DNA of 64,000 nucleotides. Origin: a virus. Its lineage: Duplodnaviria; Caudoviricetes. Both the position numbers and the translations under genes were made by a program. Under the pieces are notes generated by a model. The model saw nothing but the letters and a program-made list of their open reading frames with translations. It did no database searches and was not told the origin of the DNA. Location: IMG/VR virus record IMGVR_UViG_3300009093_000043, positions 1-64,000 of that record; one strand, given 5' to 3'. This document shows, one piece after another, positions 1 through 64,000 of this stretch. Position 1 is the first letter of the stretch. Every line of letters starts with the position of its first letter.

Positions 1-70
1 CCGGTCGATGTCCGGGTAGTACTGAGCGAAGCGGGCGAGGTACAGCCGGACCATGACCTGAGGTTTACTC

Positions 71-325
71 TCAACGCGAGAAGACTTCCCAGTCGTCCGC
101 GAGGACATCGGTCTGGGAAGCGAGCCACGGGATCAACTGGTTGCCCACGGTCTTCATGACGAGGAACGGGAGCCATGTCCCCTCGCATGGGTTGATCTCT
201 CGGACGCGGAACTCAGGATCTGAGTAGAGGTCGACGTGGCGAACCCACATCCCCCGACCGTTCCAACCCTTTCGGGTCATGCGCTCGCCCGCCTTCATCT
301 TCTCGACCGCTTCGCCGAAGGTCAT
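71..325 (-). CDS. tad2: Tad2-like (DUF2829) Thoeris anti-defence sponge protein
   Basis: 84 aa with the family pattern MTFGEA..K.G..M.RKGWNG.GMW...L.MKT..NQL.PWLASQTD.LA.DWE. Confidence 0.85.
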   Translation of the reverse strand: MTFGEAVEKMKAGERMTRKGWNGRGMWVRHVDLYSDPEFRVREINPCEGTWLPFLVMKTVGNQLIPWLASQTDVLADDWEVFSR

Positions 326-354
326 GGGCTACCCTACCGAAGCGTAAGGGCCGG

Positions 355-969
355 ATGGCCACAGGGTTCACTCAAGACGTCGAAGATCTCAACGCCAAGC
401 TGCCCGAACTGAACGAGTTCGCTTGGAGGTGCGCCCGAGCCTTCGACATCTGGTGCAAAGACAACGAAGGGGATCCGCCCCTCTCCATTCCGCGACCCGC
501 TTCGCGACGGAAGGAGTCCCTCCGTCGCCTGAAGAAAGCCGAGGCGAAGGTCAAGGCGATCAAGGCGAAGCCGGCCAAGAAGCTGGAAGCCGAGCGCGAC
601 AAGGAGTACCGAGAGCGTCTGAAAGAGGCGGAGGAGTCTCTCCAGAAGGCCCAGGAAGTCGATCGTCGCTGCGCCGAGATGAAGCGTCGGGTCAACGCCT
701 GGCGTCCTTCGAGGAAGCTCTCCGGTCTGAAGAGGTTCATGCTCGATCAGCTCGGCATGAGCCGCTCTATGGTTCATTACTACCAGCGAGAGGTGAACTT
801 CTACTCGACGCGAAGCCCGATCTCCTTCTACCGCGCTGCGCTTCTGAAAGCCGCTCGGATCGAGATCCGATTCGCCAAGAAGGATCTGCAGAGAGAGAAG
901 GAGAATTGGGGCGAGGTGAGGAACGCGTACTTCGCGGCGCTGAACGCCAGCCTTCCTCGTCCGGCCTGA
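355..969 (+). CDS. conserved phage hypothetical protein (coiled-coil)
   Basis: 204 aa; MATGFT...FAWRCARAF N-terminus followed by a Lys/Glu-rich helix; GCGTAAG motif 6 nt upstream. Confidence 0.7.
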   Translation: MATGFTQDVEDLNAKLPELNEFAWRCARAFDIWCKDNEGDPPLSIPRPASRRKESLRRLKKAEAKVKAIKAKPAKKLEAERDKEYRERLKEAEESLQKAQEVDRRCAEMKRRVNAWRPSRKLSGLKRFMLDQLGMSRSMVHYYQREVNFYSTRSPISFYRAALLKAARIEIRFAKKDLQREKENWGEVRNAYFAALNASLPRPA

Positions 970-973
970 ATCC

Positions 974-1909
974 TCAGAGGTCTCGGGGCATCAGCGACTT
1001 CGCCATCGGAGCCGGCCACAGGTCCGGTCTCGCCCAGACGGCGAGTCGGGTCCTGTCGTAGCGATTCGAGCCGTCGCCCGGATCGTCCATCCAGTTCCCG
1101 TACCTTCGGGTTCCGAGGCTTCGGATCAGCTTCGCGGCGGTCTTCGCGGCGTCCGGATTCGACTGTCCGCGGAGACTCATGACGATCGGGTTGAGGACGG
1201 CCTTCGCGATTCCCGGCGCGTTCACGGAGAAGGCGTGGTACACGCACATCGCGAGTTCGATCTCCGGGGGAAGACGGGAGACGGGGATCCCGATGATCGA
1301 GTCGGGAGGCGGCTGAGGCTGGCCCATGAAGTCGAAGTACATCTCGTGTTCGTCGCTGGAGTTGCCCGCTGACAGCCACGCGCTCGCGAAGTCGGACTGA
1401 GCGGCATACGTCACCGGAAGCGAGAAGAGGTTGTAGAACCTCTCCGCCCAGGCCTTCGCTCGAAGCGAATCCGGACCCGCCTTCGGAACGTTCCCTCCGG
1501 TAGCTCCGCTGAACTCCAGTCGGATCGCGGCGCCTGGGACGAGGGCTCCGGTGGCCGAGATCCGAAGCTTCCCATCCGAGGTGAGCTTCCATCCGAGGCG
1601 GGTGAACTCCGCCGCGATCGGGGCGAAAGCCTGAGTCGCCCTCGAAGAGACGGTGAAGAGGAGGGAGAAGAAGTCGCCCTGGCTGAGGTCCTTCGGGCTG
1701 ACGGAGATGTTGTGGAGGATCCCCCCGCTCATTCCGCACCCGTCGTAGCTCTGAACCGTTCCCCAGGAACCCGCTTCGAGCTGACCCGCGAGGTAGACGG
1801 CTCGGTCGACGTGCATCGCCGGGTTCACCGGCTGGTCGATTCTCGGGCCGCCACGAGCGAGGTATCCGGAGAAGTTCTTGAACTGGACCCAGCGGCTTTG
1901 AACTGGCAT
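974..1909 (-). CDS. putative lysozyme-like muralytic enzyme (endolysin candidate)
   Basis: 311 aa; LEAGSWGTVQSYDGCGMSGG resembles the E..G...V..YD...S.G catalytic pattern of lysozyme-like hydrolases (inference). Confidence 0.45.
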   Translation of the reverse strand: MPVQSRWVQFKNFSGYLARGGPRIDQPVNPAMHVDRAVYLAGQLEAGSWGTVQSYDGCGMSGGILHNISVSPKDLSQGDFFSLLFTVSSRATQAFAPIAAEFTRLGWKLTSDGKLRISATGALVPGAAIRLEFSGATGGNVPKAGPDSLRAKAWAERFYNLFSLPVTYAAQSDFASAWLSAGNSSDEHEMYFDFMGQPQPPPDSIIGIPVSRLPPEIELAMCVYHAFSVNAPGIAKAVLNPIVMSLRGQSNPDAAKTAAKLIRSLGTRRYGNWMDDPGDGSNRYDRTRLAVWARPDLWPAPMAKSLMPRDL

Positions 1910-1921
1910 CCCCGACTCTAC

Positions 1922-2497
1922 CTAGGTGAGCGCTTTCCTCACCCAGGCTTTCGCGTCGGTCAGCTTCGGGAAGTCTGGTGGGGAGTTCTTTCCCGTGAAC
2001 GCTTGGTCTTCCGATTCGAGGTGGATCGTGAAGATCTTCTCACGCTGGCGAGAGGAGCCTATGAACTCGCCGTCTCCGCGAGTGATGGTTCCGACCTCGG
2101 CGCCGTTGAGGAGGATCTCGATCGTGTTCCCGCCCGCGTTGCGGAACTCGATCCCCTCACCCTTCGTCTCAGCGACGAACTGGTAGAGCCCGCGGGAGGC
2201 GGCGGGGACGATCTTCTTCAGCTTCACGAGGGCTTCGAGTCGCTTTTCGAGCGAGGGTCCCTCCATTTGGACGTAGTCGGTCCCGTCGCGCTCGGCCAAG
2301 GTTCTACGGATCTCCATCGCTGAGAAGCGCTTCTTCGGGTCCTTCTTCGCGACGTCTTCGGCTGCGCTGAGGATCTCTTCGTCCGAGAACTTCCGAGCGA
2401 CCGGAGCGCCGGCTGACTTCAGTAGGGGGAGGAGGTGCTCCCGAAGCTCAGGCTTCTCGTGAGCGAGACGAATCAATTTCGATCTCAGCGGCTTCAT
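1922..2497 (-). CDS. hypothetical protein, possible virion-internal protein; ends in TAG in frame with the next gene
   Basis: 191 aa; N-terminal LRSKLIRLAHEKPELREHLLPLLK helix; possible wHTH-like middle. Confidence 0.65.
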   Translation of the reverse strand: MKPLRSKLIRLAHEKPELREHLLPLLKSAGAPVARKFSDEEILSAAEDVAKKDPKKRFSAMEIRRTLAERDGTDYVQMEGPSLEKRLEALVKLKKIVPAASRGLYQFVAETKGEGIEFRNAGGNTIEILLNGAEVGTITRGDGEFIGSSRQREKIFTIHLESEDQAFTGKNSPPDFPKLTDAKAWVRKALT

Positions 2498-2889
2498 ACT
2501 TCCCTCTTAGGCCGAGCGTTCATAGACGTGAGAGCCTCGTCGAGGTTCTTGCACACGATGATCTCTAGGGGGGAGCCTCCTGCGCGAAGACCCATGCTCA
2601 CTACAGACGCGCCCATACGGACCGTAGGCGCTGTAAGGACGGCGTAGAGCTTCCGGAGACCGTTCTTCGACTGGAGATCGGTGAATAGCTCTACGGCTCG
2701 TTGGATCGCTTCCGGTCCGTAGGAGGTCGCCTTCTCGGCGAGGACCAACCAAACCCCGGAGCCCTTGTCGTTCGCTCGGTACCCCTTCACCATCTCTTCG
2801 ATGTGGGCGCCCGAGATCCGCCCGGAGATCGTCGTCTGGACGGCCCCCAGGGCGAATACGTAACGGGTGGAGGGCGCCTCAGGGAGCAT
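2494..2889 (-). CDS. STAS/SEC14 (SpoIIAA-like) domain protein
   Basis: 131 aa alpha/beta pattern ending ...LYAVLTAPTVRMGASVV...IIVCKNLDEAL, typical of myxobacterial STAS/SEC14 proteins. Confidence 0.55.
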   Translation of the reverse strand: MLPEAPSTRYVFALGAVQTTISGRISGAHIEEMVKGYRANDKGSGVWLVLAEKATSYGPEAIQRAVELFTDLQSKNGLRKLYAVLTAPTVRMGASVVSMGLRAGGSPLEIIVCKNLDEALTSMNARPKREV

Positions 2890-2912
2890 CTCCCCGAGGC
2901 GGTTCTATAGGG

Positions 2913-3989
2913 TTACGAGGCCTTCGGGGACAAGGTGTCTCGGACGAAGTCGAGGGCCTTCGTCATCCCTTCGAGCGAGCGTTCGAACCAGAAGTCCTCG
3001 CCCTTCCCCTTGTCTCGGAAGACGATGATCTTCACCGGAGCGATCTTCCGGCCCCATTCCAAGTCGATCGTGAAGGTCGTCTCTCCGACGACTTTCCGAT
3101 CCGCGAGGCGTCGGCAGATCCGAGAGTCGGACCCAGTGAAGTCCGCACACCAGCCCGGATAGCACTGACCGATGGAGACGGATCCCCACGACGGGTTGTA
3201 GAGGTCGTCCGACGCGACCCGCTCCTTCACAAGCAAGAAGAGAGGATCCGTATTCTTGTACTCCTCCCACTCGGCTTCCCACTTCGCTTGGGCTGCGTCG
3301 CGCTCGTCGCGTCGGGCTTGCTCCTTCGGATCGACCCACTTCTCGACGAGTACGAGCTTCAACCCCTCGGGTCGGTAGGTCGTACGAGATACCACCTCCC
3401 GGATCTCCCTGTCCTCGTCTTCTTCGTCCTCGTTGAGGCAACGGGTCTCGAAGATCGTGATCTTCCCTTCGGAGATCTCCGGATCCTTCTCGTCGTCGTA
3501 CGCGTACATCTCCTCCGGGAACTCCAACTCGGCCCATCCCTTCTCCATCGGATCCGAGAAGTCGTAGAAGCGCGTCTCGTAAGGACACGCCCAGAAGCAG
3601 CCGTTCACGACGAGGAGCTTCAGCTCCGCGTTGAATGAGTACTGGACCCAGCAGAAGCCATGTCCCTTCTTTGCCGCTTCGGGAAGGAAGTCCTTCCGCT
3701 TCCCGGTGTCGAGTTCGATCACGGTCTGGCCTTGGTAGTCCGCCCCGCAGACGAGGTAGTCGTGTCCGTTCGGGTGTCCCTCGACCCAGGCGTAGGGGAA
3801 CGAGTGGTAGTTGCGATTGACGACCGCGATCGACTCTCCTGTGTCGACGCGGGTCAGCTCTCCGATCGTGTAGTTCCAGCACCCCGGCTTCGTCGCCTTC
3901 TCCGAGACCTGAAGGACGTAACGTCCGCTCGGGCTGGTGATGGGGTCTCGCTTCTTCAATTCGACGGGGGTCTCGATCGTCTCAGTCAT
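2913..3989 (-). CDS. hypothetical protein (aromatic-rich, possibly beta-propeller-like)
   Basis: Long ORF; ATG at 3989 with GGAG upstream preferred over the ORF-track start at 4067. Confidence 0.7.
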   Translation of the reverse strand: MTETIETPVELKKRDPITSPSGRYVLQVSEKATKPGCWNYTIGELTRVDTGESIAVVNRNYHSFPYAWVEGHPNGHDYLVCGADYQGQTVIELDTGKRKDFLPEAAKKGHGFCWVQYSFNAELKLLVVNGCFWACPYETRFYDFSDPMEKGWAELEFPEEMYAYDDEKDPEISEGKITIFETRCLNEDEEDEDREIREVVSRTTYRPEGLKLVLVEKWVDPKEQARRDERDAAQAKWEAEWEEYKNTDPLFLLVKERVASDDLYNPSWGSVSIGQCYPGWCADFTGSDSRICRRLADRKVVGETTFTIDLEWGRKIAPVKIIVFRDKGKGEDFWFERSLEGMTKALDFVRDTLSPKAS

Positions 3990-4007
3990 GTTCAGTCTCC
4001 GGTGGAA

Positions 4008-4063
4008 GAAATGAGAAAGCCCCGGAGCCCACGAAGAGAATCCTCGTAGGTCCAGGGCTTTCC
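4008..4063 (-). terminator. intrinsic terminator-like hairpin downstream of the tRNAs
   Basis: Minus strand GAAAGCCC...GGGCTTTC inverted repeat with inner pairing, followed by TCATTTCTT. Confidence 0.55.
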
Positions 4064-4092
4064 TCAAGAAGTTGTACAGAATCTACGTCACA

Positions 4093-4165
4093 TGCCCTCG
4101 ACTGGAATCGAACCAGCCTACACGCGGGGTTAGAAGCCGCTGTTCCGCCAATGAACTACGAGGGC
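4093..4165 (-). tRNA. tRNA with CUA anticodon (amber suppressor); CCA not encoded
   Basis: GCCCTCG TA GTTC ATTGGCG GAAC A GCGGC TTCTAAC CCCGC GTGTAG GCTGG TTCGATT CCAGT CGAGGGC A: 7-bp acceptor, 4-bp D stem, anticodon loop TT-CTA-AC (C31-C39 mismatch), TTCGA T-loop. Confidence 0.85.
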
Positions 4166-4180
4166 TCGATCGCTTTACGC

Positions 4181-4252
4181 CGCACCCGGTAGGATTTGAA
4201 CCCACGTACGTTCGCTTTAGAAGCGACTGCCTGACCGCTAGGCTACGGGTGC
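4181..4252 (-). tRNA. tRNA with CUA anticodon (amber suppressor); CCA not encoded
   Basis: GCACCCG TA GCCT AGCGGTC AGGC A GTCGC TTCTAAA GCGAA CGTAC GTGGG TTCAAAT CCTAC CGGGTGC G: full cloverleaf, loop TT-CTA-AA. Confidence 0.88.
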
Positions 4253-4258
4253 TGGGAA

Positions 4259-4570
4259 TCAACTGAAAGCCAAGGGGAGATCTCGAACTAGCTTCCGCCC
4301 GGTCGGGGCGATAGCGATAGCAGCGAGAACGTTCCCCAAGTCCGGCTCCTCGAACCGGGAGACCGGAACGCCTTCTTGGACGGCTCGATCTGCGAGCGCC
4401 GAGAGGGACGTCAGGTCCTCCGTTTCGAGGAGCACGAGGGTGTTCGAAGTCGTGTACCACTCGCGGTCGATCTCGCCGAACCCGGCTCCGAACTCTCGGA
4501 GAGCGTGGCACAGCATCGCGGCGCGGAGACCGGCGGAGAGGTCGCGACGGGTCACGAGGAAGAGCTTCAT
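4259..4570 (-). CDS. peptidyl-tRNA hydrolase 2 (Pth2)-like protein
   Basis: 103 aa from ATG 4570 (ATGA overlap with upstream stop): KLFLVTRRDLSAG..AA..CHA...W...SNTLVLL...F.EPDL....AIAIAP....V.DLPL, the phage Pth2-fold pattern. Confidence 0.8.
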   Translation of the reverse strand: MKLFLVTRRDLSAGLRAAMLCHALREFGAGFGEIDREWYTTSNTLVLLETEDLTSLSALADRAVQEGVPVSRFEEPDLGNVLAAIAIAPTGRKLVRDLPLAFS

Positions 4571-5055
4571 GTCGCGACCCCGAGCCTCGCGGCCAGTTCG
4601 TCGCGTTCCTTCGTGAGCCGGGCGAGACGGTTCACCTCCTGGTCGCGGAGGAGCTTCCGCGACCGTTCGGCTTCTCGTTCCGCCTTCTCCTGAGCTTCCC
4701 TCTTCGCGGCTTCGATCTTCGCCAGGACCTGGGACTCGGCTTCGGCGAAGATCGCCTTCGCCTCGTTGTGGTAGGCTTCCTCTTCGCCGTCTTCGCAGTA
4801 GACCCAAGGATCATCAACCCGTAGATCTGCCTCGAAGCCGTCGATGAGGATGCGGTGTTCCCGAGGCTCGTACTCCGAGCCCGTCTCGTGAAGCCCGCCC
4901 CTCGCGAGGGATCCCGCGAGTGAGAGAACGATTTGTTCGCGATCCTTCGACGAAAGGACTTCGAAGAGCGCTTCGGTCTCGTCCTCGCGGTGTCCGCTAC
5001 AGCGGTCGTAGTTCCAGCCGTTCTTCCGGAAGGTGATCAGGACGTAGCGGCTCAT
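4567..5055 (-). CDS. hypothetical protein, C-terminal coiled coil
   Basis: 162 aa ORF tightly coupled to its neighbours in the Pth2/tRNA operon. Confidence 0.7.
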   Translation of the reverse strand: MSRYVLITFRKNGWNYDRCSGHREDETEALFEVLSSKDREQIVLSLAGSLARGGLHETGSEYEPREHRILIDGFEADLRVDDPWVYCEDGEEEAYHNEAKAIFAEAESQVLAKIEAAKREAQEKAEREAERSRKLLRDQEVNRLARLTKERDELAARLGVAT

Positions 5056-5058
5056 GGC

Positions 5059-5511
5059 TCAGGCCGCCTTCCGACGCGCGGCCGATCGCTCGGCTCGTTC
5101 GGCCCGAGCCTTCACGTTCGCTTCCACGAGGTGAGCCTCGAAGGCGGCCCGCTCCTCCTCGGAGGGCTTCTCGGAGAGCCAGACCAGGACGGTCTCGGCC
5201 GACTCGGAAACGACTCCTACGGCCTGCAGAGCGTCGAGGATGCCATGGGCACTCGGGGTGTTCTCGGTCTTCCGCTCGGTCACCCAGTACCGGCGTCCGC
5301 GGAGGAAGGCGTAGGCGAGACCGGTCTCCCGGATCGACTCCTTCAGGTCCGAGTTGGTCCCCCAGAAAGAGGCCAGCTGTCGGAGGCGGGTCGGTTCGCT
5401 GACGGGCGTCGCCTTCTTGTATGCGACGCGCTCACGCGTGTTCGTCTTCTTGCTTTCGACGACGGTCGAGAGCTTCTTCTTCAGTCCCAGGATCTGTTCT
5501 TTCGTTTCCAT
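5059..5511 (-). CDS. hypothetical protein (AYxFLRGRxY motif), first gene of the Pth2/tRNA operon
   Basis: 150 aa; GGAG Shine-Dalgarno at 5524-5521; motif recalled from phage proteins often adjacent to Pth2 (unverified). Confidence 0.75.
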   Translation of the reverse strand: METKEQILGLKKKLSTVVESKKTNTRERVAYKKATPVSEPTRLRQLASFWGTNSDLKESIRETGLAYAFLRGRRYWVTERKTENTPSAHGILDALQAVGVVSESAETVLVWLSEKPSEEERAAFEAHLVEANVKARAERAERSAARRKAA

Positions 5512-5517
5512 TGCGGT

Positions 5518-5616
5518 CTACTCCATCTGAGGTTTCGGGATCGTGTTGAGACGAAACCGAGACTTCGGAGGACCGCGAGCGGAACGAATCTACAGGTGGT
5601 GGTTCACGAGCGTCAT
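5518..5616 (-). promoter_or_regulatory. leader ORF with internal amber codon, RGPP arrest motif and SD-sequestering hairpin
   Basis: ATG 5616: MTLVNHHL*(TAG 5592-5590)IRSARGPPKSRFRLNTIPKPQME*(TAG 5520-5518); GCGGTCCTCC (5576-5567) pairs with GGAG-TA-GACCGC (5524-5513). Confidence 0.7.
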
Positions 5617-5659
5617 GGTAACCCTTACGCTTCGAACCGGCAAGAGGGGTCGATCATTT

Positions 5660-5893
5660 TCAGTATCGAGAGATCGCTCGGAGAGCGGCTTCACTCGGTT
5701 CCTCGTTCGGACGGATCGGCTCGATCACTTCTCCGGCCCTAGGATCTATGGCCGTAACCTGGAAGCCTCGGGCTCCGCAAGAGAGAAGGAGAAGACGCGC
5801 GGGGTCTCGCGAGAGCCAGCTCTCTACCAGCCCCCACTTCTCGATCTTGATCGAGGAAGGGCGTCTCGGGATTCGGGGGTCTGAGTCGCCCAT
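5660..5893 (-). CDS. hypothetical protein
   Basis: 77 aa ORF filling the gap; GAGG upstream of ATG. Confidence 0.45.
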   Translation of the reverse strand: MGDSDPRIPRRPSSIKIEKWGLVESWLSRDPARLLLLSCGARGFQVTAIDPRAGEVIEPIRPNEEPSEAALRAISRY

Positions 5894-5949
5894 GACCTCA
5901 AATTTAGAGGCTTGGGGGCGTAAGACAAGCCGAATCAGAGGAGAAACCG

Positions 5950-6414
5950 ATGGATCGCGTCTTCTGGCTGTTGGCGGTGGTGGTGGGAATCCTGTTCCTG
6001 ATCGAGTACGCTCGCGTCTACCTGAAGTGGAAGAAGGAGGAGCAGTACGCCCGAGAGATGAAGAGAGACAATTCCGAGTGGGTGAAGATCGTGAAGCTTC
6101 TCGCGGAACTGAATTGGATCTCCGATTCCGGCATGAGCAAGGAGACCCCCTACACCAGACTCTGGAGGAAGGAGGAGGGAGAGATCAAGTTGGAATTGGA
6201 GGTCTCAGGTACTTGGGAGAACCCTTCGGACCTGGTTCTCTGGGCCTGGGCGATGGAGGGCGAGGAGATGTGGGACACCAGTGTCTCCGTCGACTTCGAA
6301 GACCCGACTCAGATCGTCCCATATCTCCGCGACAACCTCCAGGACCGCGTCGATCGCGTCGCGAAGGTGGTTCTGGCTACCCGGCCTTCAGGACCGGCGT
6401 CCGAAGCGGCGTAG
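5950..6414 (+). CDS. hypothetical protein with N-terminal transmembrane helix
   Basis: 154 aa; VFWLLAVVVGILFLI; GAGGAG Shine-Dalgarno. Confidence 0.7.
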   Translation: MDRVFWLLAVVVGILFLIEYARVYLKWKKEEQYAREMKRDNSEWVKIVKLLAELNWISDSGMSKETPYTRLWRKEEGEIKLELEVSGTWENPSDLVLWAWAMEGEEMWDTSVSVDFEDPTQIVPYLRDNLQDRVDRVAKVVLATRPSGPASEAA

Positions 6415-6661
6415 CGAGTCGGGAGGGAGCTTCCGCGAGGTTCTCCTCCCACTCACAACAAGTCGAACAGTCGCACGGCTCGTCTTCCCAATCGTCCCAG
6501 ATGGACACGTAGGGATCGCCCTTGACCTGCTCGCGAGTAGCGATCTTCGCTCGAATCTCGCAGTGAGGGTCCCGGTCCTTCGCTCCGTTCGCCTTGTGAG
6601 GCTTACAGAACAAGCATCCGGCCCGTCGGTTCTTAGCCCGTCTTCTTTTGTGATGTGCCAT
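6377..6661 (-). CDS. small basic/acidic Cys-containing hypothetical protein
   Basis: MAHHKRRRAKNRRAGCLFCKPHK...; GGAGG upstream of ATG 6661. Confidence 0.55.
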   Translation of the reverse strand: MAHHKRRRAKNRRAGCLFCKPHKANGAKDRDPHCEIRAKIATREQVKGDPYVSIWDDWEDEPCDCSTCCEWEENLAEAPSRLATPLRTPVLKAG

Positions 6662-6992
6662 TCGATCCTCCACGAGCCGCCGTCAGCGGCGCGCTCATGG
6701 ATTGGATCTGGATCACATCTGAAGTTCGGCTATCGGCGGGAACGTGGGCCACGGGTCTCGTTACCCCTTCTCCCTCGTCGTCCATCTCGTTGTCGAAAGC
6801 GAGGTCGAGCTTCCGAGCCTCGGAGCAAGTTCGTCGACCTGGACAGCGTCCCAGAAGCATTCTCTTCGGGCAGACCACGCATCTTCGGGCCAGCTGAGCC
6901 TCGCGCTTCAGGAGGGAAGCGACAGGGAGGATCCCCGAAACGGAGTTTCGAACCGTCACGAGCGCTGCCGAGAATTCGGGATCCAGTGACAT
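6633..6992 (-). CDS. hypothetical protein (CxxC...C...C)
   Basis: 119 aa ORF co-oriented with neighbours. Confidence 0.5.
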   Translation of the reverse strand: MSLDPEFSAALVTVRNSVSGILPVASLLKREAQLARRCVVCPKRMLLGRCPGRRTCSEARKLDLAFDNEMDDEGEGVTRPVAHVPADSRTSDVIQIQSMSAPLTAARGGSNGTSQKKTG

Positions 6993-6998
6993 TCAGCC

Positions 6999-7256
6999 CT
7001 ACTTGAGAGGGGGTCTTTTCATCCCCGGCCGCGAGGCCATACGAGTACGGCGTGATTCGAAGAGTAGCGAACGGGCCGCGTCCTTCGATTCCTTCGCGGC
7101 CTCCATCAGGGCATCCGTAGCGAGCGCGACGTCGATGCTCGCTTGGGAGGCGGTCTCCTGGATCGTGGTGCGGATCGTGTCGTCCTCGTCCCTCTTACGC
7201 ACCGTCTTGTGCGTAGCCGGACCAGTCGTTTCGATCACCACCACTCGCTTCGTCAT
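6999..7256 (-). CDS. hypothetical protein
   Basis: 85 aa; ATGA overlap with the holin-like gene. Confidence 0.6.
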   Translation of the reverse strand: MTKRVVVIETTGPATHKTVRKRDEDDTIRTTIQETASQASIDVALATDALMEAAKESKDAARSLLFESRRTRMASRPGMKRPPLK

Positions 7257-7636
7257 GGGCGTCTCCTGATGTCGTCGCCAACCTCTCTCATCGTATCCCG
7301 AACCTCGATCAGGGTTTCCTTGTTCTGGTCCAAGAGCTGGGCGACGTTCGTTAGAGCCGTTGTGGCCCCTTTCGTGAGTTCGACCAACTGGGTCTGGTAG
7401 GCCTTCGCGTCATCGATTCGAAGCTGCTGAAGACGTTCGACGGTGACGGTGTGGGACCCGACCGAGGCGAGATGAGCCGCGCGCTCGGTGGTGAGGGTAG
7501 CCAGTAGTTCCTTCCGCTCCTTCGTACCTTCCTTCCAAAGGTACCAGATCACGACCCCGAAAACAATCGTGAGGATGCCGAGCACGCCGTACGAGGCGAG
7601 ACGCTCAGCTGAAGAGGTGACTAGTTGCTCGGGCAC
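7253..7636 (-). CDS. putative holin-like protein (single TM + coiled coil, BhlA/UviB-like architecture)
   Basis: LASYGVLGILTIVFGVVIWYLWK transmembrane segment followed by an amphipathic coiled coil. Confidence 0.5.
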   Translation of the reverse strand: MPEQLVTSSAERLASYGVLGILTIVFGVVIWYLWKEGTKERKELLATLTTERAAHLASVGSHTVTVERLQQLRIDDAKAYQTQLVELTKGATTALTNVAQLLDQNKETLIEVRDTMREVGDDIRRRP

Positions 7637-7746
7637 TTCGCGGGCTCCAGAGAGGGTTGACGTTCCCCTTCCCTACTGGAACCCATCGAGTTCTAAGCGA
7701 GCTCACACCTTGGAATAAGCCTAGAATCTTAGCTTTCCCGGTGTTT

Positions 7747-8682
7747 TTATGCCAGCTCTGCCAACTCTTCGTGGCTCATGCCGAAGTCCTTTTGGAGCTT
7801 CGCATAGTTGAGCTTCACGGATCCGCCTTCGAAATCGAGGTATCTCGCCCCGGTCACCACCACGAGTCTCATGACGAAGGCGACCGGGAAGAGGGTGAAC
7901 GTTCCGAACCCGAGCGAGTTCATCATGAAGCCGAGAACGGACCCCGGAAGGCTCGCGAGGAGGTCGGAGAGAGTGATCGCTCCGGTTGCCGCGTCAAGCA
8001 TGTCCTTCAAGTGCCACTCGAACTCGACGACGTTGAACCAGATCCAGACGTAGATCCCGACCATGAGCGCCTTGCTGACGGTCGGAAGATTCTTCCGGAG
8101 CCAGACATCGAACTGGTCGACGTGGGGCTTGACATGGTCGTGGAGGAACTTCATGAACTTCGGAGAGAGCTTCACGAGCTTCTCGATCAGGGCGTTCAAG
8201 CTGATCATCTTCGCTTCGGGGAAGGTGTAGATCTTCAGAGGCCAGGTCTTGAAGGCGTGCTCCATGGCCTTTCGAAGATAGTGGTACCCTTCCTTCACCA
8301 GCTCCTTCAGTTTCCCGGGGAGTTGGTCGAGACTCTCGATCCCGATCAGCTTCTTGAGGTGGTCCCAGACGTTCGGGTTCGCCTTGATCGCTGAGGCGAT
8401 CTCCTTCATCTTCGTGATGAGGCTTCCGAGTCCTGCGACGCGAACCGAACCCTCGTCGGAGATCAGAGCCCCCTCGGCCATCGCTACGAGGATCTCTCGC
8501 GTCGAGTCGGACGAAGCCGTCTTCCCGGGGAAGACCTCCGAGCACACCTGAGAGGCGACTCGTCGAATCTCCATCCTCGCCACTACACGAGAGACCATCT
8601 CCGCGCGAGCCGCTACCCGCTGAGCGCTTTCGGCTCGACGGGTGACTCTCACGGACATCTCGTATAGGGCTTCGGAGTTCAT
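7747..8682 (-). CDS. membrane-associated hypothetical (possible virion) protein
   Basis: 311 aa; repeated RVA(A/V)R motifs at the N-terminus; hydrophobic C-terminal helices. Confidence 0.7.
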   Translation of the reverse strand: MNSEALYEMSVRVTRRAESAQRVAARAEMVSRVVARMEIRRVASQVCSEVFPGKTASSDSTREILVAMAEGALISDEGSVRVAGLGSLITKMKEIASAIKANPNVWDHLKKLIGIESLDQLPGKLKELVKEGYHYLRKAMEHAFKTWPLKIYTFPEAKMISLNALIEKLVKLSPKFMKFLHDHVKPHVDQFDVWLRKNLPTVSKALMVGIYVWIWFNVVEFEWHLKDMLDAATGAITLSDLLASLPGSVLGFMMNSLGFGTFTLFPVAFVMRLVVVTGARYLDFEGGSVKLNYAKLQKDFGMSHEELAELA

Positions 8683-11600
8683 GGGAGGACGAGCTGGATT
8701 CCGACGAGACCGCGGCAGGCGCTGGTGGAGCTGGTAGCGGGGACGTTCCGCCAGTTCAGAGCCTTACCGGTGGCGTTGTTGCGGAGGAAGACCTGGACCA
8801 AAACGGGGCACTTCCCTTCCCCGTTCAGGAAGAGGGCCCCCATAGGACCGAGATTGACCTCGACCTGGGCGTACTGAACTCCGCTCGCGGGGTCGATCCG
8901 ATCGAAGGTGTTCGGACCTGGGACGAGACATCCCGCCCCGTCGGACGCGGGGTCTTGCTTCGAGGGGCCCGACCCGTCCACTCGCCCGGCATCCATGAAC
9001 GTCGTGAGCCCGGGGACCTTCACCCCACAGGCAAGGCCGATCCCTCCGGGACCCGGACCGACGAAGGCGAAGTCCGAGAGCGTGACTCCCCAGAGACGGA
9101 GGATGATCGAGGTAGCTCCGACGTTCGCCGCCCCGGCGTCGAAGACACGCTGGTACGCTCGGGTGTTGGTAGCCGCCGAGTAGTCGGGACCGACGGGCTC
9201 GTAGCCCGTCGAGTAGTTGTCCTGGGGGTAGAGGCAGATACCGCGGGAGGGGAAGGGAGCCGTCACCCCATCCGTGTAGGGCGGGTTGCGCTCGGGAAGT
9301 CCCGCGACCTGGAGAGAGAGTGAGATCCCCGGGACCGCCGAGGTGACAAGGTTCTCGGCCGAGAGTCCGCCGAAGTAGTAGCCGACCCAGTTCGGATCTC
9401 CGCTCAGCGGACGAACCGGAACTGGAATCGCCCCGACTCCGTGAGGGAGACCCGGCCCGATCAGCTGACTGAGAAGCGTCGCGTCAGCGAGCGGGGCCCA
9501 GTTGAGGGGATAGCGGTAGATCTCATCGAGGAACCGCTCGTCGCTGTCCTTCGTGGTGTTCTGGACTGCGTTGGTGACGGCCGCCGGGTTCCCGTACTTC
9601 GGGAAGACGACACCGGTGACGTCCGCCATCGAGTGGAAGAGGATCTTCGGAGCGCCGCCCGCGGAAGATACCGCAGTGAGACCCGTCGCCGGAAGAGCCG
9701 GGAGCGGATACCCTGTCGACCCGTCCACGTTCTGAGGGCGACGAACGAAGACTCGAACCTTCGCGTTCTCGGTGAACGCGGGGGTGTTCGGATCGCCCTG
9801 GAAGGCGATCCGGTTCACGACGAGACCGACCGGGAGGTTCACGAACGCGGGGTCTCCGGGAGCCGGGTTCGTCGCCCCGCCGGCCAGAAGGTCCGCGAAG
9901 CCGAGTTCGATCCGCGAGCGCTTCGCCTTACCGAGACCTCCGGGAAGAAGGAAGGGGAGGGCTCCAGCGTTGATCGTGATCGTGGAGGTGTCGGGGGCCT
10001 CGGTTCCCTCGTAGCTGAACGAGGCGAGGGAGATGAAGACGGGGTTCTGGTTGAGAGCGAAGCTCCGCGGGTCTCCGAAGAGCGGGCCCGAGGTCGGGAC
10101 CGTGTCGTGGGACCGGTAGGAGGAGTTGAAGACGTTCGTGATCGCGAGATTGAGGGTCGTGAGACCACCGACCGGAGTTCCCGTCGCGGGGTTCAGCGGG
10201 ACCCAATAGTCCACGCCCGAGACCGTCGTCTTCTTTGAAGAGGTGAACCCGAACGTGTTCGTCGGACCGGGCATCGTCGGAACCGACAGCCCGTTCGGGT
10301 CTTCCTCGACCTCCGAGGAGTTCGTGGAGTACGTCGAGGAGATCGCGGGAGGCGAGGGGGTCGCGTTGATCAGGTTCGGGATCTCAGCCGCCCCCGACCA
10401 CGAAACGAGATTGATCGAGTAGACCTTGTCGGCCGTCGGGACGACCCCGCCCACGACGTAGGACTCGAAGAACTCCTCGCGGCGGAAGTGGACGAGGGCG
10501 TAGGAACCGTCTCGACGAAGAGCGCCAGTCGCTCCCACTGCGAGGACGAAACGGTGACGAAAGCGGGCGATCTGGATCGCCCAGTAGTCGGCCGTGAAGT
10601 CGTCGTACGCTCCGGCCTGGGGAACCGTTCCCGTCGAAGCCGGGGGGAGCGTGTTGAAGAAGCGGGCCGTCTCGTCGGTCGGGAGACGTGGGGTGTACTT
10701 CAGCCCGTTCGCTCCGGTGCTGTAGTCGTCGAGGTACGGAAGACGGTAGGCGAAGAAGTTGCCATTCGTGCCGATACCGCCGCGAGCGCTCGCGGTAGCC
10801 CCGAGAATCGGCATCCCGTTCGCCGTCGTGTTCGGAGAGAACGGGGTCGCGGAGGTGTCGGTGAGGAGTCGAACCTGACCCGCTCCCGGATTCGCCGTCG
10901 GAGCCGGTCCGCCGGTGCGGGAGGTCCCGGTCTGGATCTCGTTCAGATCGTACTGGCCCGCCGCCGCCCCGGGGAAGTCGTAGGGCGTCGGGGGACCGAA
11001 GGTCCAGATCCCGCCCGGATCACCGTCGCAGCCCGCTCCGCCGGTCCCGATGCCCGCGCCGAGCAAGAGAGCCGCCACGCAACGATTCGTGATGTCGGCG
11101 ATCGAAGTCGCGGCTACCGGAGCCGAGAGGTCTCCCGGAGCCCACTTCACGAGCGCGAGGACGCCTCGATCCGCCGGGGAGACGATCCCCGAGACGACGC
11201 AGGCGATGTTTCCGCCGACCGAGAGGGGAATCGTCCCCAGGGTCCGCCACGAGGGATACCCGTCCGCCGGAAGTGGGCCGCCTCCCGTGTTCATGGACAC
11301 GGTGGAGAACACGGCGTGGGCCTTTCCGATCCCTCCGCCCGTGTAGATGTTCGCCCCGTCCACGATGTTGAAGACCGGGTCGTTGTGGGGGTCGAAGCCC
11401 GTCGAATCGCGGGAGACCGGGGCGCGCCAGTAGTACGGGTAGATCGCCTCCGGATCGTTCACCGTCGAGAGATCGAGAGGACCGTCCCACAGCTTCAGGA
11501 TGCCCCAGTCCGGGACTCCAGAATTGGTCGAGCCCAGCCAAGGCGGGCCCGATGAACCGATAGGCCCGGGGGCGGGCGGGACGAGGGCCGCTAGCTCCCC

Positions 11601-11792
11601 GAGGGCACCCTCTACGTCTCCGGCGAGGTACCGCTGGAAAGCGTCCTGGATCGAGATCGCTTCGGCCGGGAGCGTGTTTACGATGCCTCCCGAGGCCACT
11701 TCCGAGGGCGTGACGGAAGAGGGGCTGACGGAGCCCGGGATTGCCGACCCGGCTCCGATCACGATCGTGGAAGGATCTACGCGACGCGGCAT
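8679..11792 (-). CDS. large virion structural protein
   Basis: 1037 aa, Gly/Pro/Thr-rich, within the structural cluster. Confidence 0.7.
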   Translation of the reverse strand: MPRRVDPSTIVIGAGSAIPGSVSPSSVTPSEVASGGIVNTLPAEAISIQDAFQRYLAGDVEGALGELAALVPPAPGPIGSSGPPWLGSTNSGVPDWGILKLWDGPLDLSTVNDPEAIYPYYWRAPVSRDSTGFDPHNDPVFNIVDGANIYTGGGIGKAHAVFSTVSMNTGGGPLPADGYPSWRTLGTIPLSVGGNIACVVSGIVSPADRGVLALVKWAPGDLSAPVAATSIADITNRCVAALLLGAGIGTGGAGCDGDPGGIWTFGPPTPYDFPGAAAGQYDLNEIQTGTSRTGGPAPTANPGAGQVRLLTDTSATPFSPNTTANGMPILGATASARGGIGTNGNFFAYRLPYLDDYSTGANGLKYTPRLPTDETARFFNTLPPASTGTVPQAGAYDDFTADYWAIQIARFRHRFVLAVGATGALRRDGSYALVHFRREEFFESYVVGGVVPTADKVYSINLVSWSGAAEIPNLINATPSPPAISSTYSTNSSEVEEDPNGLSVPTMPGPTNTFGFTSSKKTTVSGVDYWVPLNPATGTPVGGLTTLNLAITNVFNSSYRSHDTVPTSGPLFGDPRSFALNQNPVFISLASFSYEGTEAPDTSTITINAGALPFLLPGGLGKAKRSRIELGFADLLAGGATNPAPGDPAFVNLPVGLVVNRIAFQGDPNTPAFTENAKVRVFVRRPQNVDGSTGYPLPALPATGLTAVSSAGGAPKILFHSMADVTGVVFPKYGNPAAVTNAVQNTTKDSDERFLDEIYRYPLNWAPLADATLLSQLIGPGLPHGVGAIPVPVRPLSGDPNWVGYYFGGLSAENLVTSAVPGISLSLQVAGLPERNPPYTDGVTAPFPSRGICLYPQDNYSTGYEPVGPDYSAATNTRAYQRVFDAGAANVGATSIILRLWGVTLSDFAFVGPGPGGIGLACGVKVPGLTTFMDAGRVDGSGPSKQDPASDGAGCLVPGPNTFDRIDPASGVQYAQVEVNLGPMGALFLNGEGKCPVLVQVFLRNNATGKALNWRNVPATSSTSACRGLVGIQLVLP

Positions 11793-11796
11793 GAGC

Positions 11797-14700
11797 TCAA
11801 TCTCCGACCGTCAAGAGAAGGTTTCGCGTGCGGTACAAGGCTGCCGCCGTCCGAATCGAGGGCGAGTCGGTGAAGGCGAGCTTGTTGTCCTGGTCGAGTT
11901 CGGCGAAACGCGAGATCACCATGAGGATCAGTTCCCCACGGCGGAAGAGGAGGGTGTCCACGGCAGACCGTACGAGCATCGACTGGAACACCTTGTGGCG
12001 CGTCGGTCCGAAGAGGGGCTGGGCGATCGCGGTCGGCTTGTACCCGAGCGGGTTGGACGTGTCGTAGTAGACGCGGAACTCGGGGTCCACGACGGGGCCC
12101 CGTCCCGAGTCTCCGAGCTGGATGTCGTTCGTCCCGTCAACCTGGACGAAGGAGTGGAGGCTGAGGAGGCCCGTGTTCGAGGAGAAGTCCGAGATCGCGA
12201 TCTCCGCGAGCGCCGAGAAGTACCACTCCTTCGGAGTCGAGGCCGGAGGACGACCGGTCGCGATTGCGATCTGATCGAGAGGCGAATCGTACGGGAAGCC
12301 GAGGTCGGGAGATCCCTTACCAGCCTGACCTGACCAGATCTCCGTCGAGACCGCGATGGGCTCCACCGTGAGGGTCGTCGGGAGTTGGCCCGCGGGAATC
12401 GCTCCGGCCTGGACGCCTGCCGTCTGGGGAGCATTCGAGCGGTAGTAGATCGCCGTCTGGTAACCGGCCGCCCCGGCGTTCGGGACGGCGTCCTGGGGGT
12501 AGTAGTGGATCGTGATCAGCGTCTGGTTCGCGACGGCGACCGCGAGATTGATGAGACGCTCTGAGCTTCCGTAGGTCGTTCCGACCGCCGGGGCGACTCC
12601 GTTCGCCGTCATCGAGTCCGCGAAAAATCGACGCGGGGGATAGGCGGTCGAACCGGTACGAGTGACGATCGTGTCGACGACGATCGCTGCCCCCGGAGCC
12701 GACTTCTGTTCGAGCTTCACCTCTCGGTAGCCCTGGCGGAACTTCGGGTTCGGGATCCAGTTCGACTTCATCTCCGCCGGACGCTGAGTCGGGTCGTTCT
12801 CGACGATCGGACCGGCGTCGTAGCCCGTGTATCCTGAAGCGGAAGACGGGGTGAGCGTGATGTCGGGGGTCTGGGTGAGACCGGCTCCAGTCGGGTACGT
12901 GATCTCCAGCTCGATGAAGAGCCGACGCGTACTGCCGTTGTCGACCGCCGGGTCAGCGACGACAGGATGGTCCGCGGCCGTACCGCCGTCGTTCACGACT
13001 AGGTGATTCGCGTCGAGAGTGATCGTGAGGACGTTCGTCCCGACTCCAACCACCGAGCTGAGCTGGGTGGACTGGTTGATCGGAGAGACGCTGTGGCCGT
13101 CGTCGTGGTAGACCGAGAGGACGTCGGTTACCTTCGTACCAGCGGGCCAGAAGCTCGCGACGGCCTGGTTGGCGACGTCCGGAGTCGTCCAGTTCTGAAG
13201 CGTCGTCGGGTTCAGGGCGCCCGCCCCAGAGAAGGTGAACGTGACCTGATCGCCCTCGCACCACGAGAGGGCCGAGGGAGGCGCCTTCGTGACGACGATC
13301 CCGGTAGGATGGGACCCCGTCGGGAGAACTTCGAAGACGACCCGCTCCACGACCGACTGAGCGCCGAAGCGACGGGCGATGTGGTCGTAGTTGCGAACGT
13401 TGTCCCCGCGAAGAGTCGTACCGGAAGAAGGCGGAGCGCCTCCTTGGCCAGCGAGGCGTCCCACCTCGTCGCAGAGGAACGGGTAGGTGGACTGATCGCC
13501 CGAGCCGTTTCCGATCGTCGTGTAGTCGGAACCGTCGACCTGCCACGTCGCGGTCTTCTTGTCGAGGAGGCTCTGGGTTTGGTACTTCAGCTCGCTCCCG
13601 AAGTCGAAGCCGGGAGGAGTGACGTGGCGTCGAAGATCCAGAACGTCCGTAGCGGCGATGATGTCGGCGAAGAGACCGTCCGGACGATCGGACTTTCCCG
13701 AGGCGATCAGGTACGGACCCGAGGCGTTGAGGTTCCCGTTCGGGAAGTTGTTCGCGTGAGCGACAGGAAGGCCGCCGTTCGCGTTCGCGACGGGCGAGAA
13801 GCCTCCGGTCAGCGTCGTGTCGTTTCGGCGGAAGACGAAGGCGATCGGAATCGCGTAGACGAAACCGTCCACCGTCCCGAGCGCGAAGGCCGAAGCCTGG
13901 GTCCCGTTCCCCGCGATGTAGAGGCCGCCGTCTTCGAAGCCGTACGCCGAGGCGTCCGAGTTCCCCGTGACCGTCGTCGTGTTCGCCGGAACGAACGGGT
14001 ACGTAGCGATCGGGGCGCCTTGCGTCCCCTGGGCGAGGACGTTCGTGTTCGAGAAGCCGTCGGGCTGGGTCTTCGGATTGATCCCGCCTCCGCCGGAGGA
14101 CGAGAAGACGCGGATCCTGTACTGGACCTGGACACGCTGAGCGGTCTCGATATTGAGGACCGGATCGGTGATGACGTCGGGGAGCGCGACTCCGAGCGGG
14201 CTCGTCACGTTGCCGTGGCGGTAGACGGTGCTCTGGGAAGGCTTGTTCGCGCGGTTCGCGCCTCCAGCGAAGGTCGCACCGCTGAGGACGATCGAGTTCG
14301 CGATCGCCTGGGTGCGGGAGATCGCGATCGAGTTCCCGGCGGTCCCGCCGAACGTCGCGCTCGCCGTGATCTGAGCTGTCCCGAATGTGTTCGCCGCTAC
14401 GAAGTTCGGCGACAGGCCGTTCGCAGGGTTGTTGATCGCGTTCGCGAGGTTCGTAGCCGTGATCGAGGAGTCGCCTCCGATCGCGAACCCCGTCGGTCCG
14501 CCACCGTTCGCCGTGAAGACGACGAGAGGGCCGCCCGCACCAGTCGCGTCGATCGTGACGGTGTCGCCCGCGGAGACCGTCTGAGGAGACTCGATCGTGA
14601 TCGTAGCCGCTGCGCGCGGGCTAGGAGCGACGAGGGTCCGCCAGACCTCCAGGAAGACGAAGTCCGTGCGCTTCACGTCCGGAGCCGCGCCCGAGGACGC

Positions 14701-15084
14701 AGACGGGACCGGGAGGTCGATCTCATTCGTCCCGGGGGTCGTCGTGTTCGTGTACTCGATCGTGATCGGCATCCCCGCTACGAACGCGAGGCGCTTCTTC
14801 ATGAAAAAGCGGTTCACGTTCCCCGCGAGCGCGGACGGGAAGGTGAAGTCCGAGGAGGAGTCTCGGCTTCCCTGGCTCTTCATGAAGCCTGAGGGAAGCG
14901 TCGAACCGGTGAGGAGGAGGTTCGCGTACTCCGCAGCCCCGGCCGAGAGGTTCAGTTCGGCGTCGAGGACCGCCTTACCGCTCTGGTAGACGACGTCAGC
15001 CCACGAGTATTCCCCCGCGGGAATGTCCCGAGAAACCGTCGTGGGGTTCGCTGGGTCGTTGTAGTATCTGCGGTTGAAAGGCAT
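11797..15084 (-). CDS. virion tail/baseplate-associated protein (DUF6519-like N-terminus)
   Basis: 1095 aa; VVYQSGKAVLDAELN and RTDFVFLEVW motifs resemble phage tail-fibre/baseplate attachment domains. Confidence 0.65.
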   Translation of the reverse strand: MPFNRRYYNDPANPTTVSRDIPAGEYSWADVVYQSGKAVLDAELNLSAGAAEYANLLLTGSTLPSGFMKSQGSRDSSSDFTFPSALAGNVNRFFMKKRLAFVAGMPITIEYTNTTTPGTNEIDLPVPSASSGAAPDVKRTDFVFLEVWRTLVAPSPRAAATITIESPQTVSAGDTVTIDATGAGGPLVVFTANGGGPTGFAIGGDSSITATNLANAINNPANGLSPNFVAANTFGTAQITASATFGGTAGNSIAISRTQAIANSIVLSGATFAGGANRANKPSQSTVYRHGNVTSPLGVALPDVITDPVLNIETAQRVQVQYRIRVFSSSGGGGINPKTQPDGFSNTNVLAQGTQGAPIATYPFVPANTTTVTGNSDASAYGFEDGGLYIAGNGTQASAFALGTVDGFVYAIPIAFVFRRNDTTLTGGFSPVANANGGLPVAHANNFPNGNLNASGPYLIASGKSDRPDGLFADIIAATDVLDLRRHVTPPGFDFGSELKYQTQSLLDKKTATWQVDGSDYTTIGNGSGDQSTYPFLCDEVGRLAGQGGAPPSSGTTLRGDNVRNYDHIARRFGAQSVVERVVFEVLPTGSHPTGIVVTKAPPSALSWCEGDQVTFTFSGAGALNPTTLQNWTTPDVANQAVASFWPAGTKVTDVLSVYHDDGHSVSPINQSTQLSSVVGVGTNVLTITLDANHLVVNDGGTAADHPVVADPAVDNGSTRRLFIELEITYPTGAGLTQTPDITLTPSSASGYTGYDAGPIVENDPTQRPAEMKSNWIPNPKFRQGYREVKLEQKSAPGAAIVVDTIVTRTGSTAYPPRRFFADSMTANGVAPAVGTTYGSSERLINLAVAVANQTLITIHYYPQDAVPNAGAAGYQTAIYYRSNAPQTAGVQAGAIPAGQLPTTLTVEPIAVSTEIWSGQAGKGSPDLGFPYDSPLDQIAIATGRPPASTPKEWYFSALAEIAISDFSSNTGLLSLHSFVQVDGTNDIQLGDSGRGPVVDPEFRVYYDTSNPLGYKPTAIAQPLFGPTRHKVFQSMLVRSAVDTLLFRRGELILMVISRFAELDQDNKLAFTDSPSIRTAAALYRTRNLLLTVGD

Positions 15085-15148
15085 GTGGTCGTCGTAGTAG
15101 CGCTTGTCTCTGAGAGGAGGAGGTCAGAGCGTTCGGAGCCACACTCCG

Positions 15149-15781
15149 TTAGAAGGTCAACCGCCAGGTGATCGTCAAGATCGAAGTGTTCGGCTTCGAG
15201 ACGACCGAGAAGGTGAGGTAGTTCGCCTCGATGTCGTAGAGGGTGAGGTCGATCGTCGGGTCGTACGTCGGGAAGACCGACGGGACCGGGTTCGTGACAA
15301 GGGGGTTGAGGCTCTTCGTCCTCATGAGACCCATCTCGTTCAGCGGGCCGACCGCTTCCGACTCGCCGAAGATCGTGGTGAAGTCGACGATGTTCGTGGG
15401 AACCGCAGAGACCGCTCCGGCCTGGTTGCGGAAGGTCGTGCTGGAGAAGGGCTTCCGCGCGATCTCCGCGTTGAGGTGGCGCTGGCGCGGGTCCGGCGCG
15501 TCGGGGTTGAGGAGAGGTCCGGTCGCCCCGGTTCCGACCGCGAGCATGGTGAGACCCGAGGTCCCGGTCGAACCCGCCGCGAAGAGCATCGCCGCCAAGA
15601 CGCCTCCGTCACGGGTGATGATGTTGTCCAGCTCGCGGTAGTCCTGGATCTCTCCAGTCTTCGCGTCCTTCACTTCGATGAAGAACTGACCCCGAGCGCC
15701 CAAGATCATGTCCTGGTAGTGGGAGTTCAACCCGAACTTGAGGCCTTGGCGGGCGCGCTTTACGGATTCTCTAGCTCTCAC
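15149..15781 (-). CDS. tail-collar/baseplate structural protein
   Basis: 210 aa; NIIT..G...LAVGTG...L.AEIARK...F.T.F...EA.GPL.E.GL...ITWRLTF pattern. Confidence 0.65.
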   Translation of the reverse strand: MRARESVKRARQGLKFGLNSHYQDMILGARGQFFIEVKDAKTGEIQDYRELDNIITRDGGVLAAMLFAAGSTGTSGLTMLAVGTGATGPLLNPDAPDPRQRHLNAEIARKPFSSTTFRNQAGAVSAVPTNIVDFTTIFGESEAVGPLNEMGLMRTKSLNPLVTNPVPSVFPTYDPTIDLTLYDIEANYLTFSVVSKPNTSILTITWRLTF

Positions 15782-15927
15782 GGTGTCTCCGTCTCTTCAT
15801 AGGAGCGGTAGCGCGGCCATGATTTGGCCACGTAGACGTTACCGGACTCGCTGAGGAAAAACGGACCTGTAACCCCGAGAGGTGGAATTCGATCGATGAG
15901 ATCTTTCCTTCAAGTACCATAATCTCC

Positions 15928-16185
15928 ATGAAGAAAGTATCAGACCCTATCGAAACCCTAATCCGAAAGGTGGAACTTGCGATCCAAGAACTTCGTGATG
16001 CCTTGTCCATAGAAGATCAGCCTCACGAGGAACCCGAAGCCGAGCCCGACTTCCACTCCCGCGCCTGGTGGGAGCGATACGACAAACAGGCGGAGGCTCG
16101 GGACCGAGCCCCGAAGGACGAGTACGGTCGCCCCGTCGACCTCTTCGGGAACCCGATTGAGCCTGACCCTTGGGAAAAGTGGTGA
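15928..16185 (+). CDS. hypothetical protein
   Basis: 85 aa, inserted on the opposite strand between structural genes. Confidence 0.55.
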   Translation: MKKVSDPIETLIRKVELAIQELRDALSIEDQPHEEPEAEPDFHSRAWWERYDKQAEARDRAPKDEYGRPVDLFGNPIEPDPWEKW

Positions 16186-19100
16186 CTACGGAGTGAGGAT
16201 GATGATGACTTCGCGATCGACGCCACCACCGCCAGATCCGGGAACGACCCCGGCCGAGGGCCAGTTGGGGGTCAAGATCGCCGGACGGAGGCCCGTAGGA
16301 AGCGGGTTGGGCCCGGAGTACGGGGTGACGTAGCTCGCCGGACCCAATAGGCCCAAGACCCCCGCCGCCCCTCCCGAGGCTCGAAGGAAGGTACTGAGGA
16401 CTCCGGGACCGGGTCCAGGGAACGGCCCGGAGGCGGTACCCGAGCCCGTGTAACCGAAGTTCTCCGAGTAGCTCGCTCCGTCGATCCCCAACTCTCGGAG
16501 ACCGGTTCCGTTTCCGGGACCGTCGCAGAAGGACGAGATCTTCCCCTCGGACCCTCCGTCGTCCAGTTGGAAGAAGTCCATCTGTTCGTAGAGGACGTTG
16601 GGGTCGTCGTTGAACTGACGGACGAGGTACTGATCTCGAAGGAAGTAGTTCGGGTCGACCGGGCCCGCGGGCGGGAAGGCCGGAGTCGGTCCGCCGTCGC
16701 CGGAGACCGTCGTCACCGTCGCCTCTCCCACCTGGCTCATAGGAACGGGAGGCGTCCCCTCGTTCAGGACAGTCTGGGACTCTTGAAGCGGTTGAGACTC
16801 CAGGTACGTGTTCGTGATCGGCTTCGAGACGGCGAAGACGATCGTCACGGGGAACCCGGCCGAGGGCAGGGCGTTCGAGAGAGTGATCTCTTGGCTGTCG
16901 GAGTTGAAGCGCCAGGTCGCGGGCGATAGTGGGACTCCCTCGACGATGACCTGGAAGACGCGGTTCGCGAAGATGTGGGCGGGTCGGATCGAAACGCGGG
17001 TCGTGGTGAGAGAGGCGACGACAACCTGCTCAGGCGTGAAGTCCTTCAGGTATTCACCGCTGGAGATCACGTTCCACTGGTTGAGCACCATCTTCTGAGG
17101 CGCTCGGTAGTCGATCGACGTGTGGGTGAAGACGCGGTACCGGACCTCATTCCAGAGCTGGAGAGAGGACGCCGCGGGGTTCAGCTTCCCGAAGAAGACA
17201 CTTCCGAAGCGAGTGTCGCTCGTGGAGCGAGGGAGACGCGCGTATTCGACGCGAGCCCAGGCGGCCGTCGGATCGAGGGACTGAGTCGCGAAGTCTCCAG
17301 TGTACCCGGAGGGTGGGTTGAGATCGGGGCGAAGGAAGATCGCGCCGAACGTCGGATCGACGAAGAGGCGAACCCAGCACTCACTCGTCCAGTCCATCTC
17401 GACGATCACGGAGGACGGATCGGAGTTCGGAACGGAGAGACCGTCGGTTCGGGGGATCTCCCAGTTGTCGAGGTCGCCGAAGTCGCCGCCCTTCCAGATC
17501 CCGAAGGTCCGGTGAAGGTTCGAGACCCCCACGATGTTCTCGAAGAGCGAGAGGCTGAAGAGCGAGGCCTCGAAGGACGCGCCGCTCTCCAAGTCGAGGT
17601 AGCCGAACGAGACGCCGTCCGAGGGGGCGATGAAGACGGGGAACGAGGCGAAGGGAGCCGTTCCCAGCAGGATGTCGTTCTCGTAGAGGCTGACGAGGTT
17701 CCCCGAGGGTGAGACGTTCAGTCGGTACGTCCTCGGGACGCCGTCGCTCCAGTTCGAGCCTACGAGGAGCGCGGCTCCCAGGGTCGAGGGGTCGCATAGG
17801 AGGATCGAGTCCGGACCCGAGAAGGCGACACCGATCTGACGCCCGCCGACGTCCGCGACGAACATGAGGCCGATGAAGTTCGCCCCCGAGCCCGAGACCA
17901 CGAACGAATCGACCGAAAGACGAAACTCGACCGTTCGATCTGTCGTCGTGAGAACCGGGAGAGACTTCGAGACGAGCCAGTCGGTCCCCGCGCCCGCGCC
18001 TGAAATCAGCGTTTCCGGACCGTTCGCGAACGTCACGGGCGTTCCGAAGTCGACCCATCCTTGAGAGGTGTAGGTGGTCGCGCCGACGAGGGAGATCGTA
18101 GCCTGGGGGAAGATCCTCTTCCCAGACCCGCCGTTGTTCTGGAAGAGGAGGTTACCCAACCGCGCTTCGCGGTGAGTGTCCTTCATGGAGATCGCGGCGC
18201 CGCCCGCTCCCGATGTATCTCTCGACAGCGAGAGGTGAGCGTCGAGAGCTACGACACGTCGACCGTCGAGGAACGGATCAATCAGGCCGTAGCCGTACTG
18301 AGTGTCGAGGGAAGCCTCGCCCGGAGTCCCGGTGAGTCGAAGGACACCCGAGACATTCGCCGAATCTCCGTACGGAGTCGTGAGGAACCACTCAGCGTCT
18401 TCCGGGTTCCCGGTCATCGTCGTGTCGACGACGGTTCCGCGAGAGAAGAGGGTCCCGCCGTCTGGCGTCGAGAGGTAGCGGACGAAGTCCCAGAGGGTCG
18501 TGTTCGTCGCCTTTCGGGAGAACGAGCCCCAGAGGTAGCGACCCGAGCCCATCGGGAGAACGTCGGGGCCGAGGTATGCGGGGGAGGAAAGGATCGGCCC
18601 GCCGATCACGGTGACGAGAGAACCTCCGGTGGCTCCGCCGAAGAGGAGCTGGACCGAGTCGTTCTTCGTGTCGGCGTAGAGGCGCCATGTGCACAGGCCG
18701 GCGTCCCACTCGGTCTCGAAGACGAGGTCCGCGAACTTGTTCCCGAAGAGGGCCGGATTCTCGGGGAAGCCCGGACCATCCACGACGATCGTGACAAGGT
18801 TCCGGGAGCTGTCGATGAAGACCTGGTCGACGGTGTAGACGCCCGTCTGGTTGCCGACGAGGATCTGGAATCGATTCCCCGCTGTGAGGAGCCTCGGGGC
18901 CGAGTCGAGCGGGACGGTGACGACGGTCGCGCTGAGGATCGTTCCCGGAGCCTTCGGGCCGACGATCCAAGAGGATACGTCACGAATCTCGCCCGGGCGC
19001 GCGAGGAGACCGATGTGCTTCAGTCCGTTCACGACGAGCGCGCCCGCGAGGTAGAGGCGGTGATCGTTGTGGAAGCCGAAGCCGACGCCAGTGAAGACGC

Positions 19101-21363
19101 CGTCGAGCGCGTAGTCCTGGATCTGGAACCGAGCCGCGGTCCCGACCATCGACATGACCGGAAGCTCGAAGTCCCGGCTCCAGTAGCCGACCGCGGTCGC
19201 GGAAGGGTTCGAGAGCAGGTAGCGATCGCCGTCCGACGTTCCGCTGACGGTTCCCTTCGAGACCCATGGTGAGGACGGGACGGCCGTTCCTTCGTACTGA
19301 ACGGTCGTCGGCTCGATGTCGGCCTCGGCGTAGGGGACCGAGATTCGAGCCGGGGACTGGTTGAGGAGGAGCGTCGTCGGGGAGTTCACCGCCGCCGTGT
19401 ACGCGCGCTCGAAGGCGAGGTAGCGGTGGGCGATTCGGATCGGGGGCTTCCGCGTCGGGTAGATCCCGAGTCCGATCGAGAGCGGGAAGCGGGTCGTGGA
19501 CGTACCGCCGCCGGGGAGGATCCCTGGCGTGGACGTGTTCCGGCCGTTCGCGAGGCTCCACTTGTTCAGCGTGAGGCCGGTCGTGTTGAGGGCCGTGAAT
19601 CCCATCAACGGTCCGGGGAACCAGTTGTAGGAGACTGTCACCGTGTGAGCACCCGAGGCGAACCGAGTGATCGGGGTCGCGAGCGTGATCTCGCCGGTGT
19701 AGGGGTTGACGCTCGCGACCGGAACCGGAGTCCCGTCGAAAAGGACCGTGACGTCCGAGCGCGTCGCCGGGGTCGCGTCGCCCCACGGACGAACGAGCGG
19801 GCCGTTCGCCGTCATGAGGGTCGAGGAGGTCCCGGCCGGGGGCGTGAAGAACTGAGATGAGATGTCCTCGTTCGCGACCGCGATCGGTCCGCGAATTCCG
19901 AGCCGATCGACCTCGACCGAGTATGAGTTCCCGGACGAGGCGACGGGGAACTTCGGCCCGAGGATCCGAAGGAAGTTCACCGCCGGGCGAACTGCCGTTT
20001 CTGGCCCAACGGCTTCCCCTACCGGGCCACCGTTCGCGCCGAGGACCGTCTCTAGGAGGTAGCGGCCAGCGTTCGGGCCCGTAGCGAACGTTAGGACCTC
20101 GTTCGGGGCCGCGAGTGACCAGTCCTGGGCCGAGTCGACGAAGGCGCCCTCGAAGACCGTAGCGAGCCCCGTAAGGGCCGTCGGGGACGTCACGTACGGC
20201 CGGGCCACTGGATCGTCGCCGAACGGGAAGGAAGCCGTCTCCCGGACCTGGTACCGGCCAGCGTTCGGGCCGGAGAGGATCGTGAGAGGGGCGCCAGGAC
20301 GGATCGGCCGGAAGCTGATCGCGTCGTTCAGCGTGTACCGATCGGCGAGGACGACTCCGGTCGCGGAGTCGAGTTCCTTTACGCCTGTGCAGTACTTCCG
20401 GAAATCGTCATAGTAGTACGTGTCGAGGTTGAACTGCTCGATCGCGTCTACGAAGACGTGGCGGTAGGTCTCGCGGAAGAGGTTCCGGTACTCGTAGAGG
20501 ACGTGGGCCGGGCGGAGAGCGCGGAGGACGATCCTCACGTTGTTCGCGAGGATCACCGGAAGCTCGGCGAAGTCCGAGAGGGGATCGTGGGTGTGGGACG
20601 GGAGGCCGACCGCCGAAGCGTCGTCCATCAGCCAGTTCTCGATCGTATGGACGTGAGCCGGGCCCGAGCCGTCGTCCCAGACGATCCCCGTCGTGACGCC
20701 TTCCCCGAGCGCGTTGATCTTCAACGTGTGGTAGTGGGGATCGACGAGGCTCCCCTCGGTCGAGCGGTGGTGGTTCGAGACGTTCACCTCGACCGTGAAT
20801 CGGTCGGCGATCGTCCACCCCACGCCTGGGAGGCCGATGAACTCCTCCTTGTCGAGGAGCGAGACCTCCGCGTCCGTGAGAGCCTCGACACCTTCGAGGA
20901 GGGTGACGTCCGTACTTCCCTGGAGAAGCAGCGTCACCATCTTGTGGAGGAAGGCGCGGTACGAGAGGTCCCCGTCGATCTGAGGGAGACCCGTCTGGGC
21001 GCTCGTCGGGAATACCAGGTCCGCTAGGAACTGAAACAGGACCTCGGGGCGCGTGAAATCGTAGAAGGCATCTTCGTACGCGTCCTCACCGGTGACCTGG
21101 ATCCGAGCGAGTTCCTCGGCGGCAGCCTGGAACTGCTGGACGTAGTTCGGGCCCTTCGTCTGAGAGACGTAGTTGGACGGGAGGGAGTTGATGAAGACGG
21201 TGACGATCTGATCCGCTACGGCGCGGACGCGCGACTCGTCAACCTGCCCTTCCTGGACGAAGGGGGCCGGGTTCTGGGCCGTCGGGCCTGTGACCGACTC
21301 CGGGAGGACGGTGATGAGGCCGTCCTCGGCTCGGCTCTTCGGGGGGATCTCGTCGGCAGCCAT
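16186..21363 (-). CDS. large baseplate wedge / gpI-like tail protein
   Basis: 1725 aa; N-terminal LPSNY...YR.FL..M..LLLQG and LRALRPAHVLY (xPAH motif of gpI-like wedge proteins); His-rich insert. Confidence 0.7.
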   Translation of the reverse strand: MAADEIPPKSRAEDGLITVLPESVTGPTAQNPAPFVQEGQVDESRVRAVADQIVTVFINSLPSNYVSQTKGPNYVQQFQAAAEELARIQVTGEDAYEDAFYDFTRPEVLFQFLADLVFPTSAQTGLPQIDGDLSYRAFLHKMVTLLLQGSTDVTLLEGVEALTDAEVSLLDKEEFIGLPGVGWTIADRFTVEVNVSNHHRSTEGSLVDPHYHTLKINALGEGVTTGIVWDDGSGPAHVHTIENWLMDDASAVGLPSHTHDPLSDFAELPVILANNVRIVLRALRPAHVLYEYRNLFRETYRHVFVDAIEQFNLDTYYYDDFRKYCTGVKELDSATGVVLADRYTLNDAISFRPIRPGAPLTILSGPNAGRYQVRETASFPFGDDPVARPYVTSPTALTGLATVFEGAFVDSAQDWSLAAPNEVLTFATGPNAGRYLLETVLGANGGPVGEAVGPETAVRPAVNFLRILGPKFPVASSGNSYSVEVDRLGIRGPIAVANEDISSQFFTPPAGTSSTLMTANGPLVRPWGDATPATRSDVTVLFDGTPVPVASVNPYTGEITLATPITRFASGAHTVTVSYNWFPGPLMGFTALNTTGLTLNKWSLANGRNTSTPGILPGGGTSTTRFPLSIGLGIYPTRKPPIRIAHRYLAFERAYTAAVNSPTTLLLNQSPARISVPYAEADIEPTTVQYEGTAVPSSPWVSKGTVSGTSDGDRYLLSNPSATAVGYWSRDFELPVMSMVGTAARFQIQDYALDGVFTGVGFGFHNDHRLYLAGALVVNGLKHIGLLARPGEIRDVSSWIVGPKAPGTILSATVVTVPLDSAPRLLTAGNRFQILVGNQTGVYTVDQVFIDSSRNLVTIVVDGPGFPENPALFGNKFADLVFETEWDAGLCTWRLYADTKNDSVQLLFGGATGGSLVTVIGGPILSSPAYLGPDVLPMGSGRYLWGSFSRKATNTTLWDFVRYLSTPDGGTLFSRGTVVDTTMTGNPEDAEWFLTTPYGDSANVSGVLRLTGTPGEASLDTQYGYGLIDPFLDGRRVVALDAHLSLSRDTSGAGGAAISMKDTHREARLGNLLFQNNGGSGKRIFPQATISLVGATTYTSQGWVDFGTPVTFANGPETLISGAGAGTDWLVSKSLPVLTTTDRTVEFRLSVDSFVVSGSGANFIGLMFVADVGGRQIGVAFSGPDSILLCDPSTLGAALLVGSNWSDGVPRTYRLNVSPSGNLVSLYENDILLGTAPFASFPVFIAPSDGVSFGYLDLESGASFEASLFSLSLFENIVGVSNLHRTFGIWKGGDFGDLDNWEIPRTDGLSVPNSDPSSVIVEMDWTSECWVRLFVDPTFGAIFLRPDLNPPSGYTGDFATQSLDPTAAWARVEYARLPRSTSDTRFGSVFFGKLNPAASSLQLWNEVRYRVFTHTSIDYRAPQKMVLNQWNVISSGEYLKDFTPEQVVVASLTTTRVSIRPAHIFANRVFQVIVEGVPLSPATWRFNSDSQEITLSNALPSAGFPVTIVFAVSKPITNTYLESQPLQESQTVLNEGTPPVPMSQVGEATVTTVSGDGGPTPAFPPAGPVDPNYFLRDQYLVRQFNDDPNVLYEQMDFFQLDDGGSEGKISSFCDGPGNGTGLRELGIDGASYSENFGYTGSGTASGPFPGPGPGVLSTFLRASGGAAGVLGLLGPASYVTPYSGPNPLPTGLRPAILTPNWPSAGVVPGSGGGGVDREVIIILTP

Positions 21364-21378
21364 CTCCCCACTGTACGG

Positions 21379-21876
21379 TCATCGGGGGGATACCGATCTC
21401 CCCAAAAAGAATCGGATGGAATCGTTGAGAGGTCCCGTCGTCAAATCCTCAACAGACACATCTCTCTTCAACCGCCGCGAGAGGCAGGTCAAGCAAACCC
21501 AACCGTGAGGAGAACCCGCTTCTTCCCACACTTGGGACGTAACCTCGTACTCGGAGGCGAAACTTCCGCAATCCATACACCCGATATTCATACGACTTTG
21601 AGTCGTGTACCCCATTCCCGCACAGTGACGACAAGTGATCAAAGATGGGTCGACCTCGGAGTGGACCACCTGCGTCCAGGTCTTTTGAAGACCTCCCAAC
21701 GAGTTCCAATTTCTCAAGACCTTCTCGACGTCGGGGGCGACCTGGTCGTCTGGTACACGCCCCAACCCAGCTTCCACCAAAAGCTCGTAATGGCGCGTGA
21801 GATGCTTGGTCAGCGCCTCGAACATCTTCATAGTGGAGCGGAAGATCGCACGCTCCCTAGCGTTGAAGTCTTTCAC
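21379..21876 (-). CDS. hypothetical Zn-ribbon protein
   Basis: 165 aa; CRHC, CMDC and CLTC motifs. Confidence 0.6.
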   Translation of the reverse strand: MKDFNARERAIFRSTMKMFEALTKHLTRHYELLVEAGLGRVPDDQVAPDVEKVLRNWNSLGGLQKTWTQVVHSEVDPSLITCRHCAGMGYTTQSRMNIGCMDCGSFASEYEVTSQVWEEAGSPHGWVCLTCLSRRLKRDVSVEDLTTGPLNDSIRFFLGRSVSPR

Positions 21877-22484
21877 TTCCCAGCTGCCTCTCGCTTGGCT
21901 GCCTCTCGCTTGAGTCTCTTCACTTCAGTGATCTTCTTCGCCGTCTTGTACAGCGTTTTCTCTCGCCTCTTCGTCTCGGCAGCCTTGAGGGCAGCTTGGT
22001 GATATCGCTCTTTCTGTTCTTCCTCTTTGGCTTCCTTCTTCAGATTCTCGATAGCCGCGGGCCAAAGAAGGTGGATCATCAACGAGAGACGTTTCTCGAA
22101 CGAGAGGAAATACCGACCATTCTTTTTGCTGACCAACCGAGAGGGGGGTCGCTCGAACTGACCCACGTGAGCCACGCTCACACCGGTCGCCTTCGAGACT
22201 TGAAGATGGGTTTCCTGACGTTTCTCTCGCTCCTCTCGGAACTTCCGCCCGGGGTAATGGGCGTCCAAAAAGGCAGACCCGCATTCTTCCATGTGTCGAG
22301 CGAACTTCGGGTCGAGGTACGCCGCCTGTGCGTACAGCTTCGCGGTCTTCGCGATCGAAGCCGGGAAGGGCGAGTCCGATTCCAGATCCTCTGGACCGGT
22401 CGGCAGTTCTCGGGCCATTTCCGTCATATCTCTCACGAAAGCGGAGATCGCGTCGGAAATCGCCGGTGTGTCGTCGAAGCTCAT
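21873..22484 (-). CDS. hypothetical protein
   Basis: 203 aa ORF with overlapping start/stop coupling. Confidence 0.6.
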   Translation of the reverse strand: MSFDDTPAISDAISAFVRDMTEMARELPTGPEDLESDSPFPASIAKTAKLYAQAAYLDPKFARHMEECGSAFLDAHYPGRKFREEREKRQETHLQVSKATGVSVAHVGQFERPPSRLVSKKNGRYFLSFEKRLSLMIHLLWPAAIENLKKEAKEEEQKERYHQAALKAAETKRREKTLYKTAKKITEVKRLKREAAKREAAGK

Positions 22485-22518
22485 ATCCAGGTAACGGACG
22501 AGGGGGACCGTTCTACAC

Positions 22519-22950
22519 TCACAAAGCGCCGAGAACGGAAAGGAGTCGGACGGTGGCGGATCGGACTCCGGCGGGGGTCTTGGCGTTCCTCTTGGCCTGA
22601 ACGAAGTTCTTCGCGGCCCGGAAGACCTTCGCCTCCTCTTCGGAGAGGCCCTTCGTGCCTCGAAGATGGAGCTGGGGGTTCCACATCATGGGGTGGGCCC
22701 CCTTCACAACGACGAAAACGTCAGCGAGATTGCCCTTCCGAGTAGGACGCTTACCCTTTCTCAGAAGCATCCCACACTCCACCAGTTCCTTCAGCCGAGG
22801 GCTGATAGCTTCGTGGCTGTGGGCCCCCTCGAAGAACTCGACTACCTCTTGGGTGATCACGCCCTCGGCGCCCCTATCGTTCGCGAAAGCGAACACCTTG
22901 AGCCAAAGCGGGGGACGGTTCGGGTTCAGGCGAAGATTCGACTTGGGCAT
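22519..22950 (-). CDS. winged-helix DNA-binding protein
   Basis: ITQEV...ISPRLKELVECGML.R.G.R.TR.G..A.V, a common phage wHTH pattern. Confidence 0.6.
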   Translation of the reverse strand: MPKSNLRLNPNRPPLWLKVFAFANDRGAEGVITQEVVEFFEGAHSHEAISPRLKELVECGMLLRKGKRPTRKGNLADVFVVVKGAHPMMWNPQLHLRGTKGLSEEEAKVFRAAKNFVQAKRNAKTPAGVRSATVRLLSVLGAL

Positions 22951-23657
22951 GTTCGAGAGTCCTGCTGACGAGACTTACGGCCGATCGTGAAAAACATCAT
23001 CATGGTCTTCGAATTCGGACCGGTTCCACCATAGTAGTAGGCGTCGTCTGGTTGTTCCCACCCCGTGGACGAAGCCAATTCCATCAAACCCGAGGTCGAG
23101 GCCACCTCTCGAATTTCGTCGAAGTCGAGGTCGAACCGATGGGGGTAAGAACGAGCCGCTATGAAGTTCGCCGAGATAACGAACTCGCCCGGAATTTCGT
23201 TGAGAAGGGAGACCGTACGACGAACTGCGCGGAAAGCGGCCTTCGGTTCCGCCGTCGAATCGAACCAAAGAAAGCAGGGCTTCAGCTTCTTTCGATTGGC
23301 CAGATCATGGAGTACGTCGAGCCACTCCCCATGTAGAAACCGGGCGGCCTGGTAGGGGGTTCCCTTCACGGCCGCCCGGTTCGCCTCCACAACTTCAAGG
23401 TCGCGGTCGATCCCGAGGATCCCTGAAGGGGAAACGAACTTCCGATCGACCAGGAAGGGGACTTCGGAGTTGCCTCGAAGTCGCCCGTTCGAATCGGACA
23501 ACTTCCCCGTAAGGGAGATCATCCTCCCCCCTGGGCATCGATCTGAACCGGTAAACGTTCGACAAGCCGCGATAGTGGCCTGTTCCCGAGAGAGAACCTT
23601 TCGATTACAGGACCAATCCTTCGTTCGGATCCGGTCGATCTTCATGAGAGCTTCCAC
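22926..23657 (-). CDS. class I SAM-dependent methyltransferase-like protein
   Basis: ILGIDRD (acidic end of beta2), FLHGEW and FLWFDS fit Rossmann MTase strand order; divergent. Confidence 0.4.
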   Translation of the reverse strand: MEALMKIDRIRTKDWSCNRKVLSREQATIAACRTFTGSDRCPGGRMISLTGKLSDSNGRLRGNSEVPFLVDRKFVSPSGILGIDRDLEVVEANRAAVKGTPYQAARFLHGEWLDVLHDLANRKKLKPCFLWFDSTAEPKAAFRAVRRTVSLLNEIPGEFVISANFIAARSYPHRFDLDFDEIREVASTSGLMELASSTGWEQPDDAYYYGGTGPNSKTMMMFFTIGRKSRQQDSRTCPSRIFA

Positions 23658-25648
23658 TTATCGAGCATGCGAAGCATCTCCCGCTTCGACTTATCCGGGT
23701 CCTTCTTGACCCCATAGACCTTCGAGTATCGAGCTTCCGGCCGAGGGCCGATCTTCCCGATCGCGGTTCGAACCTCAGACCAGGTCTTACACCCAAGCCC
23801 CGCCTTGAAGGAATCGAAGATTTGGTTGTAAGGATCCCTGGTGAGGAGAGACACCCCGTTAAGGAGCTTCCCGTCTTGGACTCGGGACGGGGAGAAGAAC
23901 CTCTCCAGGGCAGTCTTAGTCTCCCGTCGTTCCGTCTCGGTGTAAGAGGGGTTGGAGGAGAAGAACTTCTCGGCTTCCTCCTGAGCGATCCTAATCACAT
24001 CGTCGACACCTCGGGAGACCCCCGAATCCCCCTCCCTGAGGAGCGACCTCGGAATGGTCTCAAGGACTAGCTCAACCGCCCTGGTCACCTTCTCCGACGC
24101 GTTGTACCCCAAAATTTCGGACCGGCGCGACTGCCAATCGAAGGTCATGAACATGAGAAGCATGTTCAGGTAGTAATCCAGGTAGGTTTCGTCGATCTCT
24201 TTCCCGAAGGTCGGAAGGATCACGTTGAACTCCACCGACTCTTTTCCAGGAACGTCTCGGAGAAGTCGCCCGAGCATTTGGATCATGTCCAGCGTCGAGT
24301 TCCTAGGAGCCATGAGAATCACTTGACGAAGAGTGGGGAAATCGCTGCCTTCGCGAAACATGTTGTTCGAGAAGAGGACGTTCGGAGCTTTACGGCCTTG
24401 GTCGAGCCGAGCGAGAGAGATTTCCTTGCGGAAATACTTTGCTGAGTTCGAGATACCTTCGCGGACCTGATCGGCCAACTCTTGGCGTTCCATCAGGTTC
24501 GAGTCGTCGATGAAGTCCACTACCGTTACGGGCTCCCCCTCGATCAGGCCGACTCCGTTTTCGACCTTGAGGCACTGGAAGAGACGGTCCCGAACATCGA
24601 ACTTCGTCGGCTTCTTACCGTCTGTCCCGTAGGCCTTGTAGAAGTTGGAGTTGGGGGCGGGCAGGTAGACCAAATTGTGGTTATGGTTGTGGGCCTGAAG
24701 GGCGGCCTTGTCCTTCGACAAACAGTACAGGACGGCCTCGTAGGGGTTGTCGGCGAAGATCAAGTTGAGATGAACGCGCTTCAGGTACCTCATCGAAGCC
24801 ATGTGGTCGTCGAGGTGGCGGACATACCTGCCCGGATCGAAAAGCTCGCGAGCCCAAGAGGGGACGATCTCGTCGAGAGTCGAACGAAACCAAGTAGCCG
24901 TAACCAAGAGAAGGGGTCCCGGCTTCTTTTCGATGTACTGTAGGACGATCCGACCAATGCCGTTGTTGATGAGAATCAACTCCTCTTTGTTGTTCGGGTT
25001 TTCCCGAGCCGAACACAACGAGTGATGGGCTTCGTCGATAGTGAGAGAGACTCCCTTCCACGGATTTTCAGGTCGTCTCTCTCGAAGGATCTTGTCCACC
25101 GCCACGAGCATCGCGTGTGTGCAAACGATCAGGTTCTCCGAGAGTACCTTTCGGGGACCCTTGAGGATGCGGGCGACGATCTCCTCGGCGGTGGTCTCCC
25201 CAACCTTCATCTCAGCGTCGTAGACGAGAGTCTCGACCAGCGGGACCAGCTTGCCGTTCTCTCGAACGAAACGCTTCCTTTTCCCCTTCGGTTTGAACTC
25301 GAAGACGAGTGTCTCCGAGAAGTTGGTCCCGACCGAATGAGTGGGTCCGGCGATCACAGAGATGAAACCGGCCATCGCGTCCTTGACCGCGAGAGCCATC
25401 TGGATCCTCGACTTGCCGGCGCCTGTGGGGGCGATGAGCGTTCGGTACCGGTGGTCGAGAAACTTCTCGATCGCCTCGTTCTGGAAGCCGTCAATGTTCG
25501 AGATCCCTCGCCGCCGTCGGGTTTCCCGATTGGCCGAAGGAATTACGTACCGGACGAACTTCAATCCCTTTTCGGAGGTCAGCTCGGTACGGGTGGGGTT
25601 GTAGATGATAGGGCGACGAGCCGCCTTCTCGGACTTCTTTTTTCCCAT
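23642..25648 (-). CDS. superfamily 2 (DEAH, type III Res-like) helicase
   Basis: Walker A IAPTGAGKS, DEAH (IDEAHH), motif III VTAT, motif V REGSDFP, motif VI QMLGRLLR. Confidence 0.9.
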   Translation of the reverse strand: MGKKKSEKAARRPIIYNPTRTELTSEKGLKFVRYVIPSANRETRRRRGISNIDGFQNEAIEKFLDHRYRTLIAPTGAGKSRIQMALAVKDAMAGFISVIAGPTHSVGTNFSETLVFEFKPKGKRKRFVRENGKLVPLVETLVYDAEMKVGETTAEEIVARILKGPRKVLSENLIVCTHAMLVAVDKILRERRPENPWKGVSLTIDEAHHSLCSARENPNNKEELILINNGIGRIVLQYIEKKPGPLLLVTATWFRSTLDEIVPSWARELFDPGRYVRHLDDHMASMRYLKRVHLNLIFADNPYEAVLYCLSKDKAALQAHNHNHNLVYLPAPNSNFYKAYGTDGKKPTKFDVRDRLFQCLKVENGVGLIEGEPVTVVDFIDDSNLMERQELADQVREGISNSAKYFRKEISLARLDQGRKAPNVLFSNNMFREGSDFPTLRQVILMAPRNSTLDMIQMLGRLLRDVPGKESVEFNVILPTFGKEIDETYLDYYLNMLLMFMTFDWQSRRSEILGYNASEKVTRAVELVLETIPRSLLREGDSGVSRGVDDVIRIAQEEAEKFFSSNPSYTETERRETKTALERFFSPSRVQDGKLLNGVSLLTRDPYNQIFDSFKAGLGCKTWSEVRTAIGKIGPRPEARYSKVYGVKKDPDKSKREMLRMLDKWKLS

Positions 25649-25669
25649 GAACCAGGTTTCCTTACGCCC

Positions 25670-26356
25670 TCAGCCCACCGCGTCCAGGACGCGGATCGAG
25701 GCGGCCTCGTAGCGGGCGAGGACCTTCTTCAGGTCGGCGTGGCTCGCGATCAGGTTCTCTTCGGCCTCGGCGACCTCGGCCGTAGCCTCGACGAGAAGCG
25801 CGCGGGCGTCCTGGGCCTCGCGGAAGTTGGTCGTACCACGGATCAACTCGCGGGCCGCGTCTCGGTTCGCGCGGGCTTCCTCGACACGCTTCGCGTCGGC
25901 TGCGGCCGTTCGGCGCGAGCCTTCGATGAGGTCCGCCTCGCGGTCGGCGACGATCCGCTCCATCGCCTGGATCTCGGCCCGGCGGTCACGGATCGCGCGC
26001 TTCGTCTTGAGGATCGCGTCGATCTCCCGATCGAGGTCGTCCCGGTCGTCGATCTCATACTCGCCGGATTCCTCGGCGTGGCGGATCGTGTAGGTGAAGG
26101 TGCTGACGTCGATGGGCGGGAGAACAACACCTCCGACGCTGTAAGGCGTGTTCGCTCGGTGGCCCCAGATCGTATGCCACACCGGACAAGAACCGGTCTC
26201 CGCCCACTCGGCGCGTTCGATGCCGAACTCGTCGGAGAAGATCCGGGCGATCGTAAGAAAGGCGCCGCTTTCCGAGATCCAGACGGATCCGGGAACCTTC
26301 GCCGACATGCGCTGCTGCTTTTCCTGATCCGAGAGCCTGGGTCGCTTGATAGCCAT
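25670..26356 (-). CDS. hypothetical coiled-coil protein
   Basis: 228 aa; GGAGG Shine-Dalgarno. Confidence 0.65.
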   Translation of the reverse strand: MAIKRPRLSDQEKQQRMSAKVPGSVWISESGAFLTIARIFSDEFGIERAEWAETGSCPVWHTIWGHRANTPYSVGGVVLPPIDVSTFTYTIRHAEESGEYEIDDRDDLDREIDAILKTKRAIRDRRAEIQAMERIVADREADLIEGSRRTAAADAKRVEEARANRDAARELIRGTTNFREAQDARALLVEATAEVAEAEENLIASHADLKKVLARYEAASIRVLDAVG

Positions 26357-26410
26357 CGTCGTAGCCTCCGGATACCTAACGGACGACTTCCAATTCGTTA
26401 CACTCGTTTT

Positions 26411-26746
26411 TCAGGCGGCGACGGAAACCCGAACGGAAACCTGGGCTTCCAGGTCTCGAAGATGGGTCTCGGCGGCGGCGCGGAGCGGCCCGGAGACTCC
26501 CTTCCGGTCGAGTTCCCGCAGCGCCTTCTGGGCCCGCTCGATTCGAAGGGCCAGTCGGCTCTTCTCGTCCGTTCGGTAGAAGGGGAGGATCGTCGCGAAG
26601 ACCTTGGGTCGGCTGGTGAGGTGGTAACCCCCGCAGAAACCACAGTCGTAGACGCGAAGTCCGCGCTTCTTCCCGAACTTCAAGGCCTCGTCTTCCGTGC
26701 GGAAACGACACTTCGACCCGCAGGAACGATGTTCTTCTCGGTTCAT
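26411..26746 (-). CDS. small phage Zn-binding protein
   Basis: C.SK.RF....A......RVY.C.FCGGYHLTS motif. Confidence 0.7.
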   Translation of the reverse strand: MNREEHRSCGSKCRFRTEDEALKFGKKRGLRVYDCGFCGGYHLTSRPKVFATILPFYRTDEKSRLALRIERAQKALRELDRKGVSGPLRAAAETHLRDLEAQVSVRVSVAA

Positions 26747-26812
26747 GGTAGCCTCCGTTCGGATAACGGGCGGAGGCGGGGTTTCTACACTCCTCGGGGG
26801 TAAGATCCGGGA

Positions 26813-27187
26813 ATGGACACCACGAAGCTCGACCGATTCGCTTGGAACTTCACCAGGGAAGGACTTTCTACCCAGGTGGCGAACCTCTTCACCTCCTACT
26901 CGGAGAAGGGGCTCTGGCCCTCGAAGTTCTTCATGAACTCGAACGACTACGCGACGGTTCGCCGGTTCGGAGCCGGGATCCTGGAGCTGTCGGTTCAGGC
27001 CGAGCTACTGAAGGAGGGCCTCATGGGCTTCTTCTTCGGCGCGAAGATCTACACGAGCCCGGAAGTGGAGCCGGGGTTCTACTACGTCGAGACCGAGCCC
27101 TCGATCCCGAGGAACGTCGACCCCTTCTACGACCTCGTGGCGGAGAAGCTCCACTACGAACGTCGAGAGCGTCGAGAGGAGGAGTAA
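26813..27187 (+). CDS. hypothetical protein resembling an isolated HK97-fold major-capsid A-domain fragment
   Basis: FFMNSNDYATVRRFG...LLKEGLMGFFFGAKIYTSPEVEPGFYYV matches the hMNp.d...G.l.G.pv..s..vp.g..y capsid pattern. Confidence 0.5.
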   Translation: MDTTKLDRFAWNFTREGLSTQVANLFTSYSEKGLWPSKFFMNSNDYATVRRFGAGILELSVQAELLKEGLMGFFFGAKIYTSPEVEPGFYYVETEPSIPRNVDPFYDLVAEKLHYERRERREEE

Positions 27188-27196
27188 CTCCTCCGA

Positions 27197-27865
27197 ATGC
27201 CGGTGAAGTTCATCAAACTCGTTCGCCACGGTGAGTCCGAGGCGAACGAGAACAAAGAGGTCCTTCTCGAAAAAGCTGACCATGACATCAACCTCTCCGA
27301 GAAGGGGAGGGCTCAGGCGAAGGAGTGCGGTCAGTTCCTTCGCGAGTGGTGCCACAACCGTATCGTCTCCACGGACGGGACGGTCGGTCCGAAGATCCGC
27401 CTCTGGCACTCGCCCTATCTCCGTGCGATCCAGACCGCCGATCTCATCCGCGAGGAGATGGGTCCTCAGATCCTCGACGTCCGGGAGCACTTCCTCCTCG
27501 GTGAGCAGCAGTTCGGTCTCTTCGACGGGATCCACGATCACGAGATCGGCAACCACTTCCCGGTCGAGGACGCCTACTACAAGAAGCACATGAGGTCGCG
27601 GACGAAGTTCTGGGCGAAGATGCCGCTGGGCGAGTCGCGTTTCGACGTCACCCAGCGCGTCCACCAGTCCTTCGGGACGTTCCAGCGAGACGCGGAGCAG
27701 AACGGGATCGAGCACCTCGTGATCGTCGCCCACGGGATCGTGATCCGCGCCTTCGTCATGGCGTGGTGCCGGAAGACGATCGACTGGTTCGAGAAGGAGA
27801 AGAACCCGACGAACTGTTCGGTGAGACTGATCGAAGGGACCGAAGACCGGGGGTACATCCGATGA
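27197..27865 (+). CDS. histidine phosphatase (phosphoglycerate mutase family)
   Basis: LVRHGESEAN, SPYLRAIQTA, LGE, GES and VAHG motifs. Confidence 0.92.
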   Translation: MPVKFIKLVRHGESEANENKEVLLEKADHDINLSEKGRAQAKECGQFLREWCHNRIVSTDGTVGPKIRLWHSPYLRAIQTADLIREEMGPQILDVREHFLLGEQQFGLFDGIHDHEIGNHFPVEDAYYKKHMRSRTKFWAKMPLGESRFDVTQRVHQSFGTFQRDAEQNGIEHLVIVAHGIVIRAFVMAWCRKTIDWFEKEKNPTNCSVRLIEGTEDRGYIR

Positions 27866-28053
27866 TCACGGACCGAATGCTCGCAGCAGAGGTGATGATC
27901 CTGAAGCGCTTCCGCTCTGGTTGGCGCCAACGCCACCGGCTCGACGAGTTCGCTCGGGGGTTCGAGTCGATGAAGCTCGGAGGCTACGTCCAGGCGCTCC
28001 GCGCGATCCGCGAATCGAGAACTGCTCGCGAGCGTAAGAACCGACATGGCTGA
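27862..28053 (+). CDS. hypothetical protein
   Basis: 63 aa from ATG 27862 (ATGA overlap). Confidence 0.5.
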   Translation: MITDRMLAAEVMILKRFRSGWRQRHRLDEFARGFESMKLGGYVQALRAIRESRTARERKNRHG

Positions 28054-28981
28054 CGACGGCGAGTACAAGAAGATCCTCCCTCGACTGAAGGCTCGACCCG
28101 CTCGGGCGAAGAAGATGAACGGGAGGAAGTCCTCCGTTCCGAAGTCCCCTTCCTTCATCCACTACAAGCGAAGGACTCCGATCCCCTTCGACCAGTTCCG
28201 ACTCCAGGGAGTGACGGCCCAGACGACCTACGCCTACGGGTTCGAGACGATCCCCGACACGCTCGATCAGAACGAGACGGAGGTCATGAGGGCGTACCAC
28301 CGGACCGTGATCCTCTCCCCCGACCACGGAGCGGAAGGTCTCGCGGACCGGCCGATCGGTGAGATCACCGCGATGGTCTACCAGACCTTCTGGTTGAAGC
28401 TCGTGAACGCAGGCGTCTCCGAGGTGTCGATTCGGAAGTACCAGGTCGAAGTGGCGAAGGTCTTCCGCTTCTTCAAGAACCTGGGCATCACCCACCCCTC
28501 GCTCGACCTGGTCCTCGACCTCAGGATGAAGGTCCCCTCGGGAAAGAAGGAGGTCGATCCGGAGATCCTCTCTCTCCTCGGCGCCTCGAACGACGTCCAC
28601 ACCGAGACCGCGTCGAAGATCTTCTCAACCCCTCCGAGCGAAGTCACTCCGGCTCAGCGCAAGTCGGCGATGACGGCGAACTTCGCGACGCTCTACGGTT
28701 CGGCTCGGCCCGAGGTGTCGACGGTGAAGAAGCGTCGGACCTCGAAGGAGCGCGCGATCGAGGAGAAGAAGATCCGCGTCGGGACTCGGATCCAGTACGT
28801 CCCGACCGGAGTCACCAACCGCGTCGCTCGGATCGAAGTCGAGAAGAAGCGCTACGGGGTGAAGGAGAAGATGATCTACTGGGACACCAGCCCCGGTCCG
28901 AACTGGACGGCTTCTCGAAGGAGCGTTCGCGTCGAATCGGTTCTCGGAAACCCCTCCACCTACAAGGTCCTCGACTCATGA
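28046..28981 (+). CDS. hypothetical protein carrying a DNA polymerase A finger (motif B)-like segment
   Basis: DVHTETASKIF.....VTPAQRKSAMTANFATLYG; no PolA motif A or C. Confidence 0.65.
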   Translation: MADDGEYKKILPRLKARPARAKKMNGRKSSVPKSPSFIHYKRRTPIPFDQFRLQGVTAQTTYAYGFETIPDTLDQNETEVMRAYHRTVILSPDHGAEGLADRPIGEITAMVYQTFWLKLVNAGVSEVSIRKYQVEVAKVFRFFKNLGITHPSLDLVLDLRMKVPSGKKEVDPEILSLLGASNDVHTETASKIFSTPPSEVTPAQRKSAMTANFATLYGSARPEVSTVKKRRTSKERAIEEKKIRVGTRIQYVPTGVTNRVARIEVEKKRYGVKEKMIYWDTSPGPNWTASRRSVRVESVLGNPSTYKVLDS

Positions 28982-29349
28982 TCCCTGACCGTGAAGTCGG
29001 AACGGTCTACCCGGGCCATCCTCTCACGATCGCTTCGTTCATCCTCCGGAAGTACGAGGGTCAACTGGACGTGGCGTTCGAGACTTCGAGCCATGGGTGG
29101 CCGAACGCTCTTTCTGATGGGGACATCCCCGGGGCCGGCGACGCCGTCTACTCGGCTCTCCAGCTCCTCAAGGAAGTCCGGGAAGGGGTCTTCACGCCGG
29201 ACGAGGCGGTGGAGGTCGCGATTGCTCGGTGGACGAAGGAACGGGAGACCTGCGGGTATCGAGATCGTCTCGAACCGGGGAACGAGGAAGCGCGTTCGCT
29301 CGCTCCCGATTTCGTCGATCTCGCCAAGCGCTGCCTCTCGCGGGCGTAA
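28978..29349 (+). CDS. hypothetical protein
   Basis: 123 aa; ATGA overlap. Confidence 0.65.
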   Translation: MIPDREVGTVYPGHPLTIASFILRKYEGQLDVAFETSSHGWPNALSDGDIPGAGDAVYSALQLLKEVREGVFTPDEAVEVAIARWTKERETCGYRDRLEPGNEEARSLAPDFVDLAKRCLSRA

Positions 29350-29357
29350 CGAGATCG

Positions 29358-29699
29358 ATGTCCAAGACCAAACAGAACCTCGACGACGAACTGACGAACG
29401 CCCTCCAGGAAGCCGAGGCCTGGCTGAAGGAGGCCTACCCGGCGACAGAGGGGTCAGTAACCCTTCCGAGCAACCTGGCGAACTCGCTCTGCTGGGAGAG
29501 CAAGCGCCTCTGGTTCTCGTCGAGCGTGACGGGGAAGATCCTCCTGGTCGAGACTTCGGAAGAGGTTCGGATCGCCGCCGCCTACGTCCTGAACGACCTC
29601 CGACTCATCCTCGACACGAAGTGGAGGGAGACCATCCACCGGTACGAGAAGGCGATCGAAGAGGCGACGAAGTTCGCGAGTTCCGCTCCGGGAGTGTAA
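29358..29699 (+). CDS. hypothetical protein
   Basis: ATG 29358 downstream of a GCGTAAC motif. Confidence 0.6.
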   Translation: MSKTKQNLDDELTNALQEAEAWLKEAYPATEGSVTLPSNLANSLCWESKRLWFSSSVTGKILLVETSEEVRIAAAYVLNDLRLILDTKWRETIHRYEKAIEEATKFASSAPGV

Positions 29700-29741
29700 G
29701 GTAGGTCCCCCCGGTCGTTAGACTCTCCGGAGGACCCATCG

Positions 29742-31259
29742 ATGAAGCTCGCTTCCGTCGCCCCGAACCTGAGACTCCTACAGCCGGCTCTCCCGCCGGC
29801 CCCGCCGAGTCTCCCCACCCGGAACAAGCGGGTCCTCTTCGTCACGAACCGGCCGGACGACTCGCTCCAGCGCGAGCTTTCCCACCTCTTCCAGACCTCG
29901 AAGCTCGAATTCGCGGTGATCGAGGGGCGCTCCCCCCGGACCGTCGATTCGATCTGCGTCGGGATCGAGTCGAACAGCTTCGACTACGTCCTCGCCGCCG
30001 TCGGGTTCATGGACCACTCGACCGACGGGCGCCTCTCCTCTTCGTGCCGGAAGGTCGAGACCCCCTACCTCCGGGTCCAAAAGGGCCGTCCGGCGGCATG
30101 CCTCCGGGCTTTCGAGAACTTCTTCCGGACCGAACTCGACAAGGGGAAGCTCCTCGAAGGGATGAAGGAGGCGAAAGCGCTCGCCTCTACGAAGCCCGAG
30201 GAGGCTTCGGCCGTCTCGGAGACGTCCTCGTCGGTCGAGGATTCGGAGAACGCCTCCGAGGACCGTCCGGAGGCCGCGACGGTGGCCGTCCCCGACCTCT
30301 CGTCGTTTGTCTTCCAGTCCAAGGGTCAGAAGTTCGAGGCCTGGTCGGCGGCCGAGGTCTACGCCCTCTACCTCATGAAGGCCGCGAAGACCTCGGCGAG
30401 CGACATCCAGGGGATCTTGCGGTCCGCGTTCAACACGAACCGGACCGAGAAGACGATCCACCAGACCTACTACAAATACTTCGTCTCCGAGAAGAGGGGC
30501 AACCTCCCGCCCGGGTACGAAGAACTGAAAGCGAAGGGTCTCTCTCTGAATGCGCTCCTCTCCTCGATCCCGGCCCCTCAGATCTCGACGTCCGCCGAGC
30601 CTGAGCTGGTCGAGACGAAGGCGGTTCCGAAGGCCCCGAGGCCTCCGAAGACGACCTCGGGGGAGAAGCCCGAGAAGCTGAACATCACCTACCGGACGGT
30701 CAGCACCCCCTTCCTGAAGGTCCTCTACCGCAACCGGGAGCGGGGTCCTCTCGGGACCGCGCCTGCGATGGTCGCGGCGCTGGTCGACATGGGTCTCGAC
30801 CCGGAACTCATGGGGCTCCTCCAGGTCCAGAACTGCTTCAGCAACGCCCGCTACGATCTGAAGATCCGAGGCCTCATCAAGAACGAGGGGATGAAGTGGT
30901 GGATCACGGAGGTGGGGGTGAAGGCGTTGGAGGAAGGGCGGATTCCGGAAGCGCCTCCCGTGAAGGTGGTCCTTCCGCCGTCGCCTCCGCCGGCTCCGAT
31001 CGTCGAGACCAAGGTGGAGGCCCCGCCGGTCGAGGTTGTCGAAGCTCCTCCCCCACCGCCGCCTCCTGCCTCTTCGCCGGTTCAGGCGATCGTCCCCGTC
31101 GCGCCGGCTCTGAAGGCGGCCCCGACGAAGATCGCGATCGAGATCATCTCCGACGGCGTGAAGATCGACTCGGTCATGATCACCGGTAGCTCGGGGAGCG
31201 GCGGCCTGATCGACACGAAGCGAAGCTTCGCCGAGATCCTCGCCTTCCTCTACGGCTGA
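29742..31259 (+). CDS. multidomain protein: DUF2325-like N-terminus, Mrr-N-like wHTH, Pro-rich linker
   Basis: VLFV...DYVL..VGFMDHS......C....PY..V (DUF2325-like); ARYDLK.RGLI....WWITE.G..AL (wHTH). Confidence 0.55.
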   Translation: MKLASVAPNLRLLQPALPPAPPSLPTRNKRVLFVTNRPDDSLQRELSHLFQTSKLEFAVIEGRSPRTVDSICVGIESNSFDYVLAAVGFMDHSTDGRLSSSCRKVETPYLRVQKGRPAACLRAFENFFRTELDKGKLLEGMKEAKALASTKPEEASAVSETSSSVEDSENASEDRPEAATVAVPDLSSFVFQSKGQKFEAWSAAEVYALYLMKAAKTSASDIQGILRSAFNTNRTEKTIHQTYYKYFVSEKRGNLPPGYEELKAKGLSLNALLSSIPAPQISTSAEPELVETKAVPKAPRPPKTTSGEKPEKLNITYRTVSTPFLKVLYRNRERGPLGTAPAMVAALVDMGLDPELMGLLQVQNCFSNARYDLKIRGLIKNEGMKWWITEVGVKALEEGRIPEAPPVKVVLPPSPPPAPIVETKVEAPPVEVVEAPPPPPPPASSPVQAIVPVAPALKAAPTKIAIEIISDGVKIDSVMITGSSGSGGLIDTKRSFAEILAFLYG

Positions 31260-31270
31260 AAGGGAGTCCC

Positions 31271-31489
31271 ATGCGGTTCTACGTTCTCGAAAGCCTCTCG
31301 ACGGGCGAGCGCTCGTACACCACGTACCCGAACAAGGACACGCGAGACCCGACGCTCATGAGAGACGGCTCGGTCGGGTACAAGCTCCTGAAGGAAGTCG
31401 GGAGCGACTACGAGGCCCAGGCCTTCCTCTTCGGGACGACCTTCGCCGATCGAGAGCGTGACCGCCGACGAGCCGAGGGCCACGAGTAG
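31271..31489 (+). CDS. hypothetical protein
   Basis: 72 aa; GGGAG Shine-Dalgarno. Confidence 0.6.
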   Translation: MRFYVLESLSTGERSYTTYPNKDTRDPTLMRDGSVGYKLLKEVGSDYEAQAFLFGTTFADRERDRRRAEGHE

Positions 31490-31497
31490 GTTTCCTC

Positions 31498-31800
31498 ATG
31501 GACTACCTGATCAAAACCCGGGAGTGGATCCCTCGCGAGGTCGCTCAATCTCGATTCGCAGTTCGTCGCGGAGGCACCCACTCTCGCGGTCGATACTCTC
31601 CGTGGCAAACCGTCGAGGTCTGTAAGACCTACGAGGAAGCTGTGGGGAAGATCGAGGCCTGGTTCCGAGCGACGGGCTACCCAGGGGTCTCTCGTCCTCG
31701 AATTCTCTTTCACGGGGGCGATCCCTTCGCCATCACCCCCGACGGAGTTCTCTCCGGGGACCGTGCCCGTTACTACTGGCTGAGTCGTCATCCTCCGTGA
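31498..31800 (+). CDS. hypothetical protein
   Basis: 100 aa, co-oriented with neighbours. Confidence 0.55.
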   Translation: MDYLIKTREWIPREVAQSRFAVRRGGTHSRGRYSPWQTVEVCKTYEEAVGKIEAWFRATGYPGVSRPRILFHGGDPFAITPDGVLSGDRARYYWLSRHPP

Positions 31801-31820
31801 GCGAGGGGGGTAAAGCGGGG

Positions 31821-32417
31821 ATGTGGTTCTTCTTCGAGGTCGAGACCGCGACCCATGCCGCCTTCTTCTTCGTGACCCGAGCGGGAGGTTCCCTCTCGGC
31901 GGAGAAGCTCGGTCAGCTCCTCTACTTGGCAGATCGAGAGTCCCTCATCCTGGCCGGGAACACGATCACGGAGAGTCACTTCGTGAACACGACGACGGGA
32001 CCGGCGCTCGAAGAGGTCTCGGAGCTTCTCCGGGGAGTCCGGACGGATCCGATCTGGACTGCTTCTCTCCGACGAAACGGAGACCTGATCGAAGCGATCG
32101 GCGAGGTCGACTTCAGCGACTCGATGCTTTCTCAGTTCGACCTCTCGATCCTCGATCGGATCGCCTACGGCCACGCCTCCCTAGACTCGAAGGCAATGCA
32201 CCAGATCTTCCGGTCTCTCCCCGAGTGGAGGACGCCCTGGTACGGAACGCTTCCCCTCGACCCGAAGGACATCCTTCGGGAAGCTGGACTCACCGAGGCC
32301 GAGATTCAAGCCTACGTGGAGCTGAACGCCGGACCTGCGGCCCTCAAGATGGCTGTTGGAAGGAACAGATTCCGAATGAACTTCGCGGGGCGATCCTCCT
32401 CGCGCTCCTCTTCCTGA
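31821..32417 (+). CDS. Panacea (SocA/DUF4065, GepA-like) antitoxin-domain protein
   Basis: A..FF....G.L...KL.QLLYLADRESL...G..IT...F.....GP....LS..DL.ILD.I...H.SLPEW. Confidence 0.8.
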   Translation: MWFFFEVETATHAAFFFVTRAGGSLSAEKLGQLLYLADRESLILAGNTITESHFVNTTTGPALEEVSELLRGVRTDPIWTASLRRNGDLIEAIGEVDFSDSMLSQFDLSILDRIAYGHASLDSKAMHQIFRSLPEWRTPWYGTLPLDPKDILREAGLTEAEIQAYVELNAGPAALKMAVGRNRFRMNFAGRSSSRSSS

Positions 32418-32517
32418 TGATGAGCGCCACGAGGAGTTCTCCGAACGTCTCGAAGATCGAGTCCCTCCTGACCGAGATTCGCGACCTACTCCAAAGGATC
32501 GAGAGGAAGAACAAGCC

Positions 32518-32883
32518 ATGAAGCTTCCCGTCACCTTCCGCGCGCTCGGGGCTTCGATCACGATCGAAGAGAAGAAGATCTCGGCCCTCGGCCAGTGGGA
32601 CGAGAGGACCGGTTCGATCGCCCTCAACCCAGACCAAGAGGAGATGGGGAAGTTCATCATCCTGATCCACGAGGCGATGCACGTCGTCGAGACGATGATG
32701 CTCCAGAACAAGTCGCTGAAGCGTCGGGTCAACCACGACTTCATCAGCGGTGCGGCCTACGGTCTCGCTGCGATCCTCGTGCACGCCGGAGCGGTCGAGG
32801 GCTTCACGGCGAAGGATTGGGAGAAGTGGAACAAGAAGAAGTGGAAGACCGACGAGAGCCCGAAGAAGCGTAGGCGATCATGA
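32518..32883 (+). CDS. small HExxH zinc-metallopeptidase-like protein
   Basis: GQWDE..G.I.LN.......LIHEAMH. Confidence 0.65.
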   Translation: MKLPVTFRALGASITIEEKKISALGQWDERTGSIALNPDQEEMGKFIILIHEAMHVVETMMLQNKSLKRRVNHDFISGAAYGLAAILVHAGAVEGFTAKDWEKWNKKKWKTDESPKKRRRS

Positions 32884-33197
32884 GTGAGTTCCCGGTCCGC
32901 TACACGAGTCCTCGCTACTACTGGTTGAACGTGGAGCCTCCCCCGAACCACCTTCGCCTTCGAAACGCCTCGGAAATTCAGAAGGGGGACCTCGTCCGTC
33001 TCAGAGGGTCCATCGATTGGACCGAGACCCTAGAGGTAGACCACTCCAGGAAGGCCCTGACTACGGGGTTTCATGGGTTTCGACGTACGGGCGGGTTCGT
33101 CGGGATCATCGACGCCTGTCGAAAGATCGGGGAAGATTCGATCCGCGTCAGACTGGATAAGTTCCTCAGGAAGATCTTCAAGAGGAAGACCTTCTAG
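32880..33197 (+). CDS. hypothetical protein
   Basis: 105 aa; ATGA overlap. Confidence 0.55.
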   Translation: MSEFPVRYTSPRYYWLNVEPPPNHLRLRNASEIQKGDLVRLRGSIDWTETLEVDHSRKALTTGFHGFRRTGGFVGIIDACRKIGEDSIRVRLDKFLRKIFKRKTF

Positions 33198-33198
33198 G

Positions 33199-36100
33199 TC
33201 AGCCCTTCGGATCGACCGTGAAGGTGAACTCGATCACTCCAGGCGTCAGGTACTCGGCGCTCGTGGGGTTGATGTCCTGGACACCGGTGACGAACCCGAC
33301 GATGTACGTCGCGAAGTAGTCGTGGTTCTGAGGCGCGTCTCCGATCGCGAGCGAGACCATGACACGGTTCGCCGTGATCTCGACTCGACGGGCGAGGCGC
33401 TCCGCAGCTGTGACGTACCCTTGCGAGGTGAGTGTCGCGTCGTCCGAGTAGCCGGGGATCACGAGACCTTCGGCGCCGATGATGAAGGAGACGCCGGCCG
33501 CGTTCTGTAGGCGCTCGGGGAGCGTCGACTGAAGCGTGAGGAGGTAGTCGTCCTGGTAGACGCCCTTGAACTGGCCGTCGGGTCCGCCGCCCGTCGTCGT
33601 AGCGGCGGTGAGGGTCTGGGTGAGGAGCCAGACGCTGACGGTCGCGTTCGACCAGTAGTCGATTCGAACCGAGTCCCCGAGCTGGGACGAGTTCAGCGAG
33701 TCCATCGCGACCTGGGACCCGAAGGACCGGGCCATCTTCGTCATCGGTAGGACGACGTAGGAGACGCCGGTCGTGTCGTCGATCGAGGCGACGACGTCCG
33801 ACTGGCGGAGCGGCGTCTTCATCCGGAGCTTCGAGAACAAGATCCCGAGGTTCGTCCGGATCGCATCGTCCACGACGTTCTGAACGAAGTTCTTCTTCAG
33901 GACGACGGTCGCGGTGATGTCGACGGGAACCGCGATCGCGGACTTCCCTAGGACGTCGGCGGTGGAGTGCTTCGTCGTGTCGATCGCCTGCTGAAGAGCG
34001 CTCGTCACGAGATTGATCTGGTACGTCACCACGAAGTTCTCGTCGTAGGAGTACGAGATCAGGATGCTCTCGCCGTCGGTGATCGCGCTCGAAGAGGTGC
34101 GCTGGATCCCGAGCGGGTTCGTCTGGTCCCCTTCGATGATCGTGTAGTCGGGCGAAGACGACGAGAACGGTCCGTTGTAGGTCACGGTCCCGTCAGCGTT
34201 CGTCACGACGACCGTGAGGGAGTCGGCCCCAAGCCGGAGAACGAACTCGGGGTAGGCCCCGACGATGACGTGGGGCTCGTCCGTGACCGAGAGGATCGCC
34301 CCCGTCGGGACGGCCGTCGCTGGGTCCGCGCTTCCGGTGATCTGGAGGTAGTCGCCCGCCTCCGTAGACCGCCCGAGGCCGAGGGGGCTGTTCGGGTGGA
34401 CGAGGGTGTAGACGTTCGTCTGAAGGGTCCCGGACGCCTCTCCGACGACCGAGGCCACGCTCTCGACAGGCTGGCGGGTGAAGGTGAACTTCTCCCCGGT
34501 CCGGTACCGGTAGTCCCCAAGGATCACGTCGGTGAGGGTTGGGGGAACCCACGGCTGGGGGACGGTGAGGTCGAGGGCGATCGTGTTGTAGTTCAGAATC
34601 GCGACGTTCGTCAGGTTGTAGCTGACCCCCGTCGTCGCGTTCCGAAGCCCGAGGCCGAGGCTCGGGTAGTTCAGCATCGCTGCGATCGGATTCGTCGGCG
34701 AGAGGTCGGAGTCGAGGGCTTGGAACTGGTAAGCTCCCGGGGCTCCTACGACGACGAACTGGACGTCACGCTTCCGGACGTAGGTGAAGGCGAAGGTGTC
34801 CGTGACGTTCGAGAGACGAACGCCCTGCTCCCAGACGTCGGTCTTCCCGCCGATGTGTCGTCCGAGGCTCGGGTCGAAGTCCCGCATCATGAGCGGGTTT
34901 CCGGCCTCGATGACCTGGGCCTGGATCACGCCCGGAACGCGAGCGGCCGTCTGGTAGTAGCCCTGGGTCGTTCCGGTATCGACTGCGGAGATCTCCCCGC
35001 GCGCGACTGCTGCCAGCTGAGCGTTCGTCTGGGAGTCGGTTCCGCCGAAGAAGGCCGCGTCGTTCGTCACCGAGAGACCGAACGGGGCTCCGGACGAGAT
35101 CTGACCCCGGCCCACGTTCCCGTTCGAGCCGGGGGTGACCGCTTGGGCCGGGACCGTGATGCTGTACTGGCCGGTCGAGGGGTTGTAGTAGGAGGCGAGG
35201 CGGGTGATGCTGATCTCGGCCGCTCGCGTCGTACGGAACTGGACTCCGTTCGGACCGGGGAGGAGAGTCCCGAGGAGGATCTGCCTCGTGGAGGTCGGAG
35301 TCGTGCTGGTGAAGAAGCGAAGCTCGCCGATCGCGCGCGCTCCCGTATCACGAGTCACCCCGAAGTTCGAGGCGACTTTGTCGAAGGCCCCATCAATCAC
35401 CGACTGGACCACCGCGACGTTCGAGAGGTAGAGGGCCTTTGCGAGCGCGATCTTGTAGGCGGAGGAAGCCGGAGGGATCGAAGCTCCGGTTCCGGTCGGG
35501 TCATCGATCGCGAGGAGGGTGTCGAAGGACGACGCCCGGTACATGAAGTCGAGGAGGAAGCGGATCCGCTCGGCCTCGGTCGAGAACGGATCGAGGAAGG
35601 TGTCACGAGTGATCGAACCGGGCTGGACGGCGATGTCCTTGTTGGCGCGGTTGATTGAGACGATCGCGTTCTCGACGATCTGCTGACGAGAGACCGAGGG
35701 GATCACGGCGATCCCCACCCGAACGTTGATCGGGCCCGCTACGACTTCGGCCGAGAAGCTCGACTCGAACTCGACCTGGGCGATCGGATCGAAGTAGAGA
35801 GCCGTGACGACGTAGTAGAGGGGCTCCGTGTCCGGAAGAACGGCGAAGGTTCCGTTCGGGATCGTCGAGGGGACACTGGAGAGATTCCCTCGACGATCGT
35901 GAAGGAACTCGAAGTAGGGGACCTGCTCGATCGAGGAGATCGTGACGTCGGTCTGGATGTTGGTGACGATCTCTGGGATCTCGACCGCGCTGTTCACGTC
36001 CGTTTCGAGCGTGTCCTGGTTGGAGTTCTCCTGAGAGATCACCGCTCGAACGAAGAGAGGATCTGCCGTCGCCGCGAGGTTCTTCGAGACGAGGTTGAAG

Positions 36101-36627
36101 AGCTGGACTGTGTTCTCGCGAATCACCGGCGTCGTCACCGGCTGGGCGTTCAGCTTCGAGTAGCCCGTAGCTCCGCCGCCCGGGCTCGCCGACGCGTAGA
36201 AGTTGTAGCCGGTGATGCGAGAGTCGGAGAGACCCTGCGCGATCACGTTCACCGTCCCGTCGTTCCTCTCGACCGTGATCGAGGTCGGCGGGTTCGCTCC
36301 GGGAACGGCGACCGAGAGGAGCAGGACGCGAGCGGTGACCGGGGCGCTCGGAGGGCCGACGAGAGGGATCGAACGGACCTGGACGTCGTTCTCGCCCGCG
36401 AACAGTTCGAGCCCGTTCGGGTACGAGGTCGGGTTCGGGACGATCCAGCCACTGGAGCTGAATGAGACGAGGGACGGGTCCGACGAGAAGGCGCCGCCGC
36501 GGATCGAGACTTCGAGGTCTGCGGTGTCAGAGTTGATCGTACCGGTGAAGAAGCGAGTAGTGGTGATCGTCGAGAAGACGGTCGAGTCCACCAACGTTCC
36601 ATCCGGCGAAGCGATTTTCAAAGTCAT
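33199..36627 (-). CDS. baseplate J-like wedge protein
   Basis: 1142 aa; PGSITRD.FLDP, A.NFGVTR..G..A.G...F, V..QA..PG.NGNV, GG.D..TN..L and GT..GY...A..VPGV motifs of Baseplate_J. Confidence 0.85.
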   Translation of the reverse strand: MTLKIASPDGTLVDSTVFSTITTTRFFTGTINSDTADLEVSIRGGAFSSDPSLVSFSSSGWIVPNPTSYPNGLELFAGENDVQVRSIPLVGPPSAPVTARVLLLSVAVPGANPPTSITVERNDGTVNVIAQGLSDSRITGYNFYASASPGGGATGYSKLNAQPVTTPVIRENTVQLFNLVSKNLAATADPLFVRAVISQENSNQDTLETDVNSAVEIPEIVTNIQTDVTISSIEQVPYFEFLHDRRGNLSSVPSTIPNGTFAVLPDTEPLYYVVTALYFDPIAQVEFESSFSAEVVAGPINVRVGIAVIPSVSRQQIVENAIVSINRANKDIAVQPGSITRDTFLDPFSTEAERIRFLLDFMYRASSFDTLLAIDDPTGTGASIPPASSAYKIALAKALYLSNVAVVQSVIDGAFDKVASNFGVTRDTGARAIGELRFFTSTTPTSTRQILLGTLLPGPNGVQFRTTRAAEISITRLASYYNPSTGQYSITVPAQAVTPGSNGNVGRGQISSGAPFGLSVTNDAAFFGGTDSQTNAQLAAVARGEISAVDTGTTQGYYQTAARVPGVIQAQVIEAGNPLMMRDFDPSLGRHIGGKTDVWEQGVRLSNVTDTFAFTYVRKRDVQFVVVGAPGAYQFQALDSDLSPTNPIAAMLNYPSLGLGLRNATTGVSYNLTNVAILNYNTIALDLTVPQPWVPPTLTDVILGDYRYRTGEKFTFTRQPVESVASVVGEASGTLQTNVYTLVHPNSPLGLGRSTEAGDYLQITGSADPATAVPTGAILSVTDEPHVIVGAYPEFVLRLGADSLTVVVTNADGTVTYNGPFSSSSPDYTIIEGDQTNPLGIQRTSSSAITDGESILISYSYDENFVVTYQINLVTSALQQAIDTTKHSTADVLGKSAIAVPVDITATVVLKKNFVQNVVDDAIRTNLGILFSKLRMKTPLRQSDVVASIDDTTGVSYVVLPMTKMARSFGSQVAMDSLNSSQLGDSVRIDYWSNATVSVWLLTQTLTAATTTGGGPDGQFKGVYQDDYLLTLQSTLPERLQNAAGVSFIIGAEGLVIPGYSDDATLTSQGYVTAAERLARRVEITANRVMVSLAIGDAPQNHDYFATYIVGFVTGVQDINPTSAEYLTPGVIEFTFTVDPKG

Positions 36628-37742
36628 CGGCCGAAGCTCCCGAGGGACAACCTATTCGTTCCCGGAAGCGCATAGGCTCCGGGAGCGGTGTAGACGATGG
36701 TGATGTTGATGGGCTCGAAGGAGTAGTTGCGAACGGTGACGTCCACAAGGAACACCGTCGGGTCCTGGGGCGAGGGACGAACCCCCACGTTGTCGATCGA
36801 GTAGAGGCGCTCCTTCGGGGAGATCCTCTGGTACTTGGACTGGAGCGCCTGCTGGTTCTGAAGGTTCGCGAGCGCCGTTCGAATCGACTGCTGGATGTCG
36901 TTCGCCGTAGAAGGGTTCGCCTTCGAGCCGATCGAGGAGGAGATCGCCGACCCATACCACGGGTAGTAGATGTTGGACTTCAGCTCGGTGAGGACGATCT
37001 TCAAGCACGACTGGTAGAGAAGGTTCTCGTCCTTCACCATGATCGTCTTCCCGAAGGCGTCGTAGCGGAAGTCGTTCTCGACCTCGGTCGCTCGGCACCT
37101 CAGGCACGTGTTCCAGAAGACCGTGTACGTTAGAGCGAAGTAGTAGTTGGGGCGGATCGGCCGCTCGAACCGGATCAGGTAGCCCTCGTCGAACGTCGCT
37201 TCCTCGTTGGAGACAACGATGTTGAAGAGGTTGAACGGGGGGAGGACGATCTGACCGACGGCCCCGACCTGGTCCAAGAACCCGAGCCCCTGGATCGCGT
37301 TCCCCGAGACCCGAATCTGAGACTCGGCGCCCGAGGCGAGGTTCTCGCTGAGGGAGAGAATCCCATTCGCGACCGAAGCGACGAGGTAGGGACGCTCGGT
37401 CGGATTCGCGACCGCCGTGTTGATGATCGAGGCAATCTGATTCGCCGTCTGGTACCCGCTCGGAAGAGTCAACGAGAGGGTCCGAGCCTGGGTCTTGATC
37501 GTGAGGTCGGCGAGTCCTGGGGAGACCAGGTAGGGTTGGGCCTTCGCCGACGATAGAACGGCCGAGGACTGGACTCCGCGCGTCGGGCTCACGACGTACT
37601 GATCGTTCGCGAGGAGCTTCAGGAGCCCCGTCCCGGCGATCGGCTTCTGAGTTTGGAGCGTCGTCCGGTCGGCGGACAGAGTAACCCGTTCCTCCCCGAT
37701 GACGTGGGGGCAGGTCCAGCCAAGTTGAAGATCGGTAGACAC
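36624..37742 (-). CDS. gp25/GPW-like baseplate protein with N-terminal extension
   Basis: C-terminal L.Q...KI.LT...SN.Y.PWYGS.I...IG...I..AL..L...ERL.SI..V......DP..F.V.V.V. Confidence 0.8.
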   Translation of the reverse strand: MSTDLQLGWTCPHVIGEERVTLSADRTTLQTQKPIAGTGLLKLLANDQYVVSPTRGVQSSAVLSSAKAQPYLVSPGLADLTIKTQARTLSLTLPSGYQTANQIASIINTAVANPTERPYLVASVANGILSLSENLASGAESQIRVSGNAIQGLGFLDQVGAVGQIVLPPFNLFNIVVSNEEATFDEGYLIRFERPIRPNYYFALTYTVFWNTCLRCRATEVENDFRYDAFGKTIMVKDENLLYQSCLKIVLTELKSNIYYPWYGSAISSSIGSKANPSTANDIQQSIRTALANLQNQQALQSKYQRISPKERLYSIDNVGVRPSPQDPTVFLVDVTVRNYSFEPINITIVYTAPGAYALPGTNRLSLGSFGR

Positions 37743-37808
37743 TTCCCCTTACTGTACGCATAGGTGAGGTACGGGAAATCGGTCGAGACTCTATTGGGAA
37801 GAGCAGGT

Positions 37809-38141
37809 ATGGCGACTCGAAGTCCAGATCCAAGTTCCGTAGCGCGCCGCTTCGCGAATCGGTCTTGGGAACGTTCTCCGAAGGCTCTGACGCCTGCTCA
37901 AGTCGGAAAGATCTACGAAGCAGGGAAGAAGAGCTACCAGTCGTCCTACGCGAAGATGGTCGATGACATCTTCGCCGGGATCAAGAAGGCCACCGCGAAG
38001 CTCGGTTTCGAGCCCTTCTACGACGTCGAATGGTTCCGGTTGATGGGGAGCGGGATTCGCGAGTCTTACTCTTGGTCTTCGCTCCCTCCCGACATGAAGG
38101 AACGAATTGTCCGGGCGATCAATCCGGCCGTAGACGAGTGA
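37809..38141 (+). CDS. hypothetical protein (SVARRF N-terminal motif)
   Basis: ATG 37809 with CTAT motif upstream. Confidence 0.6.
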   Translation: MATRSPDPSSVARRFANRSWERSPKALTPAQVGKIYEAGKKSYQSSYAKMVDDIFAGIKKATAKLGFEPFYDVEWFRLMGSGIRESYSWSSLPPDMKERIVRAINPAVDE

Positions 38142-38176
38142 TTCCGGCGTAAGGTCGGATCGGAGGTATCCCACCT

Positions 38177-38617
38177 ATGTCCAGCAACATGTCCCTGTTC
38201 ACCGAGATCAGCGAGTACCGCGACGGAATCAAGCATCGTGTGCATCGCCTCCGGCGCAATCTCGCGAAGTGCGACAAGGCTCCGGAGATCCTCAGCCACG
38301 ACGAACTCGGGAAGCTGGAGATCCTCCGCGGAAAGATGCTGAAGGAAGTGAATCGCTTGGAGACGCTTTTCCGCGTCGTGTCGGAAGACCTTCGAGTGAC
38401 TGGAAGCGCTCTCGCCCACGAGATCGTCGAGACCGAGAACGAACCCCTCTACCAGCCCAATCGTTCCAGCGGAGGCAACCTCGCTCTCATGGTCGACGAC
38501 CGCGACGGAGACACGGACGAAGAAGAGGACTACCGTCCGGAGGTGGTGGAGGAGCGTCGGAAGGCTTCGCTGAAGAAGATGTTCCTCGGTTGGATCGAGA
38601 CCGGTCGAATCACCTGA
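38177..38617 (+). CDS. hypothetical protein
   Basis: 146 aa; GCGTAAG and GGAGG upstream. Confidence 0.7.
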   Translation: MSSNMSLFTEISEYRDGIKHRVHRLRRNLAKCDKAPEILSHDELGKLEILRGKMLKEVNRLETLFRVVSEDLRVTGSALAHEIVETENEPLYQPNRSSGGNLALMVDDRDGDTDEEEDYRPEVVEERRKASLKKMFLGWIETGRIT

Positions 38618-38629
38618 ACCGCCAGTAGT

Positions 38630-38673
38630 GAAAGAGAAAGGCCCGGGGCTCTGAGGAGCATACCGGGCCTTTC
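38630..38673 (-). terminator. intrinsic terminator (possibly bidirectional)
   Basis: GAAAGGCCCGG (38636-38646) / CCGGGCCTTTC (38663-38673) inverted repeat; minus-strand tail TTTCTCTTTC. Confidence 0.7.
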
Positions 38674-38803
38674 CCACATCTCATCCCAGAGACTCGGTGG
38701 AGGCGCCTCCACAACGTCGCTCTGGTTCCCTCAATGAGAGTTCGCTCGAACCTCAACGGGGACCTTCCGCCGCCGCAAATCGCGCGCAAACGGGATTGAG
38801 GTA
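38630..38803 (-). ncRNA. candidate structured non-coding RNA
   Basis: Follows a GCGTAAG motif (38811-38805); closing stem CTCA-A-TCCC/GGGA-TGAG around three hairpins; ends in a terminator; no credible ORF. Confidence 0.45.
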
Positions 38804-38847
38804 CCTTACGCCGAGGCCGGTGACTTGGTTATGGGTCGTTGTTTGCA

Positions 38848-40536
38848 ATGACGACCCCTCGAAAACTCTACCAGGCTATCGGAGCTACCCCTTCCAGCGC
38901 TCGCGACGCCATCGGAGCGTTCGGGCCGACGTCTTCGGTACCGGGTCCGGTTCTCGACGCGAATACGACGGCTTCCGCCTTGCTGGCGTACCCGTTCGCG
39001 ATCTTCGAGCCCACGGCGACTCGTACGATCGACGTTCCGGGGACCGGAGGGACGGCTTGGGATCTTTCGAAGTCCGCCGTGATCCGCGTCATGAAGGGCA
39101 CGCGAGTCGCGAGCGGGATCGTGATCGACGTCGCGACGAACGGAGGAGGTCTCTGGACTACTCCCGCCGGTCTCAACCAGAACTACACGCTCAACACGAG
39201 CGACGACTACTACTCGGGCTCGTGGGACGTGATCATCAACGGCCCCGCGAAGACGGTTCGTGTCGTCACGTACCCGTTGGGAACCCTGGAGCCGATGTGT
39301 CCGGCCCCGAGCGCTGGCCCAGGCGATACGATCGACATCTTCACCACCGGTGTCTTCTCGAACCAGGGTAGTACGGCCGGAAGCTACCAGACCGGCGCCC
39401 CCCGTGCGGACGGGGCCGCCTTCATCGCCAACCAGGTCTCGAACACTCGTCGCCTCCAGGATCTCGGGGACGGCAACGGTCAGCGACTCCTCATGGAGTC
39501 TTCCCACACGAACCTGATCCTTCAGAGCGAGACGCTCTACACGGCGGGGGCGATCACGGCGCCATGGGTGGCGATCGGAGCTACGACGGGTCTCGGGGGC
39601 CAGGGAGGCTCTCCCCGAGGCGACGCGACCACGACGAACCTGATCTTCTCGGCTTCGGCCGCAGACGGTATCAAGCAGCCGTTCACGATCGCGGTCGACA
39701 CGTCCGCCATGTTCTCGGTTTGGGCTCGGGTTACTTCCGGGACCGGGCTGGCCCGCCTTCAGATCTTGAAGAAGGACGCCACGACCCAGACCACGACCGA
39801 CTTCACCCTCACGACGACCTGGCAGCGCCTCGAAATCCTCTGCCCGATCATCGGAGTGGACGGGGACGGGGGTACAGCCGAGGTTCGGATCCTCAACGGA
39901 TCCGACGGCGCGGCGCGTACCGTTCAGGTCTGGGGGGCTCAGTGCGAAAACGCCGCCGCTCCGTCGAGCTACATCAAGACGGTCGGAACAACCGTCGCCC
40001 GTACGCAAGAGACCCTCTACATCCCGACGGCCTCGGTTCCGGCGAGCTTCGGTACGCGAGGAATCCAGTTCGACGTGACGTGGGATTCGAGCACCGCCGA
40101 AGTCCTTCAGGTTCAGGGAGCGGTCTCGTTCTTCCTGATCTCGATGCTGAGTTCCGCCATTGCGCCGACCGTCTCTCAGTCGATTCGATGGGGCTCTCTT
40201 CTACAGGGACCGGGGGCGCGCGTTTCGATCGTCGACCTCAACACCTACCCCAGTACCTCGAACACCCGGACGGCTCCGAAGCAGTTCACGTCTCCCTTCG
40301 TCTGGAGCCGGAACCAGAAGATCACCTGCACCGCCCAGTTCTATCGAGGTGCGTTCGTGATCGCAAACGCGGGTACGGGCGTCACCACCACACACGTCCT
40401 CGGGGGCGGTCCGCTCACCTGGAACGTCGGAGGCCCTCTCTACATCGCAACCACCGCGCCCGTTTCGGCCACCTCCAGTACGTTCGGCGCTACAGGTCCG
40501 GCCTGCTCCTTCGGCCGTCTCATCACCAGCGCGTAA
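38848..40536 (+). CDS. virion fibre/spike protein with carbohydrate-binding-like domains
   Basis: 562 aa, Thr/Gly-rich; LLME...TNLILQSE, LTTTWQR and WGAQ.E.....SSYI.T motifs typical of phage fibre CBM/lectin regions. Confidence 0.65.
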   Translation: MTTPRKLYQAIGATPSSARDAIGAFGPTSSVPGPVLDANTTASALLAYPFAIFEPTATRTIDVPGTGGTAWDLSKSAVIRVMKGTRVASGIVIDVATNGGGLWTTPAGLNQNYTLNTSDDYYSGSWDVIINGPAKTVRVVTYPLGTLEPMCPAPSAGPGDTIDIFTTGVFSNQGSTAGSYQTGAPRADGAAFIANQVSNTRRLQDLGDGNGQRLLMESSHTNLILQSETLYTAGAITAPWVAIGATTGLGGQGGSPRGDATTTNLIFSASAADGIKQPFTIAVDTSAMFSVWARVTSGTGLARLQILKKDATTQTTTDFTLTTTWQRLEILCPIIGVDGDGGTAEVRILNGSDGAARTVQVWGAQCENAAAPSSYIKTVGTTVARTQETLYIPTASVPASFGTRGIQFDVTWDSSTAEVLQVQGAVSFFLISMLSSAIAPTVSQSIRWGSLLQGPGARVSIVDLNTYPSTSNTRTAPKQFTSPFVWSRNQKITCTAQFYRGAFVIANAGTGVTTTHVLGGGPLTWNVGGPLYIATTAPVSATSSTFGATGPACSFGRLITSA

Positions 40537-40571
40537 GTAGGCTATCGGAGCGCCTCCCTTGAGGTGACCCG

Positions 40572-41147
40572 ATGCGTCTAGGACTGCTGTTCGTAACCCT
40601 GGTCGGGCTCGTAGGGTGTATCCCTGAGGCTGGGTTCATGTCCCGTCGCGCCCACTGGGACAACCACGAGTTCCCCCTCACGGTCTGCGCCTCTCCGTAC
40701 GTCGCGGCGGAAGACGACATGCACGCGCTCGACCTGACGGACCGAGTGATTCGCCAGGTCAACGACCGCCTCGGGTTCAAGGTCTACTCGATGGGTACCA
40801 CCGATTGCGAGGTGGTAGCGGTGATCGGGGAGCCGGTGGACGTCAACACGACCGGGGCTCCGGACGCTGACGGCAATACGGACCCGGGCGGAGCCGCGGA
40901 CGTCAATTACGTCCTCACCAGCGGGATGAGGTGCTCGGTTCACACCTTCAACACCGGTACGTCTGAGTTGACCTTCTACACGATCGAGCACGAGCTGGGC
41001 CACTGTCTCGGCCTCGCCCACGACGATTGGGACGGTAGCATCATGCGTCGCGTTCAGATCCCTACGCCGTTCGAGTCGTTTCCGCCCTGGATCGACGACC
41101 ACGACCGGTCTCTACTTCGCGACACGTACCTGACGCCTCAGCAGTGA
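40572..41147 (+). CDS. lipoprotein metzincin (matrixin/M10-like) metalloprotease
   Basis: Signal peptide with lipobox LVGC; HELGHCLGLAH zinc motif; SIM Met-turn. Confidence 0.85.
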   Translation: MRLGLLFVTLVGLVGCIPEAGFMSRRAHWDNHEFPLTVCASPYVAAEDDMHALDLTDRVIRQVNDRLGFKVYSMGTTDCEVVAVIGEPVDVNTTGAPDADGNTDPGGAADVNYVLTSGMRCSVHTFNTGTSELTFYTIEHELGHCLGLAHDDWDGSIMRRVQIPTPFESFPPWIDDHDRSLLRDTYLTPQQ

Positions 41148-42017
41148 TCAGCCGATTCCCGTCCAGTCCTCTTCGCCTGTAGGGGCGTCTTCCAAGAGGA
41201 CCGGATAGGGCGGGTTCAACGTACTGGCTCGGGGGGCGGCGAAGTTGTAGTCGCCCTCTTCGGTCAACGGATAGAAGATCTGATCGATCGAATTCACGAT
41301 CGTCGAGAGGTTGAACGAGATCGCGAAGTCGTCTCCGTAGGGGAGGTCCGAGATCACGCCTCCAACGGCCGTCGGGAGAATCTCATCGCGCTCGATCAGA
41401 AGCTGCTCCCGTAGATCGGCGAGCTTCAGAATCCGAGCTTCGAGGTCGTTCCGCTTCGTTCTGATCTCCGCCGACACCCACTCGCGGGCCGCGTTGATCA
41501 CCGGGGTCATCTCCGCCGACTCGCTGACGTAGGTGATGTTGCTCCCGAGCTTCCGGGGTGGGTAGCGCCAAAGAGGGAGCCAGCCGCCGGTATAGAGCCC
41601 CACGGTGACCGGGTCGGCGGAGCGGGGCGATACGATGCCCCCGTAGGGCTCGGTCTCTCGAACCACGACCGTCTCGGTTCCGTCCTCCGCCGTCGTCGCC
41701 TCGATGATCTGGAAGCTGTCCGGGTGGAGGAACATCGAGATGTCGAAGGGGTTCCCCCCTTGGGCGATGTACGCTTGGAGGAGGCGCTCCATCGAGGAGT
41801 TGGGGGAGACGTCGATTCCGACCCGCTTCTCGCTCATCGGGGAGTCGACGTCGCTGAGGTCGGTCCGCGAGTAGAGGACACGAATCTCTCCGATCCTCAC
41901 CAGCTCCGCGTTGATCGCGCGGATCCGGGCGAGGACGTCTCTCCGTTCGTTCAAGACGAACGAACGGAAGACCTGCCAGGCTCCCTGACGAAAGATCCCT
42001 GTCCAGCCGAAGCTCAT
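41148..42017 (-). CDS. probable virion structural protein
   Basis: 289 aa; acidic; same strand and style as the structural genes. Confidence 0.6.
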   Translation of the reverse strand: MSFGWTGIFRQGAWQVFRSFVLNERRDVLARIRAINAELVRIGEIRVLYSRTDLSDVDSPMSEKRVGIDVSPNSSMERLLQAYIAQGGNPFDISMFLHPDSFQIIEATTAEDGTETVVVRETEPYGGIVSPRSADPVTVGLYTGGWLPLWRYPPRKLGSNITYVSESAEMTPVINAAREWVSAEIRTKRNDLEARILKLADLREQLLIERDEILPTAVGGVISDLPYGDDFAISFNLSTIVNSIDQIFYPLTEEGDYNFAAPRASTLNPPYPVLLEDAPTGEEDWTGIG

Positions 42018-42060
42018 GTATCGACTCTACGAGAGGAGTCGATAGCCTACCGCGAGAGCG

Positions 42061-42534
42061 TTACGTGGTAATGGCCTTCGTCTGGAAGCTGTTCCCCTGC
42101 AGACAGAGGTTCTTGTCGAACCAGACGGCGTCCACGAAATTCCCGTAGGCCTCGGTCACCGTCATCGGACAGCCCTTCAAGAGGTCGCCACGAAGGTAGA
42201 TGACGCTGCCGGTCTTGATCTCCGAAGATCCAGGGATGTTCCTCATCCGACCGGTCTTCACTCCCTCGTGCTTCGGGAGGGTCTTCACGACTTCCGGCTT
42301 CGGATCGTCGCTCAGGAGCTGGGAGATCATCTTCGTCCTCCCCATGGAGTAGAAGCGGATCTTCTTCAGATCGGGGGAGACCGCCACCAACGCCGAATTG
42401 GCGTAGAGCTGCCTCTGACGGATGGTGAGCTTCAGCCGAGCGTTGTAGGCGAACTTCTCGCTGGCGGTGATGTTGTTGTCGTGGTCCTTCACGGTCCACC
42501 AACCCTTGGGCGGATTCAGCTTCTTGTTCTTCAT
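42061..42534 (-). CDS. hypothetical protein with C-terminal YodC/DUF2158-like domain
   Basis: IKTGSVIYL....G.PMTV.......V.AVWFD. Confidence 0.55.
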   Translation of the reverse strand: MKNKKLNPPKGWWTVKDHDNNITASEKFAYNARLKLTIRQRQLYANSALVAVSPDLKKIRFYSMGRTKMISQLLSDDPKPEVVKTLPKHEGVKTGRMRNIPGSSEIKTGSVIYLRGDLLKGCPMTVTEAYGNFVDAVWFDKNLCLQGNSFQTKAITT

Positions 42535-42568
42535 CGATCTTCCTCCGGAGAACCACTTTACGCCGAGA

Positions 42569-42922
42569 TCAGGAGTCCCCTCGACGGATTCCTCCGTGAG
42601 GTCCCTTATGACCAGAGACCTTCCAGCAAAGGATCATGGAGGACGGACCCGTGTAGGAGACTACGGCCCCACAGGGGGCCTGGTCTTCGGATACGCACTC
42701 GTCGTCCTCGCCCGTCAGCTCGGCGATCTTCTTCTGGGCCGCCGCGAGGATGATTCGAACCGCAGCGAGGGCGAGCTTCTCCTGTTCCTTCAGCTTCTCT
42801 CGAAGGCGGAGGACTTCGGCGGCGAGACACTCTGCGTGAGATCTCCCGGTATCCTCAGGAGAAGCCTCCATCTCGGCCAGAGCCTTGAAAGCGCGCGCCT
42901 CGGTCCACTCGTCCCTCTTCAT
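42569..42922 (-). CDS. hypothetical protein
   Basis: 117 aa; GCGTAAG motif upstream; C-terminal C...C....GH.GPH. Confidence 0.6.
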   Translation of the reverse strand: MKRDEWTEARAFKALAEMEASPEDTGRSHAECLAAEVLRLREKLKEQEKLALAAVRIILAAAQKKIAELTGEDDECVSEDQAPCGAVVSYTGPSSMILCWKVSGHKGPHGGIRRGDS

Positions 42923-42970
42923 GACGTACCTTACGCGGTAGATGTGGTATGAAGCGCTAAGAACACACCT

Positions 42971-43390
42971 ATGGCCGCCCCGCGTAAACCACTCTTCCAG
43001 TCGATTGGCGCTTCAACTCAGTCGGCCCGAGAGGCGATTGACATCATCAGCGGAGTCTTCGCCCCGACCGTTTCCGTCTTCAGTGGCACCAGCGTTTCGG
43101 CGGTAACTACGCCTGGCTCTTGGCTTCGGCAGAAGGTCGGTACGATCGTGACGATCTCCGGCCAGCTCCATCTGACCGTCGCCTCTTCGGGGTTGAGCGT
43201 CATCCACGTCGACAACCTTCCGGACCACAACAGTAGCTTCCTGGGCTACTTCGTCGTGACGTCAACGGATGCCACCAAAGCGACGGGGGCTCCGGGCTCG
43301 ATTCACAACAACACGTTGAATTTGGCTGCGACCGGAGTCGCCTCCGGAGCTTGCGACCTTTTCATCGTCGCTCAGTACTCGGTCGACTGA
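42971..43390 (+). CDS. small virion fibre/decoration-like protein
   Basis: 139 aa beta-rich (KVGTIVTISG); N-terminus shared with 38848 and 53966. Confidence 0.6.
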   Translation: MAAPRKPLFQSIGASTQSAREAIDIISGVFAPTVSVFSGTSVSAVTTPGSWLRQKVGTIVTISGQLHLTVASSGLSVIHVDNLPDHNSSFLGYFVVTSTDATKATGAPGSIHNNTLNLAATGVASGACDLFIVAQYSVD

Positions 43391-43391
43391 G

Positions 43392-43574
43392 TCAAGCGGT
43401 ACGGAAGAAGACGAGGTGGGGTTGATCGTTCGAGATCTTCCCCTCGTACCAGACTCGCCCCGTCTTCAGCGTGTCGATCGCGAGGTCGACTCGCGAATCG
43501 GCGGCCTGGTGGCAGCGGAGGTACTTCTTTCCGCTGCCACACCAACAAGGTTCGTTACTGCCTAGAGGCTTCAT
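43392..43574 (-). CDS. SEC-C motif protein
   Basis: LGSNEPCWCGSGKKYLRCH; ATGA overlap with the upstream gene. Confidence 0.75.
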   Translation of the reverse strand: MKPLGSNEPCWCGSGKKYLRCHQAADSRVDLAIDTLKTGRVWYEGKISNDQPHLVFFRTA

Positions 43575-45742
43575 CCGCCCCCCAGGCTGGAGAGGAAGTC
43601 CGCCCCCGGATCTTCCTCCTTCATCGACTCGACCTTCTCCCCTCGAATCCACGAGTTGACCTTCGCCGCGAGGCTAGCGACCGACTCCTGAGCGTCTAGC
43701 ACGAGCCGTCTCTCCGTAGGGAAGTAGTTGGCGAACTTCGCGCTCTTCGTCTTCCGACCCTTCAGCCAGGTCGCGTTCTGATTCGATCCCCGCTGCTTCC
43801 GACGAGCCTCTACGACTTCCTCGGGGGCGAGGAGGAGAACCACGTACGGGTCCGCGCTCTCGTCGATCCTCGTCTTCTTGTTCATGTCCGAGAAGCGATC
43901 GCCGTCGAAGATCGTGTAGGGCCTCCAGAGGAGGTTCGCCTCCCAATACGTCAGCGTGGGGCCGACGTCGTGGCTGACCGTGTCGCCTCCGTCGAAGGTC
44001 CCGCCCGTGTAGTGACCGGCCAGGACGAAGTCCCGAGCGATCGTCCACTTCTGGTTCGGGACGAGTTCGAGAGGGACGTCTCCGACGATCGCCCGTACGA
44101 GGGTCGTCTTCCCCACCCCGGGCTCCCCTACGATCCAGATCGCCTTCGGACGGGGTCCGGTGTAGGTCGAGACTCGATGGCCGTCTGCAGCCTTCGAGGG
44201 GTCCCTATCGTACTCCTGCCCGGCCTCGACGTAGGCCTTCGCCTCGGCTTCTCTCTGCTCTTTCGAGGGCGGATTCTTCCGGTGCGAGGCGATGTTCTCG
44301 TTCGCCTTCTGGATCGTCTCCGAGGCCGGCTTCCCGGTCCACTCTTCGAGGTGCTTCATGATCCTCGCGTCTTCGGCGTCGCGAATGGATTCGACGGCCT
44401 TCGCCTCTATCTCCATTTCCGAGAAGTCTTTCGAGATCTCAGTCATCATGGACTTGAAAGCCGGGGACTTCTTGAGGGACGAGGGCTTCGAAGCCGGAAC
44501 CTCTTCGGCGGGAGGTGCTTCGACCCCGAAGAAGGCCAGGAACTCGTTCTTGTGGGCCTCGTCTGCGGCGTCCTTCGCTACGAGGTTTGCGTGGCGCTCC
44601 TTCGGGTTCTTGAAGCGAGTGTCGAAGAAGTTCTTCTCGCGGACCTTCTCCTCCGAGACGGTTCCGCACTTCAGCATGTCGACTCGGACGTAGCAGACGA
44701 CCGAGATCCGCTCCCAGTTGTCCTTCCCCTCGACCGCCGACTTCATCTCCGTGTTCCCGTGCCACTCGTGGACGTCCATCCCGAGGAAGTCCCCGGTCCG
44801 GAGGTCGACGGCGCAACGGTACTTCGGGAAGATCGTCCGGCCGCCCTCGTACTTGTCCTCGCCTTCGAGGACGGTGAGGTTGCCGAAGCCGTTCGGGAGG
44901 TCGCCCGCGTCCTTATGGACGCCCGTTCGGTAGTTCTTGTTGACGGTGATCGTACTGAAGACCGTGTCCCCGATCATCCACCCCTTCTTCGTGAGGGAGT
45001 CGGTGACGATCGACTCGACACCCTTCTGGACGGAGACCTCGTCCGAGACGAACTGGCGTTGGTTCTCCCAGCGCTCCGGGATGCACTCCTTGTACTTCAC
45101 GTTGATCGCTTCGAAGAACGGGATCGCCATCGCGAACTCGGTCACGTGTTCGCGCGTGAAGGCGGTCTGGCGGCAGTAGGGGTTTCGCGGCGTCCAGTTG
45201 AAGTTGCCGACGATCCCGCTGAGGACCTGGTTCGACTCGCTCGTGTTCGAGATGTGACCGTCTTCGGTGAGGTAGCCGGCGGTCGAGCTCCCTCGGCTGA
45301 TGAAGCGAGAAGGATCCTTCCCGAGCCCTTCGGCAGTTGCGATCCCCGCGGCCATCCCGCGATTCTTCGAAGTCCCGGCGGCCCGGCGGAGGATCCCGTA
45401 GGCCGGATCAGTGATCCGCTTCGGGAAGACCTTCTTCCGGAGGCACATCAAAAGACGGCTCTCGCGATCGTCGAACGGGTTCTCTACCCCCTCCACGACC
45501 TTCTTCATCGGCTTGTAGATGTCGACGTCCTCGTTGTGGGCGAGGATCACGTAGGCCGAATCGTCGAGGAAGTGTCCCCCGAGCTTGTCGGTCTCGACGT
45601 CGGAGAGGACTCCCTTTCCGGTGAGCTGGATCTGGAGGACGCCGTCTTCCGGACGCTTCCACTCCCACCACTCCAAGCCGTCTCGGTTCTTCAGTTCGGC
45701 GAAGTCGGGATGGGGGGGATCGATGAACTCGTTTTCTGACAT
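43571..45742 (-). CDS. TET/JBP-family 2OG-Fe(II) dioxygenase fused to a P-loop nucleotide kinase
   Basis: TVNKNYRTGVHKDAGD (HxD), YEGG..IFP, GD.L.MDVH.WHGNT and RISVVCY.R; C-terminal IVGEPGVGKTT, AGHY...TFDGGD, FDGDRF, RR.QRGSNQN.TWLKGR.TK. Confidence 0.88.
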   Translation of the reverse strand: MSENEFIDPPHPDFAELKNRDGLEWWEWKRPEDGVLQIQLTGKGVLSDVETDKLGGHFLDDSAYVILAHNEDVDIYKPMKKVVEGVENPFDDRESRLLMCLRKKVFPKRITDPAYGILRRAAGTSKNRGMAAGIATAEGLGKDPSRFISRGSSTAGYLTEDGHISNTSESNQVLSGIVGNFNWTPRNPYCRQTAFTREHVTEFAMAIPFFEAINVKYKECIPERWENQRQFVSDEVSVQKGVESIVTDSLTKKGWMIGDTVFSTITVNKNYRTGVHKDAGDLPNGFGNLTVLEGEDKYEGGRTIFPKYRCAVDLRTGDFLGMDVHEWHGNTEMKSAVEGKDNWERISVVCYVRVDMLKCGTVSEEKVREKNFFDTRFKNPKERHANLVAKDAADEAHKNEFLAFFGVEAPPAEEVPASKPSSLKKSPAFKSMMTEISKDFSEMEIEAKAVESIRDAEDARIMKHLEEWTGKPASETIQKANENIASHRKNPPSKEQREAEAKAYVEAGQEYDRDPSKAADGHRVSTYTGPRPKAIWIVGEPGVGKTTLVRAIVGDVPLELVPNQKWTIARDFVLAGHYTGGTFDGGDTVSHDVGPTLTYWEANLLWRPYTIFDGDRFSDMNKKTRIDESADPYVVLLLAPEEVVEARRKQRGSNQNATWLKGRKTKSAKFANYFPTERRLVLDAQESVASLAAKVNSWIRGEKVESMKEEDPGADFLSSLGGG

Positions 45743-45803
45743 GGCTACCTCTTACGCGCGCGGTTTCGAAACTCTACTCACAAACAGCGAATTCAGTCGC
45801 GCG

Positions 45804-46043
45804 TTATCTCACCCTGTCGTGTTTCACCAGCTCATCCGGCTCCAAGGGACATAGAGGCGGGAAGGGGGTACGATCGGGTGTCGGATCGTCGCCCCTCTGG
45901 CCCGGCTTATTCGGACACCAGGAGTGGGTCCTCTTTGGGTGGTTGCACCGAGGGACCTGAGGGCCCCAACCGTCCGAGGATTCGTCCGGAAAGGAACGGT
46001 ACGGACAACCCTTCCGGGACAACACTTCGAGACGAACGATCAT
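45804..46043 (-). CDS. small Cys/Pro-containing hypothetical protein
   Basis: ATG 46043; CPY...C.HP...FP.LCPL. Confidence 0.5.
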   Translation of the reverse strand: MIVRLEVLSRKGCPYRSFPDESSDGWGPQVPRCNHPKRTHSWCPNKPGQRGDDPTPDRTPFPPLCPLEPDELVKHDRVR

Positions 46044-46447
46044 CGGGTGCTCCGGAGCTTCTTCACCACTGTTGCGTAGCCTCCGCCCTCGGCGTCCAGC
46101 TCCACGAAAGAACGCATCGTCCTCGCGAAGAACTTCCAGTCCTTCGTCCCCCACTTCTCCGATTGAGTGAGGGAGGGGCGATGGGAGAGAGGGATCACGC
46201 TCCTCGGGGGGACGTTCCGGTTCACGAACGCCATCCACGCCGATCGAAGAACCCTCCACGAGGTCTCAGGATCGTGCCCCTCGGAGAGGAGCTTGAACTC
46301 CATCGCTTGGAGGAACTGAGTCTCCACGGCGAGCGGGGTCCCGTACATCTGAGGGGTCTCGATCGCCCCCTTCAACGTCTCGTTCGCGTAGGCGAGAACG
46401 TTCGAGAGTCGTTGCTTCGCGGTCAGGCTTGAAGGCATCTCGCCCAC
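46040..46447 (-). CDS. hypothetical protein
   Basis: 135 aa, coupled to neighbours. Confidence 0.6.
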   Translation of the reverse strand: MGEMPSSLTAKQRLSNVLAYANETLKGAIETPQMYGTPLAVETQFLQAMEFKLLSEGHDPETSWRVLRSAWMAFVNRNVPPRSVIPLSHRPSLTQSEKWGTKDWKFFARTMRSFVELDAEGGGYATVVKKLRSTR

Positions 46448-47013
46448 CTCAGCCCCATCCGAAGGGCCTCCACCGCCGAAACCTCCGCCTGGGGAGGAGA
46501 GGCGATGAAGGAGGGTTCGAGCGGAGGTCCGGCCTGGATGCTCTGGATCCCTTCGAAGTAGCCGGGATCTGGTTCGTCTTCCTCGGCGAGCTTCGGGAGG
46601 GTTCCGATCGCGACCGTAGTGAATGTCACCTTCTGGCCCGACGAGACGTACACCCCCGCTTCGGAGTAGTCGGTGCCACTCACGTTGAGGAGGCGAACCA
46701 TGAGATAGGGACTCACCGTTCGAAGGTCGACGACTCCCATCTGTCCGTGGATGTCGAACGTTCGGACGTACTCCAGGGACGAAGGCTTATCCGGCTTGTA
46801 AGGACACCAGAACTCGGTCGCCCGGAAAACGTTCTCCAGGGGACCGTGGTAGTCCGGACGGATTAGAATCCGATTCCCGAAGGCTTCCGGGAGACGGGGA
46901 TCGATCCGATCGAAGAGCATCTTCAGATACGAGGGGTGAAACTGAAGTGTCGCTTCGAGCGCCGTCATGAAGCGCGTGTACGAAGCCGGGTCCGGTGCAA
47001 TCTCCGAAAGCAT
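46423..47013 (-). CDS. hypothetical protein
   Basis: 196 aa, coupled to neighbours. Confidence 0.6.
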   Translation of the reverse strand: MLSEIAPDPASYTRFMTALEATLQFHPSYLKMLFDRIDPRLPEAFGNRILIRPDYHGPLENVFRATEFWCPYKPDKPSSLEYVRTFDIHGQMGVVDLRTVSPYLMVRLLNVSGTDYSEAGVYVSSGQKVTFTTVAIGTLPKLAEEDEPDPGYFEGIQSIQAGPPLEPSFIASPPQAEVSAVEALRMGLRWARCLQA

Positions 47014-47231
47014 CAGTAGTCGTTCCTGTTCCGTTCAGGGTCTTCCGATTCGACGTAGCACCCCGAGTCGCTGATGTCGTTGATGGGGTCCCTGTACGCG
47101 TCCGCGTGGAACTTCTCGATCGAGTCCCAGCAGACGCAGTCCCCCTCCTCCGACGGAGAGACTTGGAGGAAGTCTGCCTCCAACCCTGAGCACGCCTCGA
47201 TACAGGCCAAGATCAACCAGGTCTTCATCAC
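47013..47231 (-). CDS. small hypothetical protein
   Basis: 72 aa, overlapping starts/stops. Confidence 0.5.
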   Translation of the reverse strand: MMKTWLILACIEACSGLEADFLQVSPSEEGDCVCWDSIEKFHADAYRDPINDISDSGCYVESEDPERNRNDY

Positions 47232-47773
47232 CGAGGGGGGTTCTTTCGATCGTCTTCGGAGAGGATGTACTCCAGCCTCTCCCGTTCCTCGGACGTTACC
47301 CCTAGGACCTTCATCCAGGTCCAGAAGTACCAGTTCAGGGGCTCGGGGTCTATCTTGGGGAATCTCGGGAAGAGGTAGACCCGAGCGTCGCGCCAGTTGT
47401 GGACCTTGTCCGCGATGAGCATGAGGTTCACCTCTCGGATTGGACTGATCCGAGGGAGACGAGAGGAGTGAACGTCCGGAGTGAGGTACGCGTTCGCGAC
47501 GGATCGATACTCCATCGTGAGGACCAGAGCGTCGGGGTCACACAGAAGGGGTCTCGGGTCGGGGAACTCCCCTTGCATGAGCGAGGTGAAGCTGTCTTCG
47601 AGCTGAAAGATGGGGTGGAGGCACCAAGCCTCCTTCGTAGCTTCCTTCGCCCCCAGGTCTTCGAGAAGGAGGAGCCCTTGGTCGATGTGCCTCATGTAGA
47701 GCAGGCACGTCCGCTTCGCTCGGCGGATCCCGTAGAAGTCCCGGATGACCTGGTAGGGGAGAGTGTCCTTCAT
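47228..47773 (-). CDS. HD-domain-like phage protein
   Basis: ATG 47773; YG.RRAKR..L.YM.HI..G...AWCLHP...MEYR..AN...MLIADKVHN, a degenerate HD_4-like pattern. Confidence 0.5.
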   Translation of the reverse strand: MKDTLPYQVIRDFYGIRRAKRTCLLYMRHIDQGLLLLEDLGAKEATKEAWCLHPIFQLEDSFTSLMQGEFPDPRPLLCDPDALVLTMEYRSVANAYLTPDVHSSRLPRISPIREVNLMLIADKVHNWRDARVYLFPRFPKIDPEPLNWYFWTWMKVLGVTSEERERLEYILSEDDRKNPPR

Positions 47774-48159
47774 CGGGCGATCGCGTCCATCAGAGCGAGA
47801 ACCCGGATCACGCCCTTCGAAGGAGTCCGAAGGTGAACGGGGACGAGAGCGTTTCGGACCTCCGCCACGAGGAGAGACCTCTGCTCTTCGGAGAGTTGGA
47901 GCTTCTCGGCCAGGTCCCTTACGTGGTCGGCGAGAGGGCGACCACCTCCGTCCACAGGACCTTCCGGGAAGGTGTCGTATCGGAGCTGGGCGCGTCGAGA
48001 CAGCTCTTCGATCTGGAGCTTCGCTTCGTACCCGCATTCACACGGATGGTCGGGGTACGAAGGAGAACGAGGACAGTGCTTGTCGTGATCTACGATCCCG
48101 CACTCGTTGGCCAGCTTCAAGGCTGCGGCGGAGATCTCGTCCGCCCAATCATTCGACAT
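47770..48159 (-). CDS. hypothetical protein
   Basis: 129 aa; H...C......CECG. Confidence 0.6.
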   Translation of the reverse strand: MSNDWADEISAAALKLANECGIVDHDKHCPRSPSYPDHPCECGYEAKLQIEELSRRAQLRYDTFPEGPVDGGGRPLADHVRDLAEKLQLSEEQRSLLVAEVRNALVPVHLRTPSKGVIRVLALMDAIAR

Positions 48160-48167
48160 GAACGGAG

Positions 48168-48785
48168 TTACGCTTTTCGGTTGGCCCGAACCTGACGAAG
48201 TCTTTCCTCCAAGACCTCCATCTCACTCCATGTGATGCTCTTGTAGAGGTTCCCGACGAAGCGATGGTAGATCCAGTAGTGACGAGCCGCGATCTGGTCC
48301 TTCAGCGTCTTCGCCGAAGCGTCGACCGGGATCTGATCCATCGGAATCAGCTCGATCTCCGATCCGTACGGAGAGGAGTTCGGCTCGATGAGGTCCAAGA
48401 TCGGAGGCGCCTCTTCTCGGGGCTCGGTCTCGAACCATAGCTCCGGGTCCCAGGGAGAATCCCCGGACATCGACTGCTTCGCCTCTTCGGCGGTCAGCTT
48501 CCGGTACTCGCCTTCGAGAAAGGAATCGGGCTCCCCTTCGTAAGGAACGTGGGTCTTGTACATGCCCTCCCACATCCAGATCCCCTCGCTCGGAGGCGGA
48601 TTGTCCCGAAGGAACGCGTCCGCGAGAGGCTCGACGCCCCTCAGGAATTCCAAGCCGGGTCCGATGTGCTCAAGAACCGCGATCAGCTTTCCCGTTGAAT
48701 CGGCGGCAACTACGGCTCGATCCTTGGGGCAGTTCTTTCGGTACTTCAGGCGCTCCACGTCATCCTTCCGGGGGGTTAGGTTCAT
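48168..48785 (-). CDS. hypothetical protein
   Basis: 205 aa; GCGTAAG motif upstream. Confidence 0.7.
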   Translation of the reverse strand: MNLTPRKDDVERLKYRKNCPKDRAVVAADSTGKLIAVLEHIGPGLEFLRGVEPLADAFLRDNPPPSEGIWMWEGMYKTHVPYEGEPDSFLEGEYRKLTAEEAKQSMSGDSPWDPELWFETEPREEAPPILDLIEPNSSPYGSEIELIPMDQIPVDASAKTLKDQIAARHYWIYHRFVGNLYKSITWSEMEVLEERLRQVRANRKA

Positions 48786-49005
48786 CAGGTTCGAGATACT
48801 TACGCCCCCTGAATCTTTAGTCGCTACCTATGTTTCTAGTCGCTACGTCGATTTTTTTACCTCGGCGCGAGCTTCGTGTAGGGTCCCCCTTCTGGAGGTT
48901 CCTATGGAGCGAACGAGGTTCATGGAAGTCTTGCTGGCAGCCCGACAGTTGGGGCGGATCGACGCTTTCACTATTCAAGTGGCTTCCCACTACGTACGTG
49001 AAGAA

Positions 49006-51597
49006 TCACGAAACGAGAAGGAGAAGCAGGTCAGTAATGAGGGTAGGGAGCCCGCCCGCTAGGATAACGAGACCCCCAGCGTGAGCCCCGGGTCCGTCGG
49101 TCGGCTTGTTCGTCGAGGACGTCAGGCCCGAGACGACTCCGTTCACCCCATTCGCGACGAGGGCGAGCCCTACCGCGTCGGGGATCTCGATCGACAGAGG
49201 GATCGAGAGATACGAACGGATTCGACGAATGATCTCCTGGATCTCTCGAACCCTCTGCTGGAGCATCGAGATGAAGTTCAGGATGAGATCTTCTCCGCCC
49301 TGGAGCCCGGCCGCGATGGACTGGAGGAAGCTCTGGATCATTGAGGCGACGTTCTGCGGACCGGAGAGGAGCCCGACCGACTGGAAGGGGCGGATCGCGA
49401 TCCACCCTCCGACCGACGTCATGTCAGCCGCTACTAGGCCCAGGACGTCCGCAGAGATGTTGTAGATGTCCTCCGTGAAGAGGGAGCGGGCGTACCAGGC
49501 GGAGGTACCCCCGCGAGGTACGACGATCGGAGCGGCCTTTGCTACCTTGGGGATCCCCGGGACGGCGTAACCGAACCCAGAGGTGTTGTAGGTCGCGAGG
49601 ACCCCGAGGTCCCGAGCCGCCGCGAGAGAGGCGCTAGGGGCCGTCTCCGTGCCGTCGAGGCTGTAGGCGTTCTTCGCGACGTAGGTCGTGAGCTGGTTCC
49701 CGTCCTCGTCGGCCGGGGTGAGGCTCTGGAGAATCGTGACGTCGAGCGCGGGAAGGTTCGCCGCCCCTTCGGTACGAGTGTCTGACCACATCCACTCGGT
49801 GAGGGTCGCGAAACGAGCCGCGCGAGCCGCCATGACCGAGTCCGGGAGGTTCCCCTGGCGCTCGATGATCTGGTCGGTGAGGACGCCGATCTTCGTGAGG
49901 AGGTCCGAACCGAAGGCCACCGGGTTCGCCGAAGACGTGAAGTAGTCCTGAGGATTCCCGAAGAGCGGGAGGATGTTCTGGGCGAACGATTCGAGCCCCG
50001 TCGGGGCGAACGTATCACTCCGAGTGATTGAGGTCCCGTTCGGTCCGGTAACCGGCTGGGCGAGCGTATCCGTGAGGGTCGAGTCGAGCGTCTTCGAGGG
50101 AAGGTCGAGATCCGAACGCGACAGAATCATCACGGCGAGCGCGGTACTGACGGCCTGGATGTAGTTGTTCGTGTTCGCCGAGGGGAACGAGACCTGGACC
50201 ACCGAGGAGGGAAGCCCTCGATCGGAGGCCGACACTTCGCCTTTCGGCGCGACCATGACCGATACCGGGGTCTGGACCGGGAGGATGTTCCACTGGAACG
50301 AGTTCTTCGAGGTCACCTTGTTCGAGCAGGACATGACTCGAACGAAGACCGTCTGGGGCTGTACGGCGTGAGCGAAGTCCGGGGTGCCGTCTTCGAGGAT
50401 CGGCGTCTGCCACGGAAGGTCGGTCTGGGACAGCTCGAACGAGAAGACCCCGCCGACGAGGCTCTGAGCGAGGACCTCCTCGTGGGGGATGTAGATCGTT
50501 CGCTGGTTGTAGAACCGCGAAGGGTCGGAACCGTCCCCCGGGCCGAAGACGTTCGACTTGATGGACTGGGTCGAGGAGAGGTTCGTGATGAAGAAGGCCG
50601 GACGGGCTCCGTCGTTGAGGTTCCCGTCCGCATCGAAGGACGCGTTCCAGTCCACCCCCGAGTCGAGAGCGATCGAATCGGCGCCCCCGAAGATCTGAAG
50701 AACACGTCCCGTCCCGCCTTCCTCATAGAGGCCGGTCTGGTAGGAGGAGGGGGTAGAGGAGCTTCCTTCGTCGGGGACCCCGCCGACGCCGCCGGTGCTG
50801 CCTTCGATCGGGGCGAGGTAGCCAGCGTAGAGGCCTTCGGGGAAGACCGAGATCTCGATCAGAAAGCCGTCCGGAGGAACGACGGGAGAGGAGATCCCCG
50901 GGCTCGAACCGGCGCTGGGGGCGAGGCTCCACTGGAGGATTGTGCTAGTCCGCCCTAGGAGGCGCGAGGTGGCCGCTCGGAAGGTCGCGACGGCCGAAGG
51001 GGGCGCCCCGCCCGTCGGGAGCCTCGTAGAGCCCCCGGCGAAGTTCGCGAGAAGGCCCACCGGGGTCGGGAGGGACGAACCGTTGATGTTGAAGCCGAAG
51101 AATTGGGCGAAACCGGAGAGGAGCTGGTTGATCAGGTTGAACTGATCAAAGTTCGCGAGGCGATTCGTGAACGAGACGTCCACCCCAACGTAGAGGAAGA
51201 GGGCCAGGACGGTCGTCGAGTCGGTGAAGGTAGGTCGTTCGAGGTCGGTCCGGTCGAGGAGCCTCGAAAGCATCCGCCGCTGGTACCCTTGGTATCCGCC
51301 GCGAAGCTGATCGAACGTCGTGTCTTCGAGGAGGTACCAGTCCCCGTTCACGTAGATCCCGGCTTTCCGGAAATCCAAGACGAGGTTCTGAAGGGTCTGG
51401 ATCAGTTCTTGGACGAGCGCCCGGATGGGGTTCAGGAGGCTCGAAACGAAGCTCTTGATGATGTTCAGGACGGTGAGAGCGATGTCCAGGGCGGTGATAA
51501 TGAGGTCGAAGATCCCATTGACGACCGCGACGGCATCCTGGATTTCTGGGATATTGAAGCGGACCTGGAGCCCGCCCCACTGACCGGTAGTCGCCAT
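49006..51597 (-). CDS. large virion structural protein
   Basis: 863 aa; amphipathic helical termini and a Ser/Thr/Gly-rich core; GAGGA Shine-Dalgarno. Confidence 0.7.
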   Translation of the reverse strand: MATTGQWGGLQVRFNIPEIQDAVAVVNGIFDLIITALDIALTVLNIIKSFVSSLLNPIRALVQELIQTLQNLVLDFRKAGIYVNGDWYLLEDTTFDQLRGGYQGYQRRMLSRLLDRTDLERPTFTDSTTVLALFLYVGVDVSFTNRLANFDQFNLINQLLSGFAQFFGFNINGSSLPTPVGLLANFAGGSTRLPTGGAPPSAVATFRAATSRLLGRTSTILQWSLAPSAGSSPGISSPVVPPDGFLIEISVFPEGLYAGYLAPIEGSTGGVGGVPDEGSSSTPSSYQTGLYEEGGTGRVLQIFGGADSIALDSGVDWNASFDADGNLNDGARPAFFITNLSSTQSIKSNVFGPGDGSDPSRFYNQRTIYIPHEEVLAQSLVGGVFSFELSQTDLPWQTPILEDGTPDFAHAVQPQTVFVRVMSCSNKVTSKNSFQWNILPVQTPVSVMVAPKGEVSASDRGLPSSVVQVSFPSANTNNYIQAVSTALAVMILSRSDLDLPSKTLDSTLTDTLAQPVTGPNGTSITRSDTFAPTGLESFAQNILPLFGNPQDYFTSSANPVAFGSDLLTKIGVLTDQIIERQGNLPDSVMAARAARFATLTEWMWSDTRTEGAANLPALDVTILQSLTPADEDGNQLTTYVAKNAYSLDGTETAPSASLAAARDLGVLATYNTSGFGYAVPGIPKVAKAAPIVVPRGGTSAWYARSLFTEDIYNISADVLGLVAADMTSVGGWIAIRPFQSVGLLSGPQNVASMIQSFLQSIAAGLQGGEDLILNFISMLQQRVREIQEIIRRIRSYLSIPLSIEIPDAVGLALVANGVNGVVSGLTSSTNKPTDGPGAHAGGLVILAGGLPTLITDLLLLLVS

Positions 51598-51652
51598 TTC
51601 TCCTCTGGGTCCTCAGAGGAACGGTACCGGAGCGGGCGTAACTTCGTCTTGA

Positions 51653-52510
51653 ATGACCAAGTTGATCCCAGCCTCTCCTGAAGAGACCGAAAAGGTGCTC
51701 ATCGCCGCGAAGGTTCTCTTCGCCCTGAATCGGCTGGTACTTCACCCGCTGGGGTACGCGATCGCGACGAGCTATCCGGACGAGGGTCCTCACGATCTTC
51801 CCACCCACCTCATCCTCATGAAGACGGACGACGGTTCTCCGCTCGTCTTCGAGGAGAGCCCGTTCCTCGATCAGTGCAACGCGGACCTCGCTCGGTTCGT
51901 CGAGAACGTCCGCCCCCCGAATCGGGGTGTCTTCGATTCGATCCTGCCTCACAAGGCTCGCTTCGCGGCGTTCCAGGAACGTGCGTTCGGACCTGAGGCG
52001 CCGCCGGAGACGAAAACTCTCGTCGAACAAGCTGCCAAGGTGATGGAAAAGATTCGCCTCGGGGTTCGGTTCGACGATCCCTACGACTCGATCCTCGACG
52101 ATGGGACCGAAGACGACGATGTCGCGTACGAAGCGGCTCGGGCTCGACTCGAAGCGGACGGGGTGGACGTGGAAGCGTTCCTCGTTCGTCTCCGCAAGTT
52201 CCTCGCCCTCCATCGCCAGGTCGAGCCTCCGACCGACGAAGACCGAGAGGTCATGGCCGAGGCCGGAGGGATCGCCGTCCGGGACCTTCCATTCGGAGCC
52301 GCCGAGGCCTCGCGAGACATCCGCCTTCGAGACGACGATCCGGTTCATCCGGATTCGGATGAACCGACTCCTCCCGAATTCAGCAAAGAGTTCATGAGTA
52401 CCAACAAGATCTACCGCGAGTGTGAGCACCGTCTCTCGACGGGTCCGGGCGCGGGGAAGTCCACCTTCACCACCCCATGCGCCCAGTGCGACGCGAGGAT
52501 TCGATCATGA
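51653..52510 (+). CDS. hypothetical protein
   Basis: 285 aa; LF.LNR.VLHPLGYA motif. Confidence 0.65.
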   Translation: MTKLIPASPEETEKVLIAAKVLFALNRLVLHPLGYAIATSYPDEGPHDLPTHLILMKTDDGSPLVFEESPFLDQCNADLARFVENVRPPNRGVFDSILPHKARFAAFQERAFGPEAPPETKTLVEQAAKVMEKIRLGVRFDDPYDSILDDGTEDDDVAYEAARARLEADGVDVEAFLVRLRKFLALHRQVEPPTDEDREVMAEAGGIAVRDLPFGAAEASRDIRLRDDDPVHPDSDEPTPPEFSKEFMSTNKIYRECEHRLSTGPGAGKSTFTTPCAQCDARIRS

Positions 52511-53241
52511 GATACGTCGCCAGGTTCCACTTCTGGGAGGCCGGAGAGTTCGAAGCTCTTCTCGATCGGAAGAAGGCCGAGAGCGAAGCGGCGAAGCAGA
52601 AGGGGGAGAAGTTCTCCTGGGGGGACCGAGAGATCGACGAGAGTTTCTTGGCCCACACGAAGGAAGTGATCTTCACCTTCCCGGAGGAGGACTCCGAGAA
52701 GGTGTTCGAAGAGGCGTGGAGACTCTCAGGTCTCCAGCGCGAGAAGTTGGATCCGAAGATGTCTTCGATCCGCGTCTCTCCCCTTCCGTACCTCACGATC
52801 CGAGAGCTTCTCTCGGCTCCCGTCCTTCACACCGAGTACGACTTCTGGAGGATGGAGGCCTCGTCTCCGTTCCCCGAGGACCTCCGGTACGAGAGGATCG
52901 ACGAGGAGAAGCTGAAGGCCTCGGGCCGCGTTCGGATCGACTACTACGCCGACCACTATATCGACGGCGAACGGGGTTGGTCGATCGCGTGCGTCTTCTG
53001 GGACAACCTCCCGGTCTTCATCTACCAGTGCGCCGGCCGAAGCGGTCGAGACTTCAGCCGTACGATCATGATCTCCTACGATCGTCTTTCGGAGATGACT
53101 CAGTTCCTCCGGACGCTCCTGGATGACTCGGAACGTCGGGTGAGGGAGACCCCTCTCGACGAGGAGAACCTCGACCTCACCTTCTTCTACAGCGACTCCA
53201 TCTCGCGAGAACTCCCCCAGCCGAAAGGAGCAAATACATGA
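52507..53241 (+). CDS. hypothetical protein
   Basis: ATG 52507 (ATGA overlap); D.ER.W....V..D..PV...Q.AGR.G.D. Confidence 0.7.
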   Translation: MRYVARFHFWEAGEFEALLDRKKAESEAAKQKGEKFSWGDREIDESFLAHTKEVIFTFPEEDSEKVFEEAWRLSGLQREKLDPKMSSIRVSPLPYLTIRELLSAPVLHTEYDFWRMEASSPFPEDLRYERIDEEKLKASGRVRIDYYADHYIDGERGWSIACVFWDNLPVFIYQCAGRSGRDFSRTIMISYDRLSEMTQFLRTLLDDSERRVRETPLDEENLDLTFFYSDSISRELPQPKGANT

Positions 53242-53666
53242 CCTGTCGCTGCGCCTCCGCCGAAATTCACGCCCAACGAGCCCTCGACCAGGCCTACGAT
53301 TCCTCGCGCGCGACTCAGGAGTCCATGAAGAAGGAGATCGACAAGCTGAAGGCGGAGATCGCTTCTCGAACGGCGGATCCAACGAAGTATGTGATCCTCG
53401 ACGCCTACGATTCAGCCCCCGGGTTCCTCGTCGTGAAGGCTCAGTTCCCCTCGTGCACGAAGTGCTCGTTCGAGGGAACGAAGATCCTCGTGTACCGCAA
53501 CGTTCGTCCGATCGACGCGATGAAGTGGAAGAACCTCGACCCCCACTTCCGTGAGGCGGACAAGAAGCTGGAGATCAACAGCGCCCCGAGCCCGATCGCC
53601 CGCTTCCCCGGGAACAAGGAAGGGTGGGACGACGCCATCCACTTCGCCAACTTGAAGGCGAAGTGA
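53238..53666 (+). CDS. conserved phage hypothetical protein
   Basis: DP.KY.I......LVV...FP.C....FEG.KILVY...LDPHF....SPIARFP....GW..A. Confidence 0.75.
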   Translation: MTCRCASAEIHAQRALDQAYDSSRATQESMKKEIDKLKAEIASRTADPTKYVILDAYDSAPGFLVVKAQFPSCTKCSFEGTKILVYRNVRPIDAMKWKNLDPHFREADKKLEINSAPSPIARFPGNKEGWDDAIHFANLKAK

Positions 53667-53911
53667 TGAGCGATCGGAACCGCTCCAGCGCTCGGTGGAC
53701 TCGGGCTCAACGCGAGCGGGCGAAGCGCGAAGGAAAGACCCTCTTCACGATCTCCTTCAACAGCCAGTACGTGAAGCCTCCAACGAAGGGCGCGGGCGAC
53801 TTCATCGAGTACAGCGGCCAGTGCGGAGAAGACTCAGCGAAGGAGATCGGAGACTTCATCGTGAAGCTCCTGAAGAAGCACAAGGCCGAGGAAAAGGCCG
53901 AGAAGACTTGA
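53666..53911 (+). CDS. hypothetical protein
   Basis: ATG 53666 overlapping the upstream stop. Confidence 0.55.
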   Translation: MSDRNRSSARWTRAQRERAKREGKTLFTISFNSQYVKPPTKGAGDFIEYSGQCGEDSAKEIGDFIVKLLKKHKAEEKAEKT

Positions 53912-53965
53912 AGGGCTCAAGACCGCAATAGGTACGTTTTCGCCCCTATCCGCCTTCTTGAGGAT

Positions 53966-54415
53966 ATGGCACCCCCTCGGAAGCTCTTTCAAGCCGTTGG
54001 CGCTACGCCTCAGAGCGCGTGCGACGCGATCGGGGCGACTTCTTCCGACGTACTCAACAGCGGGACGTACGTCCCCAGCATCACGATCTTCTCGGGCACC
54101 GTACTGTCGATCAACGGGCCGATCTCCCCCTTCATCTACTCCCGAGTGGGGAACGTAGTGACGGTCACCGGGGGGTGTAACGTGACCTCGACCGGAGCCG
54201 GAAGCGTAACGCTTCAGATTTCGGTTCCGATCCCCACTACCGTGGCGACGGGGTCTGGAGTCCTTACTCCCACCGCAGCCACTGCGAATCTGGGTCGGAG
54301 CGTGATCATGGGGGCGGTTTCCTTCCCTCCCGTATCGATGATCGCCAACATCACTACGGTCGGGGCCGTAGCGGGAGTGGTCGTCCAGTTCACCTTCCAG
54401 TACGTGGTGGGCTGA
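53966..54415 (+). CDS. small virion fibre/decoration-like protein
   Basis: 149 aa; SGTY.P...YSRVGNVVTV.G (fibre head-like); shared N-terminus. Confidence 0.65.
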   Translation: MAPPRKLFQAVGATPQSACDAIGATSSDVLNSGTYVPSITIFSGTVLSINGPISPFIYSRVGNVVTVTGGCNVTSTGAGSVTLQISVPIPTTVATGSGVLTPTAATANLGRSVIMGAVSFPPVSMIANITTVGAVAGVVVQFTFQYVVG

Positions 54416-54422
54416 TTCGGGC

Positions 54423-54659
54423 TCAGAGACCCCCGCCTCGTTTCAGGCGGGCTCGGTTCTCTTCGAGCACAACGATCTGAGCCTGGTCGGAAGCGACCTG
54501 AGCTTCGAGGAGCAGGGCGATCTTCTCCATCGCCTCCCTCTGGGAGACAATCAGAGGGAGCTTCCCGAGGTCGACCGACTTGGATTTCTTCCACGTCGGA
54601 TTCTCGGGGTCGAATCCGAGGTCTTTCAGCTTCTGCTTCAGATCGTCTTCTTCGGTCAC
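54423..54659 (-). CDS. hypothetical protein
   Basis: GTG 54659 overlapping the upstream stop; C-terminal coiled coil. Confidence 0.5.
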   Translation of the reverse strand: MTEEDDLKQKLKDLGFDPENPTWKKSKSVDLGKLPLIVSQREAMEKIALLLEAQVASDQAQIVVLEENRARLKRGGGL

Positions 54660-55015
54660 CGGATCCTCACGCCCTTCTGCTCGGAGTTCCGGTAGTTGCT
54701 GAAGTACGTTACTTCGAGAGGCTTGAAGGCGAGCGCCCCCTCGTGGATGAACCACGTCCCAGGGCCGTCGTAGATGTGGTCCTCTCCGGAAGGGTCCGGA
54801 AGGAGAGCCGTCTCGTCATCGACGAGGATCTTCATCACCCACGCCTGAGTCGACTGAGCGTCGCCGAAGACGTCCATCGAGATCCAGTTGGGGAAGACGG
54901 TCGAGACGTGGACGTAGTGCTTCCCGTTGTAGACGTTCCTCCCAGGCTGGATTCGCCACGAGAGGAGGAGAGACTCCACGGCGCGCTTCGTCTTCGTGGT
55001 GTGGTAGAGGATCAT
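54656..55015 (-). CDS. possible ADP-ribosyltransferase-fold protein
   Basis: ILYHTT.....ESLL....I.PG......YVHVST resembles the ART H-x-T...V-x-x-S core. Confidence 0.4.
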   Translation of the reverse strand: MILYHTTKTKRAVESLLLSWRIQPGRNVYNGKHYVHVSTVFPNWISMDVFGDAQSTQAWVMKILVDDETALLPDPSGEDHIYDGPGTWFIHEGALAFKPLEVTYFSNYRNSEQKGVRIR

Positions 55016-55215
55016 CGTGAGGTGTGAAGGCTGATCGCTCGTTCGAGGGAAACGCCCGAGTTGGCTGTCTCCGCGATCGCGGTAGCCCTCTCATGGGTGT
55101 TGACGTCTGCGCACTCCGGAGCGTGGAGGACGCTCGTGTAGATATCTCCGCGACGTTGGATCCGCCACGGAAGGAAGTCGTCCCCCGAAGGGACTACTGT
55201 CCAGGGCTCACTCAC
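55012..55215 (-). CDS. hypothetical protein
   Basis: 67 aa, coupled to neighbours. Confidence 0.5.
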   Translation of the reverse strand: MSEPWTVVPSGDDFLPWRIQRRGDIYTSVLHAPECADVNTHERATAIAETANSGVSLERAISLHTSR

Positions 55216-55480
55216 TTCGGAAGCGCCCGAGGTTCGCCGATAGGGTGAAGTTCGTCTTGATCACGCGGGCCCCGTCGTTACTCCCCACCACCATCGCCCC
55301 CGTGGGCGGAAGCTTGTCGCCGGGCCCCGAGGGGTTCGTGTAGATCCGAGCCTCGCTTCCCAGCTCGCTGTTGAGGTCCGGTTCGGATTTCCAGAGAGCT
55401 TCGAGTTCCTCTTCGGAGAGTTCGAGGCCCTCTTCGTCTTCGCCAGTAGCCAACCGGAGGTGTCTTCTGTCCACAGTCAT
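55208..55480 (-). CDS. hypothetical protein
   Basis: 90 aa; GGAGG Shine-Dalgarno. Confidence 0.55.
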   Translation of the reverse strand: MTVDRRHLRLATGEDEEGLELSEEELEALWKSEPDLNSELGSEARIYTNPSGPGDKLPPTGAMVVGSNDGARVIKTNFTLSANLGRFRSE

Positions 55481-55513
55481 CCTCCAAGAATAGCGCCTGA
55501 GTTGGGGAATGGG

Positions 55514-55828
55514 CTAGACGTCGGTCTCGATATTGACGGTCGTCCCGTTCGCGCTCGATTCGCTGACGAGCTTTCCATCCACGTAGACCTTCACGCAGAG
55601 GAGACCTTCCTCGTCCACTCGCGAGACGACGCGAAGACGGCGCTTCTCGTACTCATCGGGAGGGGGCGGAGGGTCGGTGTCGTGGTCGGGGAGAGGCGCC
55701 TCCAAAAACTCCTTCGTCTTCTCGTGAGACATGGCTTCGAGCTTCTGGATCGTTTCCTTCTTCGCCTTGGGCATTGAGGGCGGTCCGCCGTACACCATAC
55801 TGATCCCACGCTCCGGTCTGCGTCTCAT
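55514..55828 (-). CDS. hypothetical protein
   Basis: 104 aa (true start may be internal); ends in TAG. Confidence 0.55.
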   Translation of the reverse strand: MRRRPERGISMVYGGPPSMPKAKKETIQKLEAMSHEKTKEFLEAPLPDHDTDPPPPPDEYEKRRLRVVSRVDEEGLLCVKVYVDGKLVSESSANGTTVNIETDV

Positions 55829-56286
55829 ACCCCCGATACGCCCTTCTCTGACTTGAGGCCCAACTCCTCGCCGGGCTTCAGCAGCGTCTTCGCGTACTCC
55901 ACGAACTTCGGATCGTCTCCCTTCGGATCCGTACAGCGGACCGTCATCATTCGGTTGAACTCAATCGTCGCCTTCAGTTCCTCCCGAGTCTTGGGGGCGT
56001 GGTCCGCCTCTTCGTAGGGAACGAAGTCGCCGAAGGCCCTCCACTTTTGGAGGGGCTCGGGGTCACTCATCTCCCACATGAAGGCTCGCCCCGAGTTGAT
56101 GTTCCTCATGTAGAAGTCGACGTCCGAGTCCCACCCGGAAGACTCCAGGAAACCGATGAACCGAAGGGCTGCCTCTTCCGACCCGTCCGCCAAGACGTAG
56201 TAGGAGATCTCGCGCATGATGTCGGCGCCCGGCAACTTCTCTCCGAGAACCGCTACCGCTGGTGCGTAGCCTTCTTCGAGCTTCAT
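55825..56286 (-). CDS. hypothetical protein
   Basis: 153 aa; ATGA overlap with the giant gene. Confidence 0.65.
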   Translation of the reverse strand: MKLEEGYAPAVAVLGEKLPGADIMREISYYVLADGSEEAALRFIGFLESSGWDSDVDFYMRNINSGRAFMWEMSDPEPLQKWRAFGDFVPYEEADHAPKTREELKATIEFNRMMTVRCTDPKGDDPKFVEYAKTLLKPGEELGLKSEKGVSGV

Positions 56287-59200
56287 ACCTTCGCTGTACC
56301 CTTCACCATCGCCAGTAGCCGGGCCTGCTCAGCTCGACGCCTCGGAAGTTCGGCGTCGAAGCGGCGGATCGCTTCAAGCGTACCCGTTACACGATCGGCC
56401 CGAAGGGTCAGCCAAGCCCAGCGAGAGTCGCGGAGCTTGTCACGTTGCTGGAGAGCTTCCTCGATTCGATCCGGAAGAACCGGGCGACCCACCCCATTCG
56501 CGAAGTCCGCGTACGGAACCGCGAGCGAATGGTAGGGGGGTCGGAGGTAGTCGAGCCGGAAGTCGAGCCCCCAGAAGCGACGATCGAGGATGGAGAGACA
56601 ATCCTTGTCGTTCGTGAAGGGACTGAGCTCAGTGCGACCTTCGATGTCGTCGATCAGGGCGCCTGAGAGAACCCCGAGGCCAGCGAAGGGATCGTCCGGG
56701 TCCCCGACGTCCGAGATGTGTTGGTCTCTCTGGAAGACGAAGTAGGAGCCGCCCTTCCGCGTTTCGAAGAGGAGGAGAAGCTCTTCGATCCACGAGAGGA
56801 TCCTCTCCCGGTTCGCGAGGATCAGTTCTACGGTCTCGGCCGTGAGGAACGAGGTCGGCCGGATCACACGGTAGGCGAACGGCGCGATCGAGAGGAAGTT
56901 GCTCTTGAAGGAGTTGGTCGAATCGGCGAAAGCCGTCGGGCGAAGATCCATCTGACCTTCGAGACCGTCCGCCGTCCCGGAGAGGTTCGAACCGTGGACT
57001 GTCGGGTAGATCGCATACTGGTCGTCGAACACGACGTCCCCACCCGTTCGGTTCCCGGCGAGGGTTCCGCCGTAGGTAGAAACCCCGAGCGTCGAGGGCG
57101 ATACGGTCTCGATCTCGTAGTAGCCTCGATTGTCGTCGGTACGGAGGGGCGATCCCGGGTCGTAGAAGGGCGCTCCGCGGGGGAGGACGCCCTGATCGCC
57201 GAACGGCCGGGCTCCGGTCTCCGAGGTCGGAGGGAAGCCCGTAGGGCCGCGGAGGACCCCCGCCGGGTCGATCACGAGGATGTCTCCCTTTTGGATTCCG
57301 AGGGAGGCGAAGTCAATCGTGGGGTCAGTGTCTCGGAGGAGGTTGATCGACTGATCGTAAGCGACCTGTAGATCCGGGTCCGAGACGTAGTTCACCTTCC
57401 CGCCCGTCTGGGCGACGAGATCCGCTCGACGGTCGAGAAGAACCCGGTCCGTGGCGAGGGCGAGAAGCTCCTCCGCGGATTGCTCCTGGGGGATCGGAGC
57501 GGACCGGAGGTAGATCTCGAACCGGGTCCCGGGGGCGACCGAGGGCAACGAGTTCTTCGAAAGCGTCAGCGTCTTCCCGTCAGTCTCCACGACGAGGATC
57601 TCCGCTTCCGCAATCACTTCCCCCGAAACTCCGAGGAACCGGACCTGGTCCCCAGAACGGATGTTCTGATCCGGAAGAGTGAAGTCACCGAGTTGAGTGG
57701 CGGTCCCTCCGGCGAGCGGGAGAGGCGGGACACTAGAGTCCACCGGACGCGCCGTGAGGAGACCGGCGGTCCCGGTGGAAACGAAGCTGTCGACGATCCC
57801 GCGACGGATCTCATACGTGAACCGAAGACGTTCGATCGCCCCCACGACCATGTCCAACTGGACGTGGAACCGACGGATTCGACGTACCTCGACCTGAGCC
57901 ACTTCGAGGTAACTGCCTCCGACTGGTCCGCCGGAGGGGAGGTACGAAGTCGCGTCTCGCGTTCCGATTTCCGAGAACGTCAGCGAGTGAGCCGCATCCA
58001 CGACGTTCACTCGGGGCGCACCCAGATCGTTCCCCGAAAGAGGGAACGACGGTTCGACGTAGATCCCATTCTGAGCGTGGTAGCGGAGATCGAAGAGGTC
58101 TCCGGGGAAGAGGCAAGCTGGTCCGGCGCCGTGGATCGCGGCCCAGTTGAATCGAGTGACGTCGAGAGCGCCGGGGATGTTGTCGTAGACGGGGATGTCG
58201 AGCGAAGGAAGGAACGAAGTGGAGACCACCTTCACCTTCGAGTACACCGCAAGCGTTCCAGCTCCCGGACCGACGACACCGGAGAGGGTTCCGGCTGAGG
58301 CGTCGTACGAGACCGATCCGAACGGAGCGCGCGATCCGGTCACCGTGCGGAAGCCGAAGTAGAATTCCGAACCCGCCGGGGGCGAAGGCCAGAGCGTGAC
58401 GCCTGGGTAGTTCAACGGAACGCCGGCCCCTACCGGCTTCACCGGAAGGATCGTCATGCCCGAGACGGGTGTCCCGTTCGTCGCGGCGGCCTGGAAGGCG
58501 GAGAAAGAGATCGCTCCCCCCACTCCATCTTGGAAGTTCGAAAGGCCGAGGAAGCGATTCCCCGGAAGGTCGAGGGAAGTGTACGACGCCGAGACCGCGG
58601 CTCCTGCCGTCCCTACCACCGACTCGTCCACGATCAGGTAGACGCGTCCGGTCGCCGGGAACGCAGAGGTAGCCGAGACGGGCGTGTTGTTGAGGTCCTG
58701 GAGCGGGACGAGAGGAAGGAGGGACGTGACGGTGAGGTTCGGGGAGAGGTCGAGACCGACAACAGTCGGGAACTGGAAGTCCAACCAACCGCCCGGAGAT
58801 CCTGCCGCCCCCGAGAGATCGAGACGGTGTCCGGGAGGAGTCGAAACCGTAGCGGCGATCGCTCCGCGAACGAGGTACGTCCCCGTCTTCCCCGAGCCCA
58901 CGGGGATGGAGAGACCGAGAGTGGGGTTGAACTGGCCACGGATGAACGCGACATCTCCGGGCTGGATGCGGTCCAATCCTCCCGCGTGAGTCGCGAAGGG
59001 AAGGAACGCGTTCTCGTTGAGGAACGAGAACGGAGCGCCCGGGCCTCGGATCTCTCCCGCGATCACGGCCCCGTCGTAGATGGGTCCCGCCTCATCCTGA
59101 CGCGAGGAGGGAATCGCGGTGAAGAGAACCCCAGTTGCGTCGATCGGAACGTTTCCTCGACCCTCGAACCCGAGGACACGAAGCGTCCCCGAGTTGGCGG

Positions 59201-62200
59201 AGAAGGTTCCCACTCCGTTCACCGAGGGGAGGAGCGTCGAGCGCGTTGGGAAGGTGAACGGAAGGCCTGCGTTCACCGCAACGATGTCGTTACTGGTGTT
59301 GTCGAGGATCGTCGCAGTGAACGTGTTCGAGTCGATCACTGCGGAGGAGAACGCGTGGGTGGAGAGCTGGCACTCCATCAGAGATCCACCCGGGAAGGAC
59401 GGGTGAGTGAACCCACGAGGGAGAGCCGTCCGGAAGTCGACACGATCTCCGAACGTCAGTCGATCTTCCCCGATCGAAGCCGTGTTCCCAGCGAAGGAGA
59501 GAACGGAGATCGTGAAGTCGTGGAACCCGTTCGTTGTCGTGACGCCGACCGGTCCGACCACCGGATCGAACGGAGTGAAGTTGAAGAAGACGTCGGGAGC
59601 GGTCGTCTTCACGACCACCTGACTCGTCAGGAAGTAGAACCCACCCGCAACTACCGGAACGAAGGTGGCCCCGTCGTCTCCGGAAGCCTGGAAGGTGCTC
59701 CCGAGGATCCCCGAGCCCACCCCGACCTTTCGGATGATCACGCCAGCTCCCGGGACGAATTGACCCGAGGTCTTGTCGATCAGACGGATCCTCAGCTCGC
59801 TGCCCTTCCCGTTCGATCCGAAGATGTCGTTCAGCCCACCGATCGGAGTGGGGAGGACTCCGCCGCCCAAGCCATCGTCGAAGACGATCGAGGAGGTCCC
59901 CACAGAGGTGACATCGAAGGTCGTCTCGGTCGGGATCAGCGTCGTGTCCTGCTTCACGACGATTCCCGCGGCGTACGCCGGGTACCCCACCCACGAGATC
60001 GCGTTGTCCGTGAGATACGAGAAGGTAGAGAACCCCGCGTTCACCGGTGAGACGAAACGGGGAAGGTCGATCTGATTCGGAGCCCCCGACGTGAAGTTGG
60101 CGATCGAGTGGATGCCCGTGGCGCCGAGGGGGAAACCATCCGTGCCTGGTGTGGCCGGGTTCGGAGCCTGGATCATGAGGAGGTCGAACGGCTCGACGTT
60201 CCCCACCCCTCCGTGTCCCGGAGGAGGCGGGTAATCCCCGGAGGTCGTACCCCTCAAGAAGTCCTCGAAGGAGGCGAGGGTGGCCAGTTGGGCCGGCGCT
60301 CGGGAAACGGCCCCGTCTCCGGCCAACGTCTCGTCCGGGTAGACCGCCTGGGTCGCGTACGGAAAGACGAACGGGCTCGGCGGAGGGGGCGGAGGGTTCG
60401 GGCTGTCGATCAGAACGAGCGTCGAGAGACTCGACGAGGCCGCGCCGAGGAGTTCCAGCTCGGTGGTCGGAGATCCGTAGTAGGGCAACGAGTAGTCACC
60501 CGAGTCAAGAGTCTTCCCGCCGTCGAGCGCGGGGAAGCGAGTGGGAAGACGATTCCCATTCTGGAACCGAACGACCGCTTCCAACGTGGACAAGGGGCTC
60601 GGCGGGTTCTGGCCGGTGATCTCCTTCAGGCCGAAGAGAGTCGGATCACTGAACGAGGGAAGCGTCGCGTCGGTCAGCTCACCGGTCCGCGAGGAGTAGT
60701 TGAGGTCGGTCCCAGTGCGATACGTCGGGGTGGTCGCGACGTACGTCTGAAGCTCGGCGATCGTGGGGGGGTCCGAAGGTGTCGCGACGACCGATCCTGT
60801 CCCCGTGACGACGAAGACAGTATCTCCCTGCTCAGGGTCGAAGATCGAGCCCGAGGCGGGTCCGGTGAGTGAGAGAACGAGATTCGGGTCCGTCACCGGA
60901 ACGTCGGCCCCTGAGAGGTCGACGCTCTTCAGCGTGATCACACACCCCTTCAGAATCGTGTCGACGAAGATCCCCGCGTAGCGGAACGCCGATCCGACCG
61001 GAAGAAGCGTTCCGCCGTAGCCGAGGCCGGCGGCGTTCCCCGCCGGGTAGCCGAGAGCCAACTGGGCTCCAGAGGCGAAGGGGGGCGTGTGGAGGTCGGG
61101 ATCACCGGTGAGGAGATCGTTCAGACCCGTCGGCGTCGGAGTGACGCTCTGGGACGCGAGCTTCGAGGTGTCGGGAAGACCCGTATCCGAGAGAATCGGG
61201 AAGTCCACGAGCGAGAGAGGCGTCGCGATGATCGAGGGACGTCCCGTCGAAGCCGGGTCGACGTCGGGGAATCCAGTGGGGCTGTAGGCCCAGATTCTCG
61301 CCCGAGCGAGGCGCCCGCGCGCCTGGACACCCTGGACGTTCTGGATCGGCCCGAGGACCGGATTCTCCAGCTGACCGATCGTGGAGTTCGTCGTCGAGCG
61401 GATCGAGAAGGGGGCTCCGTAGAGGAAGCCGAGCGGATCGAAGCCGAACTTTCCGGCCGAGTAGACGCCCGGGGCGCCCGTAGCTTCGTCACCGTCGAGA
61501 CCGGGGCCGAGGGTCGTGAAGCCCATCGTCTTCTCAGGGAAGAGACGGGAGAAGGGACTCGCTTCGCTCTGGCTCGCGTAGAGACCGAAGGCGGTGACGC
61601 GGAAGGTGATGAACCCGGAGAGCTTCCGTTCGACACCCGTACGGGTGAGGAGGGCGACGTCATCCACGTCGTTCTTCGCGAGGATCTCCTGGTAGTCCGT
61701 GAGCGCCGAGAAGGACGACGGGTCCTGGTAGGTACCGACTGGGCGCCCGTTCGAGTCGAGGGACGTCGAGAGGGGGTCAGTGATGGGGTCGGTCGCGAGG
61801 AGACGGATCGTCGGAAGACCTCGGCGGGCCGACATCCACGCGTCGAACCAGAGCACGCGCGGGTTCAACGCACCGGTGATCTCATCCTCGTAGCCCGGCG
61901 GGACCCATGGGTCGTTCTTCCCGATGTAGAAGCGAAGCTTCCCGTCTCGCTCTCCTACGAGCGCTCCGTTCAGCGTCTCTTCGATCTGTTCGAAGGAGGA
62001 GATCGTGGAGTTGTAGAAGCCGAGGAACGCTCGGGCGGCCCGATCGCGATCGAGAAGGTTCTGACGCTCGGTGACGAGGCCCGCGCGCCCGAAGTCCGAG
62101 TTGGACTTCGAGGTGTTCGAGGAGATCGTGGGACCGTTCGAGGGCTCGCTCGCCGTAGCCTGCTTCTGAAGGTCCGTCGCGACCTCTCCAACGAAGTCCA

Positions 62201-64000
62201 GGAACGGTTGGGCCTTCACGTAGAAGGCGTCCGGGCTCTCGAACGTGTACGTGGCCTGGAGGACTCCGCCCTGACGCCCGTTCGCCTTCGAGGGCGGATC
62301 GGTGAAGTGGAACCCGCTCGACACTCTCGGGTACTGGACCTCGCCCTTGTAGAGGAAAGGTCCGATCGAGCGCGTGTCCGTACGTGAGAAGACGAGCTTC
62401 TGGTTGGAAGAAAGACCGGCCTGGCGCGGCGCCGTGAACGAGAGATTCCCATTGTTCGGGGAGACCGTGTAGTCGGGACCCTGAACGAGGGTTCGGCCCG
62501 GGAGCGCATTCCCGTTCTCGTCCTTCTCGCCGAAGAGCACCACCTCGGTCGGCTCGGTCGGAAGGAAAGGGGAAGTCCCCAAGAACGCCGTTGTGCCTTC
62601 GGGGTAGATCGGACGAACTGAGATCTTCACCGAGTCGTTCGCGATCGTCGAGGACCAAGAGAGGTTCTCCTGGATCGGAGAAGCGACCGTCACTGTCGTG
62701 ACGCGGCCGTCCGAAGAGAACTCCCCCTTCACGATCGCGAACGGATTCCCGAACAGTTCGAGCAGGTGTCCAGCGACCGCGTAGCGGGTGAGGTCCCCGT
62801 CGAACTTGATCTCAACCTGACCCTTCGTAACGGGCTCGAAGTGAGGGGTAGCGGAGAGACCGAAGGCGTCGGCCATCGTCGGAAGGAAGCCCGAGTTCGT
62901 CACGATCGGACGATCGGTGAGGAGGCTGAGCGCGTTCGCTCCGGGGTTGAGGGAACCGGCCCCGTTCGGAGGAGCCGGGAAGACCGTCACCGTTGTGATG
63001 TCGGTCGTCGAATCGTAGAACGAGGAGACGACGTAGGTCGTGAAGGCTCCGACTCGAAGCGCCTTCCCGGCAACCACTTCTGAAGTGCGGTCCGTATCGA
63101 GAAGGAAGATCGCCTGACCCTTGTCGAGGCGGAACGGAGGACGCCAGACCGGCGGGTTCGAGACCGTGTAGGAGGTCTCACCGCCGAACGCTTCGTACAC
63201 GGCATACGAGATCGTGACCTTCGTCGCCGAGTCCACCTCGTCATTGAAGGAGATCGTGTTGCGTTCGAAGTCGACCGTACACCCCTGAGGGACCCCGTAG
63301 GTCTGCTGAGTCGCCCCCGTGTACACGGAGGGAGGGACGAGCGGATCCGTCGTTCGACCCGTGGGGTTGAACGAGTAGAGCTGGCTGGAGATCCTTGTCG
63401 CTACTTCAGCGCGGATGAAGAGCGGAAGGAACTGCTTGATCTGGACCGGGTTCCCGTTCGTGTCGCGGAAGAGGTCGCCCGTGTTCGGGACCGCTCGGAA
63501 GTAGGTGACCTCCACGAGCTGTCGCTCTCGAATCGGATTCGCGAGGAAGGTGAACGAGCCGAGGACGGGGTTGACGGTCGCGTCAGTCGTGCCCTCGACC
63601 GACAACTGTTCGACGAAGTAGACGGGCTTCCCGAGGTTCGCGTTGAGGTCGACCGCGGACAATCCGATCGTCCCGCTGTCCGGATCGATCTCCGCTTCTC
63701 CTGTCGCGAGGTCTGCGCTCGAAAGGAGCGTCTGGACGTAGGAGACCGTGGAAGCCGCGTACGAGTCGAGCAACCCGCTGTTGAACTTCAGCTCGCCGGT
63801 CGTCGTGAGGTACTCGATCGAGACCGGATCCGAAGAGAACGTCGCGACGGGAAGGAGGTCGACGCCGTTCGCGAACTCGGTCGTACCGATTCGAAGGTTG
63901 AAAGCTCCTGACGTGAAGCGTACCCCCGTCGTCGGGACGAAGAGCTTTCCGTTTGCGATCGCCCCAATCTCCGACCGAGTGAGGACGGTGAGGGCGAGAT
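56283..64000 (-). CDS. giant virion structural protein (5' end beyond the window)
   Basis: >2500 aa uninterrupted; the frame stays open from 63773 to the window edge; Gly/Pro/Thr/Ser-rich repeated beta domains. Confidence 0.85.
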   Translation of the reverse strand, partial: LALTVLTRSEIGAIANGKLFVPTTGVRFTSGAFNLRIGTTEFANGVDLLPVATFSSDPVSIEYLTTTGELKFNSGLLDSYAASTVSYVQTLLSSADLATGEAEIDPDSGTIGLSAVDLNANLGKPVYFVEQLSVEGTTDATVNPVLGSFTFLANPIRERQLVEVTYFRAVPNTGDLFRDTNGNPVQIKQFLPLFIRAEVATRISSQLYSFNPTGRTTDPLVPPSVYTGATQQTYGVPQGCTVDFERNTISFNDEVDSATKVTISYAVYEAFGGETSYTVSNPPVWRPPFRLDKGQAIFLLDTDRTSEVVAGKALRVGAFTTYVVSSFYDSTTDITTVTVFPAPPNGAGSLNPGANALSLLTDRPIVTNSGFLPTMADAFGLSATPHFEPVTKGQVEIKFDGDLTRYAVAGHLLELFGNPFAIVKGEFSSDGRVTTVTVASPIQENLSWSSTIANDSVKISVRPIYPEGTTAFLGTSPFLPTEPTEVVLFGEKDENGNALPGRTLVQGPDYTVSPNNGNLSFTAPRQAGLSSNQKLVFSRTDTRSIGPFLYKGEVQYPRVSSGFHFTDPPSKANGRQGGVLQATYTFESPDAFYVKAQPFLDFVGEVATDLQKQATASEPSNGPTISSNTSKSNSDFGRAGLVTERQNLLDRDRAARAFLGFYNSTISSFEQIEETLNGALVGERDGKLRFYIGKNDPWVPPGYEDEITGALNPRVLWFDAWMSARRGLPTIRLLATDPITDPLSTSLDSNGRPVGTYQDPSSFSALTDYQEILAKNDVDDVALLTRTGVERKLSGFITFRVTAFGLYASQSEASPFSRLFPEKTMGFTTLGPGLDGDEATGAPGVYSAGKFGFDPLGFLYGAPFSIRSTTNSTIGQLENPVLGPIQNVQGVQARGRLARARIWAYSPTGFPDVDPASTGRPSIIATPLSLVDFPILSDTGLPDTSKLASQSVTPTPTGLNDLLTGDPDLHTPPFASGAQLALGYPAGNAAGLGYGGTLLPVGSAFRYAGIFVDTILKGCVITLKSVDLSGADVPVTDPNLVLSLTGPASGSIFDPEQGDTVFVVTGTGSVVATPSDPPTIAELQTYVATTPTYRTGTDLNYSSRTGELTDATLPSFSDPTLFGLKEITGQNPPSPLSTLEAVVRFQNGNRLPTRFPALDGGKTLDSGDYSLPYYGSPTTELELLGAASSSLSTLVLIDSPNPPPPPPSPFVFPYATQAVYPDETLAGDGAVSRAPAQLATLASFEDFLRGTTSGDYPPPPGHGGVGNVEPFDLLMIQAPNPATPGTDGFPLGATGIHSIANFTSGAPNQIDLPRFVSPVNAGFSTFSYLTDNAISWVGYPAYAAGIVVKQDTTLIPTETTFDVTSVGTSSIVFDDGLGGGVLPTPIGGLNDIFGSNGKGSELRIRLIDKTSGQFVPGAGVIIRKVGVGSGILGSTFQASGDDGATFVPVVAGGFYFLTSQVVVKTTAPDVFFNFTPFDPVVGPVGVTTTNGFHDFTISVLSFAGNTASIGEDRLTFGDRVDFRTALPRGFTHPSFPGGSLMECQLSTHAFSSAVIDSNTFTATILDNTSNDIVAVNAGLPFTFPTRSTLLPSVNGVGTFSANSGTLRVLGFEGRGNVPIDATGVLFTAIPSSRQDEAGPIYDGAVIAGEIRGPGAPFSFLNENAFLPFATHAGGLDRIQPGDVAFIRGQFNPTLGLSIPVGSGKTGTYLVRGAIAATVSTPPGHRLDLSGAAGSPGGWLDFQFPTVVGLDLSPNLTVTSLLPLVPLQDLNNTPVSATSAFPATGRVYLIVDESVVGTAGAAVSASYTSLDLPGNRFLGLSNFQDGVGGAISFSAFQAAATNGTPVSGMTILPVKPVGAGVPLNYPGVTLWPSPPAGSEFYFGFRTVTGSRAPFGSVSYDASAGTLSGVVGPGAGTLAVYSKVKVVSTSFLPSLDIPVYDNIPGALDVTRFNWAAIHGAGPACLFPGDLFDLRYHAQNGIYVEPSFPLSGNDLGAPRVNVVDAAHSLTFSEIGTRDATSYLPSGGPVGGSYLEVAQVEVRRIRRFHVQLDMVVGAIERLRFTYEIRRGIVDSFVSTGTAGLLTARPVDSSVPPLPLAGGTATQLGDFTLPDQNIRSGDQVRFLGVSGEVIAEAEILVVETDGKTLTLSKNSLPSVAPGTRFEIYLRSAPIPQEQSAEELLALATDRVLLDRRADLVAQTGGKVNYVSDPDLQVAYDQSINLLRDTDPTIDFASLGIQKGDILVIDPAGVLRGPTGFPPTSETGARPFGDQGVLPRGAPFYDPGSPLRTDDNRGYYEIETVSPSTLGVSTYGGTLAGNRTGGDVVFDDQYAIYPTVHGSNLSGTADGLEGQMDLRPTAFADSTNSFKSNFLSIAPFAYRVIRPTSFLTAETVELILANRERILSWIEELLLLFETRKGGSYFVFQRDQHISDVGDPDDPFAGLGVLSGALIDDIEGRTELSPFTNDKDCLSILDRRFWGLDFRLDYLRPPYHSLAVPYADFANGVGRPVLPDRIEEALQQRDKLRDSRWAWLTLRADRVTGTLEAIRRFDAELPRRRAEQARLLAMVKGTAKV

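What the first reader, a model, noticed from the sequence alone, without database searches (positions are those of the whole stretch)
4093..5616. Complete termination/read-through module: leader, two unknown genes, Pth2-like hydrolase and two amber-suppressor tRNAs in one unit
Seen: tightly coupled minus-strand order leader, 150 aa, 162 aa, Pth2-like (ATGA overlap), tRNA-CUA 6 nt after the Pth2 stop, second tRNA-CUA, terminator. Established: Pth enzymes recycle peptidyl-tRNA released from stalled ribosomes, and CUA tRNAs decode UAG. Inference: the tRNAs could act on the leader's own UAG, giving a feedback loop. The unit may rescue translation when host RF1 or termination is compromised (for example by an anti-phage defence), or set the timing of UAG read-through. 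The two uncharacterised proteins are candidate ribosome- or release-factor-interacting factors.
Basis: partly seen in the sequence, partly recalled or inferred. Interest (0 to 1): 0.85.

Follow-up and report, generated by a model that had tools for sequence, protein, structure and literature searches.

The report
Phage operon gated by its suppressor-tRNA
A soil phage carries a small operon whose tiny leader gene can reach a ribosome-stalling Arg-Gly-Pro-Pro motif only if the operon's own UAG-reading tRNAs override a stop codon, so the phage seems to switch on a tRNA-hydrolase-like gene set only when its stop-codon read-through is actually working.

Summary
Observation confirmed. On the minus strand lie a leader ORF (ATG 5616, TAG 5592-5590), a 150-aa gene, a 162-aa gene, a PTH2-family gene (ATGA overlap), two tRNA-CUA genes (the first 6 nt after the stop) and a strong hairpin terminator. 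They are the only tRNAs in the 97.6-kb phage contig, which otherwise reads as standard code.

The new point is comparative. After the leader's TAG come four codons and then Arg-Gly-Pro-Pro, a published strong arrest motif. Its codons pair with the Shine-Dalgarno/start region of the 150-aa gene. Across related phage loci the leader's recoding signal matches the neighbouring tRNA in 42 of 45 testable cases: TAG/CUA, TAA/UUA, TGA/UCA, and apparent four-base codons with 8-nt anticodon loops.

Best reading: a read-through-gated stalling leader that unmasks translation of the 150-aa and PTH2-like genes.

- The 150-aa family is a core part with no known fold.
- The 162-aa gene is a variable insert.
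- A 358-aa neighbour is a further conserved partner.

What the proteins do is inferred only. My literature searches found no description. This scan has found the same system before on other genomes. No experiment supports arrest, suppression or hydrolase activity here.

The parts
5624..5630 (-). GCGTAAG motif 7 nt upstream of the leader ATG; a gene-start-associated motif of this phage (promoter -10-like or initiation signal, not resolved)
Evidence: 24 copies in the 97.6-kb contig, most of them 7-14 nt before a start codon.
5590..5616 (-). Leader ORF MTLVNHHL ending in TAG (5592-5590)
   Evidence: Sequence. Homologous short ORF plus stop in L002, L081, L082 and many further loci.
5566..5589 (-). 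Read-through segment: four spacer codons (IRSA) and the arrest motif RGPP (CGC GGT CCT CCG, 5577-5566)
   Evidence: RGPP is a strong, context-tolerant, EF-P-resistant arrest motif (passages of PMC12992588). In strain variants both changes in the spacer (5578, 5581) are synonymous in this frame.
5518..5565 (-). Tail of the read-through frame, ending at a second TAG (5520-5518) that is in frame with the 150-aa gene; probably not translated if arrest is efficient
   Evidence: A 1-nt deletion at 5533 in two strain variants argues against coding constraint here.
5501..5588 (-). SD-sequestering helix: 5588-5580 and 5576-5567 (spacer and RGPP codons) pair with 5524-5521 (GGAG), 5518-5513 and 5510-5501 (start region of the 150-aa gene), enclosing an inner hairpin
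   Evidence: RNAfold of 5495-5640: -50.4 kcal/mol, z -2.85. The same design appears in 17 of 20 loci. Pair counts: 73.9% paired against 39-57% when slid.
5059..5511 (-). 150-aa gene, core 'p150' family (motif AY-G/A-x-LRG-xx-Y...E); function unknown
   Evidence: Family HMM hits directly upstream of the PTH2-like gene in 25 of 44 and 35 of 63 loci. AF2 pLDDT 96, helical hairpin plus small helical part. No informative fold match. 2883 representative clusters. No Pfam.
4567..5055 (-). 162-aa gene, a variable insert between p150 and the PTH2-like gene
   Evidence: No Pfam or NCBIfam family. Weak phrog_14651 match, E 0.0019. Relatives only in L080, L081, L085 and L086. Absent from most loci, where p150 abuts the PTH2-like gene.
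4259..4570 (-). 103-aa PTH2-family protein (peptidyl-tRNA-hydrolase-2 fold; divergent subfamily)
   Evidence: PF01981 at 23.9 bits against a cut-off of 23. 35 of 36 relatives match PF01981. Profile against PDB chain 2zv3, E 4e-11. AF2 pLDDT 98; Foldseek 2zv3 E 6e-9, TM 0.82.
4181..4252 (-). tRNA-CUA no. 1 (7-nt loop UUCUAAA; last base G)
   Evidence: Nearest relatives are the module tRNAs of other loci (L012 76%, L002 74%).
4093..4165 (-). tRNA-CUA no. 2 (7-nt loop UUCUAAC, one mismatched pair in the anticodon stem; last base A)
   Evidence: Nearest are CUA tRNAs of L043 and of mycobacteriophage-like arrays, and tRNA-Lys(CUU) of those arrays.
4003..4066 (-). Terminator-like hairpin (4066-4012) with a U-rich tail
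   Evidence: -39.7 kcal/mol, z -5.23. A weaker inner hit in the consensus scan.
2913..3989 (-). 358-aa gene of an unannotated, well-conserved family that travels with the module; it lies outside the stated coordinates
   Evidence: Neighbour of the PTH2-like gene in 17 of the fetched loci. It lies between p150 and PTH2 in L021, L091, L100, L103 and L134. It shares one stop-to-stop frame with p150 in L135 and L146. 407 homologues, no Pfam domain on record for the 120 listed.
5660..5893 (-). 77-aa ORF upstream of the leader, conserved in the closest relatives only
   Evidence: tblastn: L081 and L082 49% identity, L002 42%. No family.

Best explanation
The unit is a read-through-gated translational switch joined to the tRNAs it senses. 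One transcript probably starts just before the leader and ends at the hairpin at 4066-4012. It would carry the leader, the 150-aa, 162-aa and PTH2-like genes, and the two tRNA-CUA genes.

Without amber suppression, ribosomes end the eight-codon leader at UAG. The next stretch, which includes the RGPP codons, stays paired with the Shine-Dalgarno and start region of the 150-aa gene, so that gene and the tightly coupled genes behind it are poorly translated.

Once the tRNA-CUA molecules are processed, charged and active, some ribosomes read the UAG, translate four more codons and stall on Arg-Gly-Pro-Pro. The stalled ribosome sits on the 5' strand of the helix, frees the ribosome-binding site and switches on the 150-aa protein and, by coupling, the 162-aa and PTH2-like proteins.

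The likely job of the induced proteins is to deal with the by-products of read-through, such as dropped-off or stuck peptidyl-tRNA and stalled ribosomes. The PTH2-like enzyme would be the hydrolase. p150, and the 358-aa neighbour, would be partners of unknown role.

Shown: the anatomy, family membership, conservation, covariation of leader signal with tRNA, and the predicted helix.

Inferred: co-transcription, suppression, arrest, SD unmasking, hydrolase activity, and the purpose of the suppressor tRNAs for the phage.
For: 1. Anatomy and spacing.

2. RGPP lies in the read-through frame four codons after the TAG. Passages of PMC12992588 report RGPP as the most robust RAPP-like arrest motif. It tolerates varied N-terminal context and is not relieved by EF-P.

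3. Peptide-level conservation. R-G-P-P is kept with differing codons across loci. Some loci carry RAPP, RSPP or RDPP instead.

4. Covariation, first set (viral contigs). In 19 of 19 loci that have a p150 gene, a leader and a nearby tRNA, the signal matches the tRNA:
- TAG with CUA in 6 loci;
- TAA with UUA in 1;
- UAGA with an 8-nt loop containing UCUA in 1;
- UGAA with UUCAA-type loops in 8;
- AUAA with UUAU in 1;
- CUAU with AUAG in 2.

5. Covariation, second set (63 distinct metagenome loci). 23 of 26 testable loci match: 16 by a rule fixed beforehand and 7 read by hand.

6. The distance from RGPP to the next start codon is 53-89 nt in 20 loci.

7. Helix.
- In 17 of 20 loci RNAfold expects 7.5 or more pairs between the 12 RGPP nucleotides and the SD/start window.
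- In all 20 loci that is above the mean for shuffled RGPP nucleotides.
- With a fixed register, 73.9% of cells pair against 39-57% when slid. One pair has compensatory changes (AU 9, UA 3, UG 3, CG 1).
- The window's own fold has z -2.85.

8. The next gene is the same family (p150) in all 20 loci.

9. The PTH2 fold and family are solid.

10. Association of the PTH2-like gene with such tRNAs.
- 34 of 44 viral loci with a PTH2-like gene carry a tRNA with CUA or UUA, or with an odd or UUCAA-type loop, within about 1.7 kb.
- In mycobacteriophage Alice the annotated peptidyl-tRNA hydrolase gp150 is followed by an annotated tRNA-suppressor (cta).

11. Strain variants. The two substitutions in the post-TAG spacer are synonymous in the read-through frame, and a 1-nt deletion lies after RGPP (low depth, seen in two runs).
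Against: - No experiment or RNA data. No RNA run holds the stretch.
- Three of 26 testable loci in the second set do not fit.
  - L142 and L150 have a TAA leader, but their tRNA loop AUUUUAA is read by ARAGORN as UUU.
  - L110 reaches RGPP only by a +1 shift, and only a plain CUA tRNA is seen.
- Two loci with TAG leaders show no CUA tRNA in the DNA held.
  - L021 is a 47-kb fragment with 32 other tRNAs.
  - L028 is a 221-kb record with no tRNA at all.
- RNAalifold did not recover the long-range helix on the MAFFT alignment.
- Covariation in a fixed register is modest: only 2 of 9 pairs change on both sides, and 8 of 500 shuffles reach the score.
- L022, L023 and L041 show weak RGPP-SD pairing.
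- The 8-nt reading of the UUCAA-type loops is my inference. ARAGORN calls several of them Glu(UUC), and the general Rfam model forces 7-nt loops with mismatches.
- The PTH2-like protein is a divergent subfamily.
  - It lacks the lysine of the canonical GKGK loop.
  - It has E-P-D where archaeal enzymes have D-A-G. The residue roles are recalled, not looked up.
  - It scores far below NCBIfam's Pth2 equivalog cut-off, 18.9 against 126 bits.
- Why induction should depend on tRNA activity, and what the suppressors are for, remain unexplained.
  - The phage shows no clear in-frame TAG genes.
  - 6 of 19 TAG-ended ORFs are in frame with the next ORF, about the one-third expected by chance.
Confidence: 0.68

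Rival explanations
1. The input is the same (read-through, then a stall at RGPP), but the output is transcriptional. The stalled or non-stalled ribosome would control Rho-dependent or intrinsic termination within the leader. That would set the level of the whole transcript, tRNAs included, giving positive or negative autoregulation of the suppressors.
For: - The tRNAs lie downstream in the same unit, so a transcriptional output would give a true feedback loop.
- A synthetic counterpart exists: a UAG placed in a leader peptide gates transcription through an unmasked rut site (PMC6412442, passages).
- The leader helix is long and stable.
Against: - The conserved pairing partner of the RGPP codons is the SD and start codon of the next gene, at a fixed distance of 53-89 nt. 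That arrangement is characteristic of translational unmasking.
- No U-tract follows the leader helix.
- The terminator scan reports no minus-strand terminator within the leader.
Confidence: 0.12
2. The switch works as described, but its products restrain the system instead of supporting it. The PTH2-like enzyme, with p150, would release the short peptidyl-tRNA from the RGPP-stalled leader complex, or would deacylate or hydrolyse the suppressor's own acylated forms. That would reset the switch and cap read-through, a homeostatic negative loop.
For: - Making an enzyme only after the tRNA is active fits a limiter or reset at least as well as a helper.
- RGPP arrest is stable and EF-P-resistant, and these leaders have no secretion signal that could pull the peptide out. 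Some release route is therefore needed.
- The enzyme's active-site region differs from the housekeeping archaeal Pth2.
Against: - Nothing here speaks to substrate choice.
- The host's own Pth and rescue systems could resolve the leader complex.
- The same PTH2-like family sits in large tRNA arrays without p150 or a leader. That suggests a general tRNA-recycling role.
Confidence: 0.2
3. This is an ordinary tRNA islet with a helper hydrolase. The short ORF and the RGPP are chance features, and expression is constitutive.
For: - PTH2-like genes are a known, annotated component of cluster C mycobacteriophage tRNA arrays. In one grouping of such arrays, about 96% share the gene (PMC5966550, passages).
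- RGPP or RAPP occurs 24 times in the six frames of this contig.
Against: - The leader design recurs, with its signal matched to the tRNA, in 42 of 45 testable loci.
- RGPP is kept at peptide level with different codons.
- Spacing to the next start codon is fixed, and the helix is conserved.
Confidence: 0.04
4. The phage is TAG-recoded in whole or in part, and the tRNAs are simply its decoding tRNAs for in-frame TAG codons in phage genes.
For: - Its only two tRNAs are CUA.
- 19 of 96 crude gene calls end in TAG, and 6 of those are in frame with the next ORF. One case is 1922-2497 with 974-1909. In another, a coding-like 75-codon extension follows the 1725-aa gene.
Against: - Long genes are open under the standard code, for example 3635, 1725, 1142, 1095 and 1037 aa.
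- Six of 19 in-frame neighbours is what chance gives (one in three), and TGA- and TAA-ended genes show the same.
- In relative L081 the homologue of the 311-aa gene aligns from its residue 1, and no homologue of the 191-aa gene was found in the fetched stretch.
Confidence: 0.05

Closest known systems
RAPP/RGPP-type regulatory arrest peptides (ApdA, ApdP, ApcA; SecM with RAGP)
   Same: - A short upstream ORF carries an R-(A/G)-P-P motif near its end.
- It lies on the same strand as the regulated gene and a few tens of nucleotides before it.
- The regulated gene's ribosome-binding site lies in a helix that a stalled ribosome would open.
- RGPP itself is reported as the strongest such motif (PMC12992588, passages; abstracts of PMC10951233 and PMC7897499 seen in the listing).
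   Different: - Here the motif lies behind a stop codon (in relatives, behind a four-base signal). It is reached only through non-standard decoding by a tRNA encoded in the same unit.
- The nascent chain is very short, about 16 residues at the stall.
- There is no secretion signal or pulling force to release it.
- The regulated genes are a PTH2-like hydrolase set, not Sec or YidC components.
- The element is carried by a phage.
Leader-peptide attenuation that senses charged tRNA (trp and his leaders), and RF2 (prfB) autoregulation at an in-frame UGA (both recalled, not looked up)
   Same: A short upstream reading frame reports the cell's decoding or termination capacity at particular codons and sets the expression of downstream genes.
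   Different: - Those systems sense supply of a normal tRNA or of a release factor, and act through terminator choice or a programmed frameshift.
- This one senses a suppressor tRNA and appears to act through a dedicated arrest motif and SD unmasking.
Engineered UAG-in-leader switches of genetic-code expansion (PMC6412442, passages)
   Same: Translation of a leader beyond an inserted UAG, which depends on a suppressor tRNA, gates expression of a downstream gene.
   Different: That switch is synthetic and transcriptional (tna/trp-type leader, rut unmasking). This one is natural, phage-borne and apparently translational.
Cluster C mycobacteriophage tRNA arrays with a PTH2-like gene (Alice gp150, Myrna gp84)
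   Same: - The PTH2-like protein is homologous: 34-40% identity, with 215 phage records hit by tblastn, 206 of them Mycobacterium phages.
- In Alice the gene is followed by an annotated tRNA-suppressor (cta).
- PMC5966550 notes the gene in these arrays and suggests extra rescue capacity.
   Different: - Those arrays hold 20-40 tRNAs and a tmRNA, and lack the p150 gene: no p150 HMM hit in L036, L042, L046 or L047.
- No RGPP leader next to the gene was seen in L036, L042, L046 or L047.
- The window has a minimal version: only the two suppressor tRNAs, plus the leader and p150.
Archaeal/eukaryotic peptidyl-tRNA hydrolase 2 (for example M. jannaschii MJ0051, PDB 2zv3; human Bit1/PTRH2, 1q7s)
   Same: - Same fold: TM 0.82, rmsd 2.4 Å over 110 columns.
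- Profile-level sequence relation, E 4e-11.
- Shared N-terminal K...R.DL and Q..HA elements.
   Different: - It is shorter (103 aa).
- It lacks two residues of the GKGK loop, including the aligned lysine.
- It has E-P-D in place of D-A-G and lacks a four-residue insert.
- It scores far below the NCBIfam equivalog cut-off.

Membership tests
PTH2 (Pfam PF01981) peptidyl-tRNA hydrolase 2 | Sequence match to the family model at or above the curated cut-off | tested here: met
   23.9 bits against a cut-off of 23 for the window protein, which is marginal. 35 of 36 aligned relatives match, best E 9.8e-14. The family profile hits seven solved Pth2-type chains at E 4e-11 to 4e-6.
PTH2 (Pfam PF01981) peptidyl-tRNA hydrolase 2 | Pth2 alpha/beta fold | tested here: met
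   AF2 model with pLDDT 98. Foldseek: 15 PDB matches at E <= 0.001, headed by Pth2 structures (2zv3 E 6e-9, TM 0.82; 3erj; 1q7s; 1wn2; 1xty).
PTH2 (Pfam PF01981) peptidyl-tRNA hydrolase 2 | Canonical catalytic residues. Lys of the GKGK loop, Asp of the D-A-G motif and a nearby Thr are recalled from mutagenesis of the Sulfolobus enzyme; I did not find the paper. | tested here: inconclusive
   In the profile alignment to 2zv3 the lysine column is Leu in the window protein, Asp is replaced by the invariant Glu75, and Thr aligns to Gly. Asp10, His22, Glu75 and Pro76 are invariant and Asp77 is nearly so. A remodelled site is possible. The residue roles are recalled, not verified.
PTH2 (Pfam PF01981) peptidyl-tRNA hydrolase 2 | Hydrolysis of peptidyl-tRNA | not testable with these tools
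   Needs an enzyme assay or complementation of a pth(ts) strain.
RAPP/RGPP-type arrest-peptide leaders | R-(A/G)-P-P near the end of a small upstream ORF, co-directional with the regulated gene | tested here: met
   RGPP at 5577-5566, 66 nt from its first base to the ATG of the 150-aa gene. The same holds in 20 loci at 53-89 nt. Difference: the motif lies behind a stop codon.
RAPP/RGPP-type arrest-peptide leaders | The downstream ribosome-binding site is held in a structure that a stalled ribosome would open | tested here: met
   Predicted only. Window fold; 17 of 20 loci with 7.5 or more expected pairs between the RGPP codons and the SD/start window; fixed-register pair counts. RNAalifold did not recover the helix on its own.
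RAPP/RGPP-type arrest-peptide leaders | Actual translation arrest at the motif | not testable with these tools
   Needs toeprinting, a PURE-system assay or reporter assays.
Amber-suppressor tRNA | Cloverleaf tRNA with anticodon CUA in a 7-nt loop | tested here: met
   ARAGORN: loops UUCUAAA and UUCUAAC. Rfam RF00005 scores 59.1 and 46.4 bits against 29. The second tRNA has one non-standard pair in the anticodon stem.
Amber-suppressor tRNA | Aminoacylation and read-through of UAG in vivo | not testable with these tools
   The amino-acid identity was not determined. Body similarity hints only: no. 1 is nearest to the module tRNAs of other loci, and no. 2 is near tRNA-Lys(CUU) and other phage CUA tRNAs.
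Stop-codon-recoded phage (TAG read as sense genome-wide) | In-frame TAG codons inside conserved or long genes | tested here: not met
   Long ORFs are open under table 11. 19 of 96 crude genes end in TAG. In-frame continuation in 6 of 19 equals the chance rate.

The most novel reading that the evidence does not exclude
The window holds one member of a large, undescribed phage system in which any non-standard decoder reports its own activity through a matched leader and an RGPP stall. Decoders seen are amber, ochre and opal suppressors and, in relatives, natural four-base-codon tRNAs reading UAGA, UGAA, AUAA or CUAU. The stall induces a dedicated three-protein set (p150, the 358-aa protein and a remodelled Pth2). 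That set would be a new ribosome- or peptidyl-tRNA-handling machine that makes deliberate miscoding tolerable during infection. If so, these phages use controlled read-through or frameshifting of host or phage messages as an infection strategy, and they supply ready-made natural quadruplet tRNAs with built-in sensors.
Probability: 0.3. Interest if true: 0.93.

Novelty: new variant of a known kind. Interest (0 to 1): 0.82.

Why it matters
**A new input for a known device.** If the mechanism holds, this is a natural gene switch whose input is the activity of a suppressor tRNA. No known arrest peptide or attenuator is reported to sense that.

**A reason for the PTH2-like genes.** Phages with standard code keep suppressor tRNAs next to a Pth2-like gene. 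That association is already visible in annotated mycobacteriophages but has never been explained.

**Testable with simple reporters.** The system makes two long-open questions directly testable: what phage suppressor tRNAs are for, and how their toxicity is managed.

**Natural four-base decoding.** The related loci suggest that natural four-base decoding exists in phages, with a built-in read-out. That is of interest for genetic-code engineering.

**A large unannotated family.** The p150 family has about 2,900 representative clusters and no annotation, so it would gain a first functional context.

Tried and rejected
**Searches and models that gave nothing usable**

- Complex prediction of the PTH2-like protein with p150: no verdict. 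It counts neither for nor against binding.
- Fold searches for p150. Foldseek against PDB had a best E of 0.26. VIA-align wide reached Z 8.3 at most, on generic helical hairpins. Neither was informative.
- ESM Atlas for p150 and p162: no usable hit. The Atlas's own models are poor (pTM 0.27 and 0.59).
- NCBIfam and PADLOC for the four small proteins: nothing above noise, except sub-threshold Pth2 models.
- phmmer of the PTH2-like protein alone against PDB found nothing; the profile did.
- phmmer of the 358-aa protein against PDB: nothing.
- RNA evidence: no RNA holder is listed for the stretch. The only contigs are from DNA runs, one of which may be the source of this contig.
- Promoter scan: no sigma-70-like site in 3800-6200.
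- RNAalifold on the leader alignment found only a trivial 2-bp stem, so I counted pairs for a helix that I named myself.
- blastn of the unit against the phage collection hit only a 59-nt tRNA similarity.
- Supplements of the papers were not opened. They may hold lists of RGPP uORFs that bear on novelty.

**Ideas considered and dropped**

- TAG recoding of the phage: see the rival explanations.
- That conservation of the leader is only at nucleotide level. I dropped this once L007 and L025 gave RGPP in the +1 frame and other loci used different codons.
- A 191-aa/311-aa fusion through the TAG at 1924-1922. In L081 the 311-aa homologue aligns from its residue 1, and no 191-aa homologue was found in the fetched stretch.

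**Literature**

Searches found no description of a suppressor- or quadruplet-tRNA-gated arrest leader. One search (RGPP + tRNA + phage + arrest) returned 0 papers. This covers only the held library.

Full report
**1. What is in the window**

The window is the first 64 kb of a 97,639-bp virus contig with 62% G+C. It encodes Baseplate_J and sheath-initiator domains, so it is a contractile-tailed phage. The reads that hold it come from rhizosphere DNA runs.

The minus strand of 5630-4003 reads as follows:

- a GCGTAAG motif (5630-5624);
- a leader ORF: ATG 5616, MTLVNHHL, TAG 5592-5590;
- a 150-aa ORF (5511-5059);
- after TGA-GCC, a 162-aa ORF (5055-4567);
- by an ATGA overlap, a 103-aa ORF (4570-4259);
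- 6 nt later, tRNA-CUA (4252-4181);
- 15 nt later, a second tRNA-CUA (4165-4093);
- a hairpin at 4066-4012 with a U-rich tail (-39.7 kcal/mol, z -5.2).

Both tRNAs are well formed. Their Rfam scores are 59.1 and 46.4 bits against a gathering score of 29, with 7-nt loops UUCUAAA and UUCUAAC. They are the only tRNAs ARAGORN finds in the contig.

**2. The phage is not TAG-recoded**

Long genes of 3635, 1725, 1142, 1095 and 1037 aa are open under table 11.

In a crude, composition-based gene set of 96 ORFs, 65 end in TGA, 19 in TAG and 12 in TAA. Six of the 19 TAG-ended ORFs are in frame with the next ORF. That is the one-in-three expected by chance, and TGA- and TAA-ended ORFs show the same.

The suppressors are therefore not needed for general decoding. 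Their targets remain unknown.

**3. The PTH2-like protein**

- The Pfam match is marginal for the window protein (23.9 against 23 bits).
- 35 of 36 aligned relatives match PF01981.
- The family profile finds solved Pth2 chains at E 4e-11.
- An AF2 model (pLDDT 98) superposes on M. jannaschii Pth2 with TM 0.82.

It is a divergent subfamily:

- the GKGK loop is shortened and its aligned lysine is Leu;
- D-A-G is replaced by the invariant E-P and a nearly invariant D;
- a four-residue insert is missing;
- NCBIfam's equivalog model scores 18.9 against a cut-off of 126.

Which residues are catalytic in Pth2 I recall only from memory. My search did not find the paper.

**4. Relatives**

tblastn finds the protein in 215 phage records, 206 of them Mycobacterium phages.

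- In Alice the annotated peptidyl-tRNA hydrolase gp150 is followed by an annotated tRNA-suppressor (cta) inside a large tRNA array.
- In Myrna the gene sits inside the array. ARAGORN reads a CUA tRNA 157 nt after it (L036).
- PMC5966550 (passages) notes the PTH2-like gene in cluster C arrays and suggests extra rescue capacity.

A pattern scan of viral contigs gave 44 loci with a relative. In 34 of the 44, a tRNA lies within about 1.7 kb of the gene whose loop is one of these types:

| Loop type | Loci |
|---|---|
| CUA | 16 |
| UCUA in an 8-nt loop | 1 |
| UUA | 1 |
| UUCAA-type | 13 |
| Another odd loop | 3 |

Ten loci show none: L010, L021, L027, L028, L029, L033, L034, L035, L040 and L045.

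**5. The leader**

In the closest relative first found (L002), the 150-aa homologue is 55% identical. The stretch upstream of it again has a short ORF, a TAG, three codons and R-G-P-P. Scanning all loci for R-(G/A)-P-P codons showed the same design a few hundred bases upstream of the PTH2-like gene in most of them.

The decisive point is covariation. In the first set, 19 distinct loci (the window among them) have a p150 gene, a leader and a nearby tRNA. The leader signal fits the tRNA in all 19:

| Leader signal | tRNA | Loci |
|---|---|---|
| TAG in frame | CUA | window, L002, L008, L011, L018, L026 |
| TAA in frame | UUA | L023 |
| RGPP only in the +1 frame after UAGA | 8-nt loop CCUCUAAU | L007 |
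| RGPP only in the +1 frame after UGAA | UUCAA-type loops | L009, L012, L013, L015, L016, L019, L024, L025 |
| +1 after AUAA | loop GGUUAUGU | L022 |
| +1 at CUAU, just before a stop | loops holding AUAG | L039, L041 |

Two further loci have TAG leaders but no CUA tRNA in the DNA held:

- L021 is a 47-kb fragment with 32 other tRNAs.
- L028 has RDPP in place of RGPP and is a 221-kb record with no tRNA.

The 8-nt reading of the UUCAA-type loops is my inference, from better stem pairing and from the leaders' frames. ARAGORN calls several of them Glu(UUC), and the Rfam model forces 7-nt loops with mismatches.

**6. Replication**

A scan of metagenome contigs gave 80 loci, 63 of them distinct from the first set. 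I fixed a rule beforehand: an ATG-started leader, with either a stop in frame within 63 nt of the motif or a stop one base out of frame.

- Under the rule, 18 loci had both a leader and a tRNA. Sixteen match and two do not (L142 and L150).
- Read by hand, seven more match:
  - L090, L091, L108 and L122 have GTG starts, with TAG and CUA.
  - L100 has TAA and UUA.
  - L134 has TAG and CUA, with RSPP.
  - L135 has UAGA and an 8-nt UCUA loop.
- L142 and L150 share one design: a TAA leader and a tRNA with loop AUUUUAA, read as UUU.
- One more locus does not fit. L110 needs a +1 shift, and only a plain CUA tRNA is seen.

The second set therefore gives 23 of 26, and both sets together give 42 of 45.

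Further points:

- L098 adds a triplet TGA leader with a 7-nt UCA tRNA. ARAGORN places that tRNA, and L135's, on the opposite strand.
- Some loci are close relatives of one another, for example L081/L082, L137/L141 and L148/L149. Independent designs are therefore fewer than loci.
- Four loci have a leader but no tRNA in the short DNA held (L103, L128, L139, L146).

**7. The helix**

The distance from the first base of RGPP to the next start codon is 53-89 nt in 20 loci, and mostly 60-75 nt.

In the window, the minimum-free-energy fold of 5640-5495 forms these pairs (-50.4 kcal/mol, z -2.85, 2 of 200 shuffles as good):

- 5576-5567 (GCGGUCCUCC) pairs with GGAG (5524-5521) and GACCGC (5518-5513);
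- 5588-5580 pairs with the first codons of the 150-aa gene.

Across the 20 loci:

- the expected number of pairs between the 12 RGPP nucleotides and the SD/start window is 2.8-10.9;
- it is 7.5 or more in 17 loci;
- it is above the shuffled-motif mean (0.8-7.1) in all 20.

RNAalifold did not find the helix on the MAFFT alignment. For a helix that I named in a fixed register:

- 73.9% of cells pair, against 39-57% when the partner is slid;
- the covariation score is 0.235 against at most 0.161;
- one pair has compensatory changes.

The Pro-Pro codons are mostly CCU-CCN, which is the complement of a Shine-Dalgarno sequence. The motif therefore serves twice.

**8. RGPP as an arrest motif**

Passages of PMC12992588 report that RGPP gives the most robust arrest among RAPP-like motifs, both in vivo and in PURE systems. 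They report that it tolerates different N-terminal contexts and is not relieved by EF-P. They also report that it is among the most avoided tetrapeptides in bacterial proteomes, and that RAPP/RGPP uORFs precede genes of diverse function. That paper does not mention phage or suppressor.

**9. The proteins behind the switch**

In all 20 loci the ORF that starts after the leader belongs to one family. Its shared core is R...AY-(G/A)-x-LRG-xx-Y...E, with R61, R71, G72 and E79 invariant.

What is known about the family:

- Its HMM finds such an ORF next to the PTH2-like gene in 25 of 44 and 35 of 63 loci.
- A search of 1.84 billion representatives finds 2883 clusters at E <= 0.001. All of the best 150 are 68-230 aa long.
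- Ten sampled members have no Pfam family.
- The AF2 model is confident (pLDDT 96). It shows a long helical hairpin, a small helical part and a long C-terminal helix. Nothing informative matches it.

The 162-aa gene is not part of the core. It is found only in L080, L081, L085 and L086. In L080 it is just 66% identical although the PTH2-like protein there is 100% identical. L002 has a different ORF of about 90 aa in its place.

The 358-aa gene just beyond the terminator (3989-2913) is a further partner:

- Relatives lie beside the PTH2-like gene in 17 fetched loci.
- They lie between p150 and PTH2 in L021, L091, L100, L103 and L134.
- They share one stop-to-stop frame with p150 in L135 and L146.
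- The family has at least 407 members. No Pfam domain is on record for the 120 listed, and the only names that sources give them are 'hypothetical protein' or one automatic label.

**10. Microdiversity**

Contigs of two other runs carry a near-identical strain.

- Its two changes in the post-TAG spacer (5578, 5581) are synonymous in the read-through frame.
- A 1-nt deletion (5533) lies in the tail after RGPP.

This fits a peptide that matters up to RGPP and not beyond. Depth is under 5 in each run, so it is weak support.

**11. Reading**

The best explanation is a translational switch. The phage's own suppressor tRNAs read the leader's UAG, the ribosome stalls on RGPP, and the ribosome-binding site of the 150-aa gene is freed. 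The PTH2-like gene is then expressed by coupling.

I put 0.68 on this mechanism. The existence of a conserved, tRNA-matched leader module is close to certain. What the induced proteins do is inference, and could be either:

- handling of peptidyl-tRNA and stalled ribosomes produced by read-through; or
- a reset or limiter of the system.

The rival explanations cover a transcriptional output, a limiter role, a chance ORF and TAG recoding.

**12. Novelty**

The mechanism class, an arrest peptide with SD unmasking, is known. The input, a suppressor tRNA encoded in the same unit, and the regulated genes are not described in anything my searches found. The nearest thing in print that I saw is an engineered UAG-in-leader switch.

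This scan has reported the same system on at least eight other genomes. I reached the reading, before looking those notes up, and they agree with it.

Noticed in passing
whole contig; e.g. window 5624-5630, 342-348, 28032-28038, 45751-45757: GCGTAAG occurs 24 times in 97.6 kb (my estimate from base composition is about 12). Most copies sit 7-14 nt upstream of a start codon, including the leader ATG. It may be a -10-like promoter for near-leaderless messages, or an initiation signal.
   Followed up: partly
window 2913-3989 (-); L021, L091, L100, L103, L134, L135, L146: The 358-aa protein just after the terminator belongs to a well-conserved family (44-67% identity among the best hits, 407 members) with no Pfam domain on record for the 120 listed. 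It travels with the PTH2-like gene and shares one open frame with p150 in two loci, which may be a fusion. One member is in a Sorangium genome, a possible hint at the host group.
   Followed up: partly
L007, L084, L135 (UAGA); L009, L012, L013, L015, L016, L019, L024, L025, L118, L138 (UGAA); L022 (AUAA); L039, L041 (CUAU): In relatives, RGPP is reachable only after a +1 shift at a four-base signal that matches an 8-nt (or otherwise enlarged) anticodon loop of the neighbouring tRNA. These are candidate natural quadruplet decoders.
   Followed up: partly
L142, L150; L110; L021; L028: These are exceptions to the leader-tRNA match. L142 and L150 pair a TAA leader with a tRNA loop AUUUUAA, read as UUU. 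L110 needs a +1 shift, but only a plain CUA tRNA is seen. L021 and L028 have TAG leaders without any CUA tRNA in the DNA held.
   Followed up: partly
window 4567-5055 (-) against L080: The 162-aa gene is only 66% identical in a strain whose PTH2-like protein is 100% identical and whose 358-aa protein is 99% identical. It is a fast-changing insert inside an otherwise near-identical unit.
   Followed up: no
window 1922-2497 and 974-1909 (-): The 191-aa gene ends in TAG and is in frame with the 311-aa gene 12 nt later. In relative L081 the 311-aa homologue (62% identity) aligns from its residue 1, and no 191-aa homologue was found in the fetched stretch. A read-through fusion therefore gains no support from this relative.
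   Followed up: partly
window 15782-16188 (-): The 1725-aa gene ends in TAG. The next 75 in-frame codons have a coding-like composition (GC by codon position 0.68/0.41/0.72) and end in another TAG, within a 404-nt stretch that has no called gene.
   Followed up: no
window 43571-45742 (-): A 723-aa protein has a Tet_JBP 2OG-Fe(II) oxygenase domain (E 3e-21) and a weak P-loop nucleotide-kinase match. It is a likely DNA base-modification enzyme.
   Followed up: no
L018, L024, L025, L026, L137, L141: A longer leader peptide with the conserved run QNYPQM-(I/L/F)-(L/F)-(L/RE) occurs before both TAG-type and UGAA-type signals. Part of the leader peptide itself may therefore matter.
   Followed up: no
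window 5518-5520 (-): The read-through frame ends at a second TAG that is in frame with the 150-aa gene, 9 nt before its ATG. Double read-through without arrest would give an N-terminally extended 150-aa protein.
   Followed up: no

What the first reader, a model, noticed from the sequence alone, without database searches (positions are those of the whole stretch)
5511..5630. Amber-codon leader with an RGPP ribosome-arrest motif whose codons sequester the downstream Shine-Dalgarno: candidate stop-codon read-through sensor
Seen: on the minus strand a GCGTAAG motif (5630-5624) precedes an unannotated ATG at 5616 encoding MTLVNHHL, then TAG (5592-5590). The same frame continues IRSARGPPKSRFRLNTIPKPQME to a second TAG (5520-5518), then ACC GCA and the ATG of the 150-aa gene (5511), all in one frame. 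The RGPP codons (CGC GGT CCT CCG, 5577-5566) contain GCGGTCCTCC, which pairs with GGAG-TA-GACCGC (5524-5513), the SD and spacer of the first operon gene. An inner stem GGTTTCG (5558-5552)/CGAAACC (5537-5531) completes a long hairpin. Established: RAGP/RAPP/RGPP motifs stall ribosomes (SecM, ApdA/ApdP class), and stalled leaders activate downstream genes by melting SD-sequestering hairpins (secM-secA, ermCL). Inference: the arrest motif is reachable only if UAG is read through, or if a ribosome lingers at UAG about 14 nt from the stem. The operon would then be switched on by amber suppression or defective RF1 termination. I know of no described arrest peptide gated by an internal stop codon in this arrangement.
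Basis: partly seen in the sequence, partly recalled or inferred. Interest (0 to 1): 0.93.

Follow-up and report, generated by a model that had tools for sequence, protein, structure and literature searches.

The report
Stop-codon-gated stalling leader in a phage
A large soil phage puts a tiny leader gene ahead of an operon that ends in its own UAG-reading tRNAs; a ribosome reaches the leader's stalling motif (Arg-Gly-Pro-Pro), which lies on the strand hiding the next gene's start signal, only if it reads through a UAG stop, so the leader probably reports whether stop-codon read-through is working.

Summary
The pattern alone is not beyond chance: 1 found against 0.33 expected in the 97.6-kb record. 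Conservation makes the case.

I examined 11 homologous leaders: the window plus 10 metagenomic phage loci, whose proteins are 37-59% identical.
- All 11 keep a short ATG ORF ending in TAG, then RGPP codons 60-75 nt before the main start.
- In 9 of 11, TAG and RGPP share a frame, across spacers of 9, 12 or 18 nt.
- In the other 2, RGPP lies +1 after TAGA.
- The RGPP codons vary only at third positions.
- 7 of 8 differences between close relatives are third-position.
- 10 of 11 loci carry a tRNA with CUA in its anticodon loop.
- In every locus the RGPP codons pair with the Shine-Dalgarno and start region.
- The leader ATG carries this phage's own gene-start signal, GCGTAAG.

Best reading (0.6): a translational sensor of UAG read-through that switches on a 150-aa protein and a PTH2-like hydrolase.

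The in-frame link to the main gene and the second TAG are incidental. Nothing has been tested at the bench. My six literature searches found no description of this. Earlier notes of this scan report the same design in at least 22 other genomes.

The parts
5624..5630 (-). GCGTAAG, the phage's recurrent gene-start signal, 7 nt before the leader ATG. It is either a promoter element for leaderless or short-leader mRNA, or a ribosome-binding signal (inference).
   Evidence: 24 copies in the 97.6-kb record against 4.9 +/- 2.7 expected. 15 of 24 are followed by ATG within 4-13 nt (background 7.3%). 14 of those open ORFs of 58-723 codons, and the 15th is this uORF.
5590..5616 (-). Leader uORF MTLVNHHL, ending in the gating TAG (5592-5590).
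   Evidence: A homologous ATG...TAG mini-ORF is present in all 11 loci examined.
5578..5589 (-). Four spacer codons (ATT CGT TCC GCT) with no canonical start codon, so RGPP is reachable only through the TAG.
   Evidence: Strain variants at 5578 and 5581 are both synonymous third-position changes.
5566..5577 (-). RGPP codons CGC GGT CCT CCG. They are the candidate arrest site and also the left arm (anti-SD and anti-start) of the hairpin.
   Evidence: Across loci only the four third positions vary. RGPP as an arrest core: PMC12992588 (abstract and passages read).
5531..5558 (-). Inner stem-loop: GGTTTCG at 5558-5552 pairs with CGAAACC at 5537-5531.
   Evidence: Every lineage has an inner stem here, with a different sequence.
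5509..5524 (-). Initiation region of the 150-aa gene: SD GGAG 5524-5521, a non-conserved second TAG 5520-5518, GACCGC 5518-5513, and ATG 5511-5509. This is the right arm of the hairpin.
   Evidence: Mean pairing probability of -14..+3 is 0.75, of which 0.60 is with the RGPP codons.
5059..5511 (-). 150-aa all-helical protein of unknown function, the first regulated gene.
   Evidence: 14 homologues of 106-150 aa (13 of 14 are 139-150 aa) share the same start. 245 cluster representatives at E <= 1e-3. AlphaFold2 pLDDT 91.2. No PDB match at E <= 0.001. No Pfam or PHROG family.
4567..5055 (-). 162-aa protein of unknown function. A homologous ORF in this position is visible in L003; L127 and L129 have none between the 150-aa gene and the PTH2-like gene.
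4259..4570 (-). PTH2-like protein (103 aa). Its ATG overlaps the stop of the preceding gene.
   Evidence: Pfam PF01981: E 2.8e-4 here, below the cut-off. The L005 orthologue scores 30.5 bits, above the cut-off of 23. 73-81% identical among four loci.
4181..4252 (-). tRNA with anticodon CUA (amber suppressor type), 6 nt after the PTH2-like stop.
   Evidence: ARAGORN. Rfam tRNA 59.1 bits.
4093..4165 (-). Second, divergent tRNA with anticodon CUA.
   Evidence: ARAGORN. Rfam tRNA 46.4 bits.

Best explanation
The leader is a translational sensor of UAG decoding.

Proposed steps:
1. A ribosome starts at the leader ATG (5616), which carries the phage's own gene-start signal.
2. If the release factor wins at UAG (5592-5590), the ribosome leaves. 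The long hairpin stays shut, with the RGPP codons paired to the Shine-Dalgarno and start region of the 150-aa gene.
3. If a phage tRNA(CUA) decodes the UAG, the ribosome runs four more codons and arrests on Arg-Gly-Pro-Pro.
4. The arrested ribosome sits on the left arm of the hairpin, 25-40 nt short of the initiation region. The Shine-Dalgarno and AUG are freed, and the 150-aa protein is made. The 162-aa protein and the PTH2-like hydrolase, which abut or overlap it, are probably made by coupling.

Output therefore follows the level of working suppressor tRNA.

Shown here: the sequence anatomy, its conservation at codon level, the association with tRNA(CUA), and the predicted pairing.
Inferred: that the uORF is translated, that UAG is read through, that RGPP arrests in this short context, and the direction of control (on).
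For: (1) All 11 leaders examined keep ATG-(3-8 codons)-TAG and RGPP codons 60-75 nt before the main start. The leaders are the window, L001, L002, L003, L005, L127, L129, L130, L131, L132 and L133. Their 150-aa proteins are 37-59% identical to the window's. In 9 of 11, TAG and RGPP share a frame, with spacers of 9, 12 or 18 nt whose peptides differ (IRSA, VRS, VCFA, VNLP, LHLP, LPLP, LHLSLA). No ATG, GTG or TTG lies between TAG and RGPP.
(2) The RGPP codons are CGC/CGT, GGT/GGA/GGC, CCT/CCC and CCG/CCA/CCC/CCT. All 4 third positions vary and 0 of 8 first or second positions do. By my arithmetic that is 1 in 495 if four variable sites fell at random.
(3) Differences between close relatives inside uORF..RGPP:
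- L001/L002: 3 of 3 synonymous third-position.
- L129/L131: 2 synonymous third-position and 1 second-position.
- Window against strains in runs X2/X3: 2 of 2 synonymous third-position.
In total 7 of 8 are third-position, binomial P about 0.003 by my arithmetic.
(4) After RGPP nothing is kept. The frame to the main ORF is 0, 1 or 2, the tails differ, and there is a 1-nt deletion at 5533 in X2/X3. This fits RGPP being the functional end.
(5) A tRNA with CUA in its anticodon loop lies in 10 of 11 loci. It has a 7-nt loop in 8 loci and an 8-nt loop in L005 and L132. L130 has none.
(6) Every leader folds alone into the same hairpin, with unrelated inner-stem sequences. z = -1.6 to -3.55 in 10 of 11, and +0.25 in L132. 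The initiation region is 0.52-0.76 paired, of which 0.45-0.69 is directly with the RGPP codons.
(7) Masking the footprint of a ribosome at UAG leaves pairing at 0.47-0.76. Masking one at RGPP lowers it to 0.27-0.55 in all 11.
(8) GCGTAAG-N7-ATG marks the uORF like 14 real gene starts of this phage.
(9) RGPP is reported as the strongest RAPP-like arrest core, tolerant of its N-terminal context and refractory to EF-P (PMC12992588, abstract and passages).
Against: There is no expression or ribosome data: no RNA run is listed for this DNA.

The hairpin's stability is not exceptional for this G+C-rich record. It ranks 6 of 36.

CCUCC near a GGAG will pair trivially, so the pairing is not independent of the motif. 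The variable third positions of the RGPP codons are also unpaired or wobble-tolerant in the folds. An RNA-only constraint could therefore explain part of the codon pattern.

SD-like sequences before the uORFs are weak or absent in several loci (my reading of the sequences).

In two loci (L130, L132) RGPP is out of frame by triplet reading.

The lineages are related, so there are only a few independent events (at least 2 spacer indels and 8 substitutions).

In L129 and L131 the tRNA(CUA) lies about 1.1-1.3 kb away on the other strand, so co-transcription is not general.

Arrest with a nascent chain of only 15-19 residues and no signal peptide has not been shown for this motif class.
Confidence: 0.6

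Rival explanations
1. Same sensor, opposite or different output. Read-through and arrest at RGPP lower expression of the operon, or only time it. This could happen through ribosome collisions and mRNA cleavage, or because the PTH2-like product releases the arrested chain as negative feedback.
For: The sequence evidence fixes the input, UAG decoding followed by RGPP, but not the sign of the output. A peptidyl-tRNA hydrolase-like gene is the most conserved product: 73-81% identity, against 55-59% for the 150-aa protein. L130 has a tmRNA gene beside the module.
Against: The RGPP codons themselves mask the SD and start in all 11 loci. Masking an arrested ribosome's footprint lowers that pairing in all 11. 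The 25-40 nt gap leaves room for a second ribosome. This is the layout of stall-activated genes such as secM-secA and ermC (recalled knowledge).
Confidence: 0.15
2. An RNA-only element. The hairpin is a plain translational operator, for example a thermosensor or a protein-binding site. The uORF, TAG and RGPP frame are by-products of nucleotide conservation and are never translated as one unit.
For: The block CGYGGNCCUCC is needed for pairing with the SD and start region. Its variable positions are unpaired or wobble-tolerant. The single-genome pattern is not significant: 1 found against 0.33 expected. The pairing is not an outlier.
Against: It does not explain several observations:
- TAG is invariant while the codons on either side of it change.
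- Every spacer and uORF indel is a multiple of three.
- 7 of 8 close-pair differences are third-position.
- CG-GG stays invariant while its pairing partners differ between loci.
- The uORF ATG carries the phage's gene-start signal.
- The element travels with tRNA(CUA) in 10 of 11 loci.
Confidence: 0.12
3. Double read-through makes an N-terminally extended isoform of the 150-aa protein. This uses the first reader's 'all in one frame' observation.
For: In the window and L005 the leader, both TAGs and the main ORF share one frame.
Against: The frame relation is 0 in only 3 of 11 loci, and 1 or 2 in the other 8. The post-RGPP peptides are unrelated. Strains in X2/X3 carry a 1-nt deletion at 5533 that breaks the frame. 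Thirteen of the 14 homologues are 139-150 aa and all share the same N-terminus, although gene callers would cut at TAG in any case.
Confidence: 0.03
4. The conserved TAG is part of a -10 promoter box of the TANNNT type (recalled consensus). Transcripts would then start after it, and the uORF would not be on the mRNA.
For: TAGATT in the window and TAGGTT in L001-L005 fit TANNNT.
Against: In the other loci the hexamers are TAGGTA, TAGCTC, TAGCTG and TAGATG, so the sixth T is not kept. The sigma-70 scan found no promoter-like site in 4000-7500. The hypothesis does not explain the frame conservation.
Confidence: 0.03

Closest known systems
RAPP/RGPP-type regulatory arrest peptides (ApdA, ApdP, ApcA; seven Streptomyces lividans uORFs). 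Sources: PMC12992588 (abstract and passages read); PMC10951233, PMC7897499 and PMC10987492 (search listing and abstracts only).
   Same: A small upstream ORF carries an Arg-Gly/Ala-Pro-Pro core. The regulated gene lies directly downstream on the same strand. RGPP is reported as the strongest core and the one most tolerant of context.
   Different: Here the motif lies beyond an in-frame UAG, so it is translated only after read-through. The nascent chain is 15-19 residues with no signal peptide or membrane segment, so no pulling force can release it. The host is a phage, and the regulated genes are a PTH2-like module beside suppressor tRNAs, not protein-localisation genes.
SecM-secA and ErmCL-ermC: a stalled ribosome melts a hairpin that sequesters the Shine-Dalgarno (recalled knowledge; SecM paper PMC10951299 seen as listing and abstract).
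   Same: The stall site lies on the arm that masks the downstream initiation region, and there is room for a second ribosome.
   Different: The trigger is not secretion activity or an antibiotic but decoding of a stop codon. In this leader the arrest codons are themselves the anti-SD.
prfB (RF2) autoregulation by an in-frame UGA and +1 frameshift (recalled knowledge).
   Same: An in-frame stop codon early in the message acts as a sensor of termination efficiency. Two loci here (L130, L132) even need a +1 shift at the stop.
   Different: prfB senses the release factor that it encodes and makes one protein. Here the competitor is a suppressor tRNA, and the read-out is an arrest peptide plus hairpin that controls separate genes.
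Synthetic 'Uaa transcriptional switch': TAG inserted into trp or tna leader peptides (PMC6412442, section 6 and the Figure 8 legend read).
   Same: [quoted passage not shown]
   Different: That switch is engineered. It acts on transcription through an unmasked rut site, and it has no arrest motif or SD hairpin. The present element would be a natural counterpart.
Code-change modules of stop-codon-recoded phages: suppressor tRNA, aaRS and release factor (preprint 10.1101/2021.08.26.457843, passages read). Also theta ribozymes next to suppressor tRNAs (PMC10879173, abstract read).
   Same: Phage-borne tRNA(CUA) genes are grouped with translation-related genes. The open question of what triggers or senses the switch is shared.
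   Different: The large genes of this 97.6-kb fragment are open under the standard code. No release-factor domain was found in it. Those papers, as far as I read them, describe no leader sensor; 'hydrolase' occurs 0 times in the preprint.
AMD1 C-terminal tail: ribosomes that read through the stop codon pause downstream (PMC13025110, listing and abstract only).
   Same: The arrest is reached only by ribosomes that read through a stop codon.
   Different: It is eukaryotic, it depends on spontaneous read-through, it limits output of the same ORF, and it involves no dedicated suppressor tRNA and no SD unmasking.

Membership tests
RAPP/RGPP-type regulatory arrest peptides | R-[AG]-P-P core encoded in a small ORF directly upstream of, and co-oriented with, the regulated gene | tested here: met
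   RGPP at 5577-5566, 66 nt before the main ATG. It is kept in 11 of 11 loci with synonymous codon variation.
RAPP/RGPP-type regulatory arrest peptides | Ribosome arrest at the motif, shown by toeprint or by accumulation of peptidyl-tRNA | not testable with these tools
   No RNA or ribosome data are available. Arrest is inferred from PMC12992588.
RAPP/RGPP-type regulatory arrest peptides | An uninterrupted ORF from the start codon to the motif | tested here: not met
   An in-frame TAG lies 4 codons before RGPP in the window, and 3-6 codons before it in the other 8 in-frame loci.
RAPP/RGPP-type regulatory arrest peptides | An N-terminal signal peptide or membrane segment that couples release of the arrest to protein localisation. 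This is typical of the family, not universal: 1 of the 7 tested S. lividans proteins lacks one (PMC12992588). | tested here: not met
   The nascent chain at the motif is only 15-19 residues, for example MTLVNHHL-X-IRSARGPP.
Stall-activated SD-unmasking leaders (secM-secA / ermCL type) | The downstream SD and start are sequestered by pairing with the leader segment that the stalled ribosome occupies | tested here: met
   In silico only. The initiation region is paired 0.52-0.76, of which 0.45-0.69 is with the RGPP codons, in 11 of 11 loci. Pairing falls to 0.27-0.55 with the RGPP footprint masked. Pairing strength is not an outlier within the genome.
Transcription attenuators with leader peptides (trp/his type) | Alternative terminator and antiterminator hairpins, with a U-run after the terminator | tested here: not met
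   No terminator-like site was found on the minus strand in 5500-5660. My reading shows no U-run after the hairpin.
T-box and other curated RNA families | A match to an Rfam covariance model | tested here: not met
   A permissive cmscan of 3900-6000 returned only the two tRNAs above gathering score and nothing in 5512-5660.
Phage stop-codon recoding (code 15-like) with a code-change module | In-frame TAG codons inside conserved phage genes | tested here: inconclusive
   ORFs of 668-3635 codons are open under the standard code. TAG=Q only fuses or extends neighbouring ORFs. However, the record is a fragment, with CheckV completeness 18%.
Phage stop-codon recoding (code 15-like) with a code-change module | A suppressor tRNA together with a release factor or aminoacyl-tRNA synthetase | tested here: inconclusive
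   Two tRNA(CUA) genes are present. No RF-1 domain was found in the 97.6-kb record. An RF-like ORF follows the tRNA in L002 only.

The most novel reading that the evidence does not exclude
The module is a self-reinforcing switch of genetic-code state. In the window the two suppressor tRNAs lie at the 3' end of the same gene string that the leader gates. Read-through would then turn on translation of the operon, which protects its transcript and raises tRNA(CUA) output. That would commit the infected cell to UAG read-through.

In one clade (L130, L132) the same sensor appears retuned to a +1 or four-base reading of UAGA. In L132 a tRNA with an 8-nt anticodon loop holding UCUA sits directly behind the PTH2-like gene.
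Probability: 0.15. Interest if true: 0.95.

Novelty: new variant of a known kind. Interest (0 to 1): 0.85.

Why it matters
Many phages that use the standard code carry amber-suppressor tRNAs with no known target. How recoding phages sense or time the switch of code is also an open question.

A conserved leader that can be translated to its arrest motif only by decoding UAG gives these tRNAs a defined, testable target. It would be a natural sensor of genetic-code state.

It would also extend RGPP arrest peptides in three ways: to phages, to very short nascent chains, and to a new input, competition between a tRNA and a release factor.

The element is about 120 nt and should move readily into reporter assays. 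Synthetic biology has built the same logic by hand (TAG in leader peptides), so a natural version is of practical interest too.

Tried and rejected
**Rejected readings**
- -10 box reading of TAG: rejected, because TANNNT is not kept.
- N-terminal extension isoform: rejected.
- Known RNA family: none in the leader.
- Extra copies of the element in the record: none. CGCGGTCCTCC occurs once.

**Searches that added little**
Apart from loci already held (L001-L005), the extended motif appeared only in L050, which lacks the TAG and which I took as chance.
- tblastn and blastn against GenBank phages: no match.
- The genome-contig scan gave only L006 (29% identity over 70 residues). I did not study it.
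- L134 and L135 have PTH2-like genes but no CUA tRNA in the locus, and I saw no 150-aa homologue next to them. I dropped them from all counts.
- L004 duplicates L005 in the leader and was dropped. L128 and L136-L140 are re-fetches of contigs already held.

**Tests that were uninformative**
- Thermodynamic outlier test: negative, rank 6 of 36.
- RGPP avoidance in the phage's own proteins: uninformative. There are 0 in-frame R[GA]PP and 1 A[GA]PP in 29,184 codons.
- Structure of the 150-aa protein: a confident helical model, but no PDB match at E <= 0.001. Pfam and PHROGs gave nothing.
- Column-wise covariation counting was not attempted. MAFFT misaligns the SD of the window and L005, and the inner stems are not alignable.
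- No RNA holder is listed for this DNA, so there are no data on expression. The contigs laid are DNA at depths of 2-5 outside run X1, so single differences may be errors.

**Literature**
None listed a natural amber-gated leader. Supplementary files were not opened and could hold relevant tables, for example Table S2 of the recoding preprint.
Full report
**What is there**

- GCGTAAG at 5630-5624.
- An ATG at 5616 that opens MTLVNHHL and ends at TAG 5592-5590.
- The same frame continuing as IRSARGPPKSRFRLNTIPKPQME to a second TAG at 5520-5518.
- ACC GCA, then the ATG (5511) of a 150-aa ORF.

RNAfold pairs the RGPP codons (5577-5566) with the GGAG/GACCGC initiation region and forms the inner stem. 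The energy is -54.4 kcal/mol, with z = -2.96.

Downstream genes abut or overlap:
- the 150-aa gene,
- a 3-nt gap,
- a 162-aa gene,
- an ATGA overlap,
- a 103-aa PTH2-like gene (Pfam PF01981, E 2.8e-4 here; its L005 orthologue is above the cut-off),
- 6 nt,
- tRNA(CUA),
- 15 nt,
- a second, different tRNA(CUA) (Rfam 59.1 and 46.4 bits).

The record is a 97.6-kb fragment of a virus with 62% G+C. CheckV puts its completeness at 18%. Its large genes, up to 3635 codons, are open under the standard code. DNA runs that hold it are labelled rhizosphere and peat metagenomes.

**Is it more than chance?**

Not on the single sequence.
- The pattern start-(2-12 codons)-TAG-(1-8 codons)-R[GA]PP occurs once in the record, against 0.33 expected.
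- The predicted pairing of this gene's initiation region (0.75) ranks 6th of 36 genes with an SD (median 0.61).

The case therefore rests on relatives.

**Relatives**

Protein and profile scans gave these loci:
- L001 from IMG/VR.
- L002-L005 from metagenomes.
- L127 and L129-L133, found with an alignment of the better conserved PTH2-like protein. L129-L133 come from contigs of 160-298 kb.

A broader profile of the 150-aa protein found no further viral contigs. GenBank phages gave nothing.

I dropped L004 (same leader as L005), L006, L134 and L135 (no module), and re-fetched duplicates. That leaves 11 leaders with 10 distinct sequences. Their 150-aa proteins are 37-59% identical to the window's.

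**Codon-level conservation**

All 11 leaders have a short ATG ORF ending in TAG, and RGPP codons 60-75 nt before the main start.

In 9 of 11 the TAG and RGPP share a frame. With # standing for TAG, the leaders read:

| Locus | Leader up to RGPP |
|---|---|
| window | MTLVNHHL#IRSA-RGPP |
| L001, L002, L003 | MQPHLT#VRS-RGPP |
| L005 | MNSHHT#VCFA-RGPP |
| L127 | MISHHT#VNLP-RGPP |
| L129 | MTWT#LHLP-RGPP |
| L131 | MTWT#LPLP-RGPP |
| L133 | MIWT#LHLSLA-RGPP |

- Spacers are 9, 12 or 18 nt and uORFs are 4-9 codons, so every length change is a multiple of three.
- No ATG, GTG or TTG lies between TAG and RGPP. RGPP can therefore be translated only through the TAG.
- The RGPP codons vary only at third positions: CGC/CGT, GGT/GGA/GGC, CCT/CCC, and CCG/CCA/CCC/CCT.
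- Between close relatives, 7 of 8 differences inside uORF..RGPP are third-position and synonymous. These are L001/L002 (3 of 3), L129/L131 (2 of 3), and the window against strains in runs X2/X3 at 5578 and 5581 (2 of 2).
- After RGPP nothing is kept. The frame to the main ORF is 0, 1 or 2 and the tails are unrelated. X2/X3 carry a 1-nt deletion at 5533 (low depth, but seen in two runs).

The second TAG is present only in the window and L005.

**The two exceptions**

In L130 and L132, RGPP lies 25 and 10 nt after the TAG. In both cases that is the +1 frame, both have TAGA, and the 15-nt length difference between them is again a multiple of three.

L132 comes from a complete 159.9-kb genome with only three tRNAs. 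One of them lies directly behind the PTH2-like gene and has an 8-nt anticodon loop holding UCUA. L130 has no CUA tRNA in the locus. It has a tRNA called Arg(CCU) and a tmRNA there, and I saw no CUA tRNA in the parts of its tRNA array that I scanned (6 of 30 loci, not the whole array).

These two loci may be decayed copies, or they may be a clade that uses +1 or four-base decoding. L005 also has an 8-nt loop but needs triplet reading, so loop size alone does not decide the matter.

**Link to suppressor tRNA**

A tRNA with CUA in its anticodon loop lies within the fetched locus in 10 of 11 cases.
- In the window, L001-L005, L127, L132 and L133 it is on the same strand, behind the PTH2-like gene.
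- In L129 and L131 it is on the opposite strand, about 1.1-1.3 kb further on.

The constant output of the leader is therefore the 150-aa protein plus the PTH2-like protein, not the tRNA itself. A homologous 162-aa ORF is visible in L003. L127 and L129 have no gene between the 150-aa and PTH2-like genes.

**RNA structure**

Each leader, folded alone, gives the same architecture:
- CGYGG pairs with the start region.
- CCUCC pairs with GGAG.
- The inner stem has a different sequence in each lineage.

z is -1.6 to -3.55 in 10 of 11 leaders and +0.25 in L132. The initiation region (-14..+3) is 0.52-0.76 paired, of which 0.45-0.69 is with the 12 RGPP nucleotides.

I also masked ribosome footprints. 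A ribosome with UAG in its A site leaves pairing at 0.47-0.76. A ribosome arrested with the first Pro codon in its P site lowers pairing to 0.27-0.55 in all 11, and leaves 25-40 nt before the initiation region.

This agrees with the model but is weak evidence, because CCUCC will always pair with a nearby GGAG.

**Is the uORF translated?**

GCGTAAG occurs 24 times in the record, against 4.9 +/- 2.7 expected. Of these, 15 are followed by ATG within 4-13 nt (background 7.3%). Fourteen of those ATGs open ORFs of 58-723 codons, many of them the starts of the long ORFs listed. The fifteenth is the leader ATG.

The leader therefore begins like a real gene of this phage. The signal could be a promoter for leaderless mRNA or a ribosome-binding signal; I cannot tell which.

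**Mechanism**

RGPP is reported as the strongest of the RAPP-like arrest cores. It is tolerant of different N-terminal contexts, refractory to EF-P, and the most avoided tetrapeptide in many phyla (PMC12992588, abstract and passages).

Putting the parts together, the ribosome reaches RGPP only if UAG is decoded. It arrests on the arm that masks the SD and AUG, and the downstream genes are then translated. Confidence in this reading is 0.6.

The sign of the control, the amino acid inserted at UAG, and the roles of the 150-aa protein and the PTH2-like protein are all unknown. The 150-aa protein gives a helical model with pLDDT 91 and no fold match. Its family has 245 representatives at E <= 1e-3.

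Jumbo-phage PTH2 has been discussed in print as a ribosome-rescue factor. That paper does not mention suppressors (PMC7824862, passages).

**Comparison and novelty**

The parts are known: an RGPP arrest core and an SD-masking hairpin. I did not find the gate described in nature, that is, an in-frame stop codon read by the element's own suppressor tRNA.

The six searches listed only:
- synthetic switches with TAG in leader peptides (PMC6412442),
- code-change modules,
- theta ribozymes near suppressor tRNAs,
- the eukaryotic AMD1 tail (listing only).

I class the element as a new variant of a known kind.

Earlier notes of this scan describe the same design in at least 22 other genomes. They agree with this report but are not independent evidence. 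I tested none of their loci.

Noticed in passing
L132:3505-3545 and L132:4310-4385; L130:2100-2153: In these two loci RGPP lies in the +1 frame after TAGA, at 1+9 and 1+24 nt. L132's tRNA behind the PTH2-like gene has an 8-nt anticodon loop holding UCUA, in a complete 159.9-kb genome with only three tRNAs. This may be natural +1 or four-base decoding, or these may be decayed copies.
   Followed up: partly
window and whole record G000 (24 sites, for example 5630, 45757, 85128, 87367, 93744 on the minus strand): GCGTAAG is five-fold over-represented and sits 6-9 nt before the ATG of many genes. It is a phage-specific gene-start signal, either a promoter for leaderless mRNA or an unusual ribosome-binding signal.
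   Followed up: partly
L002:4892-5548: A short release-factor-like ORF (RF-1 domain E 3e-33, plus the end of a PCRF domain) follows the tRNA(CUA). Its codon-reading loop reads PAN where RF1 has PxT (the RF1 motif is recalled, not tested). It is absent from L003, whose leader is near-identical.
   Followed up: no
L005:4129-4527: The PTH2-like ORF has no stop codon before the tRNA and runs through it to a TGA at 4525-4527. tRNA processing would leave a message without a stop codon.
   Followed up: no
L130:5145-5527: A tmRNA gene (tag ANDNSYAQAIAA) lies about 0.8 kb behind the PTH2-like gene in the one locus that lacks a CUA tRNA. This is another ribosome-rescue function beside the module.
   Followed up: no
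window 1922-1924, 16186-16188; G000 77933-77935: Several genes end in TAG, with an open frame continuing beyond it. Examples are the 191-aa and 311-aa ORFs, the 1725-aa ORF, and the ORF at 77933-78253, which abuts the next. Amber suppression could extend or fuse them.
   Followed up: no
window 4093-4252: The two tandem tRNA(CUA) genes differ throughout, including acceptor stem and discriminator. The second has a C-C mismatch closing its anticodon stem. They may carry different amino acids.
   Followed up: no
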